Source: Fistulifera solaris
Lineage: Eukaryota
Assembly: GCA_030295235.1 (NCBI GenBank)
Contig: AP026147.1
Coordinates: 496,001 to 560,000 of the forward strand
Direction: 5' to 3'
Length of the DNA: 64,000 bases
Shown: positions 1 to 64,000 of the stretch, piece after piece
Numbering within the stretch: the stretch's first letter is position 1
Layout: each line of letters begins with the position of its first letter
Notes under the pieces: generated by a model
What the model was told of the DNA's origin: nothing
Databases searched by the model: none
Seen by the model: only the letters and a program-made list of their open reading frames with translations
Translations under genes and position numbers: made by a program

Positions 1-2438
1 ATCTCCTCCCTGTAATAAACCTCCTTGATAGATCCTGGGGTATTTTTTCGCACGTGGGATAGTCTGATACAGTGGTTGCCAGCGTAAGCCTTGACATATA
101 TTCTTGTTGTGATGCTGATAGCTTCCATTCCGAAGACAAGACATTCTCCATTTTGTCATCCAAGCTGGCGTCACGCCCTCTTTTCTTGGCTCCGTCGTGC
201 CCTTCTACCTGCGAACTACGAAAAGAATTAGACACGGCCATCTTCTTTTCGCAAACGACTGGCCTCGTTGGAAAGAGGGGATCGCCGATGTTGACCTTAA
301 ACTTGTTGCTTTTCAGCGCGCGGGCCAGCGTCCCTACGGAGTGCTTAGAACTATCGTAAGATTTCTTTTCCTGACCTTCCGAGACTAAGACTACGACACG
401 TCCATCGCGTTTTCTACCTGTCCTTCCAATACGCTGGATTGAACGTATGGCTGATCGAACGACATCGTAGTTAACTATCAAGTCAACTTCACCTATATCC
501 AAACCTGACAGAAACAGCAAGAAAGTGGTTTAGAACCGAAGGATAGGTAAATGCGTAAAAGTAAGGTTTTGTCACGTACCTTCTTCACCAATCGAGGTGC
601 ACACCAGTACGTTGAACACATCGCTGCGAAACTGGCGAATGACTTCTTGCTGTTCCGCTTGGTTCATGCCCTGGAGCTGCCCTTCTGTTCCTTTTGTACG
701 GTTGCCTTGTCCAATAAAGTGCCTTGGTCGAATTAATGGCGAACATGCTTGCAGGGTAGAAACGATTTCGGATACCGAGTCTCGAAATTGCGAAAAGACA
801 ATCGACCGCGATGACCTGCCAATCGCTCGGTCCCTTTCAAAGTGCTCCGTCAAGATCTCTCGTAATTTCATTAGCTTGGGGTTGTTGGCAACTGCATCCT
901 TTCCATTTTCTACAACATTCCATACTTTGAGAAACTCTTCGGACCGCAAAAGGGTGACATGGGACCCGTTTGCCGAGTACTGAGAAGTCGTTTCATAACG
1001 GAATGCACACATGCCAGTCCGTTGACATGAACTTTGGTGCGCAAATCGCATAAGGTCGTCGCGATATGAAATATACCGGAAAGACTGGTATCCGGAAGAC
1101 GTTCCTGAATCTTTCTCAGCTGATGGGAAGTGATATACTGATAGTCTAAGTTTCCACTCAGGGCACCCCGAGCCCGCAGCCTATCCAACTGTACCAACAA
1201 CAGATCATTCAGCATCCTTTCGACATCTTTCGCGACGCTCACGTTCGGCACCAGAACTTCTTCTACAGCACGGTCGTGAATGTATTTCGCAATGCTCGCA
1301 TCATCTTCGGTTCGCGCCTCAATTTTACTGATTCGCAATACATCAATGACCGCTTGTATGTCTTTAATGGTTTTGCCGGGCGTTGCACTCAATCCGAGCA
1401 GCCGAAATTTGGCATTGGATTCGAATAGTCGATTGACGATGGTAACATACGAGTGATTGCCCGTCGCTCGATGCGCTTCGTCCAGCACCACACACACAAA
1501 GTAGTCGGGATTGCACCGCGATGCTTCCAAATCAAATTGAATGGTTTGAGGAGTACAATAGAAAACTCGTTTTTCGTTCCACAATTCGGCCCTGCGACTG
1601 GCATTGATCTTGCCCGTGAGTACAGCCGTATCTGTTTCGGGAATTCCCATAATATTAAAACAGGCTTGGACTTGCTGATTGACCAACGGCAACGTGGGAG
1701 CCAGAAACAATATTTTCCCTCGAGGGAAGAAGCGATAATAGTTGTACATGACAACCGCCGCGATCAATGTTTTACCCAGGCCCGTGGGTAGTGAAACCAG
1801 TGTGTTCTCATGAATGGCAGCTTCTGAGATTTCCAACTGATAATCTCGTTTCGGAAAGTCGTCATCGACAGGGAAAATCCATTCTTTCGAAGATGCCTGG
1901 TCCAAGGGAACGGGTCCCGGTGTAAACGGAATGGGCTGCCGTTGCTGGTGACTCGTTGGACGAGACGAATTAGTACGGGGCTGAAAAATGGGACAAATGT
2001 TGTTGGTTTTCGACGGCAGCTGTCGTTGCGTTCCCTCCGACGAGGTTGGAGTCGATGATGTTTGCAGTGTACAGGGATGATGAACGCTTGTTGCTGTTGC
2101 TTGAAGTACATACTGTGTCCGAGAATCCTGCTCGGGCTTTGACTGCTGATTTGAATTCATTACTTGATTTGGTGCCTTTTTGATAAAATAGGGATTGGAT
2201 ATCACTTTACTGTTTTTCTGTGAAGCTGTCGGCGGGCGATTTTCAACATCATTCATCACCGGAGCTCGAGCAAAAGAGGATTTGTTTGACATTCCTTGGG
2301 TATAGGAATTCCGTTTACGAAATCATGCATGTGCTTGGATGTCACCCTCAGCTGATGACACATGGAACATCTTTCTCCAGGAGCATGATGCTGAAACGTG
2401 CAGTGTGCGCACGTCCATCCAAGTGATGTCGACGACAT
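1..2438 (-). CDS. FANCM: FANCM/Mph1-like DEAH helicase with N-terminal RanBP2/NZF zinc finger; 3' end runs off the window
   Basis: Helicase motifs LPTGLGKT, DEAH, LGLSATPG, IVFSQFRDSV, FIGQG and CTSIGEEG. After a GT-AG intron (579-505) the frame continues LDIGEVDLIVNYD...QRIGRTGRKRDG. Apparent frameshifts near 2290 and near 950 (T run). N-terminal WTCAHCTF...CSMC. Confidence 0.88.
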
Positions 2439-3327
2439 TCTATCACCCTTCACTATCAAAAAGTCGAAGGATCAGGCGAGGTATGTAACATCAATGAAAT
2501 GCGATTTATGAGGATTACGCTTGTTAGATTATGAATGAATAAGAACTCCTATTGTCGTCTCTGCAAAAGCTTTCGCATTTCACTTCTTTATCATTTTCAA
2601 CAACAGCTTTGCATCTCCACGGCATCATTTTTTGGGTCCGTTCAAAACATCGTTACACCACACGCTTTAATCCAAAAACGTGAAAACGTAGGCATCAGAT
2701 CGTATCGGTACTCAACTTGTGTGTGAAGTGTGAACAGAATATTTAACCCGTAACTCTATTGAATCCGTCGGTCGGTATGAAAGTTGGCGTTGAGCTCGGC
2801 ACTTGGTACTGTGCACGGAGAATTGGTGCTAATCATTATCTGCAATAAAGTAGACCAGTCTCCTCAAAACTGTACTGTTATTTCCTAGTTCGTATTTGAT
2901 ATTTAAAGATCGTACATATAACATTATTGAGTCAATACCGTAAAGATATCCTATAAGGCAATTTGTAGTCGTGTCCAGTAATGTTCTGGGCGACCATCCG
3001 AAAATGAAAGAGCTTCCCCACAGTCAAATATAGAGTAAATTTCTGGTATAGAGAAATAAGAACGTAGAACTCGTGCGCATCAGTTGGAGTTGCATGCGGT
3101 GGATCATGACGCGGAACAGCGGGCAACAGCAAACCGCGGAGCAGCCTCGCAAAACTTGCACCTCGTCCTTGCGGTTTGTTGGGGGGCAAGATTATCGACA
3201 AGACCCTTATGTTTCTTGTGCTTCCAGTGTGTTCATCCGAATCTTCTTCTTTGCTCTGTTCTCCAATCAATTTCAATATTTGTAGTTTCTGTTTGATTTG
3301 TCCTCATATCAATCGCAGATTCTCAGT

Positions 3328-6300
3328 ATGGTGATTCAGGAAGCTGAAATGATACGCCCCATCGCATCTGATGCTATTCATCGAATAGTAGCTGGGCAAG
3401 CTGTTACGGATCTTGCAAGCTGTGTGAAGGAACTGGTCGACAATGCATTAGATGCGGGAAGCAGAACCATTAACGGTGAGTGTTGCGAAGAATTTCGATG
3501 TCTCAGAATGGCTGATTTTCTAAACTCGAAACATCAACGTACTCATTCTTCTTCCTTTTCTTCGCTTTAGTGCGATTATTCAATCAAGGCGTGGATATCG
3601 TGGAAGTCAGCGACGATGGTTGTGGAGTTCCGAGGTGTTCGAGGCCTCTTTTGGCGCTACCGCACGCAACCAATAAAATTCAATCCATCGACGACCTTTA
3701 TCATCGCGCGACACCACTCACTCTGGGTTTTCGAGGAGAAGCTTTGTTTTGTCTCGCCAACCTGAGTGCCCGTTTAGTCATCGCCACACGAACCGCCGAC
3801 GAAGAACTGGCGCAAAAGATGGAGTTTGGTCGTGACGGAAGCCTGATTATGGATTCGGTCGTGGAGATGCCCCGCAAAGTGGGGACCACGGTGGCTGTAG
3901 TTAAACTCTTTGAGACGGTACCCGTACGGCAAGCTGATATGAAGCGTCAAATACAGAATCAGAGAAGTCGGATGATGAAAATGATGGAAGCGTACGCTAT
4001 TTTTTCGGTGGGAGTTTGTTTTAACGTCATGGATATTGCGACGGACGGAAATGGGAGAGAAAGCCGACTGTTGGCGACTACAATCAACAGCACTCGAATG
4101 GAAGAAACTATCACGGCAGTACTCGGCATTCGTTTCATGACGAAACTGAGTCCCATTGATATTGATATGAATTCAGTTTATGTGTCAGAGGTACCAACAT
4201 TAGATTCGGAAGCGCCACAGCCCAAATGGGGTGTGAAGGGATTTGTTTCAACGGCATCTCCAGCTGGAAGCAGTGATAGCAACCGCAGCGACCGCTGTGT
4301 CCAATATTACTGTATCAATGGACGGCCGGTCGAGTTACCGCAGATTACGCGATTGATCAACGACATCTGGCGAAATACCTTTGGTCAAAGCAAACGACCG
4401 TCTTGTATTCTAACGTTTACGCTACCTTGCCACTCCTTTGATGTGAATGTTTCACCCGACAAACGAGAAGTTATATTTCCGGCGGAACAGAAATTTTGTG
4501 AATTAGTGCAACAAAAAGTATCCGAGCTATGGGCGTCGCAGACACACGGAAAATTTACACAGCAAATCATCGATTCGTCATGTTCCAGAACCGATGCGGA
4601 GGAACAAATAGAAAAAAGACCCGATGAGATACTAGGATCACCAGGAAGATTCAAACGACGGCATGCATTTTCGCACGATTTCACGAAGGCCAAATTACAA
4701 CATGAATCGGAAGACCGTCGCCTGAGCCAAGAACTACATGCGAAGAGCCACGAGGTGGCCGCCCCGAATAACGATGAGGTCGATGATCAAGCGAACGCTG
4801 TTTCGGAATCTGCTGGCGAATCTGAATCGGATCAAAGTCATGACAGGCATCGTAAACGACAACGAGCAGCTGGTACTATGTTGGACGATACCACGCCATC
4901 AGAAAATATCAACAAGACCACTTCACTTACGAACTCTGCCGTGACTCCATCACCGGCGAGTCAAAGTTTACATAATGATAACGAAGAACACTCCGATTCA
5001 GTAAATGATGGGAGTAAGATGACCGCTGCGGAACAGGCCGGTTGGAGGCGGATACAAAGATCATTTAATTCTCAGTCAGGTGGTGATATGGAAGTCGATA
5101 TAGCTACTGCCACGAGGCGTCCTCGTCAAACGGCAGCAGTCGACTTCGATCAGAAACAAGGCAAATTGACAGAGTTCGGCTTTGAGAATCTTGGATACAA
5201 AGCAGTCAAACGGGTAAGCTTTGACCAGTTGCGGAGGACCCATGATGATGCAGCTACCGTTCAGCAAACAAGGAACACTTCTGTGGAAGCTACATCGCTT
5301 TACGGCACGCGCCGCGTGAGTGGCGAATCAACGGGATCGGTGCCTCAATTAACTCGAAATAATGAGCCACGCGATAATCTTAATTCGTCAGGTTCAAAAT
5401 GGACTTCGGTTGATATTAACTCGGAATCATCCAGCGCCGTTACTGGTTCTCAAAGCACGCTGGAGCAGTCGATTGACTGTGATTCGCAGGATGATTCTGA
5501 ATCAAATTCACCTGAAGTGATCTGGAAATCGTTTCAAAGTACGGAAGCTGTCATTGCTTCTTTCCAACAATATAACACGGTGGTAGAGGAACGGAGTAAG
5601 AGACTTCGAGAGACGATCCGTGGCATCGCACCTACAAGCACCGACAACGATAAGGAAAAGCCCCTTTCTGATGCGACAACCATTGGTCTTTCGAAGGAAG
5701 ATCTGGGAAAGAATATGACGATCATTGGGCAATTCAATATGGGTTTTATTCTCGCGCACACGCCTGATTATCATTTGTGGATCCTCGATCAGCACGCTTG
5801 CGACGAGAAATACAATTTTGAGCGTCTTTGCGTCGAAACCAAAATACACGAACAGCGTCTCATGGCACCGTTACCGATTGAACTGTCTCCTACAGAAGAG
5901 ACGTGTGTTATGGACAACATGGAAATTTTTGAGAAGAATGGATTCCGTTTTCAAATAGATGAGACCAAACCTCCCCGCCATCGCCTGGCTTTAACAGCCT
6001 TACCGCACAGTGGTGCCGCTGATGGGAGAAAGGCGGTCCAATTCGGAAAGGAAGATGTTGTTGCTTTGTGCGAGATATTGGGTGTCGACGATTCCTTGTC
6101 TTCGTATGACGCCCCGTCGGGTTGCGGCACCGGAGCCGACGGTTCGGGTATGTACGGCAACAACGCGGTCCGACGGTACACTCGTTCTGACGGCAACAAT
6201 TCGGCATCCCGTATCATTGCACGTCTTCCGAAAGCCATAGCCATGTTCGCTAGCCGAGCTTGCCGCGGAAGCATTATGGTTGGGCAAGCTCTCAATGAAA

Positions 6301-6473
6301 CCGAAATGAAGCGCATTACGACACGACTCGGTGACTTGGAACACCCATGGCAGTGTCCGCATGGGCGATCTACAATTCATCACATTGGCAGTCTGGCACA
6401 AACTTTGCTCAACGATGAGCAAAGGGTCCACGAGTATAGATCAGCAACTGGTCTTGCTTCCAGCCGAACTTGA
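3328..6473 (+). CDS. PMS2: MutL-family mismatch repair endonuclease PMS2 (yeast/plant PMS1 type)
   Basis: GHKL motifs VKELVDNALDAG, DDGCG and LGFRGEAL; C-terminal DQHACDEKYNFE, ACR and CPHGR endonuclease motifs. Intron 3476-3570. Confidence 0.93.
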
Positions 6474-6616
6474 AGCACTCCCAATGAATGAATCACTCGG
6501 AAGTACACGACTTCAAGAAAACTTAGAAATTCAATTGATGCTATAAAACGTATATTAGATTCGCTTATTTGTATCTGAGCTCTCTCTAAAACAATCCCTT
6601 AGACTTCGGTAAAAAG

Positions 6617-7434
6617 CTATGCGCTACTTTGCTTATCATCTCGATTGCATTTTTCTTGAAGAAGCGCATTCCTCATCCGAATCACACTTTGCGCACCCGT
6701 CTTTCCTATCGTCTTGACGTACAACCACATGGGAATGAAACCACCGGTCCCATCTTCCGCAGAGTCATTCAAATCGATCCGACACATGATAGTCAACTCC
6801 GTTTGGGTGTTCTCTTGCAGGGGCTTGTAAAAAGCAATGGAATCTTGGAACGCACGTGTATATCCCGGTTGCCGTGGCACCAGATCCGTTTTTACCGAAA
6901 GTGTCCCCGATACCCATGTTCCATCCGACAACGGTTCATCTTGCACGGACAAAAAGACCAGATCACGTTTTCCAAACGCCAAAAGTCGTTTGGTTCGTTT
7001 CCGACACAGAATCATACGGACTTGGTCGTGTTGGTAGCTACCGTGCAGACTCACACCTTCATAAAAGGGATCCATTTTGGGCATGGAAGTATCCCAGTTT
7101 GACAATGACAAAAAATTCCAGCATTCTTCGACCGGAACCGGAAAGATACCTTTCATGCGAACGTAGGGACACGTGGGATCTTCGGGATGTTGCAATAAAC
7201 AAACTTCGACTCCTTCTTTTCATATAACAGTTTCCAGTCTCCTTTGGCAGCTTTCGTTTGATATTCGGATTGCAGTTCACGATACGCTTGATACAGATCG
7301 TGGGCGAGAATCGGGGATGACAAAGTTTTGCCGCGTTGCGGTTTTGACGCCGCAGGGTGATTCGTTTGGCACGTTACGGCTTCGAAATGAACGAACGACA
7401 CGCCGATAAGAAGTAGGAAACGAAAGCCTTTCAT
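6617..7434 (-). CDS. START-domain (lipid-binding) protein with signal peptide
   Basis: Hydrophobic N-terminus; W-K-L-L-Y-E-K, GKRDLVF, GYTRA and G-GFIPMW are START-like. ORFs 7153-7434 and 6617-7195 join if one A is added to the homopolymer near 7217-7220. Confidence 0.7.
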
Positions 7435-7779
7435 GACAACAATGCACCTATGGCTTTTACACCTCCCTTATTGGTTTGACATGCATTTGTTGCGAAAAAA
7501 TGCGATGCGAGCCGCCTGCATTCCAAAAAAGCACTATAGGTTCAAAGTGTTGGTTGAGGCCATCACGGATTACGGAAAAAGGACGCAAAAACGCCAGCAA
7601 GCACAACCGCAAATGAAAAATGTTGAAGTGTCTATTCGCATGGAATGGGCGCTGATATGGTCAGTAGTAATAAACAAACTTCATTCAATGCAACATCTCG
7701 ACTATTTGCCTAAAAAAGCTTCCGGATCGTTGACCGCGATGTTGACTATAGACTCAAAGTGTTAGTTTACGCCATCAAC

Positions 7780-7794
7780 GACTGAAATTCAGTC
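7780..7794. promoter_or_regulatory. Palindromic intergenic motif GACTGAAATTCAGTC (one of about 11 copies in the window)
   Basis: Seen between the divergent START and LRR-kinase genes; related copies occur in other intergenic regions. A regulatory role is inferred only. Confidence 0.4.
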
Positions 7795-8007
7795 ACGTTT
7801 TACACACGGAGAATAAAACGACGACGATGCGATTACAAGTAAAAAAAAAGACGAAAGCAATTGGGTCCACAAATAATGATCCTCTCGTCTTCGTCCAAGC
7901 GAATTAAACGTCAAGCTACTTCGATCTCTTCATAATAATAAGAGAATAGCTAAAGATATATCAAGCAGCCGCAACTTTAGAGACAAAAGGCACTCGATAC
8001 GCACACA

Positions 8008-9384
8008 ATGACTTTCTGTTCTTCCGACATTCCGATCGACTCTCTACAAGAATTGAAGCGTGTCGTCGAACTCGCCAAACTCGACGTGCCTTTACCGATT
8101 TCTTTTCCCTTGGACGATGTTCACACACTCAATTTATCCAACTGTGGTCTCAGCACACTTCCAATTGGCTTTGAAAAGGCATTTCCCCAATTGTCTATCT
8201 TGTTTCTTTCCAACAATCAATTTCAACAAGTACCCGAAGTCATCGGAAAATGCCCTCATTTGCAAATGGTCGCTTTCAAATCCAATCAACTAACAACCAT
8301 TCATCCTGAAGCACTTCAATCACAATTACGGTGGCTCATATTGACCGACAATCAAATTAGCACCATCCCCGAGACCATCGGACGCTGTACGCGATTGCAA
8401 AAGTGCATGTTGAGTGGTAATCAAATACAAACATTGCCGGACGCCATGGCACACTGTACCAATCTGGAATTGATTCGTTTGGCGTCCAATCAATTGAAGG
8501 AACCGCCCATGGTACTCTTGCGACTTCCCAAACTCGCGTGGATGGCGCTCTCCGACAACCCGTTTTTGCATTCCGTATTAGAAGCACACGCTGATTTGAA
8601 AGGGTTGCGAACGTTGGAGGACTTGGAAGAATCAAATGACGCCGCGATTTTAGGCCAAGGTGCCAGTGGGATTACTCGCCAATATGAGTATCAAGGACAA
8701 AAGGTCGCTGTCAAAACATACAATACCGACATTCGTGTCACATCGGATGGATTACCGGAAGAAGAACGCCGCATCCATTGTGCCGCTGCGGCTTTGGATT
8801 GTTCCGCACTCATTCGTGTGTTGGGACAAACGGTCCGTGGCTCCTTGGTCATGGAATTGCTGCAAGACTTTCGGGCCATTGGGGATCCTCCGAGTTTTGA
8901 TTCCTGTTCGCGCGATGTGTATTCCAACGATTCACTGGTACACGCATTGACGACCGAGCAAGCCATGACGATCGTTTCGGCCTTACTGCAAACACTCGCG
9001 GCATTGCACGAACAAGGTATTTGTCATGGTGATTTCTATGGTCACAATATACTCGTCTGTGCCACCGACCTCAATCAAGTTCGATTGAGTGACTTTGGTG
9101 CGGCATTCTTTTACGAAAAAGGGTCGTCGTGCGGAACCTTTCTGGAACGCATCGAATTGCGTGCTTTTGCTATTTTTGTGAAAGAAGTCAATACTCGTTT
9201 GAAAGAAGGCGAATCGCCGCTCCTCCGTGCACTCGTGGCGCGGTGTCGCAAGGAAGAACCCAGTTCCGAGAACAACTTCGATCGCGTATATATTTGGTGG
9301 AAGCAAACGCAATTGACGGATATTGCCAAAGAATTTGGGTTGGGAATTGATGAAACTGTTGTAGAAGAAAAAGAAGCTAATTAA
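8008..9384 (+). CDS. Leucine-rich-repeat plus kinase-like protein (intronless)
   Basis: About 7 LxxLxLxxN repeats, then LGQGASG, VAVK, HGDFYGHNIL and SDFGAA kinase-like motifs. Confidence 0.85.
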   Translation: MTFCSSDIPIDSLQELKRVVELAKLDVPLPISFPLDDVHTLNLSNCGLSTLPIGFEKAFPQLSILFLSNNQFQQVPEVIGKCPHLQMVAFKSNQLTTIHPEALQSQLRWLILTDNQISTIPETIGRCTRLQKCMLSGNQIQTLPDAMAHCTNLELIRLASNQLKEPPMVLLRLPKLAWMALSDNPFLHSVLEAHADLKGLRTLEDLEESNDAAILGQGASGITRQYEYQGQKVAVKTYNTDIRVTSDGLPEEERRIHCAAAALDCSALIRVLGQTVRGSLVMELLQDFRAIGDPPSFDSCSRDVYSNDSLVHALTTEQAMTIVSALLQTLAALHEQGICHGDFYGHNILVCATDLNQVRLSDFGAAFFYEKGSSCGTFLERIELRAFAIFVKEVNTRLKEGESPLLRALVARCRKEEPSSENNFDRVYIWWKQTQLTDIAKEFGLGIDETVVEEKEAN

Positions 9385-9822
9385 ATGTCTTTCGGCTTTC
9401 GTTCCTTACACACCACATGAACTACGCATGAATTGATAAGTAAGCTTCATATTATCGACAAATAAAGCTTTCTTTAAACAAAAAAAACAATTTCTTGCCG
9501 ATTCTGCACAACAAAAACTAGAGTTGACGGTGTCTTGCCGGTAATGACCCTAGCATTTTTGCTGACGCGTCAAGGCGCAAACGATCCACCAACCAGAACT
9601 CGGGAAAGGACGAATGTCCGTGGAGTACATTTCAGAACATAGTCGAAGTATTTCCTAGGAATGACGTCATCTGATGACTATAGCCTATTATGTAGATTAC
9701 TTTTCAACGGAAAACGGAAGTGCCTTCACTCGTCTTCCTCGTCGTCTCCGCCAACGAAAAAGAGGAAAACGCCTCGTCTCTCACAAACATGCCAAACATT
9801 ACGGTGTATTATAAATAATACG

Positions 9823-10749
9823 ATGCTCACCGACAACGAGAACAGCGAAATAGACGCATTCGATGCCTACATGCGTAAGGGCGAGTTTTTGCGCCGTTTA
9901 CGAGAACTAGAGTTGCAAGATGAAGCGGAACGAGCAGCGCAAGAAGATTCGTTCGAGAGTAGTCAACCGAATGCCGTTGTAACAACATCGGCGGGTCAGC
10001 AAATCTTCATCTACGAAACATTTTTAGCCGATCAGCGCTATTATGACGACTCCAAACACATCAACTACAAATATATTGACTACGGAACGCTCGGAACGTC
10101 CAGGCCGTTGGTGATGGAACAGGATCATCGTCTCGGTAAGGGCGGACTTTGTTGGGATGCCGCCTTTATTTTAGGAGAATACGTCGAAAGCGTTTGGAAG
10201 AATCACCCTTTACTTCCCAACAAAACGTTTATCGAACTCGGATCAGGGACAGGTTTGGCTGGTTTAATGGTAGCAAAAGCACTGGATGTACACGTGACCA
10301 TGACCGATTTGCCCGAATTAATGCCATTGCTGCAGCGGAATATAGCTCGCAATCTACCGGATGAAGATACCAAAGAGTTGGATGAAGTGTACTGGGAATA
10401 CATGGGCGGAGACGAAACTGGCTGCCGTCGGGGGAGCGCTACGGCGTCGGTTCTTTGTTGGGGGAACAAAGAGCAACAGGAAAGTCATGGAACATTTGAT
10501 GTCATAGTAGGAGCCGATCTAGTCGCTTCCTTGTATGATCCGTATGCGCTCGCTGATACGTTGTTTCAGCTTTGTCATAATCAAAGCAAGGTGTACATTA
10601 GCTTTAAGGAACGACAGACAGAATACCATGTCATGTTTGAAACTGCCATGCGCAAGCGTTTTTCCAAAATGGACATTATGATTCCTCAGAGCCGGAATGC
10701 CAATCCCGCTGTAAGGATTCTGGTGGCCGAAAGCAAGAAGATGTCATGA
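9823..10749 (+). CDS. METTL21/Methyltransf_16-like SAM-dependent protein methyltransferase
   Basis: GGLCWDAA, IELGSGTGLAG, TMTDL, LCWG and DVIVGADLV motifs. The ORF is open from 9661; ATG at 9823 is the more plausible start. Confidence 0.85.
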   Translation: MLTDNENSEIDAFDAYMRKGEFLRRLRELELQDEAERAAQEDSFESSQPNAVVTTSAGQQIFIYETFLADQRYYDDSKHINYKYIDYGTLGTSRPLVMEQDHRLGKGGLCWDAAFILGEYVESVWKNHPLLPNKTFIELGSGTGLAGLMVAKALDVHVTMTDLPELMPLLQRNIARNLPDEDTKELDEVYWEYMGGDETGCRRGSATASVLCWGNKEQQESHGTFDVIVGADLVASLYDPYALADTLFQLCHNQSKVYISFKERQTEYHVMFETAMRKRFSKMDIMIPQSRNANPAVRILVAESKKMS

Positions 10750-11627
10750 CGAGACTCCATATTCCCTCTGACGAAAGAGGCCGCCGACTCATTTCCTGTA
10801 AGCAGAGGGCGAACTATTTTTGTCGAAAGTCTTTGTTTTTAGCTGTGGCGTTTTGGGAAAAGATCCATGATCCATGATTCAATCCTCTGTACAATTTCTT
10901 ACTGAAGTAATACTTCATAATCATCAGTTAAAAATATTTCCGACCTCCTTAAAACAGATGAAAATGAAGAAGAAAGATGGGAGAGATCGAGTTGAGTAAC
11001 TGTCATCGTGACTGAATCCACAACACCTTCACCCACTTAACGTCTCTAGTCAATTGTGAATTCTTTACATCCTAAGGATTTTCGACTTTATTGATCCAAA
11101 GATGCATTCTAGCGTTAGCAATCTGTTTTATGCGGAACAATGACTGAAATCCAGTCACGGGTAATGGGGGGATGGGACCGCTGTCGCTGTCGTGTGTCTT
11201 CATAGGCCTGTTATGCCCTAGAAACTCCTACAGTAGCCTCCCGACCCTAAAATTTTACAGCAAAACAAGTGGCCTTGGGCCTTTGTCGGCACAGCGCACA
11301 ACGGTCCACCGAACGAAAAAAGGCTAAAAAGGAATGAATGAATAAGGAACTTTTTCATGACTGAAATCCAGTCATGAGATACGGCCTTGAGCCTACTTCA
11401 TACAAAGTATGCTATACTCCATAGGTCTAATAGGGAGTAAATTATTAGGAATGTTTGGCCTGATGCGATCTTCAAAGGCGTTTTAGGCCAAAAAGCCTGC
11501 TGTCCCGGCCTACTAAGGAGCCTTGAGTTCGGCCTTGGGCCTATCGCAAATATTGCAAAACACACGCATCGCAACATCGCAACAAATGCCGCAACAGCAA
11601 GGCACCGCGCCCACATAAAATTGCCGC

Positions 11628-12674
11628 ATGGAGAAAAAAAGGCGAGTGTACTTGAAAGCTATTACTCCTCTCTTCGGTCAACCAATGTCAAAACGAACTA
11701 CTCTGGATCGACGCATCGTTCCGGTGCTACCAAAGCCAGAGGATACAGCTTCGCGTCGAGACGGAGTATCGGTCGCCACGGAACGTTATCATCGCCTCCA
11801 CGGCACGTCGCTCCTCTTGGATGCTGCGGATGCATTGAATGTTTCTTCCGCTTCCTGTTATGCGACAGCCTGTGTCTTGTTTCATCGCTTCTATCATCAG
11901 ATTTCTCTCCGTGAAGTAGATGTATGGAGTGCGGCCATGGGTTCGTTTCTTCTCGCCGTCAAAATAGAAGAATTGACCATTTCACTGAAACAAGTCATTG
12001 CGACGTTTCTACGACTCTACCGAAAACGCAAAATGATACTCTTGGAAGATGACGAAGTTGTTCAGTGGATCATGAAGCAGCCTTCGATTGCGTACGATTC
12101 ATCCGCTGCATTGCCCTTCGCGCAAAAGGATAGTTTGATCAGAGAGAACGATAATACGTCTGCATCCATCAATCCCTTTGGTCCTTTATGGAAAGAGTGG
12201 CAGGAAGTGGTGATTGAGACCGAAAACAAAATATTACGAGCACTCGGTTTTACCGTTTACTGGATTCCCGACCATCATCCACACAAATTCATTCTCTATG
12301 TGCTACGCGTTCTCGAAGTGGACTCCCACAAAGGACTGGCCCAATTGGCCTGGAATTATTGCAACGACTCGTGTCGACTGGATCTTTGCGTGCGATTTGA
12401 GGCGCATCTCATGGCGTGTGCGGCCATCTGTCTCGCCGCATCCGAACAAGGCGTAGTTCTGCCGGACAGTTCGTTGCCCACCACGATCAAGTGGTGGGAA
12501 GTGTTATGTGGACCCGGTCATGAGGCGGAATTAGATGTGATTCAGAAGGAACTTCTTGCTTTAAAGGACAAGGAATCGGATGTCGTCATGGCGTCGGTAG
12601 CGTTTGTGAAATCGTTGGTCAAGAACGAAAGCTTCAACGATCCTCAAAGTTTTTCATGGGAATCTATCAAATGA
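11628..12674 (+). CDS. Cyclin L-like transcriptional cyclin
   Basis: ATACVLFHRFY, LAVKIEE, ENKILRALGF, HPHKF and AWNYCNDS cyclin-box motifs. Confidence 0.85.
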   Translation: MEKKRRVYLKAITPLFGQPMSKRTTLDRRIVPVLPKPEDTASRRDGVSVATERYHRLHGTSLLLDAADALNVSSASCYATACVLFHRFYHQISLREVDVWSAAMGSFLLAVKIEELTISLKQVIATFLRLYRKRKMILLEDDEVVQWIMKQPSIAYDSSAALPFAQKDSLIRENDNTSASINPFGPLWKEWQEVVIETENKILRALGFTVYWIPDHHPHKFILYVLRVLEVDSHKGLAQLAWNYCNDSCRLDLCVRFEAHLMACAAICLAASEQGVVLPDSSLPTTIKWWEVLCGPGHEAELDVIQKELLALKDKESDVVMASVAFVKSLVKNESFNDPQSFSWESIK

Positions 12675-12796
12675 AATGAAACGATAAAGGGCGCGTTTGT
12701 TTGTGCAAAGCTATGTACCAATTATTCAAGCGCTACTGTTCAAATCTGTTTCACTGCTTACAAAAATAATCATTCCCAAACAGCAATCGGAATGAT

Positions 12797-15700
12797 TTAG
12801 CGCAACATTATATCCATGCAGTTGGCATAGAACGTGGTCACCGCCGGCCAGTCGTCAAACATACCCTTGATGCCGACCTCTTTGTAAAGAACGTCAAGCA
12901 AGTCAAAGCGACTGCCAGCCGTCAAATTGAGGCCCTGTCCTTGGAGCGTTTGCCAGTAGTAATCGGCCGACTCGGCGGGTTTCTCCAAAGGACCAGCGGT
13001 ACGACCAAGGGTCCAGGTAATAACGTGGAACTCTTGCTCTTTGAGGAGATCGGCGAATTCAGATGCCACAATCATACCATCTTCTCCCGGAGCAACAAGC
13101 TTCCACATGGGAGGGGCAACGTACTTGGCGCCGGTGCGTTCGACTTCTCGGAGGAAGGCTACATCATCCGCGCGAACACCGAAGCGGTCGTCGTCAAAGT
13201 CCAAAACAACCGCCTGCGCGCCGTATTCCGTTTCAGAGACCACATACTCAATGTCTTCCAAAGTGGCACTCTGCAGCCAGACGTGCTGAGGGCTGATGCT
13301 GTATTCCTCGTATTCGGAAATGACCTTGGCCGCGTAGTCACGCTGCGTAAAGTTGCCGAACGGCATTTCGACTTCGGGCGCCTTGATTTCGGGCGTGAAG
13401 CGAGCTCCCAACGAACGAATCAATTCTGTAGACGGGTAACAAGAGGTTTAGGAAACAATGAAGATTCAGTTGAACGCAGGCGACCAGGCAACGCACCGAT
13501 GCTTTCTTTGTGAGTCATGACAGGTTCACACTCTTCCTGGTACAAGTCAGTGCGGAAGGCAGCAGTTCCTCCGTAGGCGTATCCTGTCACAAAACAAACA
13601 ATTGGGTTAAATGTCAGCTCATACAGCGTCAGCGCTACTTTACAAATATTTTCTTACCTTCAGCTGTTTCGGCGTCAACGTCATTGCTCGAGTCCATTTT
13701 GGCGCAGAGAGTTTTGACTTCTTCGAGCGTGAAATCGGATGTGCAGCACATAGGGGCGACACCAGGCGACCAGGGTGTTGTGCACTTGGCATTGAGTTCG
13801 GGGCGAGTGACAACGTCAGTTGTAGTGTGGAGATCACATTGCGCGTGACGGCACACCAATTCCAAATCTTTGGTAAAGGTAACATCGCACTCCAAGATAC
13901 CAGCACCCATACTCGCTGCCGCCCGGTACGAAATGGCGGTGTGCTCTGGGAACTGGAGACAAGCACCGCGGTGTCCGATAGAGAAGTCAGACGTACGGAA
14001 ACCGCCTTCCGGTGCACATGCCACTGAAGAAAGCAGGCAAATAAGTTAACAATTCGCTTGGTAAGATCGGCGATAATGGCTGATGCTTGAACTTACTGAG
14101 TTCCTCCTTCAAAGGAGAGTCTTTCATTTTCTCAACGAGGTAGTGCGGACGGGGGCCCAACTGAATCTGGGGAGGGAAGACCTTCGCTTTGCCCAGACCA
14201 AACAAGGATCGAAGCATACACGCATGCACATGCATCTGATCAACCTTGCCCTCCGCTCCTTGCACTTCTCGTCCCAAAACTCTGTAACCCTTTCCTGTGA
14301 GTTTTTCGAGACAGCCGTCATCGCCTCCGTAGAAGATCGGCACGGGGCGAGTGGAATGAGAACCCCATGCATTTCCTCCTGCTCCACGAGGACCCCAGAA
14401 ATGGGCTACCTCAGTGATGTCGTCCTCAGTCCATGTGGTGAAGTCCCTGAGGTGCTCCGTCTGGGTCTTGCTGTCATCCTCGTGACGACCTCGGGAAATC
14501 GCTTCGTCCCAAGGATTTCTGTTGCTGTTGTTCTCTGGCGTGATCTTGTGCGATTCCCCAGCAATGATAAAGTTAGCCAACGCTTCGGGAAAATCGTTGT
14601 TTAAAGTCAAGTAATGGTCGTGATCTGCGGTTACATACAACGCATTCTTCTCCCAACCACCATTTTCCATAATCCAATCGTAAATGACTCTGACACTGTC
14701 ATCAATGTCAAGCATAGCACCCAACATGTCATCCATGTGATTCGCGTGTGCAGCCCAGTCAATCTGTTTGAAGGAAAACAACATCTCAGCACAATTCCTT
14801 TTCACATTGTGTAATCAGTATGTGCAACTTACATCACCCTGCTCATACATGAGGAAAAAACCGTCGTCATCCTTACTCAAAAAGTCTAATGCGGCCTTGA
14901 CGTTGTCCTTCATCTTTGGGATCTGGGCAACATCGTCTTCCTCGTAGTGGTTGCAAAGCACGGACGAAACGTTGATGTACTGAAAGTTTCCGTCTTCGTC
15001 GTCGACGACGTTGTTACTTTGGCACCAACGCTGGGTGTAGCTGCTGTCAATTCCACGGAAAGGAAGATTTTCTTCACCTGCTTCTGAAAAGTCACCACCA
15101 AAGCAAACAAGCAAGTGGTCGCCGTTGTCGGGATCGAGTTCACCAATACTGCTGTAGAAGTCCTGTTGAAGTGAAGTTTGAGTGACTTTTGGTCTCACCG
15201 ACGTTTTTGAAACACCAGGAAAGACTTACCTCGGCCATGACATCAGGGCTTTGCGTGAGAACGGTCCACTCCGACGACATCGCACCTGAAACCATGCTCT
15301 CGTAAGAACTCTGTGGCCAATCATCTCCGGCACAAGCACCGCTGGCAAAGGTTGGGTTCACCTCTTGAAATGATTTCTGGAGAGTCTCAGTATCGCGACG
15401 ACTTGCAGCATGAGCAATAAAGGCCCCCGGAGTGGCATGAAGAATCGTGACGGAAGACATGGATCCTCCCGCCTTACCACAAAATTGCGCATCTTCGACA
15501 AGAGTGCTGACCTTTTCTTCGTAAAGGTCTAGACTCATCATACCGACGGCAGCCTTGTGACCGGTAGCCAAGCATCCGGCCGTCGAGGCAGAGTCGGTCG
15601 CATGCTGCATGATGTAGGTCGGGTCAAAACCATCGGACGTGTCTGGATTTTCTTCGTAATAGCGCGAGTCCCAGGGATAAAATCCACCCTTGACGTTGTC

Positions 15701-16554
15701 CCAGAGAACCATGTTTCCACCGTCCGCAGCGTAATCCAAAGGACTAAAGTCGATGGGATTTCCACACTCGTTAAGAAGTAGTGGCGCCATGCCCGGTTTG
15801 TGGCTGTCGACGTTTCCCAAAAGACTTGTACCGGGAGCATAATGGTTACCATCCTCGGGGTCGGCGATGACGGTCGTGGTAGCTGTGACAAGACCGAAAC
15901 CAGGAAGTTCTTGGAACGAAAGACCCGATCCTTTGCCTGTTTCACAAACAGAGAGCACGAATGAGATGGCTTTTGACGTACGCGACAACAAATCACAGCG
16001 ATGACAAAGCTTACCTTCCGTGTAATAATCCCGGAGAGTGCGTCCGGAAAACGCTCGCACAGCGTCTCGCATATCAGGGCAACCTTTTTCGTGTCACAGC
16101 CCATCTCTTCTAGCTCATCCACGACACGTCTTCCAATGGCACCCGCGCGAACCATTTCTGTGACGAAAACAAAACATTTAGAATGTGATATGGGGGAGCC
16201 ATACGAAGCAGGTCATGCACTTACCCCAGCCCATTCCATCTCCAATCACCAAGATCACGTTCTTTCCCTGATTGTTACCGCAAAGCGTCGGAGGGATTTC
16301 GTCGATGACACCTTCACGCAACAATAGGCGTTCCGAGTTGTCCTTTCCATAAACAGGGAACTTGGGAATTGCACTGCATTCTCCATTCTCTTCTGCTCCT
16401 GCAGCAGTCTCGTTTTCCTTAGCAACAATGTTGTGAGTATCCAAAAAGCCGATCGAAGCGAATGATTCGATGAACTTACATTGTGACCATTCAACCGACG
16501 GCCGTAGGCCATTGCTGCAAAAGCAGCAACAGTGAGAGATGTAAACTTGACCAT
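12797..16554 (-). CDS. Putatively secreted PhoA-type alkaline phosphatase fused to a C-terminal glycerophosphodiester phosphodiesterase (multi-exon)
   Basis: Signal peptide [18 protein letters not shown]. PhoA motifs [41 protein letters not shown] and TADHDH. The same exon continues into [10 protein letters not shown], then IGHRGA..QFPEHT, ILECDV, RHAQCD, FTPEIK and GMFDDWP. Eight GT-AG introns can be traced, plus one homopolymer frameshift near 16085. Confidence 0.85.
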
Positions 16555-17622
16555 TGTTTGTCAATGGGAGATAATACTTGTAAACTTCTTGCTACCAATT
16601 TATTGAGAGAGCGTTCAAATCTCCCCCCTCGCAAGAAAAATGAGGGTTGGATCTTTGGCGCAAACTGCTCCAAAGATCTCATGAAGATTCATTCCAAGAT
16701 CTTACTTTTGAATTTCTTCCAAACGTGATCGGCATTTCCTCTCAGCTCTCCACACGTTGGATGAGGTACTCCTTCTCATCCTTCGTCATTCTTGATAAGA
16801 TAAAAACACTTTTTCGATCGAATCTCTCATGAATCTGCGTCAGTTTGTAATACCAAACTGTCGGACGATTGTTGCAATGTCTACGCAGAAAGTTCGGCGG
16901 CGATGTGTTTCTGCCGACGAAACTGTCACAATAGGAAAAGTGCCAAACGTCAAGATGCACCGGATCCATTTTCCTATGATTCACTTTTAATGCAGTTTCG
17001 CACACTTTCGCGAATCACAGTGTACGCATTGTGTCTGGATGACGTCCAAGGAAAGTAGCGAAGGTGATTCAGCGAATTGCAAGAAGTAGGAATGAGTGAT
17101 AAAGGAAGATACAACAGCGAATCTTTCTTCACCCTCACAGAGAACGATGTGAATCTTCGTGAGTTGGTGTGCCGATTGTGGCGAAAGAACATCTTCGATC
17201 TTTTTTGTGTCGGCATATATCAGCATCCAAAGGCGCAGGTACGTGAAAATCATTTTAGATGGGGTTAAGCGTTTTGACCTTCTAGTTATGCGGGTCGGTG
17301 GACAGACGACAGCCACTAGTATAACTACGGAGTATTATTGAATGCTCCGACCCAACTATAGAACTAGAATACTCCGTAATTAATTTATAACCTCCCATAA
17401 CTTTGTGCTAATACTTCACCCAGTGACTATAGGGCGAAGAAGAATACCCATGGTCTCTTGACTTATCAAGAAATTGTTTTGTTGTGGTCCTGTTAGGAAA
17501 AGGTCGATGACACTGTGATGATAGCACGTCGAAGATTGAACTTAATCCGCCACGCTAATCGTGACCGCAACACCAGAGCTTTACTCTCAATTACATATTT
17601 CCCAAGCATGCACGTGGCAGAT

Positions 17623-18774
17623 CTATTCTTCATTGATTTCTTTCCAAAATTGCCAAGTCTCTTCCTTGTTGTCGTCGTCCCAGGGTGCTTCGTATAGGAC
17701 TCCTTGCGCGGCCAGCCGTCGAGCCTTATCCATTTTCCCTGCTGCCTTGTGTGTCAGAGCCAGTGCCTTGTGTACACCGGGAAACGCGCGATTCGTTTGT
17801 AGCGCGGCTTCTCCTAAATCGATCGCTAACTCGTAATTCTTGAGATAATACGCGCAAACGGAGGAACCAAAAAACACTTTGCGTTGTTGCGGTGGAGTAA
17901 AGTCGTCCACATCGTTAAACTCCATGATGATTTTCTGATACGTTTTCTTCGCGGCAACCCAATCCTCCAGTTTCTCTTGATATTCTGCAATTTGTAAGTA
18001 AGCCTCAATCATATCCGTGTTGCAAAGAGTTATTCGACCATCGGGAAGGTTTTCCATCTGCGTCAAACCCATTAATTTCTCTCTTAACAAGTTTCCTTCC
18101 TCCAGTATCTTGGTCCACTTAGGAATAGCATCTTGCATGATATCGATGGCCGCACGGTGGTCACCCCGCAAGCTGAGCAGTCTCGCTTTCATGGGTATCA
18201 GAAAGAACATTAGGTCAGTATCTCCTGCGTTGTACAGTTTCTCGATCTCTTCCAAAGCCGTTGCCACACAAGCTTCACGCTCTTCTTCAAGTAAATCGCG
18301 TCGACCCGCTCGGGCCGCCAGGACCGAAATGCGCGATTTCGACGACTCGACCAAGTCGGGGATCTCCGATCGGCAATAAGGACACTTAGTCCCACTCACA
18401 GTGCTATACGGACCTCGACCGAGACTTTGTAAGCGCACTAAGCACGAGAAGCAGAATGCGTGCTGGCATTTGGTAAAAATCATCGGATTGACCATCTTTT
18501 CTTCCAAACAAATTCCACACGTCTCGGCTGAATCGCCCGGCATAATTCCGGTAATTTCTTGAATTTCACTCAAATCCCCAATTCCCGTACACCGTTTTCT
18601 CATTTCGTCGACACCATGACAATCGGGCTTGTGTCGTTTCCAGTCCTTTCGTTGACACGTTCGATTGCAGTAATACACCATCTTACAATTCGAGCAACGA
18701 CTCGCCGGATGTGTCGCGTTGCAGCCTTCCGCGTCGCACGTAATATACTGCCGTAATTCGTCCGTGTCTTCCAT
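17623..18774 (-). CDS. MYND zinc finger - RING finger - TPR-like protein
   Basis: CSNCKMVYYCNRTCQRKDWKRHKPDC (MYND); CGICLE...CQHAFCFSC...CPYCR (C3HC4 RING); helical C-terminal repeats. Confidence 0.85.
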   Translation of the reverse strand: MEDTDELRQYITCDAEGCNATHPASRCSNCKMVYYCNRTCQRKDWKRHKPDCHGVDEMRKRCTGIGDLSEIQEITGIMPGDSAETCGICLEEKMVNPMIFTKCQHAFCFSCLVRLQSLGRGPYSTVSGTKCPYCRSEIPDLVESSKSRISVLAARAGRRDLLEEEREACVATALEEIEKLYNAGDTDLMFFLIPMKARLLSLRGDHRAAIDIMQDAIPKWTKILEEGNLLREKLMGLTQMENLPDGRITLCNTDMIEAYLQIAEYQEKLEDWVAAKKTYQKIIMEFNDVDDFTPPQQRKVFFGSSVCAYYLKNYELAIDLGEAALQTNRAFPGVHKALALTHKAAGKMDKARRLAAQGVLYEAPWDDDNKEETWQFWKEINEE

Positions 18775-18861
18775 GTTTTACTCGGTGCTGTAATAATAAA
18801 GACAAAAAGTTGTAATAGAAGAACGAATGGTATGATCTTATGCTTCGGATCGTCGCGCACC

Positions 18862-19815
18862 TTCACTGCAAGCGCCGCATTTCCGTTTACGTTATTTTTC
18901 AAATTCGACTCACGACTGAAACTTAGTCTTGAAAAAGTCGTCTACACTTCGAGCCTACAGTAGAATTGGCGTGGTGATGATCCGATGCGGAAGACAGTCT
19001 CTCTTTTGGCAATCAACGCTTTCACTTTCACGATATTCGACTGCAATATGCCAACGCATGAATTAACGTAATTCAATTGACAGAACTAGGAAGATAAAAC
19101 ACTTCCAATGTCTACGCGTATGTTACGTAGCCGTCGTAGGAAATTTATCTCTGTAGGGGAACCCGGAAATTGCCTTTTTCGCCATCGTCCAATTCTTGGG
19201 TTTCCAGTGCACAGATGTCAATGTTTTGTTGCGCACCGTATGCGCTTTGTATCGGGAAGCTATAATTGCCACCGACTTGAAAACGAAACGTTGATGGAGC
19301 GAATGATGCAACGCTTCGAACGTGTACGTGATTTCACGTAGCTCTCGTAGGGAAATTTATTGACAAAGGGGCAACCCGGATATTGTTCAATTTCGATCAC
19401 ACCATATTACGCGTCATTTGGACACCCATGTCAAATAATATACTTAACCCAACATGATTCATGCGAGCCATGAAACAATCAATCATCGACCTTGATTGGA
19501 TAGTAAAACTTGAAACAGTAGAAAGATACAACGCTTCCAATGTCTACGCGTATGCTACGTAGCCGCCGTAGGAAATTTATCTCTGTAGGGGAACCCGGAA
19601 ATTGCCTTTTTCACCATCGTCCATTTCTTGGGTTTCCAGTTCACGGATGTCAATCATTGCTTGTCCACCGTATTTGCTTCGTATTGGAAAGCAGCAAACG
19701 CCATCGAGTTGAAAAAAAAACGTTGATGGAACGAATGATGCAACGTCTCGAATGTCTACGTAGTTTAATGTAGCTCTCGTAGGGAAATTTATCGACAGAG
19801 GAAAACCCGGATATT
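18862..19815. repeat. Dispersed repeat with internal ~215/430-bp tandem units; homologous to 31934-32492
   Basis: The core cgtag...ggaaatttat...agggg(c)aacccgga recurs at ~19126, 19337, 19558 and 19770. 19080-19380 is duplicated at 19510-19815 and 32190-32492. Confidence 0.85.
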
Positions 19816-19931
19816 GTGTAGCTTCGACCACATTATTTTTCGCGTCTTTTGTGCATGAATGCCCTATCTTCCATGCATCCATTAATATCCATTCATAAAG
19901 GATCATTAAATAATAGTAATGCAGTTTTACC

Positions 19932-22900
19932 ATGGCAGCATCTGCTCCTTCCATTAAAGCTTATTTAGAAGAAATCAAAAAAGACTTTTTGGATCATGAT
20001 GGCAAACAATTTACAGATTACATTCTATGTCTCATCTGTCTCGAGGTGTTGCAACGGGGCGTGATCGTTCCTATTGCCCAAGATCCTTCCAAAATCGTGG
20101 CCGCAGCTCGTGATGCGGCAGGGAAAGCGTTGCTCGACCAACACTCGTCAATTCCCAAGCCGGTATTAGCGGGATCGGCTGTGATTGCGGGGAGACTGGC
20201 GGAAGCTGCGTGCCGATCCTACCACGCCAATGTTCTCAGGGACATGAGTGCACTCAAAAGGATGTGCAAACCGCAATCACGCGCTGCGGGGAAGTCGACG
20301 AGAAGCGACTGGCCGCCATTCTCCAGATTGTGCTCTATCAACCCGTCTCCGAGACTGACACGAAAGTAGTGCAATTTTTGTGGATTCTTGCCGAGGGATA
20401 TTACTATCGCGCCGCCAGCTTTCAACCGGACGCGCCTCCCATGTGGAAAAGAGCGTGGGACGTGGCGGTGGAACGACACAAAACGGAGCGGCGTAGCGAT
20501 TTATGGCTAAATCCGGAGGCGCCGTGGGAAATTATGGTCCCTTTGGAACAGTTGTGCCGTATTGCCAGCAGCAAAGGCAACGAAGCTCGTGTAGCCGAAC
20601 TCAGTCTCATCTTCGCCGAAAGTGCATTGGATGTTTCACAGGCCCCCGAAAGCAACGATTCTCTTGGTAAGATGTTACGAGAACAATTCATTGCACCCTA
20701 TCGCTCCATAGTGCCTGGCGATAGGTCAGAGGCACTACAACTCGCGAGCGATGCGTTGCAAAAGGCTGCGAATGCGTCGGCCGTAGAACAATTTGCGTGG
20801 TCCGTTCTGGATTTACGGTTGCATTTGGAGCTGGAAGAGAACGAAATAGTGGAAACGACTAAGACGCTGCATACGAAAGCTGCTCATCGAGGAGAAAAAG
20901 CAATTACTTTGGAAACCTTCCGAACGGTAGCTCAACAACAAGTCCTCTCAGCCACTGCTTCCGATGACTTGATACTCACGAAAGCAGCTCACGTCAGAGA
21001 CAAAATTTTTGTGGTGCTACTCCAGACCGATACAAATGAAGCTATTAGTTTGCGCTTTCGACAAGCGTGTTTGCTGATTGGAGAGAAATTTTGCGATCGC
21101 CTGACGATGCGCGCTAAATCGATAGCCATATCGAAGAAAACGAGCAGCGAGGTGATGTTGCAAGCGTGGCAAGAAGTATTGGCTTTTATTCTTCCTATTT
21201 TCGACTTTATACGATCTCAGTCCACTTGGAGTCACACGTCTGGAGAGAACGAGCGTATGGCGGCTGTGAAGCTCTTTCTCGACTCAATTATGGCAGAGTT
21301 TAAAACGATGATCGAAAACGTTGTTTATCTTTGTCCGTTGGCCGAATGGATGTCACAAGGGATGCTTTCAGAAAACAAAGTAGAACCGGAGTCCCATTTT
21401 GATCGAGTAATGCTAGTGTTGGTGCGAGACATCTTGGCAGTGTTGCATGCTGAAGCTACAGCCGATGGCATTGACAAGGGGGAGTCAGTTGTAGCGTCAT
21501 CTGTGGGAGTCAAACAAAGACGCTTGAAGAGGCTGGAGGTCAGCATCGCCTGTTGCACTAACATGTTGGCTCTAAGTGGTAATTTTCTTGGCAAAACGCC
21601 TCGTTCGCTAGTAGATTCGGCTGTCAATCGACTCAGTCGTCTGCCCGACGACGATCCATGTACCGAGTTGGAAGGCTCTGGAATTCTGTGCCTTGATTTC
21701 TTTATCTGCTGGTGGGGGCTTCAGCGCAGACCATGGATGTTCTGTACATTACCCGAGTCTCGGACTATCACAAAGCGGGCACGACGGGCATTCAATATTC
21801 TTCAAGGGAGTTGGGGCAGGCCAGCTACCTTGCTTGAGCGCTGCTTATTAGAACTAGGGGAAGCTGACGCAGAAGGAATAAGTTTCTCTGGTGGGCTGGC
21901 AATGACTGCAGAAGCTGGCTATCAACGTGTACAAAACGAGGTCAAGGGACTCTGTAACGACACGTTGAAGCAGCTCATCCTCGCAGTAAGTACAGCTGGT
22001 CAAGTGGCTGTTCGGATCACGCAATTACCAATGGCAGTACTAGGCGCCGAAAGCGTTTCATCCTTGGTTCAGAACTTTCGAGATTCATTACACCTTTGCA
22101 TGAAATTGCTCAAGGACGGAGCCTCGTGCAAAGTGCACATGTGGACCGATGAAAATGAGGTCCATAATTCTCTCGAATATCAAGTTGCTGCATTACGACA
22201 GTTCTTGGCTAACTTTTTGATAAAAAGTGGAGATGGAGCTGCTGCTGCAGAATTGCTAGAAGCAGCAGTGCAAGATGCTCCAAACGACGCAAGCGCTGCA
22301 ACTGCGCTGGGAACGTTTAGGCTACGTCTTATGCTCGGTTCCAAAGACTCTTCTGCCGCAGAGACAAAAGCAGCTCATGTCCAATTGATGAAGGCAGCAA
22401 GACTCGACAGTAGCCAATCAGATCCCTTTGCTTTACTTGGATATTGGTACGAGAAAAATGGGGATAAGCAACGAGCACTTGGGTGCTACACCAAAGCGGC
22501 ACTTCTAGATCCATCACAGCCTGTAGCTGGGAGAGGTCTCCTGCGATTAGCCCAAGCTGACACGTTGGTATCATCCATCGAACAAGCCGTGAATACGGGA
22601 TCCCCTTTGTCCGGATGGGCATGGCGTGTAATTGCGACCCGAAAGGCACAGGATGAAGGAAAGGACGACCTCGCCATCTTGTCATACCTCAACTGTCTTC
22701 GTTGCAGGGATGTCGACTGTCCCCAAAATGAGCCTCATGGAATGTTCTATTCCGATCCAACCAAGCCTTACGCCACTTCAAATGAAAAATCTGTGGTTTT
22801 AGGTGAGCTCGCGAATTGCTATAGACGACTCGGGCGCTTCACAGCATCTATAAGAACCTTTCGTGTCGCTGTCGAGGAAGGAGGTGAGCATGTACTTCCG

Positions 22901-24631
22901 TCAATCTATTGCGGTTGTGGTCAAGGTAAGAAAAAACAAGAATGCTGGAATTCAAAGAGCGGTTCGCTCACACATTGATTTTTAGTGGAATTGGAACTGG
23001 GGTTATATGAGGACGCAAACAGTAATTTCAAGAAAGCAGCACAGACGGCAGACTCAACGGAGCTAGCCTGGGCCATGTATGGTCAAGGAGTATCGTATCT
23101 TGCACTGGCTCAACGTGACTTTCATCAGGAAAAGTTTGGATCAGCGTTTGCTATGCTGAACCAGGGAATTGAAGCGTGTGGTACGGCCTTCCAGCACCTC
23201 TCTATATCATTCAGCAAACTACTTGGCGATCTCTACACATTTGGAGCGTCGCTTCCGAGCGATTTTTTTGTTGGTTTCGAAGAGGAAAAGCGGAACGAAA
23301 CAGAATGCAAACTCGCTTTTGTAGCAAAAGGAGAAGCGGCTTTTTTACGAGCCATCGAAACACACACCAACTGGGAAGGCGAAGATAAGGCACTTCTTCA
23401 GGCATCACTGTTGTCTGACCTTGCAACCAATAAACTGCTCCGGGCTCAGATTCTGATAAGCACTAGCTACGACACAGAAAAAGCCAAAAAACTGTATGAA
23501 GAGGCAGCTGAAGTGTTTCGCCACGCAATCGATATCTACCCTCAGTATCCAGCCGCCTGGTGTGGACTTGGGTCTTCGGTTTTTAAGTCGGATCCTCTTT
23601 TAGCGCAGCATGCGTTTTGCCGAAGCATCGATCTTGAGAATCAATTTCAAGATGCGTATGCTAATTTGAGTTTTCTGTATACAGAAAATGGCGCATTGTC
23701 GCAGAGTGCTAATGTATCGGATGCTCTGACTCAAATCGCTGACACTCCCATGATGTGGATCAATCGGGCATTGATTTTGGAACGCGAAGTGGCGACTGAA
23801 CAAAGCGGCTCGGAACTCGAACTAAAGCTGAATCGAGCGGCAGATGCGTACATGGCATCCTTACAAGTGGAAAGAAATCCAAGGGCAATTCTTGGCGCAG
23901 CAGTGACAAAGAGAGCAAGTTTGAACGGCAGTAAGGACTACAATAAGGTTGAAATACTTTACGATTCGTTCTGCTTGTCAGCAGAATATCACAAAGGCAT
24001 TCGATCAGACGATACGCGTGCCGCACTTTTGCACAAGCTTCTGTCTTGGGAGATGGAAGGGCAAAAACGCTGTGGACAGAGAAACAATGCTTCTACAAAT
24101 CATTCGAAGCATATCGAAGCAAACATTGACAAACTTGGAGATGGGGCCTTTCCTACAGCTTACATAAAAACAATTGAGTCATTCATAAAAGATCGACCGA
24201 CGGTAGAAGGCAACTTTGTAACATATCATCTTCCTAATCAGAGCGAAACTTCATCTTCTCGAAAAATCGTTCACAACCCTACAAAAGGGAATTTGTGGTT
24301 GACCCTTGCGGAAGAACTAATTTCCAATACTTCTGGTGGTAACAGCCGGGAATATCATGAAGCTGCGCTGATCGCAGCCGACCGTGCCGTACACATGATG
24401 CGAAGTCAACTTGCAAGGTCGGCAGACAGCCCACTTTCCTCATCAAGGGTCAACGCCCAAGAACTTTCTAGCGCTCTTTCACTAAAATATTGGCTTGAAA
24501 ACATCACCGACGGTACCTCCTCCAGTGAATCACCTCCATCAAACCACGAAGCGCTGCAAATGTCGTTGATGATGTATCCAAATAACATCACAGCGCGAGA
24601 AGCTTTCAATCTACAAAGTGCTGAAACTTGA
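19932..24631 (+). CDS. Large TPR protein, SKI3/TTC37-like
   Basis: TPR segments (AARLDSSQSDPFALLGYWY, RALGCYTKAALLDP, AWCGLG...AQHAFCRSI, AYANL) resemble SKI3. Intron 22926-22985; A-run frameshift near 20256 joins ORFs 19932 and 20210. Confidence 0.7.
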
Positions 24632-25469
24632 TCGATCAGCCGTCAGTGAAGAGCACCAGGTAGCACTTTACCACCCCAAAATAGTCTTGAAAACAACAAA
24701 CGTTAGCATTCATAGAAAATTCGTATATGCATGTCGGTCAAGTACTGACAAGAAACCTGTGGGCAGAAACGAACAGCTACCCAGACGAATCCGGGCTGCT
24801 TCACAAAAACTGCGAAACAAGCGCTGTTCGCTTCTTCGCGTTGCACAATGCACCGCGCAGTTTTCTTGCTAATATCCTCTACCATTCACTCTAGCACCCG
24901 CATGAAGGACTCCACGTATGACGATGGTCAAAACGACCGGCCGTGGATCCGAAAAAGGATGCTTTGTTTTACTCCTAGAAGTCGACATCGATTGGTAACT
25001 CACCTTCATTCCTTCATTCGACCTGATTAACAGACAGATCGGTGCAAAGTGAGAGATAGAAAGATATCGCAATTCGGGAATGCTGCATTGTGTCGGAGAG
25101 ATATTAGCGAACGAATGGATTGTGAGCCAGTCGACGCTAGCGATCTCGTCCTGAACTGATGTTGCATTATTCAATCGAACAAATCGGCTCCATAGGAATA
25201 GACTTTCCCGGGAGTGTTGTAGAACAAATGCATGCACACAATCGATCGACTCTGAAATTTAAGCATATATAGATTGGGCTCTCATGGATGAAACTAAATG
25301 ATCAAGATAAAGTCTTTCGTCCTCGTCGCTTTGCTGGTGCAGTCTTCGTTACTCTTGCAAACAATAAGTAGTAGGAACTCACATAAATAACCGAAGATTC
25401 TCCTTCGAATTGGCCAAATCTTCTTTAGCCGACGATCGTTTGATTGGCAGCTCATTCACAGAGGCCCTG

Positions 25470-25960
25470 TTATCTGGAATGACGTTCGACGAGGGGGGAA
25501 TATCCGAAAACGGCGGCTTCTCTCGGAAAGTAAATCCTCAACCAAATACCCAACATGCCACCGTATTCGCGATCCAGAATGATACCGGCTACTACAAAAG
25601 GGTAACATAGACCACAAAGTTCATTTGTTGATAAGGAGTGAACGCGTGTTCTCCTTGGTCGACATTATCAACGGGCAAAGAAGAAACTGAGGGCATGGGC
25701 TCGATCGTTTGCTTCGCCTTACAGTCATCCTGTGCATTATCACTGTCGTCTTCATTTTCTAACTTCACAGAGCTGTCTTGTTTGACGCCTTGGATATTAC
25801 ATGGAGATACAAAAAAATGAATGAGTCGGTGGTGAAATATGTGGTACCTCCCGGCTTTCCCAGAACAATCCCTACCTGGAAACAGCAAGAGCGTCGTCAA
25901 AATGACAAAACCGATTCCTATACCACTGTTGAACCAAAGAATCAAGTCCGAATTGATCAT
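25470..25960 (-). CDS. Small two-TM hypothetical membrane protein (not resolved in the ORF track)
   Basis: N-terminal TM and in-frame 87-nt intron 25875-25789. Adding one T at the run near 25596 gives ...QQMNFVVYVTLFVVAGIILDREYGGMLGIWLRIYFPREAAVFG..., ending at TAA 25472-25470. Confidence 0.55.
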
Positions 25961-26538
25961 GGTAACAATGTTGTTGCGAAAATGAAATAGCGCCGCATGC
26001 GAAAAGTGCGTTCGATATTTTGATTGGTGGCACCCGAACGTTCGACGACCAGACGCTGCTCGAGACTAAGCCGTCCTCGGTCCTCGCAAACTTCTTAACT
26101 CCTATAAAACCGCAGGTAGACGTCCTCAACGAGCCTTAGCTCAAGTCCACGACATATATCTAATATCGTATGCTACATCGTAATAATTTGCAACACCCGC
26201 GCAACTTGCATTACCATTTTAAACCTTCTACGGTCGGCAACCTGAAAATCAGTTCGCCATTTTTTAATGGAGCTCAATGACACACAAGAATGGCAGGTTT
26301 CTTTTGAATTCTTGTTTGTGAACTGCGAGAAGTCTTCGATTGTATATTGTTTCAGCAAGCGGATTCACGGACGTCGATCAACAAATTTATTGCATGAGAG
26401 GATCATCAGGCAGCGTTCACGACGCTCTCGCTCCAACCAAAATGCAATCATCTTCGCATGACAAATTACGATCTAGCAAATCGGGACGGAAAGGATAAAA
26501 TCTAAGCAACGCCTTCCAGCATATTCGGCGACAAAAAA

Positions 26539-26936
26539 TCAATGATTTTCATTCAGTTTGCGCAGTGCCTCAATGTAGCCTTCATTCTCCTTGTTGATTG
26601 CAGTAATGGACGTCTCTAGCACCATCCTCTTTTCAGCAAGCGCGTGAACTTTTTCTTGGACACTTTTACTGGCAAGTTCGAGAGATTGTATTCGTTCAAG
26701 TAGTTCTCGGGGGTCGACGACAATGTCGCTGCGAGACAAGCTAAAGGTGAGAACTAGCCTTATAAATCAAGAAACGTCTCCATCCATTATCAGAAAGATC
26801 ATTCATCTCACCTCAAATCAGTATTCAAATCGTCGGCTCGAATTTCCTTCGCCTTGGCCGACATTTGAGCCGACAGTTGTTCGAGTGACTGACACCATAT
26901 TTTGGTAATTTCTTCGATGCTGCTTTCCCTTGCCAT
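26539..26936 (-). CDS. ~108-aa coiled-coil protein, possibly SKA2-like
   Basis: Exon 26936-26812, GT-AG intron 26811-26741 and exon 26740-26539 join in frame. Two helices are separated by a DPRELLERI motif. Confidence 0.55.
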
Positions 26937-27401
26937 AATTTCATCTAGCAGTCAGCGAATACAGATCCACAAGTACAAAGAATGAAGGAATGATATGTTT
27001 TACTATAATGAATGGAACAAATAATGCTTGTTTAATGCGTTGTTACTTGTAATGTTCCATCATCAATGAATCATCATCGCATTGCGCCGCGAGAAAATAA
27101 ACGGCGAGAAAAATGATCCAAAACCTGTCGTACTGGTACAGTACCGTAGTACTGGTATGGTTGCAGGTTATTGGAAAGCTAAAGCTTACTGTATTCGAGT
27201 ATACTGGGAGCAAGGTAAATTAGTCTACAACGGATGTTTTCGTGTCACACAGAGTCAGAACGGTTTTTGTAAGTAGAAATAGATAATGCGTCGTGTTTTT
27301 CATTATGCCACGTGATACTAATTACGTCGTGATATATTTTTGCTTTTAAAAGTAAATAATCGCGTATTGCTCGCTCTTTTCGTGAAAAAAATCGCCAAAA
27401 A

Positions 27402-27545
27402 TAGTAGACATCTACCACCGAATAGTAGACGTCTACTAAAAAATAGTAGACGTCTACCAAAAATAGTAGACGTCTACCAAAAATTAGTAGACGTCTACTA
27501 AAACTTGGTAGATGTCTACTAAAATTTAGTAGACGTCTACTAAAT
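27402..27545. repeat. Tandem array of 7 GTAGACGTCTAC palindromes, ~20-21 bp period, A-rich spacers
   Basis: Directly visible in the sequence. Confidence 0.95.
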
Positions 27546-28048
27546 AAAAAAAATCGTAAAATGTCACAGTAAAATGAGTTCGGTTTTTGATTAAGGTTAT
27601 CCATCGCATCGAAACGTAAAGCGTCAAGCGATCGCGCATCACGATCATTTCATTCCGATCAAATGAAAGCTTTCACAATTTTTGCATTTCTTGCATACTT
27701 GTGGAACGAGCAGATGCGTATTGAGTGGCCAAACAATGAGGTGGGGCGACCGCATTGTACTGACATCGCACCGCATCAATCGCGAGGCGAACAACTCGTT
27801 TCGATCAATAGGGCGAAGAAGCGTCGCTGCTACGATGTTGTTGTCGTTGATTGAACAATACGGATTAACACTGAATAATAAAATACTTTGTACGACGACG
27901 TCCTTGTTGTAGCTTGTAGTCTATTGATGTGTGTTTATGTTTATGCGCTGCGTTCGATCGTCTCTCGTCCTCGTTCCGGGCGGAGGAAATTCTAAACCTT
28001 AAGATCTTTTCTGTGCAAAATGCACTTGAAAAATTCTTGCGATTTTTA

Positions 28049-28250
28049 GGAGACGTCTACTAAATTTTAGTAGACGTCTACCAATTTTAGTAGACGTCTA
28101 CTAATTTTTGGTAGACGTCTACTATTTTTTGTAGACGTCTACCAAATTTTAGTAGACGTCTACTAATTTTTGGTAGACGTCTACTATTTTTTTGTAGACG
28201 TCTACTATTTTTAGTAGACGTCTACTATTTTTTGGTAGACGTCTACTAAA
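28049..28250. repeat. Tandem array of 10 GTAGACGTCTAC palindromes, T-rich spacers (inverted relative to 27402-27545)
   Basis: Directly visible in the sequence. Confidence 0.95.
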
Positions 28251-28968
28251 AATTGCTCATCAATCGCCAAATGTGCGATAAAACAGGTTTAAATTTATAG
28301 CTCTATTTGTGGTATCCGTTGAAACATCGAATAAAATACATAAGGCGACGTATATCCAGCTACACATATTATTTTACGGTACTCAATTGTACATCATAAG
28401 ATTACTGTTCACATTTACTGTGCAGTAGACTGCTTTAACTTGCACCCTGCTTAATTCTTTATTGCGATGCGACAAAGAACCAGCAAAGCGGCACCCTGCA
28501 CCTCGAACCTTACTGTAGGCGGGACAGGATTTCAGTTTGACATTGATTTTTATACGCCGTTGCATGTTTTATTGCATGTTTATTATTTCTTCTCATTACC
28601 TGGTGACGTTTGTGTGAGATTACAAATTATGTACCGTCGATTGTTACTTGGAACATGTTAGCAATATCCGGGGAGAACTGAGGTGGTGATCTTTTATGTT
28701 TTTGACTTAGAAAGTCAAAAGAAGAGTGACCTCGGAATTTTCAGGAGTAAATCAGATACTCCGGTATTCTTGTTCGTAGTGGGTATCTTCGCACTTTCAC
28801 GGACCAATGAAAAGGCAGCATCCTTTTCAAAATGCTTCGCTGTCGATTGCAGGAAAATCGAAGCTTCATAAGTGAAGAAGATGTGCTTTACAATCTACCC
28901 CCAGATCGAAACAGCTGGAGAGGAAAACCGTTAGACCAAGCTGCTGCTACATACGTCATAGCTAGAGT

Positions 28969-30051
28969 ATGAGATCGGTCGATTTAGTTGATGAACTAGC
29001 TGCTTCATTGCAGCGACAACGCTTGGGAGACGAAACGGGGAAGTTCTGCAAGCTCCCTCCTCCCGCGAAACGATTCAAGGAGGAACTCGAGAAGACAGGT
29101 TTTACGATATTCAAACCGATCTCTGACTTGGGTTTCTATGAATGGGAACCAGATCTTGAAGATCACAGTCAGCTTGGCGATATTTCGGCGAATGAAATCA
29201 AACGGCAGCTTCATGTGAGAGGCAAACCGGCCCGTCTGATCAATCTGCGAACCATCAGACTTCCCTTTTCGTTCCCCGACCTTCCACCGCAAGTTTATGA
29301 GAACATATACCCCTTGGCACGTTGTGAAATTGCGGGAATCCATGTTGCGACCAAGATCAGAGGTCTCAAGCTGACGGACATTGACTTTGTGTTCTTCGGA
29401 GGCTCAACACTGTCGATGCTGGCGACCCAGAATGCAAGTCAGAAAACGTATCTTGTTACGAAGGTTCCTGGTACTTCCGTCGGTATAGTTGCCAAGGATG
29501 AAAATTACAGTTTTAATCTGGCTGACCCTGGTTTTCAGTTTGAGCGGCTTGTGACGGGTAGACCGGTGGATGAAATGGAAGAACCGACCTTTGTGGAGCA
29601 CATGCAGGTATTGAAAGTTGGCATGTACACGATTCTCTTTATCGCCAAAGTCGATGCATTGAAGGACGGCGAACCAGTTGAGGTCACTTTCTCCAATCCG
29701 TTTTACTGGGACATTAAGCAATGCTTGCAATGCGTCAGCACCGGAAGTGCGATTTTAGTTCACGGTAGGAAGAATAGAGAAAAAGATGGCGAGCACCGAG
29801 GACAATTGGATTCTATTTCGATAAAGACTCTCAGACGCCTTTACGAGGCTAAATCAGACAAGTTGAAGACAGCAGAAAACGCTATCGTCCAATCTCTTGA
29901 TGATTTAAAGCAGCAACTGGATGTTTGTAAAGCTTGCAGAGACTATGAAATCATCTTCTCGATGGAGGGGCATCTAAACCTGCGAGCTAAATCTGGATTA
30001 TCGAAATTGCTGCCTTTGTCCGACGTTATAAATGCGCTAATTGTCGTATGA
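28969..30051 (+). CDS. Divergent Rai1/DXO-like (PD-(D/E)xK fold) protein, copy 1
   Basis: Intronless 360 aa. DIDFVF, GFQFERLVT, ILFIAKVDA, PVEV and CLQC..TG...LVHG occur in the order of the DXO motifs GxxFE, EVD, ELK and WxQSxxxGxxxxxxG. Confidence 0.55.
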   Translation: MRSVDLVDELAASLQRQRLGDETGKFCKLPPPAKRFKEELEKTGFTIFKPISDLGFYEWEPDLEDHSQLGDISANEIKRQLHVRGKPARLINLRTIRLPFSFPDLPPQVYENIYPLARCEIAGIHVATKIRGLKLTDIDFVFFGGSTLSMLATQNASQKTYLVTKVPGTSVGIVAKDENYSFNLADPGFQFERLVTGRPVDEMEEPTFVEHMQVLKVGMYTILFIAKVDALKDGEPVEVTFSNPFYWDIKQCLQCVSTGSAILVHGRKNREKDGEHRGQLDSISIKTLRRLYEAKSDKLKTAENAIVQSLDDLKQQLDVCKACRDYEIIFSMEGHLNLRAKSGLSKLLPLSDVINALIVV

Positions 30052-30520
30052 TTCTGTCCTCCTTATAGTTTTAGGTTCAATATAGACAAACTACAACGGC
30101 TTATTTTTAAAAACACTAAATCTGGCGGGTGTTTGCCCACGAATTAAAAACGGACCTTATAGTGGATGCAGAACGAAACGACGTTAAAATTCTGCCTCGC
30201 CGTAGGCGCTACGTAGAAATTTGTACTGAGAGGCATGTTCCGGCAAGAGAATAGTGTTTGTTATGCTTACCTGCGAAAGCAGCATAAGAGACAAACGACG
30301 TGTATCGAAGTGGTCGCGAAACGGGATTGAGTTCGCAATGAAGGGACCCTAAAATTTTCAGGAACTAATCAGAATCATGATCGTTGGTTGACGTTGCCGT
30401 CCTTCAAAGATAAACAGCTAGGATCGCAAGAGCGGGCGGCAGCTGGTGATCAAGGAGTACCAACTTTCTCAGCAATCCAAGAAGAAACAAAGCATCATCT
30501 ACACGTTAGAACCGATCATC

Positions 30521-31596
30521 ATGAGCAACGGTGATTCGATTAGAGCATTAATAACATCCTTTCAAAGGCAGGGCTTTAAAGAGAGCTTAGAGAAATCATT
30601 GACACTCCCACCGCCCGCCGAACGATTCGCAAAGGAGATGAGAAAGACCGGTTTCCGAAGCTTCAAGCCAATTGCGGACTTAGGATTTTACGAATGGAAG
30701 CCAGACCTGAAAGGCCACAACCCTTTCGACAAAATCTCATCGGATGAAATCAAGCGACAGATTCACGCTCAGGGAAAACCAGATCGTCTCACGGACACGC
30801 GAAAGATTCGAGTTCCATTTGCATTCGCCAAACTACCGCCACAAACATATGAAAACCGATACCCGTTGTCGCATTACGAGATTGCCGGACTTTACGTGGC
30901 GACCAAGTTCCGCGGCCTCAAGCTAGAAGACATTGATTTCGTCTTTGGTGGCTCGATACTAACCATGCTGGCGACCAAGAATGAAAGCCGAAAAGTGTAC
31001 CTTGCAACAAGAATCCCAGGTACGTCGAGTCGCCCTTGTTGTCAAGGATGACAACTACAAATTTGAATCTAGCGGATCCGGGCTTTCAGTTCGAAAGACT
31101 TGTGACGGGTCGAACAATCGGCCAACGCGTCGAACCAACATTCACGGAGCATATGCAGTTGATGCAAGTTGGTGAGTACAAGATTCTATTCATTGCGGAG
31201 GCCGATGCATTAAAAGATGGCGAACCAGTTGAAGTTATATCCTCCAATCCTTACTTTTGGGGCATCAAAACGTGTTTGCAGTGTGTGTGCAGTGGGAGTC
31301 CGATTGTATGCCTCGGCAAGAAGTATCATGGAAAAGAGGGTGGATTTCGAGGAGTACTGGAATCTATTTCCTTGAGGAGTCTTTCAGAGTTGTACCAAGA
31401 CAAAGCAGAGAAGTTGAAAAAAGCAGAGAGCGAAATTTTACGAGCTCTCGATGATTTGAACCAGGAATTGCATCGATCGGACCACACAAGAGACTTCCAA
31501 ATCGTTTTCTCGAAGAATGGGCGATTAAGGTTGCAGCCTGAACTCGGTCCATCAAAAGTGTTGCCTTCTGCGAATGTAGTGGAGGCTCTTATCTAG
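30521..31596 (+). pseudogene. Rai1/DXO-like paralog, copy 2, with two +1 frameshifts
   Basis: Collinear with 28969-30051 (LPPPAERF, DLGFYEW, ADPGFQFERLVTG, ALKDGEPVEV). Extra bases near 31028 and 31065 relative to copy 1; could be an assembly error rather than a true pseudogene. Confidence 0.55.
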
Positions 31597-31933
31597 AACC
31601 GGCTTCGATTCAGATTTCTTTGCCATGCTAGAAGTACTGACTTGTTGATTGCTGATTACTGGGACATCTCTGGAGTAGCCCCTTTGGCGGCTTACTCAAA
31701 CGAGAAAAAGGTCATATCGATTCTAGCAATGTCAAAAACAGCAGCGTCGATAGAGAAGATAAACCCGTCGGTCTCTTGCTTATCATTCCAACTCCTTGTA
31801 CGATATATCCTTGCATACGATCGCTTTCCTTCTTTTAGTCGCGTTCGTCGCTCGTGAGAGTTTATAGATGTCAACGTTTCCTTGCCATTGTATTTGCCTC
31901 ATAAACTTATCAGGAACACCATTGTTATTTGAA

Positions 31934-32492
31934 TTCACTGCAAGCGCCGCGCATTTCAATTTTTTTCTCGTTTTTTTTTTGCAAATTCGACTCGCGAGTG
32001 AAGTTCAGTCATGAAAAAAGTCGCATACACACTTTGGGCCTAGAGTAAAATTATCGCTGACGCCTGGCATGATGATGATCCGATGCGGAAGACGGTCTCT
32101 CTTTGGCAATCAACGCTATCTCCTTCATCAAATTCGACTGCAATACGTCAATACATAAAACATTTTCATTTGATTTGACGTTGAAACATGAAACAATAGA
32201 AAGATACAGCGCTTTCTGTGTCTACACGTAATTTACGTAGCCGCCGTGGGAAATTTATCTCTGTAGGGGAACCCGGTAATTGCCTTTTTCACCATCGTCC
32301 GATTCTTGGGTTTCAAGTGCACAGATGTCAACGTTTTGTTGCGCACCGTATGCGCTTTGTGTCGGGAAGCTATAATTGCCACCGACTTGAAAACGAAACG
32401 TTGATGGAGCGAATGATGCAACGCTTCGAACGTCTACGTGATTTCACGTAGCTCTCGTAGGGAAATTTATCGACAGAGGGAAACCCGGATAT
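31934..32492. repeat. Second copy of the 18862-19383 dispersed repeat
   Basis: Shared blocks ttcactgcaagcgccgc, aaattcgactc, gatgatccgatgcggaagac and ttggcaatcaacgct, followed by a near-identical ~270-bp block. Confidence 0.9.
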
Positions 32493-32921
32493 CAATGATG
32501 CAGAAAGTGCCCAGGGTTATAGCTTACCTGGTACGGTACCGGTAAGGTTTACTATATGTTAAGGCTATGGATTATGGACGAACAACTGCACGGTCGGACA
32601 CGTCACCAGAGTTGCTGACGTAGCAGTATCTTTCATTTCTTTTATTCATTGCTATAGATTGTATTGAATGCGTTCTGGCATAACGGTCCATTTTAAGCGT
32701 CTTGCACATCGCGGCGTTCACCTAAGTTTCCTTCTGGGGAAATGGACGACGTCATCCGGTCCACATGAAGCACCTTCCTGTCGCAGTTGGCGCGCTCACG
32801 TGTTCATCACGTTCGTCCTCAATGCCGACCTTTTCGACGCAACAACCGGTGGTTCCTTTGCAACCATTGAGAAAGAACTCTTCAAAATCTCTTCTCCTCT
32901 TGTTCGAACAATATTTGTGAC

Positions 32922-33696
32922 ATGAAGACCTTTGCTGTCGCCGCTGTGGCCTTGGCTGCTTCTCTCGGAGCCGAGGCCTTCTCGACGGGCACTCTCTCCA
33001 GCCAGCGTCCGTCTTTGACAGTAGTCAACGGTGTGAGTCCTCTTACTGCTTGAATTCTCAAACGCCTGTAGAGTAATCTCACTGAATTCAATCTTATTAC
33101 ATACAGTACGTTCCGGACGGTTTCACGCCCGAGTCGTACAAAAAGTTCAAGGAGGAGGAGAGAAAAAAGAATGAAAAGAAAAATTTGGGTCGGCTGGGTC
33201 CCAAAGGTTTCAAGTCTCGAAGGTAGGTAGGCGAGGCTTTTATTCTAATTAGTTTGATAAATCTAACACTCCAGGTAGCTTCCAGTCCTTCCAAGAAGCA
33301 CTCGAGCGCGGAGAAGCCACTCATTTAATGCCTGTCATGAATGCGAAAGAGCGTGTCAAGAAGGGAGAATTGAAATGGGAAGATATTCCGTACATGCAAC
33401 GAGGAGGATCATGGGACAACAGTGACGTGAAAGGAGCCAAGAAAGTGAAATGGTTGCAATCCGATAAGGAGTACGCGAACGGAGGGTATTTGAAAGAGCA
33501 ATCGGTGTCGATTTTCGGTTATGGACAAGGTTTGGATTGGACCGGAACACGCTCTCGTTCGGGCCCCGCCGAGTCGGTTCCCGGCGCAGCTCCCAAGTTT
33601 GCAAAGAACTACAAGGCCCCGAACGTCAACAGTATGAAAGGCGTCCAAGCGAGCAAGGAAGAAGCACCCAAGAAGAAGTTTTTCGGACTCTTTTAA
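32922..33696 (+). CDS. Putatively plastid-targeted hypothetical protein (3 exons)
   Basis: Bipartite presequence MKTFAVAAVALAASLGAEA-FST. Introns 33033-33106 and 33223-33278 give a continuous frame YVPDGFT...GFKSRSFQSFQEALERGEATHLMPV...IPYMQRGGSWDNSD. Confidence 0.8.
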
Positions 33697-33999
33697 AACT
33701 AAAATGTTGTGATTTTTGATATGGTGATTTTTGATCGACAATCTATCATCGTCAGTCAGTCATTTCTCTTCAAATGATAGCATGGGGAGTTGAGTTCTTT
33801 GTAGTTGCATTGACGTTCCTAACTCATGCTTGTTCATCATCGCCTCGTTCATTCTTCTACTCGATCCTCCTTGAACTATCTTAGCGGTACCGTATCTTCA
33901 AGAGCAACCTCCGGGTACTTTCGTACACATTAGGGAATAGTGCACACAAAAGCAACGAGGGGAAATCCTATTCGAAAATTAATTCCGAATCTAAAATTT

Positions 34000-36562
34000 A
34001 TGATCTAATTGCTTCTTTATTCTGGTGCATCTCGTTTTCTACAATGCGGATGCTTTCACAACAATTCGCACTCCGAAAACGAGCACCATCTTGTTCGAAG
34101 GACGAAATTCCTTCCTTCCCGATCTTTCCGATCTCGCGAAACCGTTGGAAGGATTGTTCGGTCCCAGCCGTACCGAGGATTCCACGACTTTGTCACCCGT
34201 GACATTTACATCGACACCGGAAGGACTGGTACTGCAAGCCAAACGCGTTTTCAACTCGGATCTGGGTTTACTCGATCCCTCGTTATTGGATGACGAACGA
34301 TTTCAATGGGTGAGCCCGACCGTCGACAAGCCTCTCGATAAGACAGATTATCTCGCCGCGGGTCGTTTCTTTGATTTGCGTGCGGCTTTTCCGGATCTCA
34401 ATTACCGCGCGCACGATTTTCGCGTCGATGAGGATGATGCGACCGTTCGATGCACGTGTCGGATTACGGGGACGATGCGGGGTTCCTTGCGTCTGCGGGA
34501 CGTGATCTTGTCCCCGACCGGAAAAACCATGATCTGTCCGCCCGAAGGATTCAGTATGACATTCGATCTGGAGTCTGGAAAGCTCATTAAACTCTGCACC
34601 GGCTTTGCGATGGATCGTTTGGTCGGTAATACGCAAGGGACGACGGGGGTTGTGGCTGCAGCCATCACGGGAGGTCAACCAATCTCCGATTGGGATATTT
34701 ATCCACCGGCTACGGTTTTGAAACGCTTTTTCGGTAGACCTGTCAAGCCACTGCCGGAAGTATCCAACTTTTGGCTCCGTTCCCTGAAACGGTCATGATA
34801 CAGCTGGCGAAAGGCATCATCGGGTCGAATATGGCCTCCGTCGACCCTTCCTTGTTAGCACAAAGCTTCACTTACATGACGCCTTCACTTGGACCCATCG
34901 GAAAGAAGGAATTTCTTGAAAATTATGCAAAAGAAGAATTTCAAGATGTTGATCCTCGCATCAGTAACTATCGTGTCGATCCATATGACCCAGAACGTGT
35001 CTGGGTGGATCTGAAACCCGTCGGTGCCGGTTACCAGGGTGCACCACAGGCCATGTCCTTCACGTTCGACGGTGATGGATTTTGTACAAGAATCACCGCC
35101 GGAGCCGTCTTGGATCCGACCATCGGAAATGGTGGTGGGCTGGGAGGACCGGAAGGTTTGAAATATGCCCGAGGCCAAGCTTCTAATCCGTTAACAACTC
35201 GACCTCTTCCTCGACTTTTGGCCCGCATGAAAAATGATGCGCTTGCTCCCTTGTCGGGTGTTGCACAGAAAGCATCAACGGTCCAAGCTGTAGTCTCGAC
35301 ACCGAATATCCCCGAGCCGCCTCAAGCGAAACGTCCACCAGCTGTCCCGCAAGAGAAACAATTAACACCCTTGGAAAAGCTATCGGCGTCGGTGGGTGGG
35401 TCAATCAATCTATCCAATCTGATCAAAGAGGAGAAAGTAGCTTCTCCAGCGGTGAAGAGTTCTTCTCCGCCAGTGAGCAAGTCGGTAAAGCCAAAATCGC
35501 CTCCGTCGAGCAAGTCATTGCCCGTGACCAGACCGCCACCCCCAAAATCCACACCGCAAGCCGCACGTCCTACGCCACCTCCTCCACCCAAGGCTACCGC
35601 ATCATCGCTGACGTTGCCATTAGGAAGTATCAACATTCGCACACCTCCAACTCCATCCTCTCCGAGCAAAGTTGCTAGCTCAATCACAAAGAACGCGGCC
35701 GAGAAAGCAGCCCAGGCGAAACAGGGACAAAAACGAAAAGAGGCCGCCGAAGCTGCCAAAAAACAGATGATGGCCAAGGCTGCGGAACAAGCTGCTCGAA
35801 AGAAAGAAGAGGCACGAAAATCAGAGGCAGCCAGAATAGAAATGGAGCAAAAGAAAGAAGCAGCCAGAAGGGCGAGTGAAGCCAAAGCAAAGCAAGAACA
35901 AGCCAAACGAGATCAGGAAGCTGCACGACTGGCGGCGGAAACCAAGGCCAAGACAGAAGCGGCGAAACGAGCTATGGAACAGCAAAAGCAAGCGGAAGCG
36001 CTGCAGAAGAAAAAAAGCGGCAGCAGCAAAAGAAATGGAGCAAAAGCTTCGTAAAGAGGAGTCGCTGACATCTTTAAACAAAGCGACATCCAGAGCCACA
36101 ATCAGCCTCTTCGGGCGTCAGGAAACTTCCGCAATCGCCGCACCAAAACGTGACTCACAACCAAGTAGGAGTGTTCAAGTTGATCAACAACGTCGGGATG
36201 CCGAAAAGGACAAGAAGGAACGGGAGGAAGCGGCTTTGGCAACTCTTGCGAAAGCTGCGTCTAGAGCCACAATTAACTTGCTTGGATTAAAAAACCTGGA
36301 CAACGAACAGTCACTGCCAAAACAAAAGGGATTACCGGCTAAACCACCAAAGAGACCGCCCTCCGCGAGCAAGGCACCCGCAGGGGTACCAACGCTTTCG
36401 CGATGGCGTGAAAATGCCGATGGTTCCGTAACAGGTAACGTATCGGGGTCGAGAAACTTTACGGATGGAGAAAAGATTACAACCAGCAAAATTGCGAGAG
36501 GCAATTTCGCCTCGGGTGAAATTGTCGTGACAGGTAGTGGCTCCAAGTATTATCTAAATTAA
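34000..36562 (+). CDS. Putatively plastid-targeted multidomain protein: two SnoaL/NTF2-like domains, Pro-rich linker, coiled coil and small C-terminal domain
   Basis: ADA-FT presequence; repeated 'PSLL...F....P...P..K..YL...(F/Y)RVD' units. ORFs 34025, 34771 and 35876 join through homopolymer slips near 34769 and 36010. The start codon is unresolved. Confidence 0.6.
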
Positions 36563-36670
36563 ATTAGTTGATGGCGTAAAGAGAGATGACGAGATTTGCT
36601 CAGGCATTATCGTGATTTCATTCGATTTACGCTCGCAGTAACGTTTCGTGTTTGAGAATTGACGGGCTGA

Positions 36671-39567
36671 CTAAGCCCGAACAAAAATGTCTTCCCAATC
36701 GTGAGCGTCTTTGCCATAGCCCCAAGTCATCACTTCATCCCAGTTCTCTACCTGTTGATATAGTGGAACTTGAGCCTGCTTCTTCAAGATAGTCTTTGCA
36801 ATGATTTGCTCAGCGAGGACATTTCCAACTACTCCAAGCCGCTCTTGAAGGCGTCCTATTGTTTTTATCTGCGCACCACGATTGCTAAGATCGCGTCCAT
36901 ATTCAACAACATCGACATCAATACCATTTGCAGCCAGACCGTCTCGAATACTCTCGTAGTACCGCCTTTTCTCGTCTATAAAAAGCTCCAACTCGAGTCT
37001 CTCTATGCGAATAGCATCTTTTTCGGTCGTATTTTCCAATAACCAGGCATTCTTTTGGACAGCAAGTTTGTAGGAGACAAAGGTTTCGATAATGCTACGT
37101 CTCCAGAGGATAATGGGGACGCTCTTTGCGCGTCCAAGACTCTTTATAAACTGGACTGGGCTCATAGACAGTTCGTCAAGATGCTCACGGAAAATTTTGA
37201 ACGCCACGACTGAATGTTCGGATGCCGATGGTATGCTACTTATGTACTTGATCCAGTCAGCTTGTCTCTTGTAGCGACTATTGAATACTTCCATAAGCTT
37301 TTGGTATGACAGTGACCAGGCGCTCCCACTTTCTCCTTTGAGGCGAGCAAAGAACCTCTGAGTGGTGCTGTAAGCCCATGTCTCGTCTCCACCGTCAATG
37401 TGCACTGGTAGGTTACATCCCTCATGCATTGCGTTTACACAGCGCCGAAGCAATCGTACCTGCTCGGCTTCATCATGAGTGTAAGGTTCCAGCATATTTC
37501 GAATATCTAATTGTTCTCCTGCACCATCCTGTAGCCCGTCGAGGATATTAAAGAACAGGTTCGATCCAGTACGTGGCTCTCCGAATACCACCAATAGTTC
37601 AGGTGATTTGACGGTTGCGTATGCGTGCGCGGGACACGCCCAAGGTGTCGAAGAATCCCGAAGGTCGGTGAGGCTTAGATGAGGAGTCGAGTTTTGTAGC
37701 CCGTCGCTCAATTGCTGTGGGAGGACAATTTAGTTGAGCACACGCTACGTTTTATAAAAATCGAAATTAAACTTACCGAATAGGTCATCACCATGAAGCA
37801 GTTCACGCCAACAATAAAGACAACACCAAAGGCACGCTGTTTTTGCTGGCTAAAAGACATGCACAACGTTTCGAGATGGTTGCAGTATTTGGTGATTAAG
37901 AAAGAGGAGTTCACCCAGTATAATCCGATGCAAATTATCATGTTCATCGCTCTGATGAAGATGTCAAACAGCCCGCAGCCATGAAGTCTTCCATCCAATG
38001 CGAACACGTATATAGTTTGATGAAAAGCCAAGCACAAACCAGCAAAAGCAGTTAAATCGTCGGTAGGACAAACTTTTATCTTTCGTGCGTTGGTTCTCTC
38101 GCAAATGTTGTTCTTCAGCCCCGCTTTAGGCGTCGTCAAGAATGTCGCATCATCAGAAAAGAAACCCTCCAAAACCGCCTTGACTTCGAATGCTGACATA
38201 CCGAAACGAAGTGCAAAGTATGGCAGAATGACGGTTAGGCGCAACAGACGTGACCACCAAAGGTTGTAATAGCCATTCTCGCCGGGGACCTTATTCGTAA
38301 GAGCGTGGAGCGCCGATGCAACAGGTTCAACAATAGCCGAAACGGAGACGGCCTTGACCATTAAAGAATCTATCTGATGGTAAACAAGATATGGATAGAC
38401 CATGAAAACCAATGCCGTCATAATCAATTGCAAAGGCCCACACAAATGCAAAAAGGCTTCCAGTTTGACCTGGAAAGGAGTATTCGGCGAGACCAAAACT
38501 TCCCCATAAAAGATCCACAGTACTTGAATAAACCCTTTTGTCCACCGCTGTTTTTGCTGAATGTGTGCTAGAAAATTCCCAGGTACTTCGAGCTGCTGAG
38601 GCGCAGTGCGAACGTAATGAAAATCGTATCCCGCGAGGTATGCCTTGTAAGAAAGAAGCAAATCTTCGGTGACCGTGTCCGAGCTGAAAAGACCGGCGGC
38701 TTGAATGGCCTCCTTTCTCCAAACTCCTCCAGTACCGTTAAAGCCAAATACGCCATGGGCACGATGGCGACCGACTTGCTCGACAACGTGATGAATATCC
38801 AATCCAAGAGCATCACACTCGGTCAGAAGGTTCTCGTGCGTATTGTAATAGCTCCAAGGGGTTTGAACGAGCCCGATATGATCGTTACTGACGCCGTTCG
38901 CGTCATAGAAATGCGGAACTGTTTTTCGAAGAAAGTCGGCGGTAATTTGATGATCGGCATCTAGATAAGCCACAAATTCGCCTTCAACAAAGGGAAAGTT
39001 GTGATTGAGATTGCCGGCCTTGTAACCAATGCGATTCGGTCGAGCGTGCCGCGAAACTGCAAAGCCCTTTTCTCTCCACCTGAGAACGCAATTCTCTATG
39101 ATGGTAATACTTTCCTTTTCGGTCGAGTCGTCACAGATTTGAACGCTTAATTTGTGTAGAGGCCAATCCAACTTACAGCAGCGCGAAATTGTTTCCTCCA
39201 CCACGTGTGCCTCATTGTAGGTGCATATTTGAACAGTGACATGAGGTTCCTTGCCCTGCAACAGATCTGGAGGACATGCATCGTCTGTAGATGGCTCGAA
39301 GTAGAAGCAGTAGATCGATACCAGCAAGTTCTTCCATCGAGAAAAGCTATAGAGCCATATCCCAGTTGATGCAGTGAAGAAGACGATCAGAAGAGGCAAA
39401 TGCCAGGGGTCGTTTTCGTGAAAAGGATGCAGCGAGATGAACATCGTTCCGCCCTCTTTTAAAATTGTATTTTGGTCTGAAGCCATTGGTTTCATTCGCC
39501 GACTAATCATTCTCATTTGTTGAGTTTGCGCAGTGATGTTGGTTAAATGGGTCGGAAAAGTGACCAT
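36671..39567 (-). CDS. Cellulose-synthase-like (CslA/CslC-type) GT2 glycosyltransferase fused to a C-terminal sulfotransferase
   Basis: GT2 motifs VTVQICTYNE, DDS, GYKAGNL, DAD, VQTPW, FNGTGGVWR, TED and QKQRW. A 62-nt intron 37776-37715 (GTAAGT...CCCACAG, phase 0) joins ...MTYS to QLSDG... The sulfotransferase part has the PAPS-binding motifs GEPRTGSN and WRRSIIETFVS. Confidence 0.82.
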
Positions 39568-40065
39568 CCGATCATTCCGATTGTTTTTGTGTTGTGTGCA
39601 TAAGATGGACGTGATGCGTGGCCTGTTAATTGTGAAACATATTTCTTAAGTGCAAGGGTCCCTCTCTTAGTCTTATTTCCTCTTTGATACGACAAAAGAA
39701 GGTCTGTCTTGACTATATCTCAGTCGATCTTAGCAAGCTCTTAGTACTGCAGTCCAGCTTTCGGTATGTCTCCCTTGTTAATATTTATAAAAAGTAAGAG
39801 CAGAAGAAGACGACGACAGCTCACTTCTCGCCCTCATCGTGTGTATACACACACGCTCTTTCGACCTTCGACTCCTCGTTTGTAACCCTTGAAAATCAAT
39901 CGAACGCGAGTACCAGTTTTGATCTATCATAAATACTTCGTAACTCGAAACGTAAAAATAGAATAAAACTTTTATTATAAAAAAAAAAAAAAGATGCAAC
40001 GCTTCAACAATGCCTGAGGAGTCCATTGCACTCCGTATAATCCTTGCGAAAATCTTATCCCTTAT

Positions 40066-40305
40066 CCAGAAAGTCTGGGTAGGTGCTGTTTTCACCTCTC
40101 CAGAAAATCTGGGCAAGTTGTGTATTCAAGTCTCCAGAAAAAATGGGAATGTGTTGTTTTCATTTGCCCAGAAAATCTGGGAATGTGGTGTTTTTCTCCA
40201 GAATATCTGGGAATGTGGTGTTTTGAAGTTTCCAGAAAATCTTGTAAGTTGTGATTTCACGTATCCAGAAAATCAGGGGAAGTGCTATTTCCGCGTGCCC
40301 AGAAT
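40066..40305. repeat. Degenerate ~33-bp tandem repeat with core CCAGAAAATCTGGG (8 copies; one further copy near 41058)
   Basis: Cores at ~40067, 40100, 40134, 40168, 40198, 40232, 40265 and 40299. Confidence 0.85.
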
Positions 40306-40421
40306 CAAGACTAAAAGTAGTCGTAAACTCCGAGCACCATCACTTTGGGACCACAGTACAGTACCGTACCAGGTATAACTACGGAAAACAACGTTTCGCA
40401 AAGCTCGTCGACATCATGTAT

Positions 40422-40790
40422 AACGTCCACAAAAGTCTCTGTCTAACCCAAACCAGCAATTCCAGAATTTCTGGAACGTCCACAAAATCTCTGGCCGACC
40501 CAAACCAGCAATTCCAGAATTTCTGGAACGTGAATGAATCTCTGTGTGACTCAAATCACTGATTCCAGAATTTCTGGAACGTCCACAAAATCTCTGGCTG
40601 ACCCAAACCAACAATTCCAGAATTTCTGGAACGTGAATGAATCTCTGTGTGACTCAAATCACTGATTCCAGAATTTCTGGAACGTCCACAAAATCTCTGG
40701 CTGACCCAAACCAACAATTCCAGAATTTCTGGAACGTGAATGAATCTCTGTGTGACTCAAATCACTGATTCCAGAATTTCTGGAACGTCC
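40422..40790. repeat. Tandem 51/52-bp (103-bp dimer) repeat with palindrome TTCCAGAATTTCTGGAA (7 copies)
   Basis: Palindromes at 40460, 40512, 40563, 40615, 40666, 40718 and 40769, with two alternating spacer types. Confidence 0.95.
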
Positions 40791-41285
40791 TTAGTATTAT
40801 GTGGTGTACTGTAACGCTGCTTTTTAACCTTTATTTCATTGCAACAACGATAAAGAAGCGTAAGAATTTTGGCTGACGAACGAATTATAGGCAGCATTGT
40901 CGCTCAAAGGATTATGGCTTCATGACTGAAACTACCAGGTATGATTAGTAGTTGATGTACACTTTCGACTACTGTATACTCCGTAGTAAATACATTTGTC
41001 GATATAATGAGTCAGACGGAAATTCTGACAGACAGGTCCTGTCATGTTTGCACGTTCCCAGAAAATCTGGGTATCGGTGTGCGTGCGCCTTGCGCCTCCG
41101 TCGTCACGCAACATCACTGCTCGCATAATAATAACCTGCAACTGCAACACTGTCGTCACTTGAATTTTTGAACTAAGCTTACTGTACCTGGTAATAAGCA
41201 TTCCAGTTGGTATCATTCACTTTATTGTTTGATTCCTTCGAGTCTTAATACGGGAACAAATTGGCGCATTGTGACGACCTTGACA

Positions 41286-41811
41286 ATGAAACTTATCCAG
41301 CTTTTCCGAGCCACTATCGTTCTTTTCATGAGTGTTTGGCACATGTCATCGGCGTTTGTCATCTCACGGCATCCGACTCAAATGCTGGTAAAGCTATTAG
41401 CAGCGAGTGATAGTACATCAGCTGATGCCGATGAAATCATCGCACGGCGAATTCTCGTCACAGGAGATGTGCAGGGCGGTTATTATCGATCTTGTGTTCG
41501 AAACGAGGTGCGTCTAGAGTCTAGAAAAGAATGTCTTTTACTTTCCGACGAAACCAGGCAATTTCCTCAAAAATTCTTTCATTTCATCCTCTTAGGCCGG
41601 TCGCTTCCGAAGACTGGTGGGCAACATGACTCCCGTCGACGAAAAGAGCCGAGAAGCCGAAATCTATGTGGAAGGGAAGCGACGAATGGTAGAAGGCTTT
41701 GTACGATGGTGTCGGAAAAGTAATGTAGGACTCAGCCAGATCATTCAAGTCAAGGAAGTGAAGGAAGAAGAGCCCACGGGTCTTTATGAGGATTTTTATG
41801 TGCAGTCGTGA
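41286..41811 (+). CDS. Acylphosphatase, putatively plastid-targeted
   Basis: SSA-FV presequence; VTGDVQGGYYR motif. Intron 41508-41595 joins to AGRFRRLVGNM...EIYVEG...FVRWC. Confidence 0.85.
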
Positions 41812-42440
41812 TGCCAATGGCAAAATCGAAACCATCTAGAGGCTCCGAATGAACTGGACGGTCACGCAGACCTACTTATTCTATAGTTTAGTATCACAAA
41901 CAGCTACCCAGATAGAAAATAACAAGCTTCAATTCAATTGATAAAGCCTTTTACTTAGAGGAAATAGCAGCGCAAGAAACTAACACTCTGCTTGTGTCAC
42001 TGACTTGTGACTTTTGAGATGCCGCCATAGCATTTTCGCTCACGAGGAAAACCATCTGGCCGAGGGACTAAACAAGTTACCAGGTGTTGTCTATAGTACT
42101 GAAAGGAATAAGTGATGTTGACTGCTAGTTCGAGGCAACTCATTGGCTTGAGGCGATGCTAGCCGATTGGAGGGGGAAGTAGTTAGGGGCGCGATAAAGA
42201 GACAGTTAACCTCCACCCTAAACTATTCCATCGCGGTACACTTCTCTTGTCTGCTTCTGAATGCAACATGCAACATGCAACAAAACGCATCACATAGCAA
42301 TGAGCAGCTCTGCTCAATCACCGACTCGGTATCTGAACTTCTCCGCACCTTTTCGCAAATTGTCTCAATAGGAATGAAACAGGAGGAAATACCGCTGTGT
42401 GGCTTAAAAGTTCGTTAACCGACCGAAGAACAAAGAAAAA

Positions 42441-43196
42441 ATGGAGCGCCAAGACGCACCTGCTCCACTATTATTTCGTTCCACTTTGTACGCTCCGTTG
42501 GCGGCATACCAGCAAACACGCGTATCTCCTGCCGAATATACGCGAGCTTCAATCAAAGTGACGAAAGAGTTGCACGAAAGCAGTCTGTATAAGTTCCTGC
42601 AACATGTTTCCAATCATCACCACGCTAAACCCAATCAACTGCATGCTAAAAATACGGCCGGCAAGCCTCTGAAGGACTATGAGGATCGGATTCAACAAAG
42701 AGCGCTGAATTTAGTCGGAGGAGATTTTTACGGTAACGTCAAAGCAAAGTCGCAGCGTGCAAAAGCAGTCAAAAGGCGACGACCAGCGAAACAAAACTGT
42801 TCTTTCTCGCGATCGGCGGAAGCGACCGTCAAGTCCGATCACCTATTTATGGACAATTTGAATAAATTATGGAATGATTATGCTCAAAAGTGTGTGGTGG
42901 TTGGAACAGAAGTGGCAATAAACGATATGGAGTGGGTCGGGGCACTTGTTCGTATTGACGAATGTCCAGCGTTTCGCAACTGGAAAGGCTACAAGGGTAT
43001 CGTAGTTCAACACACAAGCAAGTCTTGGCACGTGTATATCAAAGGACAGAGAAAGAACAAGGCTCGAAAACAGATCAACAAGCTGTTGTATCTACCGAAA
43101 GACAATACAAAATTGGCAGCCCTGACATACAAGTCAACAGGAAATGATGACGAACGTCTCTGCACGGTGATCCGAATTGAAAACAATGCACGATAA
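42441..43196 (+). CDS. POP4: RNase P/MRP subunit POP4/Rpp29-like
   Basis: LNKLWNDY, GALVRI, GYKGIVVQHT and LPKDNT pattern of the UPF0086/Rpp29 beta-barrel. Confidence 0.7.
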   Translation: MERQDAPAPLLFRSTLYAPLAAYQQTRVSPAEYTRASIKVTKELHESSLYKFLQHVSNHHHAKPNQLHAKNTAGKPLKDYEDRIQQRALNLVGGDFYGNVKAKSQRAKAVKRRRPAKQNCSFSRSAEATVKSDHLFMDNLNKLWNDYAQKCVVVGTEVAINDMEWVGALVRIDECPAFRNWKGYKGIVVQHTSKSWHVYIKGQRKNKARKQINKLLYLPKDNTKLAALTYKSTGNDDERLCTVIRIENNAR

Positions 43197-43283
43197 ATAT
43201 AAATTCCAACCTTCCTTTCAAACAAACAAAAACGATTTCAACGAGTGCGTAGCTATGGCTCTGTTCAAAGTATGGCTTTCAAT

Positions 43284-43595
43284 TTAGAACTGGTGACCTG
43301 TTGGTGCAGCCTTCTGACCCAACTCGAAGTGCTTGGTTCGCTTAAGGCAAAGTTGCTTCTTCGTCTTGCATGTCTTGCATTCCAGACGGAGAACAATCTT
43401 ACGCGTAGTCTTGGCCTTCTTGTGGAAAACTGGCTTCGTTTGTCCACCGAAACCCATCTGCTTCGAGTCGTATCGGCGCTTTCCTTGAGCAAAGTTGGAG
43501 GCCTTACCAGCTTTGTATTGCGTCACCTTATGCACGGCATGCTTTTTGCATTTGCCGGCGCAATATGTTTTACGTTCCTTTGGTACATTCACCAT
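43284..43595 (-). CDS. RPL36A: 60S ribosomal protein eL42 (L44/L36a)
   Basis: MVNVPK.RKTYC...[40 protein letters not shown]. Probable 5'-UTR intron ~43735-43602. Confidence 0.97.
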
Positions 43596-44572
43596 TTTTC
43601 ACTACAATGAAATAGTCGACAGGAGAGGCAAGCATTGAGAGAACATTTCCGTAAAATAACAAGCGATAGTCTACTTCCTCATGACTCGTTTCCGCTTCAC
43701 ACTACACCGATTAAGTCAATCATTCATTCACTTACATTGATAAACACCTCAACACAATGACTTGAAAGAAGACAGCGCGATCAAGTTGCTTATTGCCTGC
43801 TGTTGAGACGCAACATCGCGAGACGGAAAAAGTTGATAGTAGAGCGGTAAACGGTACAGGGAAATTCTGAGTCTTGGGTTTCTAGTCACGAAAGGACTTT
43901 TCTACATTTCACCCAAGAGTGAATGAACAGATTTAACATCATTCAATTCGCCTAACTCATGCGTACAGCATCATCAACAATATTTTCTAGGCGAATTGAA
44001 TAATGGCGTCTTAACATAGATGAAGCAAAAGCAGTTGTTTTCACATAGTTTTTCGATGGAATAATTATTCAGTCGACCATTATCCGGGACTGAAGAGAAT
44101 CGAGTCGTCAGAATCCACGAAAACTACTTTTCTTCCCGTTTACCGTTATTTAGATTCATGCTCTAGAGGTACCGGTACCGTACCTGGTACTCCTACTTTA
44201 GTAACCATTTACGTAACTTCCATGATATAATGTTTAACTAAATTGTTAACCAATTCCTTTACCGTAGAATCACCAACAAAGACTGATAAAATACATCCGT
44301 TTCACAGAAGATTTTGTTATGTAGGAGCCTGAGTAGAGCAGCTTGCGTCTAGAGATAAGAGAACTAGACAAGAGAGTCCAGACCTAGAGAGCAATACAAT
44401 TCATGAATTACTAAAACATACATTTATCTACTAAATCCACTTCAACCGATATTCACGGGAACTTATAAAGCGATCAATGAATCAATTATACAGAGGAGTG
44501 CACGTGACTCGACAACTCCGCCACTCTGAGCGAAAACAAGTGTTTTGCCACTCAGTAGACAGTCTTTCCCCA

Positions 44573-45872
44573 TCATCCCACCGTAGAGACTGAGAGATTG
44601 AAATACCCTGGGTTACCGTCCTCCAACGGTGCAAGCGTTATATTTACATCAAGCTAAAAGACAAGTGAGAGACCGACAACCAATTTTTCAAGCAAAAGTG
44701 AAGTTGATGAGACTTACCCTTTGATCCTGGGTGGATACAAGACTACCGCACCAGAACAGTAGCTGCGGTTCTTGAATCGTTTCCCCTTCAGAATCCGCCG
44801 TAAACTTGGATCGCTTCAGCAAATCGGCCATAGCTTCAAAGATTTCTTGGTGATTCTGAATGAAGAGAAAGAGGCTTTGTTGGACTAATTGTGCGTGATT
44901 TGTCGCCCCAACCGACTCGGCAAACTTGGGATTGCAGCAGAGTAGGCGCCCGTCTAGCGACGCCAACGCCCAAGGATAAGGGCAATGCAAGAAAATTTGC
45001 TCATAGTCAATGCTTTGTGTCAACGGCCCATCGTCATTGAGGCTCGGGCAATTGTAGGAATAGTATAAGTCCTTTTGACCCGAATTGAAGTTGCTGCTTC
45101 GACTTTGACTATCTTCACTACTGACACCAGCAGCTGACATGGAGCTCGGAGCCAACGCTTCATCGCCTGCTACCGATGCCTCCTGTGTTTGCCGGATCGT
45201 TTGAACCAGTCTCTGATAATCAGCATCCAACATGATAGCTTGCGATTGCAGTTGTTGAATATACTCCGAAACGCTCACAAGAATGGAGAATTTGTTCGAC
45301 TTGAATGAAACGTTTGCTTCCGTCAACACGTCCCGAAGCTGTTTGATTTGTTGACTGATTTGATGGGATCGCTGTTGTTCTTTCAAGTTCCGCTCGTATC
45401 GCCTTTTTGAGGAAGGAGACAAACGATCAAACTCATCTTTGTCCATACTTCGGGGAGTACTATCATCAATCGAAAATTCTTTAGCGGGAACAGATTCAGC
45501 CGCTTTACGTTTTCGACTCGTTTCCCTGGATGTTATGGAGCTATTAGTGGAAAGGATGGGATGTGCGGTTTGAAACATTGGATAGCCGCTGAATGAAATT
45601 TGCGAAGGAGGATGTGGTTGTTGATTTTGCGAAACAAATCCGCTGTCTTGCTGCGAATTTCCAGTTTGATTTAAATGAGATTGTGGCTGCTGAAATTGAT
45701 GAGTGTTTATTTGCTGCAGCTGTGGCACAGCAATAGGTAATGTTGGAGCACTCATGTTCGAAATTCCCAGTGAATTGGTCGCCATACTTGCATTGATGAA
45801 TGACTGTAAGCTAACCTGAATCGCTTGCTGCAACATAAGTTGCTGCTGCTGTGCGTCACTTGTATTATTCAT
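44573..45872 (-). CDS. bHLH-PAS transcription factor (paralog A)
   Basis: bHLH RRYERNLKEQQRSHQISQQIKQLRDVL...KFSILVSVSEYIQQL; PAS ALASLDGRLLCCNPKF. Intron 44717-44654 adds LDVNITL...YFNLSV. Confidence 0.85.
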
Positions 45873-46959
45873 CGCCCCTTGTAGAAAAGGATTGAGCCCG
45901 CTGTTCGAATCCGAGGCCTGATTGCCTTGCGGAACGGGCGCAAAATCCCCCTGATAAGGGAAACGCTGCTCCGGGGCCCCGCCCCTTGATCACCACCGCT
46001 ATTTTCCCGAGACGCCATACGGAAAGTCAGAAAAAGGAACGATCAATAGAGATGCTTGCTTCGAAAAAGAAAATAATCGTATCGCGCAAGACCTCGCAGA
46101 ACAAATGTGACGAATGCCAAGATATTCGAGCTGTTGCGCAAAAACTGGAGATTGTTTGATTTGCTTGATCGATAAATGAGAGAGGGATGTTTTTGTGACA
46201 ACAATCGTAAATTGTAGCAAAGATGGGATTCAGTTTGAAAGTAATCAATTAGTTTCAGATATCAACATTCGTTGTTGTTCCGCATTGCAGCAAGGAGGAG
46301 CAAGAAGATGACATCCACCGCTTGCTCGCGGCGGCTTATCGCGGCGTTTCGCATTTCGCTGGACCTACGGAGAGGACCGCGGAAGGGCAATTCGGAATGC
46401 ATTTTCTTCTTCAACATCCAGCGAAGTACAGTAGAAATTTCAATACTCCTACTCATAGATATATACTGCCGTGACAATAATCAGAAGACTACAGCTTCGC
46501 AGATAGCCAATCAAAGTTCTTTGTTCGTGAAACAGTCTCCGCAGCCATCTGGCCTTCGACACGAAACCTCTATTCAAAGATACCGAAGCGACACAATGAA
46601 CAAACTTAGCGTACGATTTACTATCGAGTACTATGTACGCCCATGCGAACATTTTTATGTCGCACTGGGTACTTTGCGACATGAAAGTGCGATTGACTGA
46701 ATGACGAGTGACGAGTGACGAGGAAATGAAAAATGAAGAGGTGATGAAAAAACAAAAAGGAATTGCATGTGCCCGTCTCCGTCATCCGTCGTCATGCAAT
46801 CCAATATTTGAGAAGTCTTACATAATTTGCTTTACATCGAAGTCAGTACAGCACCATTTTTAACGTACATTTATCTCTCTCGTAAACGCCGACAGGTTTT
46901 CACTGCAATCTGCGAGCAGATACTGCTGCTGCTTTCGTACAAATACACGAACGCCGAAG

Positions 46960-48213
46960 ATGTATTTCGATGCACAACGGGGCGTGACAGTTCTCTTATC
47001 AGACGACTGGGAGAATGGAAGCTTTTATGGAGAATGCAACTACATGTCTTGTTCTGAAAAGGATGGTCTGGTTCGAAGAACACTCTTCTGGATCAAACTA
47101 GCACTCATCAAAGTTGCGAACAGTTACGTTGCCTTTCCCATTATCTTGTTTACCCTACCGCTTCTCGTCGGCCTCGTGGTGGGGTATTTTCTGGGAAAGA
47201 AGCAACGTTATGCTAACAACCGAGATAATAGGCGAGAAAATACTACTCTGTTCACCTTTATCGAGGCCTTTCTGTATTTTGCTTTCAAATGGTCGCCAAC
47301 TTGTAAACAAGAACCATCGAGCGACTCTAAAACAAAAATGACGGAAATGAAAGCCATTTCGTCTGCAGAAAATGTTCGCAAATCGTCTACGGACATTATG
47401 TCGGCATCCCTGGAGGACACACCGGGCCTTGGTCAGCGTGAAGAAGAAGCGAGGAAGAAGCTGTTGGAAAGCGAAGGATTATTTCACGCGCAAATCCCCC
47501 AAGAATCACTACCTCGTCACGTGGCTGTCGTCATGGACGGGAATCGACGCTATGGAAGAGCGAAATACGGTAACACAACGGCTGGACACTGGGATGGTTG
47601 TCGTAAATTGTTGGACATGGCAACGTGGTGCCAGAGTCTACGTATCCCGTCTCTCACGGTTTATGCTTTTTCCACTGAGAATTGGAATCGAACAGAAGCC
47701 GAAGTTTCCGCTTTATTCGCCATCTTCTATAGATATGCAGATGAGCTGCGAGAGGAATCAATCAAGCGGAAATTCGCTGTGAAGGTTCTTTCTACAGATC
47801 ATGTTCATCGAATACCCCAGCAGGCGAAAGAAGCACTGAAACGACTGGAAGATGAAACTCGTTGCTTTATAAAAGACGGCAATCTTCAAATAAACGTTTG
47901 TCTATCTTATGGAAGTCGAGGAGAGATAATAAATGCCTGCCGATCGCTGGCAAAGAAATGCATCAAAGAGTCCCAAGACCCTGATCAGTATATAAACGAC
48001 TCTAGTATTTCCGAGGAATTGTTAACAGACTCAGACCCAGATATCCTAATCAGGACTTCCGGTGAAGTACGATTGAGCAACTTCTTGCTATGGCAACTGG
48101 CGTACACAGAATTATTCTTTGTTGACAAAATGTGGCCAGATTTTGAAAGGGACGATTTCTTAAGCATTTTGCATAGCTACACCGAGGGCAGACAACGGCG
48201 ATTTGGCAAGTAA
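46960..48213 (+). CDS. cis-prenyltransferase (UPPS/DHDDS family) with N-terminal TM
   Basis: PRHVAVVMDGNRRY, YAFSTENWNR, SYGSRGEI and PDILIRTSGEVRLSNFLLWQ. Confidence 0.93.
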   Translation: MYFDAQRGVTVLLSDDWENGSFYGECNYMSCSEKDGLVRRTLFWIKLALIKVANSYVAFPIILFTLPLLVGLVVGYFLGKKQRYANNRDNRRENTTLFTFIEAFLYFAFKWSPTCKQEPSSDSKTKMTEMKAISSAENVRKSSTDIMSASLEDTPGLGQREEEARKKLLESEGLFHAQIPQESLPRHVAVVMDGNRRYGRAKYGNTTAGHWDGCRKLLDMATWCQSLRIPSLTVYAFSTENWNRTEAEVSALFAIFYRYADELREESIKRKFAVKVLSTDHVHRIPQQAKEALKRLEDETRCFIKDGNLQINVCLSYGSRGEIINACRSLAKKCIKESQDPDQYINDSSISEELLTDSDPDILIRTSGEVRLSNFLLWQLAYTELFFVDKMWPDFERDDFLSILHSYTEGRQRRFGK

Positions 48214-48491
48214 AACTCGTTCATTGGTACTCTGTTACAAGAAACAGAGCTCACAGTATTAGTATATTATAATCCTAGACGTCCTTTGCTTTAAACTACT
48301 CAATACGCAACCTTTTCATTTGACAGAGAATCGATTGATGGGTGAAGAAGATCAACCCCCAGAGAATCATAAACTTTATCGGTCAAGTAGGGGGAGTGTT
48401 ATCAAGAGGAGTATGAATGTTGATAGATGCATCGAATTGGGCACTTGAATCTCGGACGTGCCGTATCGCGAACAAAGTTCGAGACTTCTGC

Positions 48492-49940
48492 TCAGAATGT
48501 GGACGACTGGCTATTTGTTGAGCACTCACTATTGGAAGCCGCCCCAAGATGTATTTCACTTGGAGGACCAGCTTTGACGTCGATTGGCAGCAGAACGCAG
48601 CTGAAGAAACGCGGGCATCCTTGAGCAGACCGTACGAGTGATATACTTAGCCGAACCTGTTGTGTCCAAAGCAACAGTTAGCAAAATATAAATAAAAGAC
48701 CACATTCGCGTTCGGCGTGCAATTCAAACACTTACCGACCGCCCTTCCCGCTTTGAGAACTCAACAATGTCAGTCCACGTGTCTTCATTTTCACAAAATG
48801 GCTCTGAATGCGATTTCATGGGACGACGTAGCATCTCGCTCATTGCTTCAAACATGCTTTCCATATCCTCACGTCTTACAATGTTGAATATCGACATGTT
48901 ACGTTGTTCGACGCTTTGACGTTTATCCTCACCAGACCCGGGCAGCGGAGCAAGAAGTTGCTTACTCGAGTAACCTGTATAATTCACAAACTTCGGATTC
49001 ACTTTCAAAAACCGGCCATCGACGTTTGCAACGCAACAAGCAAAGGAGCACTGCTCGAACACGAGCTCAAACTCAGTGCCCGCTACAAATGCGTTACCAG
49101 TTCTTTCCGAACCTTGTTCCGTGTAAGGTGTCAGCACGTGACTTTCCATACCGTTGGAAGCAGCGGGAATGTATCCACCTTGCATGGCTTGAGAAGTGCT
49201 CACGAGCGTTTTCAAAAGACTTTTGTGTTCGGAATCGAGACACGTTGTTCGTTGATGCAATTCATTGATGTATCGCTCTACCGACACCAAAGTCGAGAAC
49301 TTGTCGCTTTTGTGCTCCACACTGGCTTCTTCCAAGATTTCATGCAGCGCTGAAATCTGGGAAGCAATTTGCTTCGATCGCTCCTTCTCACGCATGTTAC
49401 GATCTATTCGACGTTTCTTACGATCACCTTCGTCTTCCGAAATAGCAGCACTGGATATTTTCTCCAAACTCGTGCTCGATTGAACTTTTGCTGCACGTGT
49501 TCGTTTCTTTGCAGTACTAGCTCGAGCTGTATTACCATCTTCGGAAGCACTCGCAGCTCCTGATGCGAACCCCATCCTTTCGCTATCTCACCAATCTGCA
49601 TATTTCCTGACTGAGATGCATTTCCATATCTTTGATTGTATATGAATTCAGGCAAGATGGCTGGTAAACTCGAGACATTCGGGAACTGATCCTTCGAAGG
49701 GAAAAGCTGTCCTTTTGAAGAAGTAGGTTCGGTCCCTTGAGCCAAGTTGTTTCGCGCTATGGATCGATTCGCCGGTGACTGAAGAGTGATACCTGAACTG
49801 ACACCATGCAGCGGATCACTTCCATCAGAGTCCCCTTCCAACAGCGCATCAAGTGTCGCCTTGAACTCATCGTTCATAGATGAATCATCGCTAGACCCAC
49901 GTAGGGTTTGTACGGAGTCAGGATTTACCGATCTGTCCAT
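48492..49940 (-). CDS. bHLH-PAS transcription factor (paralog B)
   Basis: RRIDRNMREKERSKQIASQISALHEIL...DKFSTLVSVERYINEL; PAS VANVDGRFLKVNPKF. Intron 48735-48657; frameshift near 49575 joins ORFs 49940 and 49575. Confidence 0.83.
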
Positions 49941-51152
49941 TGTTGAAACGAATCAATCAACTACGAAAGCACACGCTATTTAAATTACTTGCGATTACGG
50001 ATTGTTGTTTCTCGTTTTAAAAATCAAAAGATAAGAATGATGTTGTTGTGAATAGAAAAGGCAGTTTGCACGTGAATGTTTGCTTGCAGCACACGCAAGC
50101 GAGGAGCAGCAGCAGCAACTCGTCCTTTCTCGTAATCATTGCACGTTGCCATGGTACGAAGAAAGACAGAGACGCCCCGTACAATAAGTACTGCATTCCT
50201 ACGCAGACCAAAGTCATTCTTTGTCTGGCCAGCCGGCAGCTGTCCGACAACATTTCTTAGGCCTTGATAGTAATTTAGTACATTCGCTGCAGTAGTGCTG
50301 GCCACGTCAGCTCCCAGATTGAACGTTGATGTTTTGAGGATTTCTGAAGTCGAGGTATCTGATTGGCCAAGACTGGCCAATCCCATCTGCTGCACCGACA
50401 GTGCCTTTTTGCAATTGTACACTGTTTCTTCTTACTACGCTCACATTAAATGAAGCACGATCTCACCACCAAAAAGGTGGGAGAGATTTCGATCAATGCT
50501 CTTCCCTGCTGATACTCATAGCTCCGAGTAGACTATATTACCGGAGTATATATCTTTCCATTTCTTTGTAAAACTATCGTTTTACAATAAGGCGCGGTAT
50601 CCGTGTTTGTCAATTAGCGTAACACTGGCCCCGAATGTCTTGATCAAGAGATGAACGCTATCCCCGGGGACCGAGCCCCCGGGTTCGGGGAGGGCGAGAA
50701 GAAAAGTAATGCTACTCGCAGGGGCTAGAGGTCGAAGGCGGCTACCAGCGGCTATCAGTACGATAAAGGAAAGTAGGGTGTCTTTAGTAGTAAACGACCC
50801 AAGATTTCAGAAATTCCGTCAGCCTGAAAATAACGACAACCGTATTCACTATCGCCAAAAATGTAGTCTCATTTTTCCACGACTGCTATTCAGTCATGAA
50901 TCAAGCTCAGGCCGCTCGGTCGGCAAATTTTTGTTGTCGTTGTTGCATGAGTAAATGGTGAACCCGGTTGTTGCAATAAAAAAACTCCGGTAGTCTAGTC
51001 CTTATAAGCGTTATCATTACATCCCTTGATATTTTACGTCGAAAAGCCTTGCGCAACCTTGTCTAACCTTGTTTCTCCTACTATTACCCATTTTGGCCTC
51101 TTTGCTGTAAACAAAATGTGCTAGAGATTCTACGAAAAGATCGTGCGACACG

Positions 51153-52166
51153 ATGAGGATCTTACTGCTGTTCCTGGTGAGAAGTGTTTTTAACTGCGGG
51201 TTGACGAAAGCAGATGACAGTTTCTCCATCGGAGGTTACCTTCCTGACTATCGCTTCTACATCAACGTTAACGATACAGCCACGAAGCTATCCGATTTGG
51301 TTCTATTTTCGTTGCAACCGAGTAAGAATGGAGTCGATTTTCCGTGCTGCTTAGACAATCATCATTATGATATTGCGCGTCAAGCTGTAGCGCATAAAAG
51401 AACCATCAATGACGAAGATTTGCGATTGTGGATAACTGTTGGTGGCGGAGGAAGATCGACAGAATTTTTGAAGGCAACAGAGAGTGACGCCTTTCTTCAA
51501 TCGATCCAACAACTGGCCACATCGAACATGATTACAGGTATTGACCTAGACTGCGAATATTTTACTTCGCAGGCCGACTATCAAAAGTATCTGATATGGC
51601 TAGACCGTGTCATCCCGAAATTGCAGCAGCGTAACCTCAAGGTGAGCGTCGCACTACACGCGGGAATGTTCTTGACGGCTTCTATTTACGAAAAAGTGGA
51701 CCGCATTCATTTGATGACCTACGATATGATGTACGATCGCACTAGTGTGGCACATCGACCGGAGGATCATTATCATGCCGATATGTACCAAACCGACCAA
51801 GCTGTTCAAAAACTAGTGAAATCTGGATGTCCCAGAGCAAAGATTATTCTCGGTATCCCGGCGTATGCACGCCACTACCAAAATCCTGGAATGGTTAAGA
51901 CATTTGCCGAATTAGTGGACGAGATAATGTCGGAAGAGACAGACCGAGCTATCTCAGTGCTGAAGGAATGGAAGGGTTATCGTGGCGACTTTCCAATATC
52001 TGCGGCGAGAAAGGTCGACTATGCCCGACAACAACAGCTTGGCGGCGTTTTCCTTTGGGAACTCGGTCAAGATAAACAAGTAGATGGTAACGGAGGGTAT
52101 TTGCTGGAAACAATTTCAGCAGCAGCATCAAACACTGGCGTGCTTAACAATAAGGAAGAGTTGTGA
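51153..52166 (+). CDS. GH18 chitinase-like glycoside hydrolase, signal peptide
   Basis: GGYLPDY, TVGGGG, GIDLDCEY (DxDxE), LMTYD, KIILGIPAYAR and GGVFLWELGQD; ends KEEL. Confidence 0.9.
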   Translation: MRILLLFLVRSVFNCGLTKADDSFSIGGYLPDYRFYINVNDTATKLSDLVLFSLQPSKNGVDFPCCLDNHHYDIARQAVAHKRTINDEDLRLWITVGGGGRSTEFLKATESDAFLQSIQQLATSNMITGIDLDCEYFTSQADYQKYLIWLDRVIPKLQQRNLKVSVALHAGMFLTASIYEKVDRIHLMTYDMMYDRTSVAHRPEDHYHADMYQTDQAVQKLVKSGCPRAKIILGIPAYARHYQNPGMVKTFAELVDEIMSEETDRAISVLKEWKGYRGDFPISAARKVDYARQQQLGGVFLWELGQDKQVDGNGGYLLETISAAASNTGVLNNKEEL

Positions 52167-52233
52167 TGCAACTGCTACGGAAGTCAGAGAACTAAAAGAA
52201 ATGAATTTAATTTATAAATACAACTAAGGAAAG

Positions 52234-53343
52234 CTATACAATTTGAGAGACAACTTGCTCCTGTTCGTAATTGACATAGCCACAATCGATTTCCGATATA
52301 GATTTTGCGGACGAAAGTGCCAATACCTCGTATGGCGTTACTAACATGGTCCAAATGGAAGCATCCTGCGGTGCTTTCGTCCACCCCGCTTTCCATACCG
52401 ATAAACAGAATAATATAACCACCACACACTCGACACAACCATAATAAAAAGGCACTGCCATCGCGGATGCTAACTGCTCTCCTTGAAACATAGTTAAAGC
52501 CACAGACGCGCCTACACCCGTGTTTTGTATACAGCATTCTAAACATACCGACACACGCTCGGGTCTGGGTAACGCCAACAACGTTGAGAGTAAAACTGCC
52601 ACAGTTAAACCCAAAAGACACGGCAGAGCCACTGCCACATAAAACGATGGTTCACGCTGCCATAACCGCGATCCTGGTTCCGAATTCGACAGTACGGCGG
52701 TAAACAGCACGAGACACAAACCCGCCGTATTTCCGATCCGATTGGTGTAAAAATGAAACCGAGTGGTGGCAAAGCGACGCGATGCTGCCAATCCCGTGGT
52801 AATGGCTAGAATGACCAGAAACAAGGTCCAGAAAATGGCCGACCATTCCACTACCACCTGGTCCTCGTGAAAGACCAGGCGAGCGTAGATGAATAGATTG
52901 AGCGGCAAAGCAAAGACGGAAAGGAGTGTCGAAATGGCTGTCATGGCGACTACCGAATGTAAGTTGTGAGCCATGTGTCATTTGAGTGAGGGTTTTGGCA
53001 GCTCGGATTTGCACCAGTTGTTTTACTAACCTGACAGAGCCAAGTCCCCATTGAAGAGACTACAAAAGAAGTTACTGAATGAGCCTCCGGGAGAACTGCA
53101 CAGTACGAGCAATATCAGCGAGACTTCATGAGGCAATTGCATAACCCGTACAACCGTAAATCCCAGAAAGGGCATAACAAGGAATTGTAAAGCTAATCCG
53201 GTCAGAATGGCCTTTTGGTTGTGTAGCTGATGCTGCAATGCATCGAAATCGACTGAAGCGGACATGTTCCACACGAGGCAGAACAGTAAGAGGGAACCGC
53301 ACAATTCAATCCAAACATTGCTGTTAATATTGAATTCGTTCAT
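52234..53343 (-). CDS. Bile acid:sodium symporter (SLC10/BASS) family
   Basis: QFLVMPFLGF, SSPGGSFSN...GDLALS|VAMT and ECCIQNTG. Intron 53030-52950. Confidence 0.9.
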
Positions 53344-53825
53344 TGTTGCATTCAACAATGATTGACTTTCAAACGTCGTCCTTCGAATGAATGCGGTCGA
53401 TCGATCTTTTCTTTTTCGCCTTCTGCCTATTCTGCGGGTCGTCGCGTCGTCGCATGCAAGCATCGCAGTCGTACTTTTGGTCACAATGTAAATTATTTCC
53501 GTTGTGGCTCCCAACGTACCGATCATCCAGTTCTCGGAAGTACAAAAATGATTGGGGCGTTAACTTGTTCTAAATCTAATGCAATTTTGAAAGCTGAGTA
53601 TGACCTCAAATGTACGTACCTTAGCGGTATTCATTGGTTTTACGTGCAAACTCCAACCCTTGTGAAGAGTTATTTGCTGCCAACGGTGAACGCGCGGATC
53701 GACCTCGCACAAAATGAACGATGAACGAGGAGGATAAAAAGGTTGAACAACAAAAAGCAAGAACTAGACCCAACTTGTTAGTATATTATTGCCTGCAACT
53801 ATCATTTACAACATAACAATTCACA

Positions 53826-55068
53826 ATGGAAATCAAGTACGAGTGGTGGGAATACTTCATGATACCATGGGTCGCGGGATTTGTGGGATATGTGACGAAT
53901 GTTTTGGCTCTCGAAATGACCTTTTATCCGCTCGAATTTCGAGGCATTCAACTATTTCGCATCAAAAAATGAACCGTGGGGCTTGTTTGGATGGCAAGGG
54001 ATTATTCCTACCAAAGCAGAAAAGATGGCGTCCACCTGCTTTGATTTATTTACGCAAAAATTGTTCAGCATTGAGGAAATATTTTCGCGATTGGACCCCG
54101 TTCGTTTCAGTCAAGTCATGGAAGATAGCGTTCTCCTGTTAATGGATAAAGTCATTAACCAAGTCGCTGAAGAGCACATGCCTTCTTTGTGGAACAAACT
54201 CCCCAAGGAAGTGAAAGATGATATTATTGTGACGGCCGATACCGAAAACGCCGCCTTCCTGGCCGGATTTATGAAAGACATGCAGGAACACGTCATGGAT
54301 GTGGTTAATATCAAACACTTGGCGGTCACCGCGTGCGTCGAAAACAAAGATTTGATTGTTAAAGTCTTTCAAGAGTGTGGAGAAAAAGAATTTGTTTTTA
54401 TTCGGCAATCTGGATTCTATTTCGGATTTTTATTCGGTATACTGCAGATGGGAGTTTGGTTCTTTTACGACGCCAGCTGGATATTACCGACTGCGGGCTT
54501 CATTGTGGGCTGGTTTACAAATTATCTGGCATTAAAGTGCATCTTTCGTCCATTGTACCCACGAAAGTTTATGGGTTATACGATTCATGGAATCTTTCTG
54601 CAACGACAGTCCGAAGTATCGGAAGTGTTTGCTCGTGTGATCATGACGGAAATATTACACGTCAAAGCAATATGGGACGCCATCTTCATGGGTCCATTGT
54701 CGGTCAATTTCAACGCTATGTTACGCGCCCATACGCTGGTATTCGTAGAGAAACTAGTGGCCGAGATCAAACCATTGGCCATAGCCGCCATGGGTGCCGA
54801 TCAATTTGCTCGCATGAAAGAAGACATTGCCCAGAAAGTAATAGAAAACTTGCCCCATATCATCGACAATTCGTACGAGTACACACAAGAAGCCTTGAAT
54901 ATGGAAGAAACCGTAAGAATACGAATGCAGAAGCTCACTCCTGCCGAGTTTGAAGGTGTGCTCCATCCTGCCTTTGAAGAAGATGAAATTCAACTGATTC
55001 TACTGGGTGGTATTCTCGGTGCTATTGTCGGAGTTATACAGCTGTATGCTGTTTTCGCTACAGACTAA
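53826..55068 (+). CDS. DUF445-like membrane protein
   Basis: IPWVAGFVGYVTNVLAL..TFYP, GWQGIIP, GWFTNYLALKCIFRP and FEGVLHPAFEEDE. An extra A at 53964-53969 splits the N-terminus. Confidence 0.75.
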
Positions 55069-55138
55069 TAAAGTAGTGGGTGTAGATTTACAATGAATAA
55101 GACCTAATTTCTATCTAATAGCTATCAATTAATCGCAT

Positions 55139-56205
55139 TTAATAAAGCGCTCGAACACCCGTCTCATCGTATTGCTCACCCGGCATTCGGATCACGTTAC
55201 CGTCATCATCAATGTATTGACTTTTCTTCTGGAGCACAAAACGTTCGAAAAACTTGGTCAGAATGCGGTCCGTCGTCAAAAAGTCCACACTGCTACCATT
55301 TTCCTTGGCCGCCAAGATCTTGGGTACCAAATCGGCGGCCACCTCTTCAGGCTGCGCCGCCAGCACTCAAAAGGAAACTTTCGCAATTCCGGCGTCGAGT
55401 CGTCCAACAACAGCTTTGTAAACACCATACCGGGCGATAGGTTGTGTACCATGATCTTTCCGGGTGTTTCCTTCTTAGGGTAACCTTGTATTCCCTCTTC
55501 CAACTCTTTCACCAAACTAGCTGTTAGTTGCGGCAAGCCTCGCTTGGTTGCACCATAGCACGCGTAACCCGGCGTTCCACCACCTTTCACGCCACTGTGT
55601 CATTACGAATCGAATATTATGAGATATCCAGTCCGTTTGGTAACGACAACATGTGTATCTTCGAGAACTTACCTTCCGACTGTATTGAAAATGTGACCCG
55701 TCACACCGGCTTGTTGCTCCATAATCGACATGGCTACTTTGGTGCAAAGAAGAATACCCAGCAAATTCACCTTGACGACCAGTTCGACTTGCGAAACCGG
55801 CACATCACGCAATTCACGACGTCCACCGTTTACCCCGGCATTATTGATCCAATATCCGATAGTTCCTAGTTTCGATTTAGCAAACTCACCCAATTTCTCT
55901 ACTTCCTTACTGTCCGAAACATCACATTTCGTGTGAAAGACTTTGCCATTGGGATGACGACGGGCCAAAGCATCGGCGGCCATCTTGCAATCTCGAACAT
56001 CGCAAATGACGACATCGTAACCTCGATCCATGAATTCTCCCGCATACGCAAAACCGACTCCGCCGGCGGCTCCGGTAATGACAACTCCTCCATCCGGCAT
56101 GGCCATGTGTAGCGACGACGTGTGACGCATCGAAGCGGCACCGCCATTTGGAGCAAATGCGTGCGATGAAGCAATCAAGACGGACAAAAAGACGAACAGC
56201 TTCAT
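55139..56205 (-). CDS. Putatively plastid-targeted SDR, chlorophyll(ide) b reductase NOL/NYC1-like
   Basis: SHA-FAP presequence; TGAAGGVG, WINNAG, GHIFN, TPGYACYGATKRGL and VHNLSPGMV. Intron 55672-55595; single-base slip near 55368. Confidence 0.8.
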
Positions 56206-57110
56206 GTCAAAACTATAGCCTCTAGAGTAGATGGTCTCCTGTTAACTGCAATTTGATATCTGAGGTAGTCAATAGATATCTCTTTCTGTTCATCGAGCAG
56301 TCGGCATTTCGGACGCATCAGGGGCGCGGAAAATTTTGTGCGCATGATTTTTGTGAGCGTTTTCGAGAGGCAAGTTCAACTTGACGAGCGACAGACAGAA
56401 TGCAAAATGGTTTCATTCACGAACCAGACGAACATGAATGGCGGCATCGACTCTTTGACAAAGTTATAAACAGCATTCGAGCTCAATGCATAGTGAGTTG
56501 CGACGAGCGGATGATTAGAAAAAGGATGATTGTCAAAATGCCGGTAAACGTTATAAGCTAGACAAATCAAACTCATGACTGCATTGCAGTCGTGAAGAAA
56601 AAGTCGTATACATTCTGGATATATAGTAAATAGGTCATCGAGCGATCCGCGTGTCTTTTGATGTGATGAGCAACAATGAAGTCGGTTCCTCCGTTCCCAT
56701 TTTCTTGGTTAAGAACTGAAAACGCTCATGCTTCATTAAAGTGTCAAAGATTGGTCGTTCTTGCTCAAACCAGGCTCCCCTTTAATTTCGCGCTCATGAC
56801 TGAAATTCAGTCGTTTCGACATTATTTAGTCTATATTATGTACATTATTAAATTAGGAAGCTGAGACGACTTGACTTCTCCTCCCTTAAAATAACCATGG
56901 GATACAGTAAAACTTCAGCGAAAGCCAACCAAATTTACACAATTAAATCAGTGTGTAGTTGCATCGTAAAGCGGCCAAAGGGTTAACACCTCATCTTCTC
57001 ACCTTCTTCGCGATGGGCAGAATTGATGTCGATTGGGAATCCTACATAATCGTCATAGACTCTGAAATTCACTCTCAATTTCTGTTAATGTATCACCGAC
57101 GCATCCCTCA

Positions 57111-58598
57111 TCATAACGAATCGGAAGAAGTTTCTTCTTTTGCCAGTATAGATGCAGACTCGACCGAGTCAATCACATCCTGCAATTCGTCCTTCCGTAA
57201 TTCCTCATTATGATTCATTACTCCTTCTTTCTTTGACATTGGATCGGAGGAAGGGTTACCGTACAACTTGAGATCCTGCATCAGCATCCGGAATTGGTTT
57301 GATTCTTCCTTCAACATGCATTCATCATCATTGTTGTGAACGGACGCGTCACGTGACCAAAACCACGGAACTTTGTTGTTGTTCAGTGCACCTACTTTTC
57401 TCGGTTCCACAGACGTTTCCTTGACTACGGAAACACGCAGTTCATCACACTGATCGTCGAACCAGAATCGATACGGTGCGGTGAGTCCCAACAACGTGAA
57501 AAACCAGAACCATGGAAGTGACACGAATTGCAACGCAATACGAGCGCGAAGGCTTTCGTCCAGTCGGTGCCGAATGGCCAAAAGACGAGGTTTGAATCCC
57601 GGTATTACAATGTTGGTCGCAAATTCCGCCATGCTGTCACTCTGACAATGTTCCGACACAAAGGCGGCTTGTTGTTTGAAATAGTCGCGTCGTGTCTTGC
57701 TATCCGACAAAACGAGCAGTTTACTCAATGTAATCTTGGACACGAGAGATGCCTCATTATAGGAACCCCTGGCTCGCTTCCAAACACTAGCCAAAGTCTT
57801 ATCGATGCAATCCTGATATTGATAGGTACCTATCGTAAAGTTGGTGACTTTCTTTCGTTTCATCCAAGAAGGTAAATCGCGTTGCGTTTCGACCATAGTG
57901 TCTGTAGAATTCACCACGAACGCTTGCTCCTCGCTATGCTGCTCCAGCGGAAAAGTTGCTGTCATATTCTGCAAGGCCCCGACTATTTTGGCCAGGGTAG
58001 GTGATATGATTTCGTAATGAAAGGATCGTACCTTCCATTCAACACGAGGTGCTACTTCACGTAATTGCTCTAAATAAGCTTCCAATTCTTCAGAACTCGC
58101 TATGCAATGAGTCAGATACTGTCGCGTGGTGCAGAAATACGATTCAATTCCGTACAAGAGTGCCATGGTCCATAAAAACCACGTGTCGAAGCGCGGCAAC
58201 AACAACAATGTCCACTTCATCACCCGCAAAACCTTGTTAGCTGCATCACTTACAGTCCACCGCTCCGCAAGTAAGCGTATGATTCCAATCCAAAGGATGG
58301 ACGACAAAATCGTAGCGCGGAGATGATGAAATTGCACCAGTGTACGGACTTTGGACCCCAACATCGCGGTCAAAGTATTTGAAATGCCTCCTTCCCAGAA
58401 AATCCTTCCGGTCTCTTTGTCAATTAACGCCGATTCACCCATGAGAAACGAAGCTGGCGATGTTGTCGCGGGAAGAGTCGTTTCGCTGGCCGACGATAAC
58501 GTGAAAAGCATGACGAGCATTACAAGGAGCGATGAGCGTGACATTCGTATCCTTCTTAGCAGCCGACCTGTCATTGTGATCCTCCTCGAATGTCTCAT
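57111..58598 (-). CDS. TMEM151-like membrane protein
   Basis: YLEQLRE.APRVEWKVRSFHY, KKVT, YQDCIDKT and WFWFFTLLGLTAPYRFW. Confidence 0.7.
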   Translation of the reverse strand: MRHSRRITMTGRLLRRIRMSRSSLLVMLVMLFTLSSASETTLPATTSPASFLMGESALIDKETGRIFWEGGISNTLTAMLGSKVRTLVQFHHLRATILSSILWIGIIRLLAERWTVSDAANKVLRVMKWTLLLLPRFDTWFLWTMALLYGIESYFCTTRQYLTHCIASSEELEAYLEQLREVAPRVEWKVRSFHYEIISPTLAKIVGALQNMTATFPLEQHSEEQAFVVNSTDTMVETQRDLPSWMKRKKVTNFTIGTYQYQDCIDKTLASVWKRARGSYNEASLVSKITLSKLLVLSDSKTRRDYFKQQAAFVSEHCQSDSMAEFATNIVIPGFKPRLLAIRHRLDESLRARIALQFVSLPWFWFFTLLGLTAPYRFWFDDQCDELRVSVVKETSVEPRKVGALNNNKVPWFWSRDASVHNNDDECMLKEESNQFRMLMQDLKLYGNPSSDPMSKKEGVMNHNEELRKDELQDVIDSVESASILAKEETSSDSL

Positions 58599-58699
58599 TG
58601 CATCTGTGGTTTTATTGTGTCTTTGTGTTTAATATAATGAAATTTGGAGAACAATGGAGACCATACGGATATTAGAATGATTTTGCAATTATCTTCATT

Positions 58700-59315
58700 C
58701 GAAACGCAACTATTTGCGTCCAAAAGCATCCGTATTGTCGATTGCCATTTTCACTATCGTGGTAAAGTGTTGGTTCTACGCGATCGCGACTAAATTTCAG
58801 TCACTATCAAAAGAAGAAAACGGCATTGAAACGCCACCAAAATGGTCCACAAACAAAAGCGCGAAGTGTATAATCAAATGCCATGGAAATATCAATATAC
58901 CAGGTATAATGAGAGCACCAAAGACGCAACTTTTTGCGTCCAAAAGCATCCGTATTGTCGATTGCCATTTTCACTATGATGGTAAAGTGTTGGTTCTATG
59001 CGTTCGCGACTAAATTTCAGTCACTATCAAAAGAAGAAAACGACATTGAAACGCCACCAAAATGGTCCACAAACAAAAGCGCGAAGTGTATAATCAAATG
59101 CCATGGAAATCCAAATATTCGAAACGCAACATTTACGCGTCGGAAAGCATCCGCGTCGGAAAGCATCCGTATCGTCGACTGCCATTTTCACTATGATGGT
59201 AAAGTGTTGGTTGTACGCGATCGCGACTCAATTTCAGTCACTTGAAACGCTACCCAAGACCGAAGCAATGCGAGCACCAAAGTTGTCCTAAAACAAAAGC
59301 GCGAAGTGTATAATG
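58700..59315. repeat. Tandem ~200-220-bp repeat, 3 copies, each carrying a GACTAAATTTCAGTC-like palindrome
   Basis: aaagcatccgtat.gtcga.tgccattttcactat..tggtaaagtgttggtt at ~58722, 58942 and 59160; aaacaaaagcgcgaagtgtataat three times. Confidence 0.93.
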
Positions 59316-59351
59316 GACGACAATAATACTCCGTTTATTTTAGCCATACCG

Positions 59352-59990
59352 ATTCCAGAATTTCTGGACCACAAAGAACAGAATTTCTGTATAACCCTTA
59401 AGACCAATGCCAGATTTTCTGAAAAAACGCAGATTTCCTGATTATCCCTATACCCCCTCACGTAGGATCTGTGTAGCCAGTACCAATCCCGAATTCCCGG
59501 GGGGCAAAACGCATTGATCATACACAGAATTTATGTTTGACCAAGAACTACAGTATTCCAGATTTTCTGGAATGTCCTCAGAATTTCTGAACGACCAAAA
59601 AAAGAACCATTTCAGATCATTTGAAACGTCCACAGATCTTATCATATACACATTACATCAATTCCAGAATTTCTGGAACCTGCAAAGATCTCCTGTATGG
59701 CCCAAACACCGATGGTCCAGAATTTCTGGACCAAGCACAGAATTTCTGTATGACCAAGAACAATTCCAGATTTTCTGGAATGTCCTCAAAATTTCTGAAG
59801 GACCAAAAAAAAGAACCATTCAAGATCATTTGGAACGTTCAAAGCTCCTTTCATGTACCATAAACCATAGCATCGATTCCAGAATCCCCTGAACCTGCAA
59901 AGATCTTCTGTATGACCCAAACACCGATGGTCCAGAATTTCTGGACCTCCATAGAATTTCTGTACCACCTAAAACAGAATTTCTGTATGT
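59352..59990. repeat. Degenerate array of (TT)CCAGAATTTCTG(GA) palindromes, same family as 40422-40790
   Basis: More than 10 cores (e.g. 59353, 59557, 59662, 59716, 59764, 59931); internal duplication of about 59540-59730 at about 59750-59960. Confidence 0.88.
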
Positions 59991-60762
59991 CAATAAAGAC
60001 ATGCGAGAGAGACGGCGATTATGGGCTGGTTACTTTTCAAAGGTCCCCTCGTTCAAATAGTACATAATTCTACGTAGGTACATTATAATGTCATAGTAGT
60101 ACGATTTTCCTTCGTCAAACGGCCACCACCGCAATAAAATCACGACGACCATGGCGAAATGTCATCTATGTGACTATACCTTTTGACAGCGACTTGCAAA
60201 CGTGGTGAAAACATGACACTGAAATCCAACATACATACTTAGGAGAGACTGTGAAAGTTTCACCACGTTTGGCGCAGCCATGACTGAGTTATCCGCTTTC
60301 AAGTCGATTTTCTGCGACCGACTAACGGCTTTTATTGTTTTACGCCACACTCTGGCCAATCTTGTTGATAAAAGAACACTTTTCGATCCGCCTAATCTTA
60401 TTTATTTGTTTTATGTAAGAATCATGTAAAACAAACTTCTTTTGATCAACCGGTGCCCCAACATGTTCAAAGTTGACTTCGGCGGCGTTTCGTCATGGTG
60501 GATCTTTTCGTTCCGACATGTTACTGTATGCTATAATGTAATCGTAGTAAACACGACAGGCCGTCCCTACGAGTAACCAGCCCTTACCTTAATCGATCCT
60601 GAAATTCAAACTCAGTTTTCCCTTGTCACAAGCTACACCGTTATCTTGAATCTGTGTTTTGGAGAAGACGCTCTAACAAAGAGGTGCGCCGCAATCCTGT
60701 ACATTAATAATCATCACCCAACGAAACAAGGTACAAGTAGAGTCAACGGATCTGTCATTATT

Positions 60763-61447
60763 ATGAGCACGAAAGAAGTCAAAACATCGTCCACAAAGGG
60801 ATTGACGAAAAGACGAAAGCATCCAGCACACCAGCTACAGTGCTCGACAAGATTCTGGTAGCCAGTAGCCATTCGCAATCAACCCCATACATCCGAAAAG
60901 GGCGTTTCACGCACTGCCATTGCGAAATATCTGCAAAGTAGCTACAACTACGACAACCCAAATGCACTCAAGAGGGCTTTACAGAGTGGCGTAACGAACA
61001 AAACATTGATACAAACGGGTCAGAGTTTTCGTGTCGCCGGCGATCCGGTCGTTTCCATTCCTACCGTTCAAGTTACCGTCGAAGACTTGGTTGTCGGAAA
61101 CAACAGTGAAGCAAACAAAGGCGATACGGTAGCAGTCAAATACGAAGGGAAACTGGACGATGGAACGGTTTTTGACGCGGCAGATTCCTTCACATTTACA
61201 TTGGGGGCGGGAGATGTTATAAAAGGTACACAATCATTCTTGAGTTCGATACAATTTTGCGCGTCATGTATCTGAACAACTGCTTTTTTGCACAGGCTGG
61301 GATCAAGGGATTGTGGGAATGAAAGTCGGCGGCAAACGAAAGCTGTTCGTACCCAGTTCGTTGGGATACGGCAAAAGAGGATCGGCTCCCGATATTCCGC
61401 CCAATGCCGATTTGCACTTTGTGGTAACACTGCTTAAGATAAAGTGA
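60763..61447 (+). CDS. Linker-histone (H1/H15) globular domain fused to FKBP-type PPIase; frame disrupted in this assembly
   Basis: [12 protein letters not shown]...[13 protein letters not shown]...[23 protein letters not shown] runs in frame into [19 protein letters not shown]...[41 protein letters not shown]. Intron 61226-61295; A-run slip near 60810 and 7-bp duplication 60858-60871. Confidence 0.75.
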
Positions 61448-62030
61448 TACCAGGTACGGAGTATAGTACGGTAGGGAACGCTACCGATGCTTGGATCCTA
61501 TTGCGGACGTGTAGCTATGTTGCGTCATCCAACGTGTCTCGAAACCACGTTCCGTATCTGTCTTAATCGTATGAGTTACTATGCTTTCAATCTATTCATA
61601 ACGTTAAAGGTAGAAAGAGACATGAGATATGGAGGCGGTCTATTTTAAAAAGATAATTCCTAGCTTCTAACATCGCATGGAAGGAAATACTGGGTACAAT
61701 ATTCGTCACGAGAAAAAGAGTCATGAGCAGTAAGGTCAGGGTTCAGCAAAGTTGAGAACGTACCAGGTAAGTCACGAGTTTACAGTCACGAATGAGTGTG
61801 AGGTGTACAAATTCTGGACACCGCATCATCGTCATCCGACCGAATGCCTTTGTATACACCGAAGAGTACACCTGATGAGATCGGCAGCATCGGCAGTTCA
61901 ACGAATGCGACACACGTGTTTTCTTCTTTCTCGTCGGCATCGACACAAAAACATATTGAATGGAGCAGAACCGCACACATCTGTTCTTTTCTCTTCAAAG
62001 CTCTTGTTCCTTTAATTTGACATATTGATC

Positions 62031-63419
62031 ATGATGTTTACTAGACTAGTAGTGGCTGCCGCCTTGCAAGCGTCGCTGGTTGCAGGCTTTCAGCCGACTT
62101 CACCGGCTCTTCGTCATTCGTCATCAAAGACATTGTCGGCCGTCGTCGTCAACACGCCACAGGAAAGCCCACTGTCGACACTACCAAAAGAAGGCATGCT
62201 GATGGATTTGCAAGGAATCGCCTTTTCCGGCTTGAAAGGCCAGGCATTGACTATAAAGCATGAAGACTTCCCGAAGGGTGCCGATCTCCGCGCCGTCATC
62301 CCCAAAGACTGTTTCGAACCCGACACGGCCAAGTCTCTGGGTTATTTGACGGTGTCTACTATCGGAACTGCCCTCTGCACAGCCATCGGTGTCAGCATGC
62401 TACAGGTACTACCACCAGCAAATCCTTTGACGTGGCCCATTTGGGCGGCTTACTCGGCTATCACCGGTACGGTCGCCATGGGCTTGTGGGTGTTGGCGCA
62501 TGAGTGCGGTCACGGCGCCTTTTCGAAGAACAAAAAGCTTCAAGATGCCGTGGGATATACCATTCACAGTATCATGTTAGTACCATATTACTCGTGGCAG
62601 CGATCTCATGCCGTTCATCATCAGTACACGAATCATGTCGAATTGGGCGAAACGCACGTTCCGGAACTTTCGGCCAGTCGAGAGGAAGGCTCCCTCGGCA
62701 AACGACAAGCCTTCATCAAGACATTCGGAGAGAAAAATGGAATTCGCGCTTGGGGTGTCTACCAACTCTTTATGCATCTCGTGCTTGGATGGCCCGCGTA
62801 CCTCTTGATTGGGGCGACCGGAGGTCATGCTCGCGGTATGACCAATCACTTTTACCCCGAGCCTCTTACCACTCCCGATCAGCCGAAGAAGGAACTCTTC
62901 CCTGGTAACTGGAAAGAAAAGGTCTATCAATCGGACATCGGAATCGCTGCTACAGTCGCTGCTGTCGCTGCCTGGGCACTCTGCAATGGACTTCCCCAGG
63001 TCATGGCTCTTTACGGCGGACCATTGCTCGTCGTCAATGCGTGGTTGGTCACCTACACATGGTTGCAACACACCGATGTTGATGTTCCTCACTTTTCGGA
63101 CGATAAGCACAACTTTGTGAAGGGAGCATTGCATACCATTGACCGACCATATGACAAACTCGACCCGTGGGGCATTATTGATTTCTTACATCATAAGATT
63201 GGTACTACCCATGTGGCACATCATTTTGACAGCACGATTCCTCATTACAAGGCCCAAGCAGCCACCGATGCTATCAAAGAAAACTTTCCCGAATATTACT
63301 TGTACGAACCAACTCCAATTCCTCAAGCGCTTTGGCGGGTTGCCAAAGGATGCTCTGCCGTTGAGAAACGCGGCGATTCCTGGGTCTTTGTCAACGAAGG
63401 CTTGGAAGATAAGCTTTAA
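62031..63419 (+). CDS. Putatively plastid-targeted delta-12/omega-6 fatty acid desaturase (FAD2/FAD6-type)
   Basis: Histidine boxes HECGH, HAVHH and HVAHH; TWLQHTD and GALHTIDR; signal + VAG-FQP presequence. Confidence 0.92.
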   Translation: MMFTRLVVAAALQASLVAGFQPTSPALRHSSSKTLSAVVVNTPQESPLSTLPKEGMLMDLQGIAFSGLKGQALTIKHEDFPKGADLRAVIPKDCFEPDTAKSLGYLTVSTIGTALCTAIGVSMLQVLPPANPLTWPIWAAYSAITGTVAMGLWVLAHECGHGAFSKNKKLQDAVGYTIHSIMLVPYYSWQRSHAVHHQYTNHVELGETHVPELSASREEGSLGKRQAFIKTFGEKNGIRAWGVYQLFMHLVLGWPAYLLIGATGGHARGMTNHFYPEPLTTPDQPKKELFPGNWKEKVYQSDIGIAATVAAVAAWALCNGLPQVMALYGGPLLVVNAWLVTYTWLQHTDVDVPHFSDDKHNFVKGALHTIDRPYDKLDPWGIIDFLHHKIGTTHVAHHFDSTIPHYKAQAATDAIKENFPEYYLYEPTPIPQALWRVAKGCSAVEKRGDSWVFVNEGLEDKL

Positions 63420-64000
63420 ATAAGTCTATAACTTAGATATCTGGTATCTAACCGTATTGCGTGATGCATCCGAGTACAATTTAGGAGAATTCGCACGAAT
63501 CGGTAATTATTTGCCGCTAGATTAAACCAGTGGGATCGACGTGCGTTTCTCCAATGAAACAGTATAAAGCTACTTCTGGAGTTTTGAAAGAGTCCATCTG
63601 ACGAATGAATAGGATCTGCCACAATTGGTGATCCGCGACACAAATCTCCGAGTTGTTCTTCGATTCACACGAAGCACAAACATAAATATCCTTTGGAGTA
63701 CATCGCTAACCACAAAGCTTAATCACTCTGTTAACTTAAAAGAAGGAAATGATTTTTTCAAATTCCGCTCTTATGCGTTGTAGCTGAATCGACAACTTGA
63801 TCTTTGTTTCCGATTATAACAAGCCTGGAATGTCCCCCCTATACAACTGCTTCATTATTGTCCATACTAAAATAAGTATTCAATGTGTGACCACTGACCG
63901 ATTCTTTTTTTTGTTTGTTTGCCATCACTTGCATTAGAAACCTCGATTTGGTCGACTTCATGTTGATCCATCAATACCTCGTAAGAAGTAAGAATGACTT

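Follow-up and report, generated by a model that had tools for sequence, protein, structure and literature searches.

In the raphid pennate diatom Fistulifera solaris, a nuclear gene divided into two exons by a 62-nt intron probably encodes a bifunctional membrane protein that joins a polysaccharide synthase to an exoplasmic sulfotransferase, which would sulfate the polymer as it emerges. The gene lies on the minus strand of the window, i.e., the 64,000-nt stretch of contig AP026147.1 (positions 496,001 to 560,000) analyzed here, and all features described below are located on this strand. The gene structure, the two folds, the conserved catalytic and PAPS motifs and the recurrence of the fusion carry this reading, which in turn proposes a topology, a compartment, a type of polymer and this polymer as the sulfate acceptor.

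Two open reading frames are joined by one consensus splice

At the locus, ORF A (39567..37708; 619 aa) starts with ATG and ORF B (37711..36671; 346 aa) with TTG, and the two overlap by 4 nt, just as the original prediction had described. This prediction had also placed a canonical 62-nt intron at their junction, and such a GT-AG intron is found at 37715..37776, with the donor GTAAGT at 37776-37771 and an acceptor CCCACAG whose last G is 37715. Exon 1 (37777..39567) encodes the N-terminal transmembrane (TM) segment, the catalytic domain of the GT2 and the helices of the TM channel. Counted from the first ATG, it has exactly 597 codons and closes at 37777 in phase 0. Exon 2 (36671..37714; 347 codons plus TAG) starts at 37714 (CAA TTG AGC ...) in the frame of ORF B and encodes a linker with an NST sequon followed by the sulfotransferase domain. 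Splicing therefore yields a product of 944 aa (597 + 347) from the first ATG, in agreement with the phase 0 fusion to about 944 aa that had been proposed, and the junction is the same as in the public model GAX22995.1.

The frame of ORF A closes at TGA 37710-37708, and the last upstream stop in the frame of ORF B is TAA 37732-37730. Only one acceptor AG, ending at 37715, lies between these two stops, and among its in-frame donors (37776, 37743, 37791 and 37806) only GTAAGT at 37776 is a good one, since 37743 would leave an intron of 29 nt and 37791 and 37806 are weak (GTGA..). Judged by these sequence features, the 37776/37715 splice is therefore the single consensus solution, and we reject a chance pairing. 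Moreover, the first Met of ORF B is residue 73 and the PAPS loop (the 5'-PSB loop PRTGSN, 37559-37576) comprises exon-2 residues 47-52, so that no ATG precedes the loop and ORF B lacks a working stand-alone enzyme product. Sequencing-run contigs at the locus span intron and intergenic DNA alike, indicating that they are DNA-like and have no bearing on expression; the contigs of two further runs contain almost nothing of the locus.

The N-terminal part resembles processive synthases

The original prediction had described an N-terminal TM followed by a processive GT2 with the D,D,D,QxxRW signature, and the motif alignments agree with it. The window protein matches PF13632 (E 1.4e-23; 84.2 bits vs a cut-off of 27) and PF13641 (E 4.3e-16). 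Within the GT-A catalytic region (38512..39255, residues about 105-352), which is delimited by Pfam and by the BcsA alignment, DDS, DAD, TED and QQKQRW (338-342 = 38542-38556) align with ILDDG, FDCDH, TVTED and QRIRW of Escherichia coli BcsA (7lby_A; E 2e-21). This alignment ends at residue 450, short of FLTTPK (38125..38142, residues 476-481), which we take to be the equivalent of the processive-GT2 gating loop FxVTxK; the FxxTPK motif is present in the window protein and in 12/12 relatives examined.

The fold including the channel helices was compared via an AF2 model of P0007, a relative with 45% identity in the GT2 part, and the window protein has hydrophobic segments in matching places. 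The P0007 model matches BcsA 9b8v_E with Z 33.2 (448 residues, rmsd 4.0), CesA8 with Z 25.8, hyaluronan synthase with Z about 25 and CslF6 with Z 20.2. The original prediction had referred to CslA/CslC-type GT2s; the named GT2 matches are BcsA, CelA and PgaC, the best of them being BcsA-type, and no plant names are found among 120 listed GT2 relatives. Based on motifs and model, we assign the N-terminal part to the BcsA/CesA/HAS-type processive GT2 synthases, processivity being predicted.

The fusion recurs together with an additional membrane helix

A search for the same architecture, as proposed with the original prediction, points to the two-part protein in five other lineages, i.e., six with that of the window. 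Among the 120 listed of 4007 GT2 relatives at E<=0.001, four (P0007, P0008, P0010 and P0011) carry the C-terminal domain in colinear order, recognized by BLASTP (E 1e-37 to 2e-46) as well as by profile. P0222 represents a fifth lineage with the fusion, and P0209 aligns to P0007 in one HSP that runs through the junction (976 columns, 38% identity). A search for longer relatives of the C-terminal part gave 2731 candidates, none of which was scored; this null result is misleading, since the GT2 query and exhaustive search did find fused relatives. A metagenome locus scan returned two loci, neither of them informative about the fusion: L001 is a 1-kb fragment, and L002 harbors the C-terminal half of the domain next to unrelated neighbors (RsmB-type methyltransferase, PhoD-like phosphatase, PhyH).

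Topology was read from a crude Kyte-Doolittle scan combined with helix counting. On the stretch from FxxTPK to the PAPS loop, 5/5 fused proteins have three hydrophobic segments, vs two in three distant unfused relatives. In the window protein, the third segment (37777..37833, residues 579-597, AFGVVFIVGVNCFMVMTYS) forms an extra helix preceding the sulfotransferase domain; it corresponds to helix 571-592 in the full-length AF2 model of P0007, in which the GT2 part is good, whereas confidence is low for the linker and for the sulfotransferase part (pLDDT about 50-70). The 15 residues before this segment contain 2, 4, 4, 4 and 4 K+R in the five fused proteins and the 15 residues after it 0, 2, 1, 2 and 1. 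Of 15 close relatives that stand alone and carry an N-terminal extension, 12 have a single strongly hydrophobic segment ahead of the domain. Two cysteines, C27 and C100, are conserved, and linker sequons occur in 4/5 fused proteins. Because the clade-specific third helix follows the cytosolic FxxTPK loop, and because of the charge bias and the signal anchors of the stand-alone relatives, we infer that the sulfotransferase would face the exoplasmic or luminal side. The luminal placement by the last TM that had been predicted thereby gains indirect support from the third helix, the K+R bias and the stand-alone anchors.

It seems unlikely, on the other hand, that the fusion is real but its sulfotransferase leaves the product of the synthase unmodified, being either cytosolic or luminal with another acceptor (e.g., a protein-linked glycan, a lipid or another polysaccharide) and using the synthase as an anchor or scaffold. 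The C-domain family also includes type-II-like proteins that stand alone and proteins with 2-5 C-type domains in tandem, the latter without GT2 (P0126, P0127, P0128 and P0130), indicating that the domain does not need the synthase, and the topology is our inference. However, the fusion is colinear in six lineages across about 38-45% sequence divergence, and the clade-specific extra helix lies directly ahead of the domain, both of which would be hard to explain if the position relative to the channel exit were irrelevant.

The C-terminal domain has a sulfotransferase fold

The NodH/Stf0-type sulfotransferase domain covers 36674..37606 (exon-2 residues about 37-347), as defined by model, fold match, profile chain and invariant residues. 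Both PAPS-binding motifs of the original prediction (PRTGSN; R-x7-S) are present, the second one within the 3'-PB segment WRRSIIETFVS (which includes 37073-37102; R206-x7-S214), and R48, G50, S51, E76, W204, R205, E210 and S214 are invariant in 10/10 aligned relatives. The loop EPRTGSN aligns with SPRSGST of the CurM sulfotransferase and ARSGSS of NodH, WRRSIIETFVS with the matching NodH and CurM 3'-PB segments, and E76 with the E of NodH DEIF; based on Stf0/CurM work, we take E76 to be a candidate catalytic base.

Checking the spliced protein against families and profiles gave a mixed outcome, with Pfam supporting the GT2 part and no Pfam or NCBIfam sulfotransferase family above its cut-off for the C-terminal part of the window protein. 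The best PDB phmmer match of this part, cathepsin S at E 0.58, was discarded as noise. Close-family profiles A1 and A4 reached the CurM sulfotransferase at E 0.93 and 0.16 only, which is not significant, so that the sequence link runs through intermediates: hhalign connects A4 to the distant set A5 (99.95%, E 1e-37), and the A5 profile matches the NodH LPS sulfotransferase (9vki) at E 3e-25. A phmmer search of 1.84 billion proteins retrieved 82 relatives of the C-terminal part, and 14 of the 45 that were scanned reach a Pfam sulfotransferase cut-off. Since the link is established via profile chaining and relatives, below the curated cut-offs, the domain would be a divergent relative of the Pfam sulfotransferase families rather than a member as these are now defined.

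The fold comparison gave a more direct match. An AF2 model of the C-terminal domain (pLDDT 89.7, pTM 0.88) was used in a VIA search, in which the 50 top-scoring PDB entries were all sulfotransferases (Z 10.6-12.2, 187-238 residues aligned); the original prediction had made a sulfotransferase fold the test of its C-terminal assignment. The best ten Foldseek ranks are likewise all sulfotransferases, with Stf0 on top (E 5e-5) and modest TM-scores (0.39 by query, 0.52 by target), and the ESM Atlas neighbors of the domain are Stf0/NodH-type clusters. The domain also contains a ~70-residue helical insert that is absent from short relatives. Model and motifs together identify the C-terminal part as a NodH/Stf0-type sulfotransferase of predicted activity.

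It is quite improbable that this domain is a module that resembles a sulfotransferase but lacks catalytic activity, and that might bind PAP/PAPS or a sulfated glycan and regulate or guide the synthase. Its scores below all curated family thresholds, the size of its insert and the Arg that occupies the Lys position of classical PKxGTT loops would fit such a module, but Arg is the norm at this position in the aligned sulfotransferases of the CurM, NodH and olefin-synthase types. The 10/10 invariance extends over the PSB and 3'-PB residues and E76, a pattern of purifying selection that maintains a functional active site.

The fused protein in the public record

GAX22995.1 (917 aa, Fistulifera solaris) is identical to the spliced product of the window from Met28 (position 39486), and its junction ..MVMTYS|QLSDGLQ.. 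is exactly the proposed splice. This record (FisN_15Hh108; UniRef100_A0A1Z5KA10) carries the names "hypothetical protein" and "Glycosyltransferase 2-like domain-containing protein", which cover the GT2 part alone and give neither the sulfotransferase nor the topology. Thus, the fused model is already public as a database record and is new only as a recognized architecture. The locus tags were not found in the 11 supplements of PMC5935921 searched for expression data.

The homeolog is annotated in unfused form (GAX23390.1, 560 aa). Its GT2 ORF (P0210) likewise ends shortly past ..TYS-VSLI, and its C-part ORF (P0213) extends upstream in a frame relation unlike that of the window, as expected for an unconstrained intron. 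That there are two genes or a gene-prediction artefact, with the intron retained, the GT2 ending at TGA 37710-37708 and ORF B being untranslated or a pseudogene, is very improbable: the parts are separate in the homeolog annotation and in several metagenome gene calls, but the separate calls are ORF-based and end inside the intron (P0001 and P0212, ..VSLISIF..SN), ORF B lacks an ATG ahead of its PAPS loop and yet is full length without stops and conserved at 80% in the homeolog and 29-33% in fused relatives, and the fused form is encoded in six lineages.

Proposed mode of action and significance

According to the bifunctional reading, the N-terminal 570-600 residues would act as a processive family-2 glycosyltransferase of the BcsA/CesA/hyaluronan-synthase type, whose cytosolic GT-A domain would add sugars from a nucleotide sugar and thread the growing chain through the transmembrane channel of the synthase itself. 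The extra third helix of the closest clade would return the polypeptide across the membrane and would therefore render the 310-residue PAPS-dependent C-terminal domain exoplasmic, most likely in the lumen of the Golgi or of secretory vesicles, the site of PAPS import. There, it would O-sulfate the polymer leaving the channel and give rise to a sulfated extracellular or wall polysaccharide. As a more far-reaching and still tentative idea, raphid pennates might possess a self-contained machine that polymerizes, translocates and sulfates, in which the added TM helix hangs a NodH-type sulfotransferase over the luminal exit for co-translocational sulfation.

Sulfated polysaccharides are shed by diatoms into the sea in large amounts and serve them in adhesion and gliding. 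Brown algae are stramenopiles, as are diatoms, and F. solaris is a transformable and sequenced species. For raphid benthic diatoms, the accessible text of PMC7335047 describes extracellular polymeric substances (EPS) that contain secreted sulfated polysaccharides or proteoglycans, and for brown algae that of PMC11468063 states that the genes for sulfated-glycan synthesis remain unknown. The presence of both predicted activities in one conserved gene of a tractable species could provide a direct handle on the sulfated-glycan product. If the reading is true, this would be the first synthase to be defined for any sulfated polysaccharide of diatom walls, EPS or adhesives, patterned sulfation would gain a new design principle, and the tethered topology would offer a compact template for sulfated-glycan engineering.

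Comparison with known systems

The window domain shares the P-loop sulfotransferase fold with Stf0 (1tex) and with the CurM and olefin-synthase sulfotransferase domains 4gbm and 4gox (Z 11.7-12.2), whereas the NodH LPS sulfotransferase 9vki is not among the VIA matches listed and was reached by the profile chain. The window domain and the NodH, Stf0, CurM and olefin-synthase sulfotransferases have in common a 5'-PSB loop of the PRxGS type and a 3'-PB segment of the R..S form. In contrast to NodH, Stf0 and CurM, the window domain harbors its helical insert of ~70 residues after the first strand-loop-helix and stays below the Pfam cut-offs. Moreover, the window domain probably faces the lumen, tethered there to a synthase, whereas the known NodH/Stf0/CurM/olefin-synthase enzymes occur as soluble proteins of bacteria or as domains of PKSs.

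Sulfotransferases are also combined with other activities elsewhere. Heparan sulfate NDST is a bifunctional modifying enzyme that includes a sulfotransferase, P0200 combines GT2 and sulfotransferase in one chain, and a green-algal (Chlorophyta) cluster of the ESM Atlas combines Gly_transf_sug and sulfotransferase. The partners in these three cases are non-processive, soluble-type or type-II GT domains, and in no case does a channel-forming synthase carry a sulfotransferase at the far side of its channel. The original prediction knew of no characterized fusion of this kind, and the literature searched, as far as its text was accessible, likewise yielded no description of a synthase-sulfotransferase architecture.

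The likeness to BcsA, CesA, CslF6 and hyaluronan synthase comprises the aligned GT-A motifs and, for P0007, a fold match that includes the membrane helices. Compared with these synthases, the window protein has a single N-terminal helix rather than four, lacks a PilZ domain and adds a third helix after the putative gating loop as well as the C-terminal sulfotransferase domain.

A candidate synthase that would sulfate its own product

On the minus strand of the window, splicing of ORF A (39567..37708, 619 aa, ATG start) to ORF B (37711..36671, 346 aa, called from TTG) yields a protein with an N-terminal GT2 part and a C-terminal sulfotransferase-type part. The most likely reading, to which we give somewhat better than even odds, is a bifunctional synthase that would polymerise a glycan from the cytosolic side, thread the growing chain through its own channel and sulfate it at the luminal exit.

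The N part matched Glyco_trans_2_3 (E 1.4e-23) and three more GT2 families in Pfam, and phmmer searches of the PDB returned E. coli BcsA (E 2e-21) with DDS, DAD, TED and QQKQRW aligned to the BcsA motifs, in agreement with the processive GT2 and D,D,D,QxxRW signature of the original prediction. NCBIfam matches to CelA and PgaC were partial and far under the equivalog cut-offs. The full-length AF2 model of the fused relative P0007 has pLDDT >90 over most of its GT2/TM part, and because it matches BcsA (Z 33.2, 448 aligned, rmsd 4.0), CesA8 (Z 25.8), hyaluronan synthases (Z ∼25) and CslF6 (Z 20.2), the N part is predicted to be a channel-forming processive synthase.

Topology of the fusion

Downstream of FxxTPK, which we take to be the cytosolic gating loop as in BcsA, a hydropathy scan, crude and not a trained predictor, detected three hydrophobic segments in 5/5 fused proteins but only two in the distant unfused P0042, P0047 and P0031. 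The P0007 model has long helices at 488–513, 521–551 and 571–592. With an odd number of membrane crossings, the GT and C domains would end up on opposite faces of the membrane, so the C domain presumably lies on the exoplasmic or luminal side; a cytosolic domain, or one acting on another acceptor, is the foremost alternative and an unlikely one. Counts of K+R in 15 residues are 2–4 before the third segment and 0–2 after it, and the linkers of 4/5 fused proteins carry N-x-S/T sequons. C27 is near-invariant (≥90% of rows), as is C100 in the close-family profile A1 of the C part; in the other such profile, A4, C100 does not vary. Close stand-alone relatives were considered if they start with Met and have ≥40 residues N-terminal to the domain; P0131, a fragment belonging to the fused P0222 cluster, was excluded. 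In 12 of these 15 proteins that N-terminal stretch contains a single 19-mer of strong hydrophobicity (Kyte-Doolittle ≥1.7), the exceptions being P0128, P0141 and P0147; from their sequences, the stand-alone proteins look like type-II or secreted proteins. PAPS is synthesised in the cytosol and reaches the Golgi by import, so that a luminal domain would act there or in secretory vesicles.

The C part has a sulfotransferase fold

Searched alone by sequence, the C part had no significant match in Pfam, NCBIfam or the PDB. The best that its close-family profiles reached was the CurM sulfotransferase, at E 0.93 for A1 and 0.16 for A4, in alignments that coincide with the two cofactor motifs. An exhaustive search returned 82 relatives (28 at E≤1e-30, 43 at E≤1e-10), and 14 of the 45 scanned reached the curated Pfam sulfotransferase cut-off; in P0147 the Pfam match lies in a different part of the protein from the query match. 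Profile chaining closed the sequence gap to known sulfotransferases: A4 (24 rows) aligned to the distant set A5 (11 rows) over 241 columns (hhalign probability 99.95%, E 1e-37), and A5 in turn retrieved the NodH LPS sulfotransferase of known structure (E 3e-25), with TPST, SULT2A1, CurM and Stf0 at E <0.01. A mixed profile (A2) reached NodH at E 2e-10.

AF2 modelled the window's own C part with confidence (pLDDT 89.7, pTM 0.88). Sulfotransferases took all ten best ranks in Foldseek, led by Stf0 (E 5e-5, TM 0.39/0.52), and made up 50/50 of the best entries in VIA-align (Z 10.6–12.2, 187–238 residues aligned); the ESM Atlas neighbours are Stf0/NodH-type clusters. Both PAPS-binding motifs of the original prediction were recovered, with R48, G50 and S51 of the 5′-PSB loop and W204, R205, E210 and S214 of the 3′-PB invariant in 10/10 relatives. 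E76, opposite the E of NodH's DEIF in the alignment, is likewise invariant in 10/10. Compared with short forms of the domain, the C part has an insert of ∼70 residues. Next to this conservation, it appears improbable that the domain is an inactive binding module.

P0126 (GAX14134.1), an F. solaris paralog, has five tandem copies of the domain, and P0126, P0127, P0128 and P0130 carry 2–5 tandem domains after a single N-terminal hydrophobic segment, without GT2. Such a polyprotein-like sulfotransferase array is unusual in itself.

A tightly boxed-in splice junction

The two ORFs overlap by 4 nt, and the predicted 62-nt phase-0 intron runs from 37776 (start of GTAAGT) to 37715 (acceptor G). On the minus strand the junction reads ..ACC TAT TCG, then GTAAGTTTAATT ... 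TCCTCCCACAG, then CAA TTG AGC.., so that exon 1 has exactly 597 codons and exon 2 opens at a codon boundary in the ORF B frame. The junction is tightly boxed in: a single AG lies between the frame B stop (37732–37730) and the frame A stop (37710–37708), and of its in-frame donors only that at 37776 fits the consensus, the others being one with a 29-nt intron and two of GTGA type. The first Met of ORF B is residue 73, and as no ATG precedes the nucleotide-binding loop, ORF B alone could not give a working protein; that the ORFs are not spliced is very unlikely.

The same junction (NCFMVMTYS/QLSDGLQNST) is present in F. solaris GAX22995.1 (FisN_15Hh108, 917 aa), which equals the spliced protein from Met28 on and agrees with the predicted intron. 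It is recorded as a hypothetical protein and named 'Glycosyltransferase 2-like domain-containing protein' in UniRef; the fused gene model is thus already public, but without a name as a fusion. Which codon starts translation is ambiguous. The ORF has its ATG at 39567, with an out-of-frame ATG 8 nt further upstream; GAX22995.1 begins at Met28 (39486), and alignments to relatives start no earlier than about residue 41.

For the homeolog, the annotation covers GT2 only (GAX23390.1, 560 aa), and its end, ..LTYSVSLI, runs on into the same GTAAGT-type donor. The C-part ORF of the homeolog (P0213) continues upstream through VCSTNTLSPQ/QSSDE in the exon 2 frame, and the window's counterpart, VCSTKLSSHSN followed by a stop, is in the exon 1 frame; a non-coding intron permits such a frame-changing indel between homeologs in precisely this stretch. 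In a DNA-like sequencing run covering the locus (X1), a second contig population at 38167–38371 (11 clustered substitutions, depth ∼21–23 of 37–39) probably derives from the homeolog or another allele of the allodiploid genome, mapped across to this locus.

Genomic neighbourhood

Tandem-repeat arrays lie directly upstream of the gene at 40065–40284 and 40422–40790, one with a 34/98-nt period (∼6.6 copies), the other with a 52/103-nt period (103-nt unit at 99% match). X1 contigs have a 53-nt replacement or skip at 40113–40167, within the first array, indicating either a length polymorphism or a difference in length between homeologs. The convergent neighbour (34771–36562, plus strand) ends ∼110 nt from the synthase stop and comprises overlapping long ORFs (34771..36054 and 35876..36562) of low complexity, rich in K, A, E, P and S, which may belong to a single gene, interrupted by an intron or a frameshift.

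Recurrence and comparison with known fusions

The GT2 part retrieved 4007 proteins at E≤0.001, and among the 120 listed, four also carry the C part, colinear: P0007 (959 aa), P0008 (939 aa), P0010 (922 aa, from a Bacillariaceae MAG) and P0011 (964 aa), at BLASTP E 1e-37 to 2e-46 (29–33% identity) and profile-search E 7e-72 to 3e-92. With P0222 (915 aa), the search for the same architecture elsewhere gave at least five fused relatives. A single HSP aligns GAX22995.1 with P0007 over 976 columns at 38% identity and spans the junction. Other long GT2 relatives have unrelated extensions (IQ, GH7-like, DUF6492, or none recognised). A metagenome contig (L002, 3911–4462) carries the sulfotransferase domain's C-terminal half alone (query residues 201–344, 41% identity), wedged beside and partly overlapping a PhoD-like phosphatase gene on the opposite strand; a remnant or one exon of a split gene would be possible explanations.

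In the portions of the literature consulted, we found no account of a diatom protein fusing a synthase to a sulfotransferase. P0200 and a green-algal cluster differ in that a non-processive GT is fused to the sulfotransferase. GT-sulfotransferase fusions with non-processive GTs already exist; one that joins a channel-forming synthase to a sulfotransferase on the exoplasmic side would be new.
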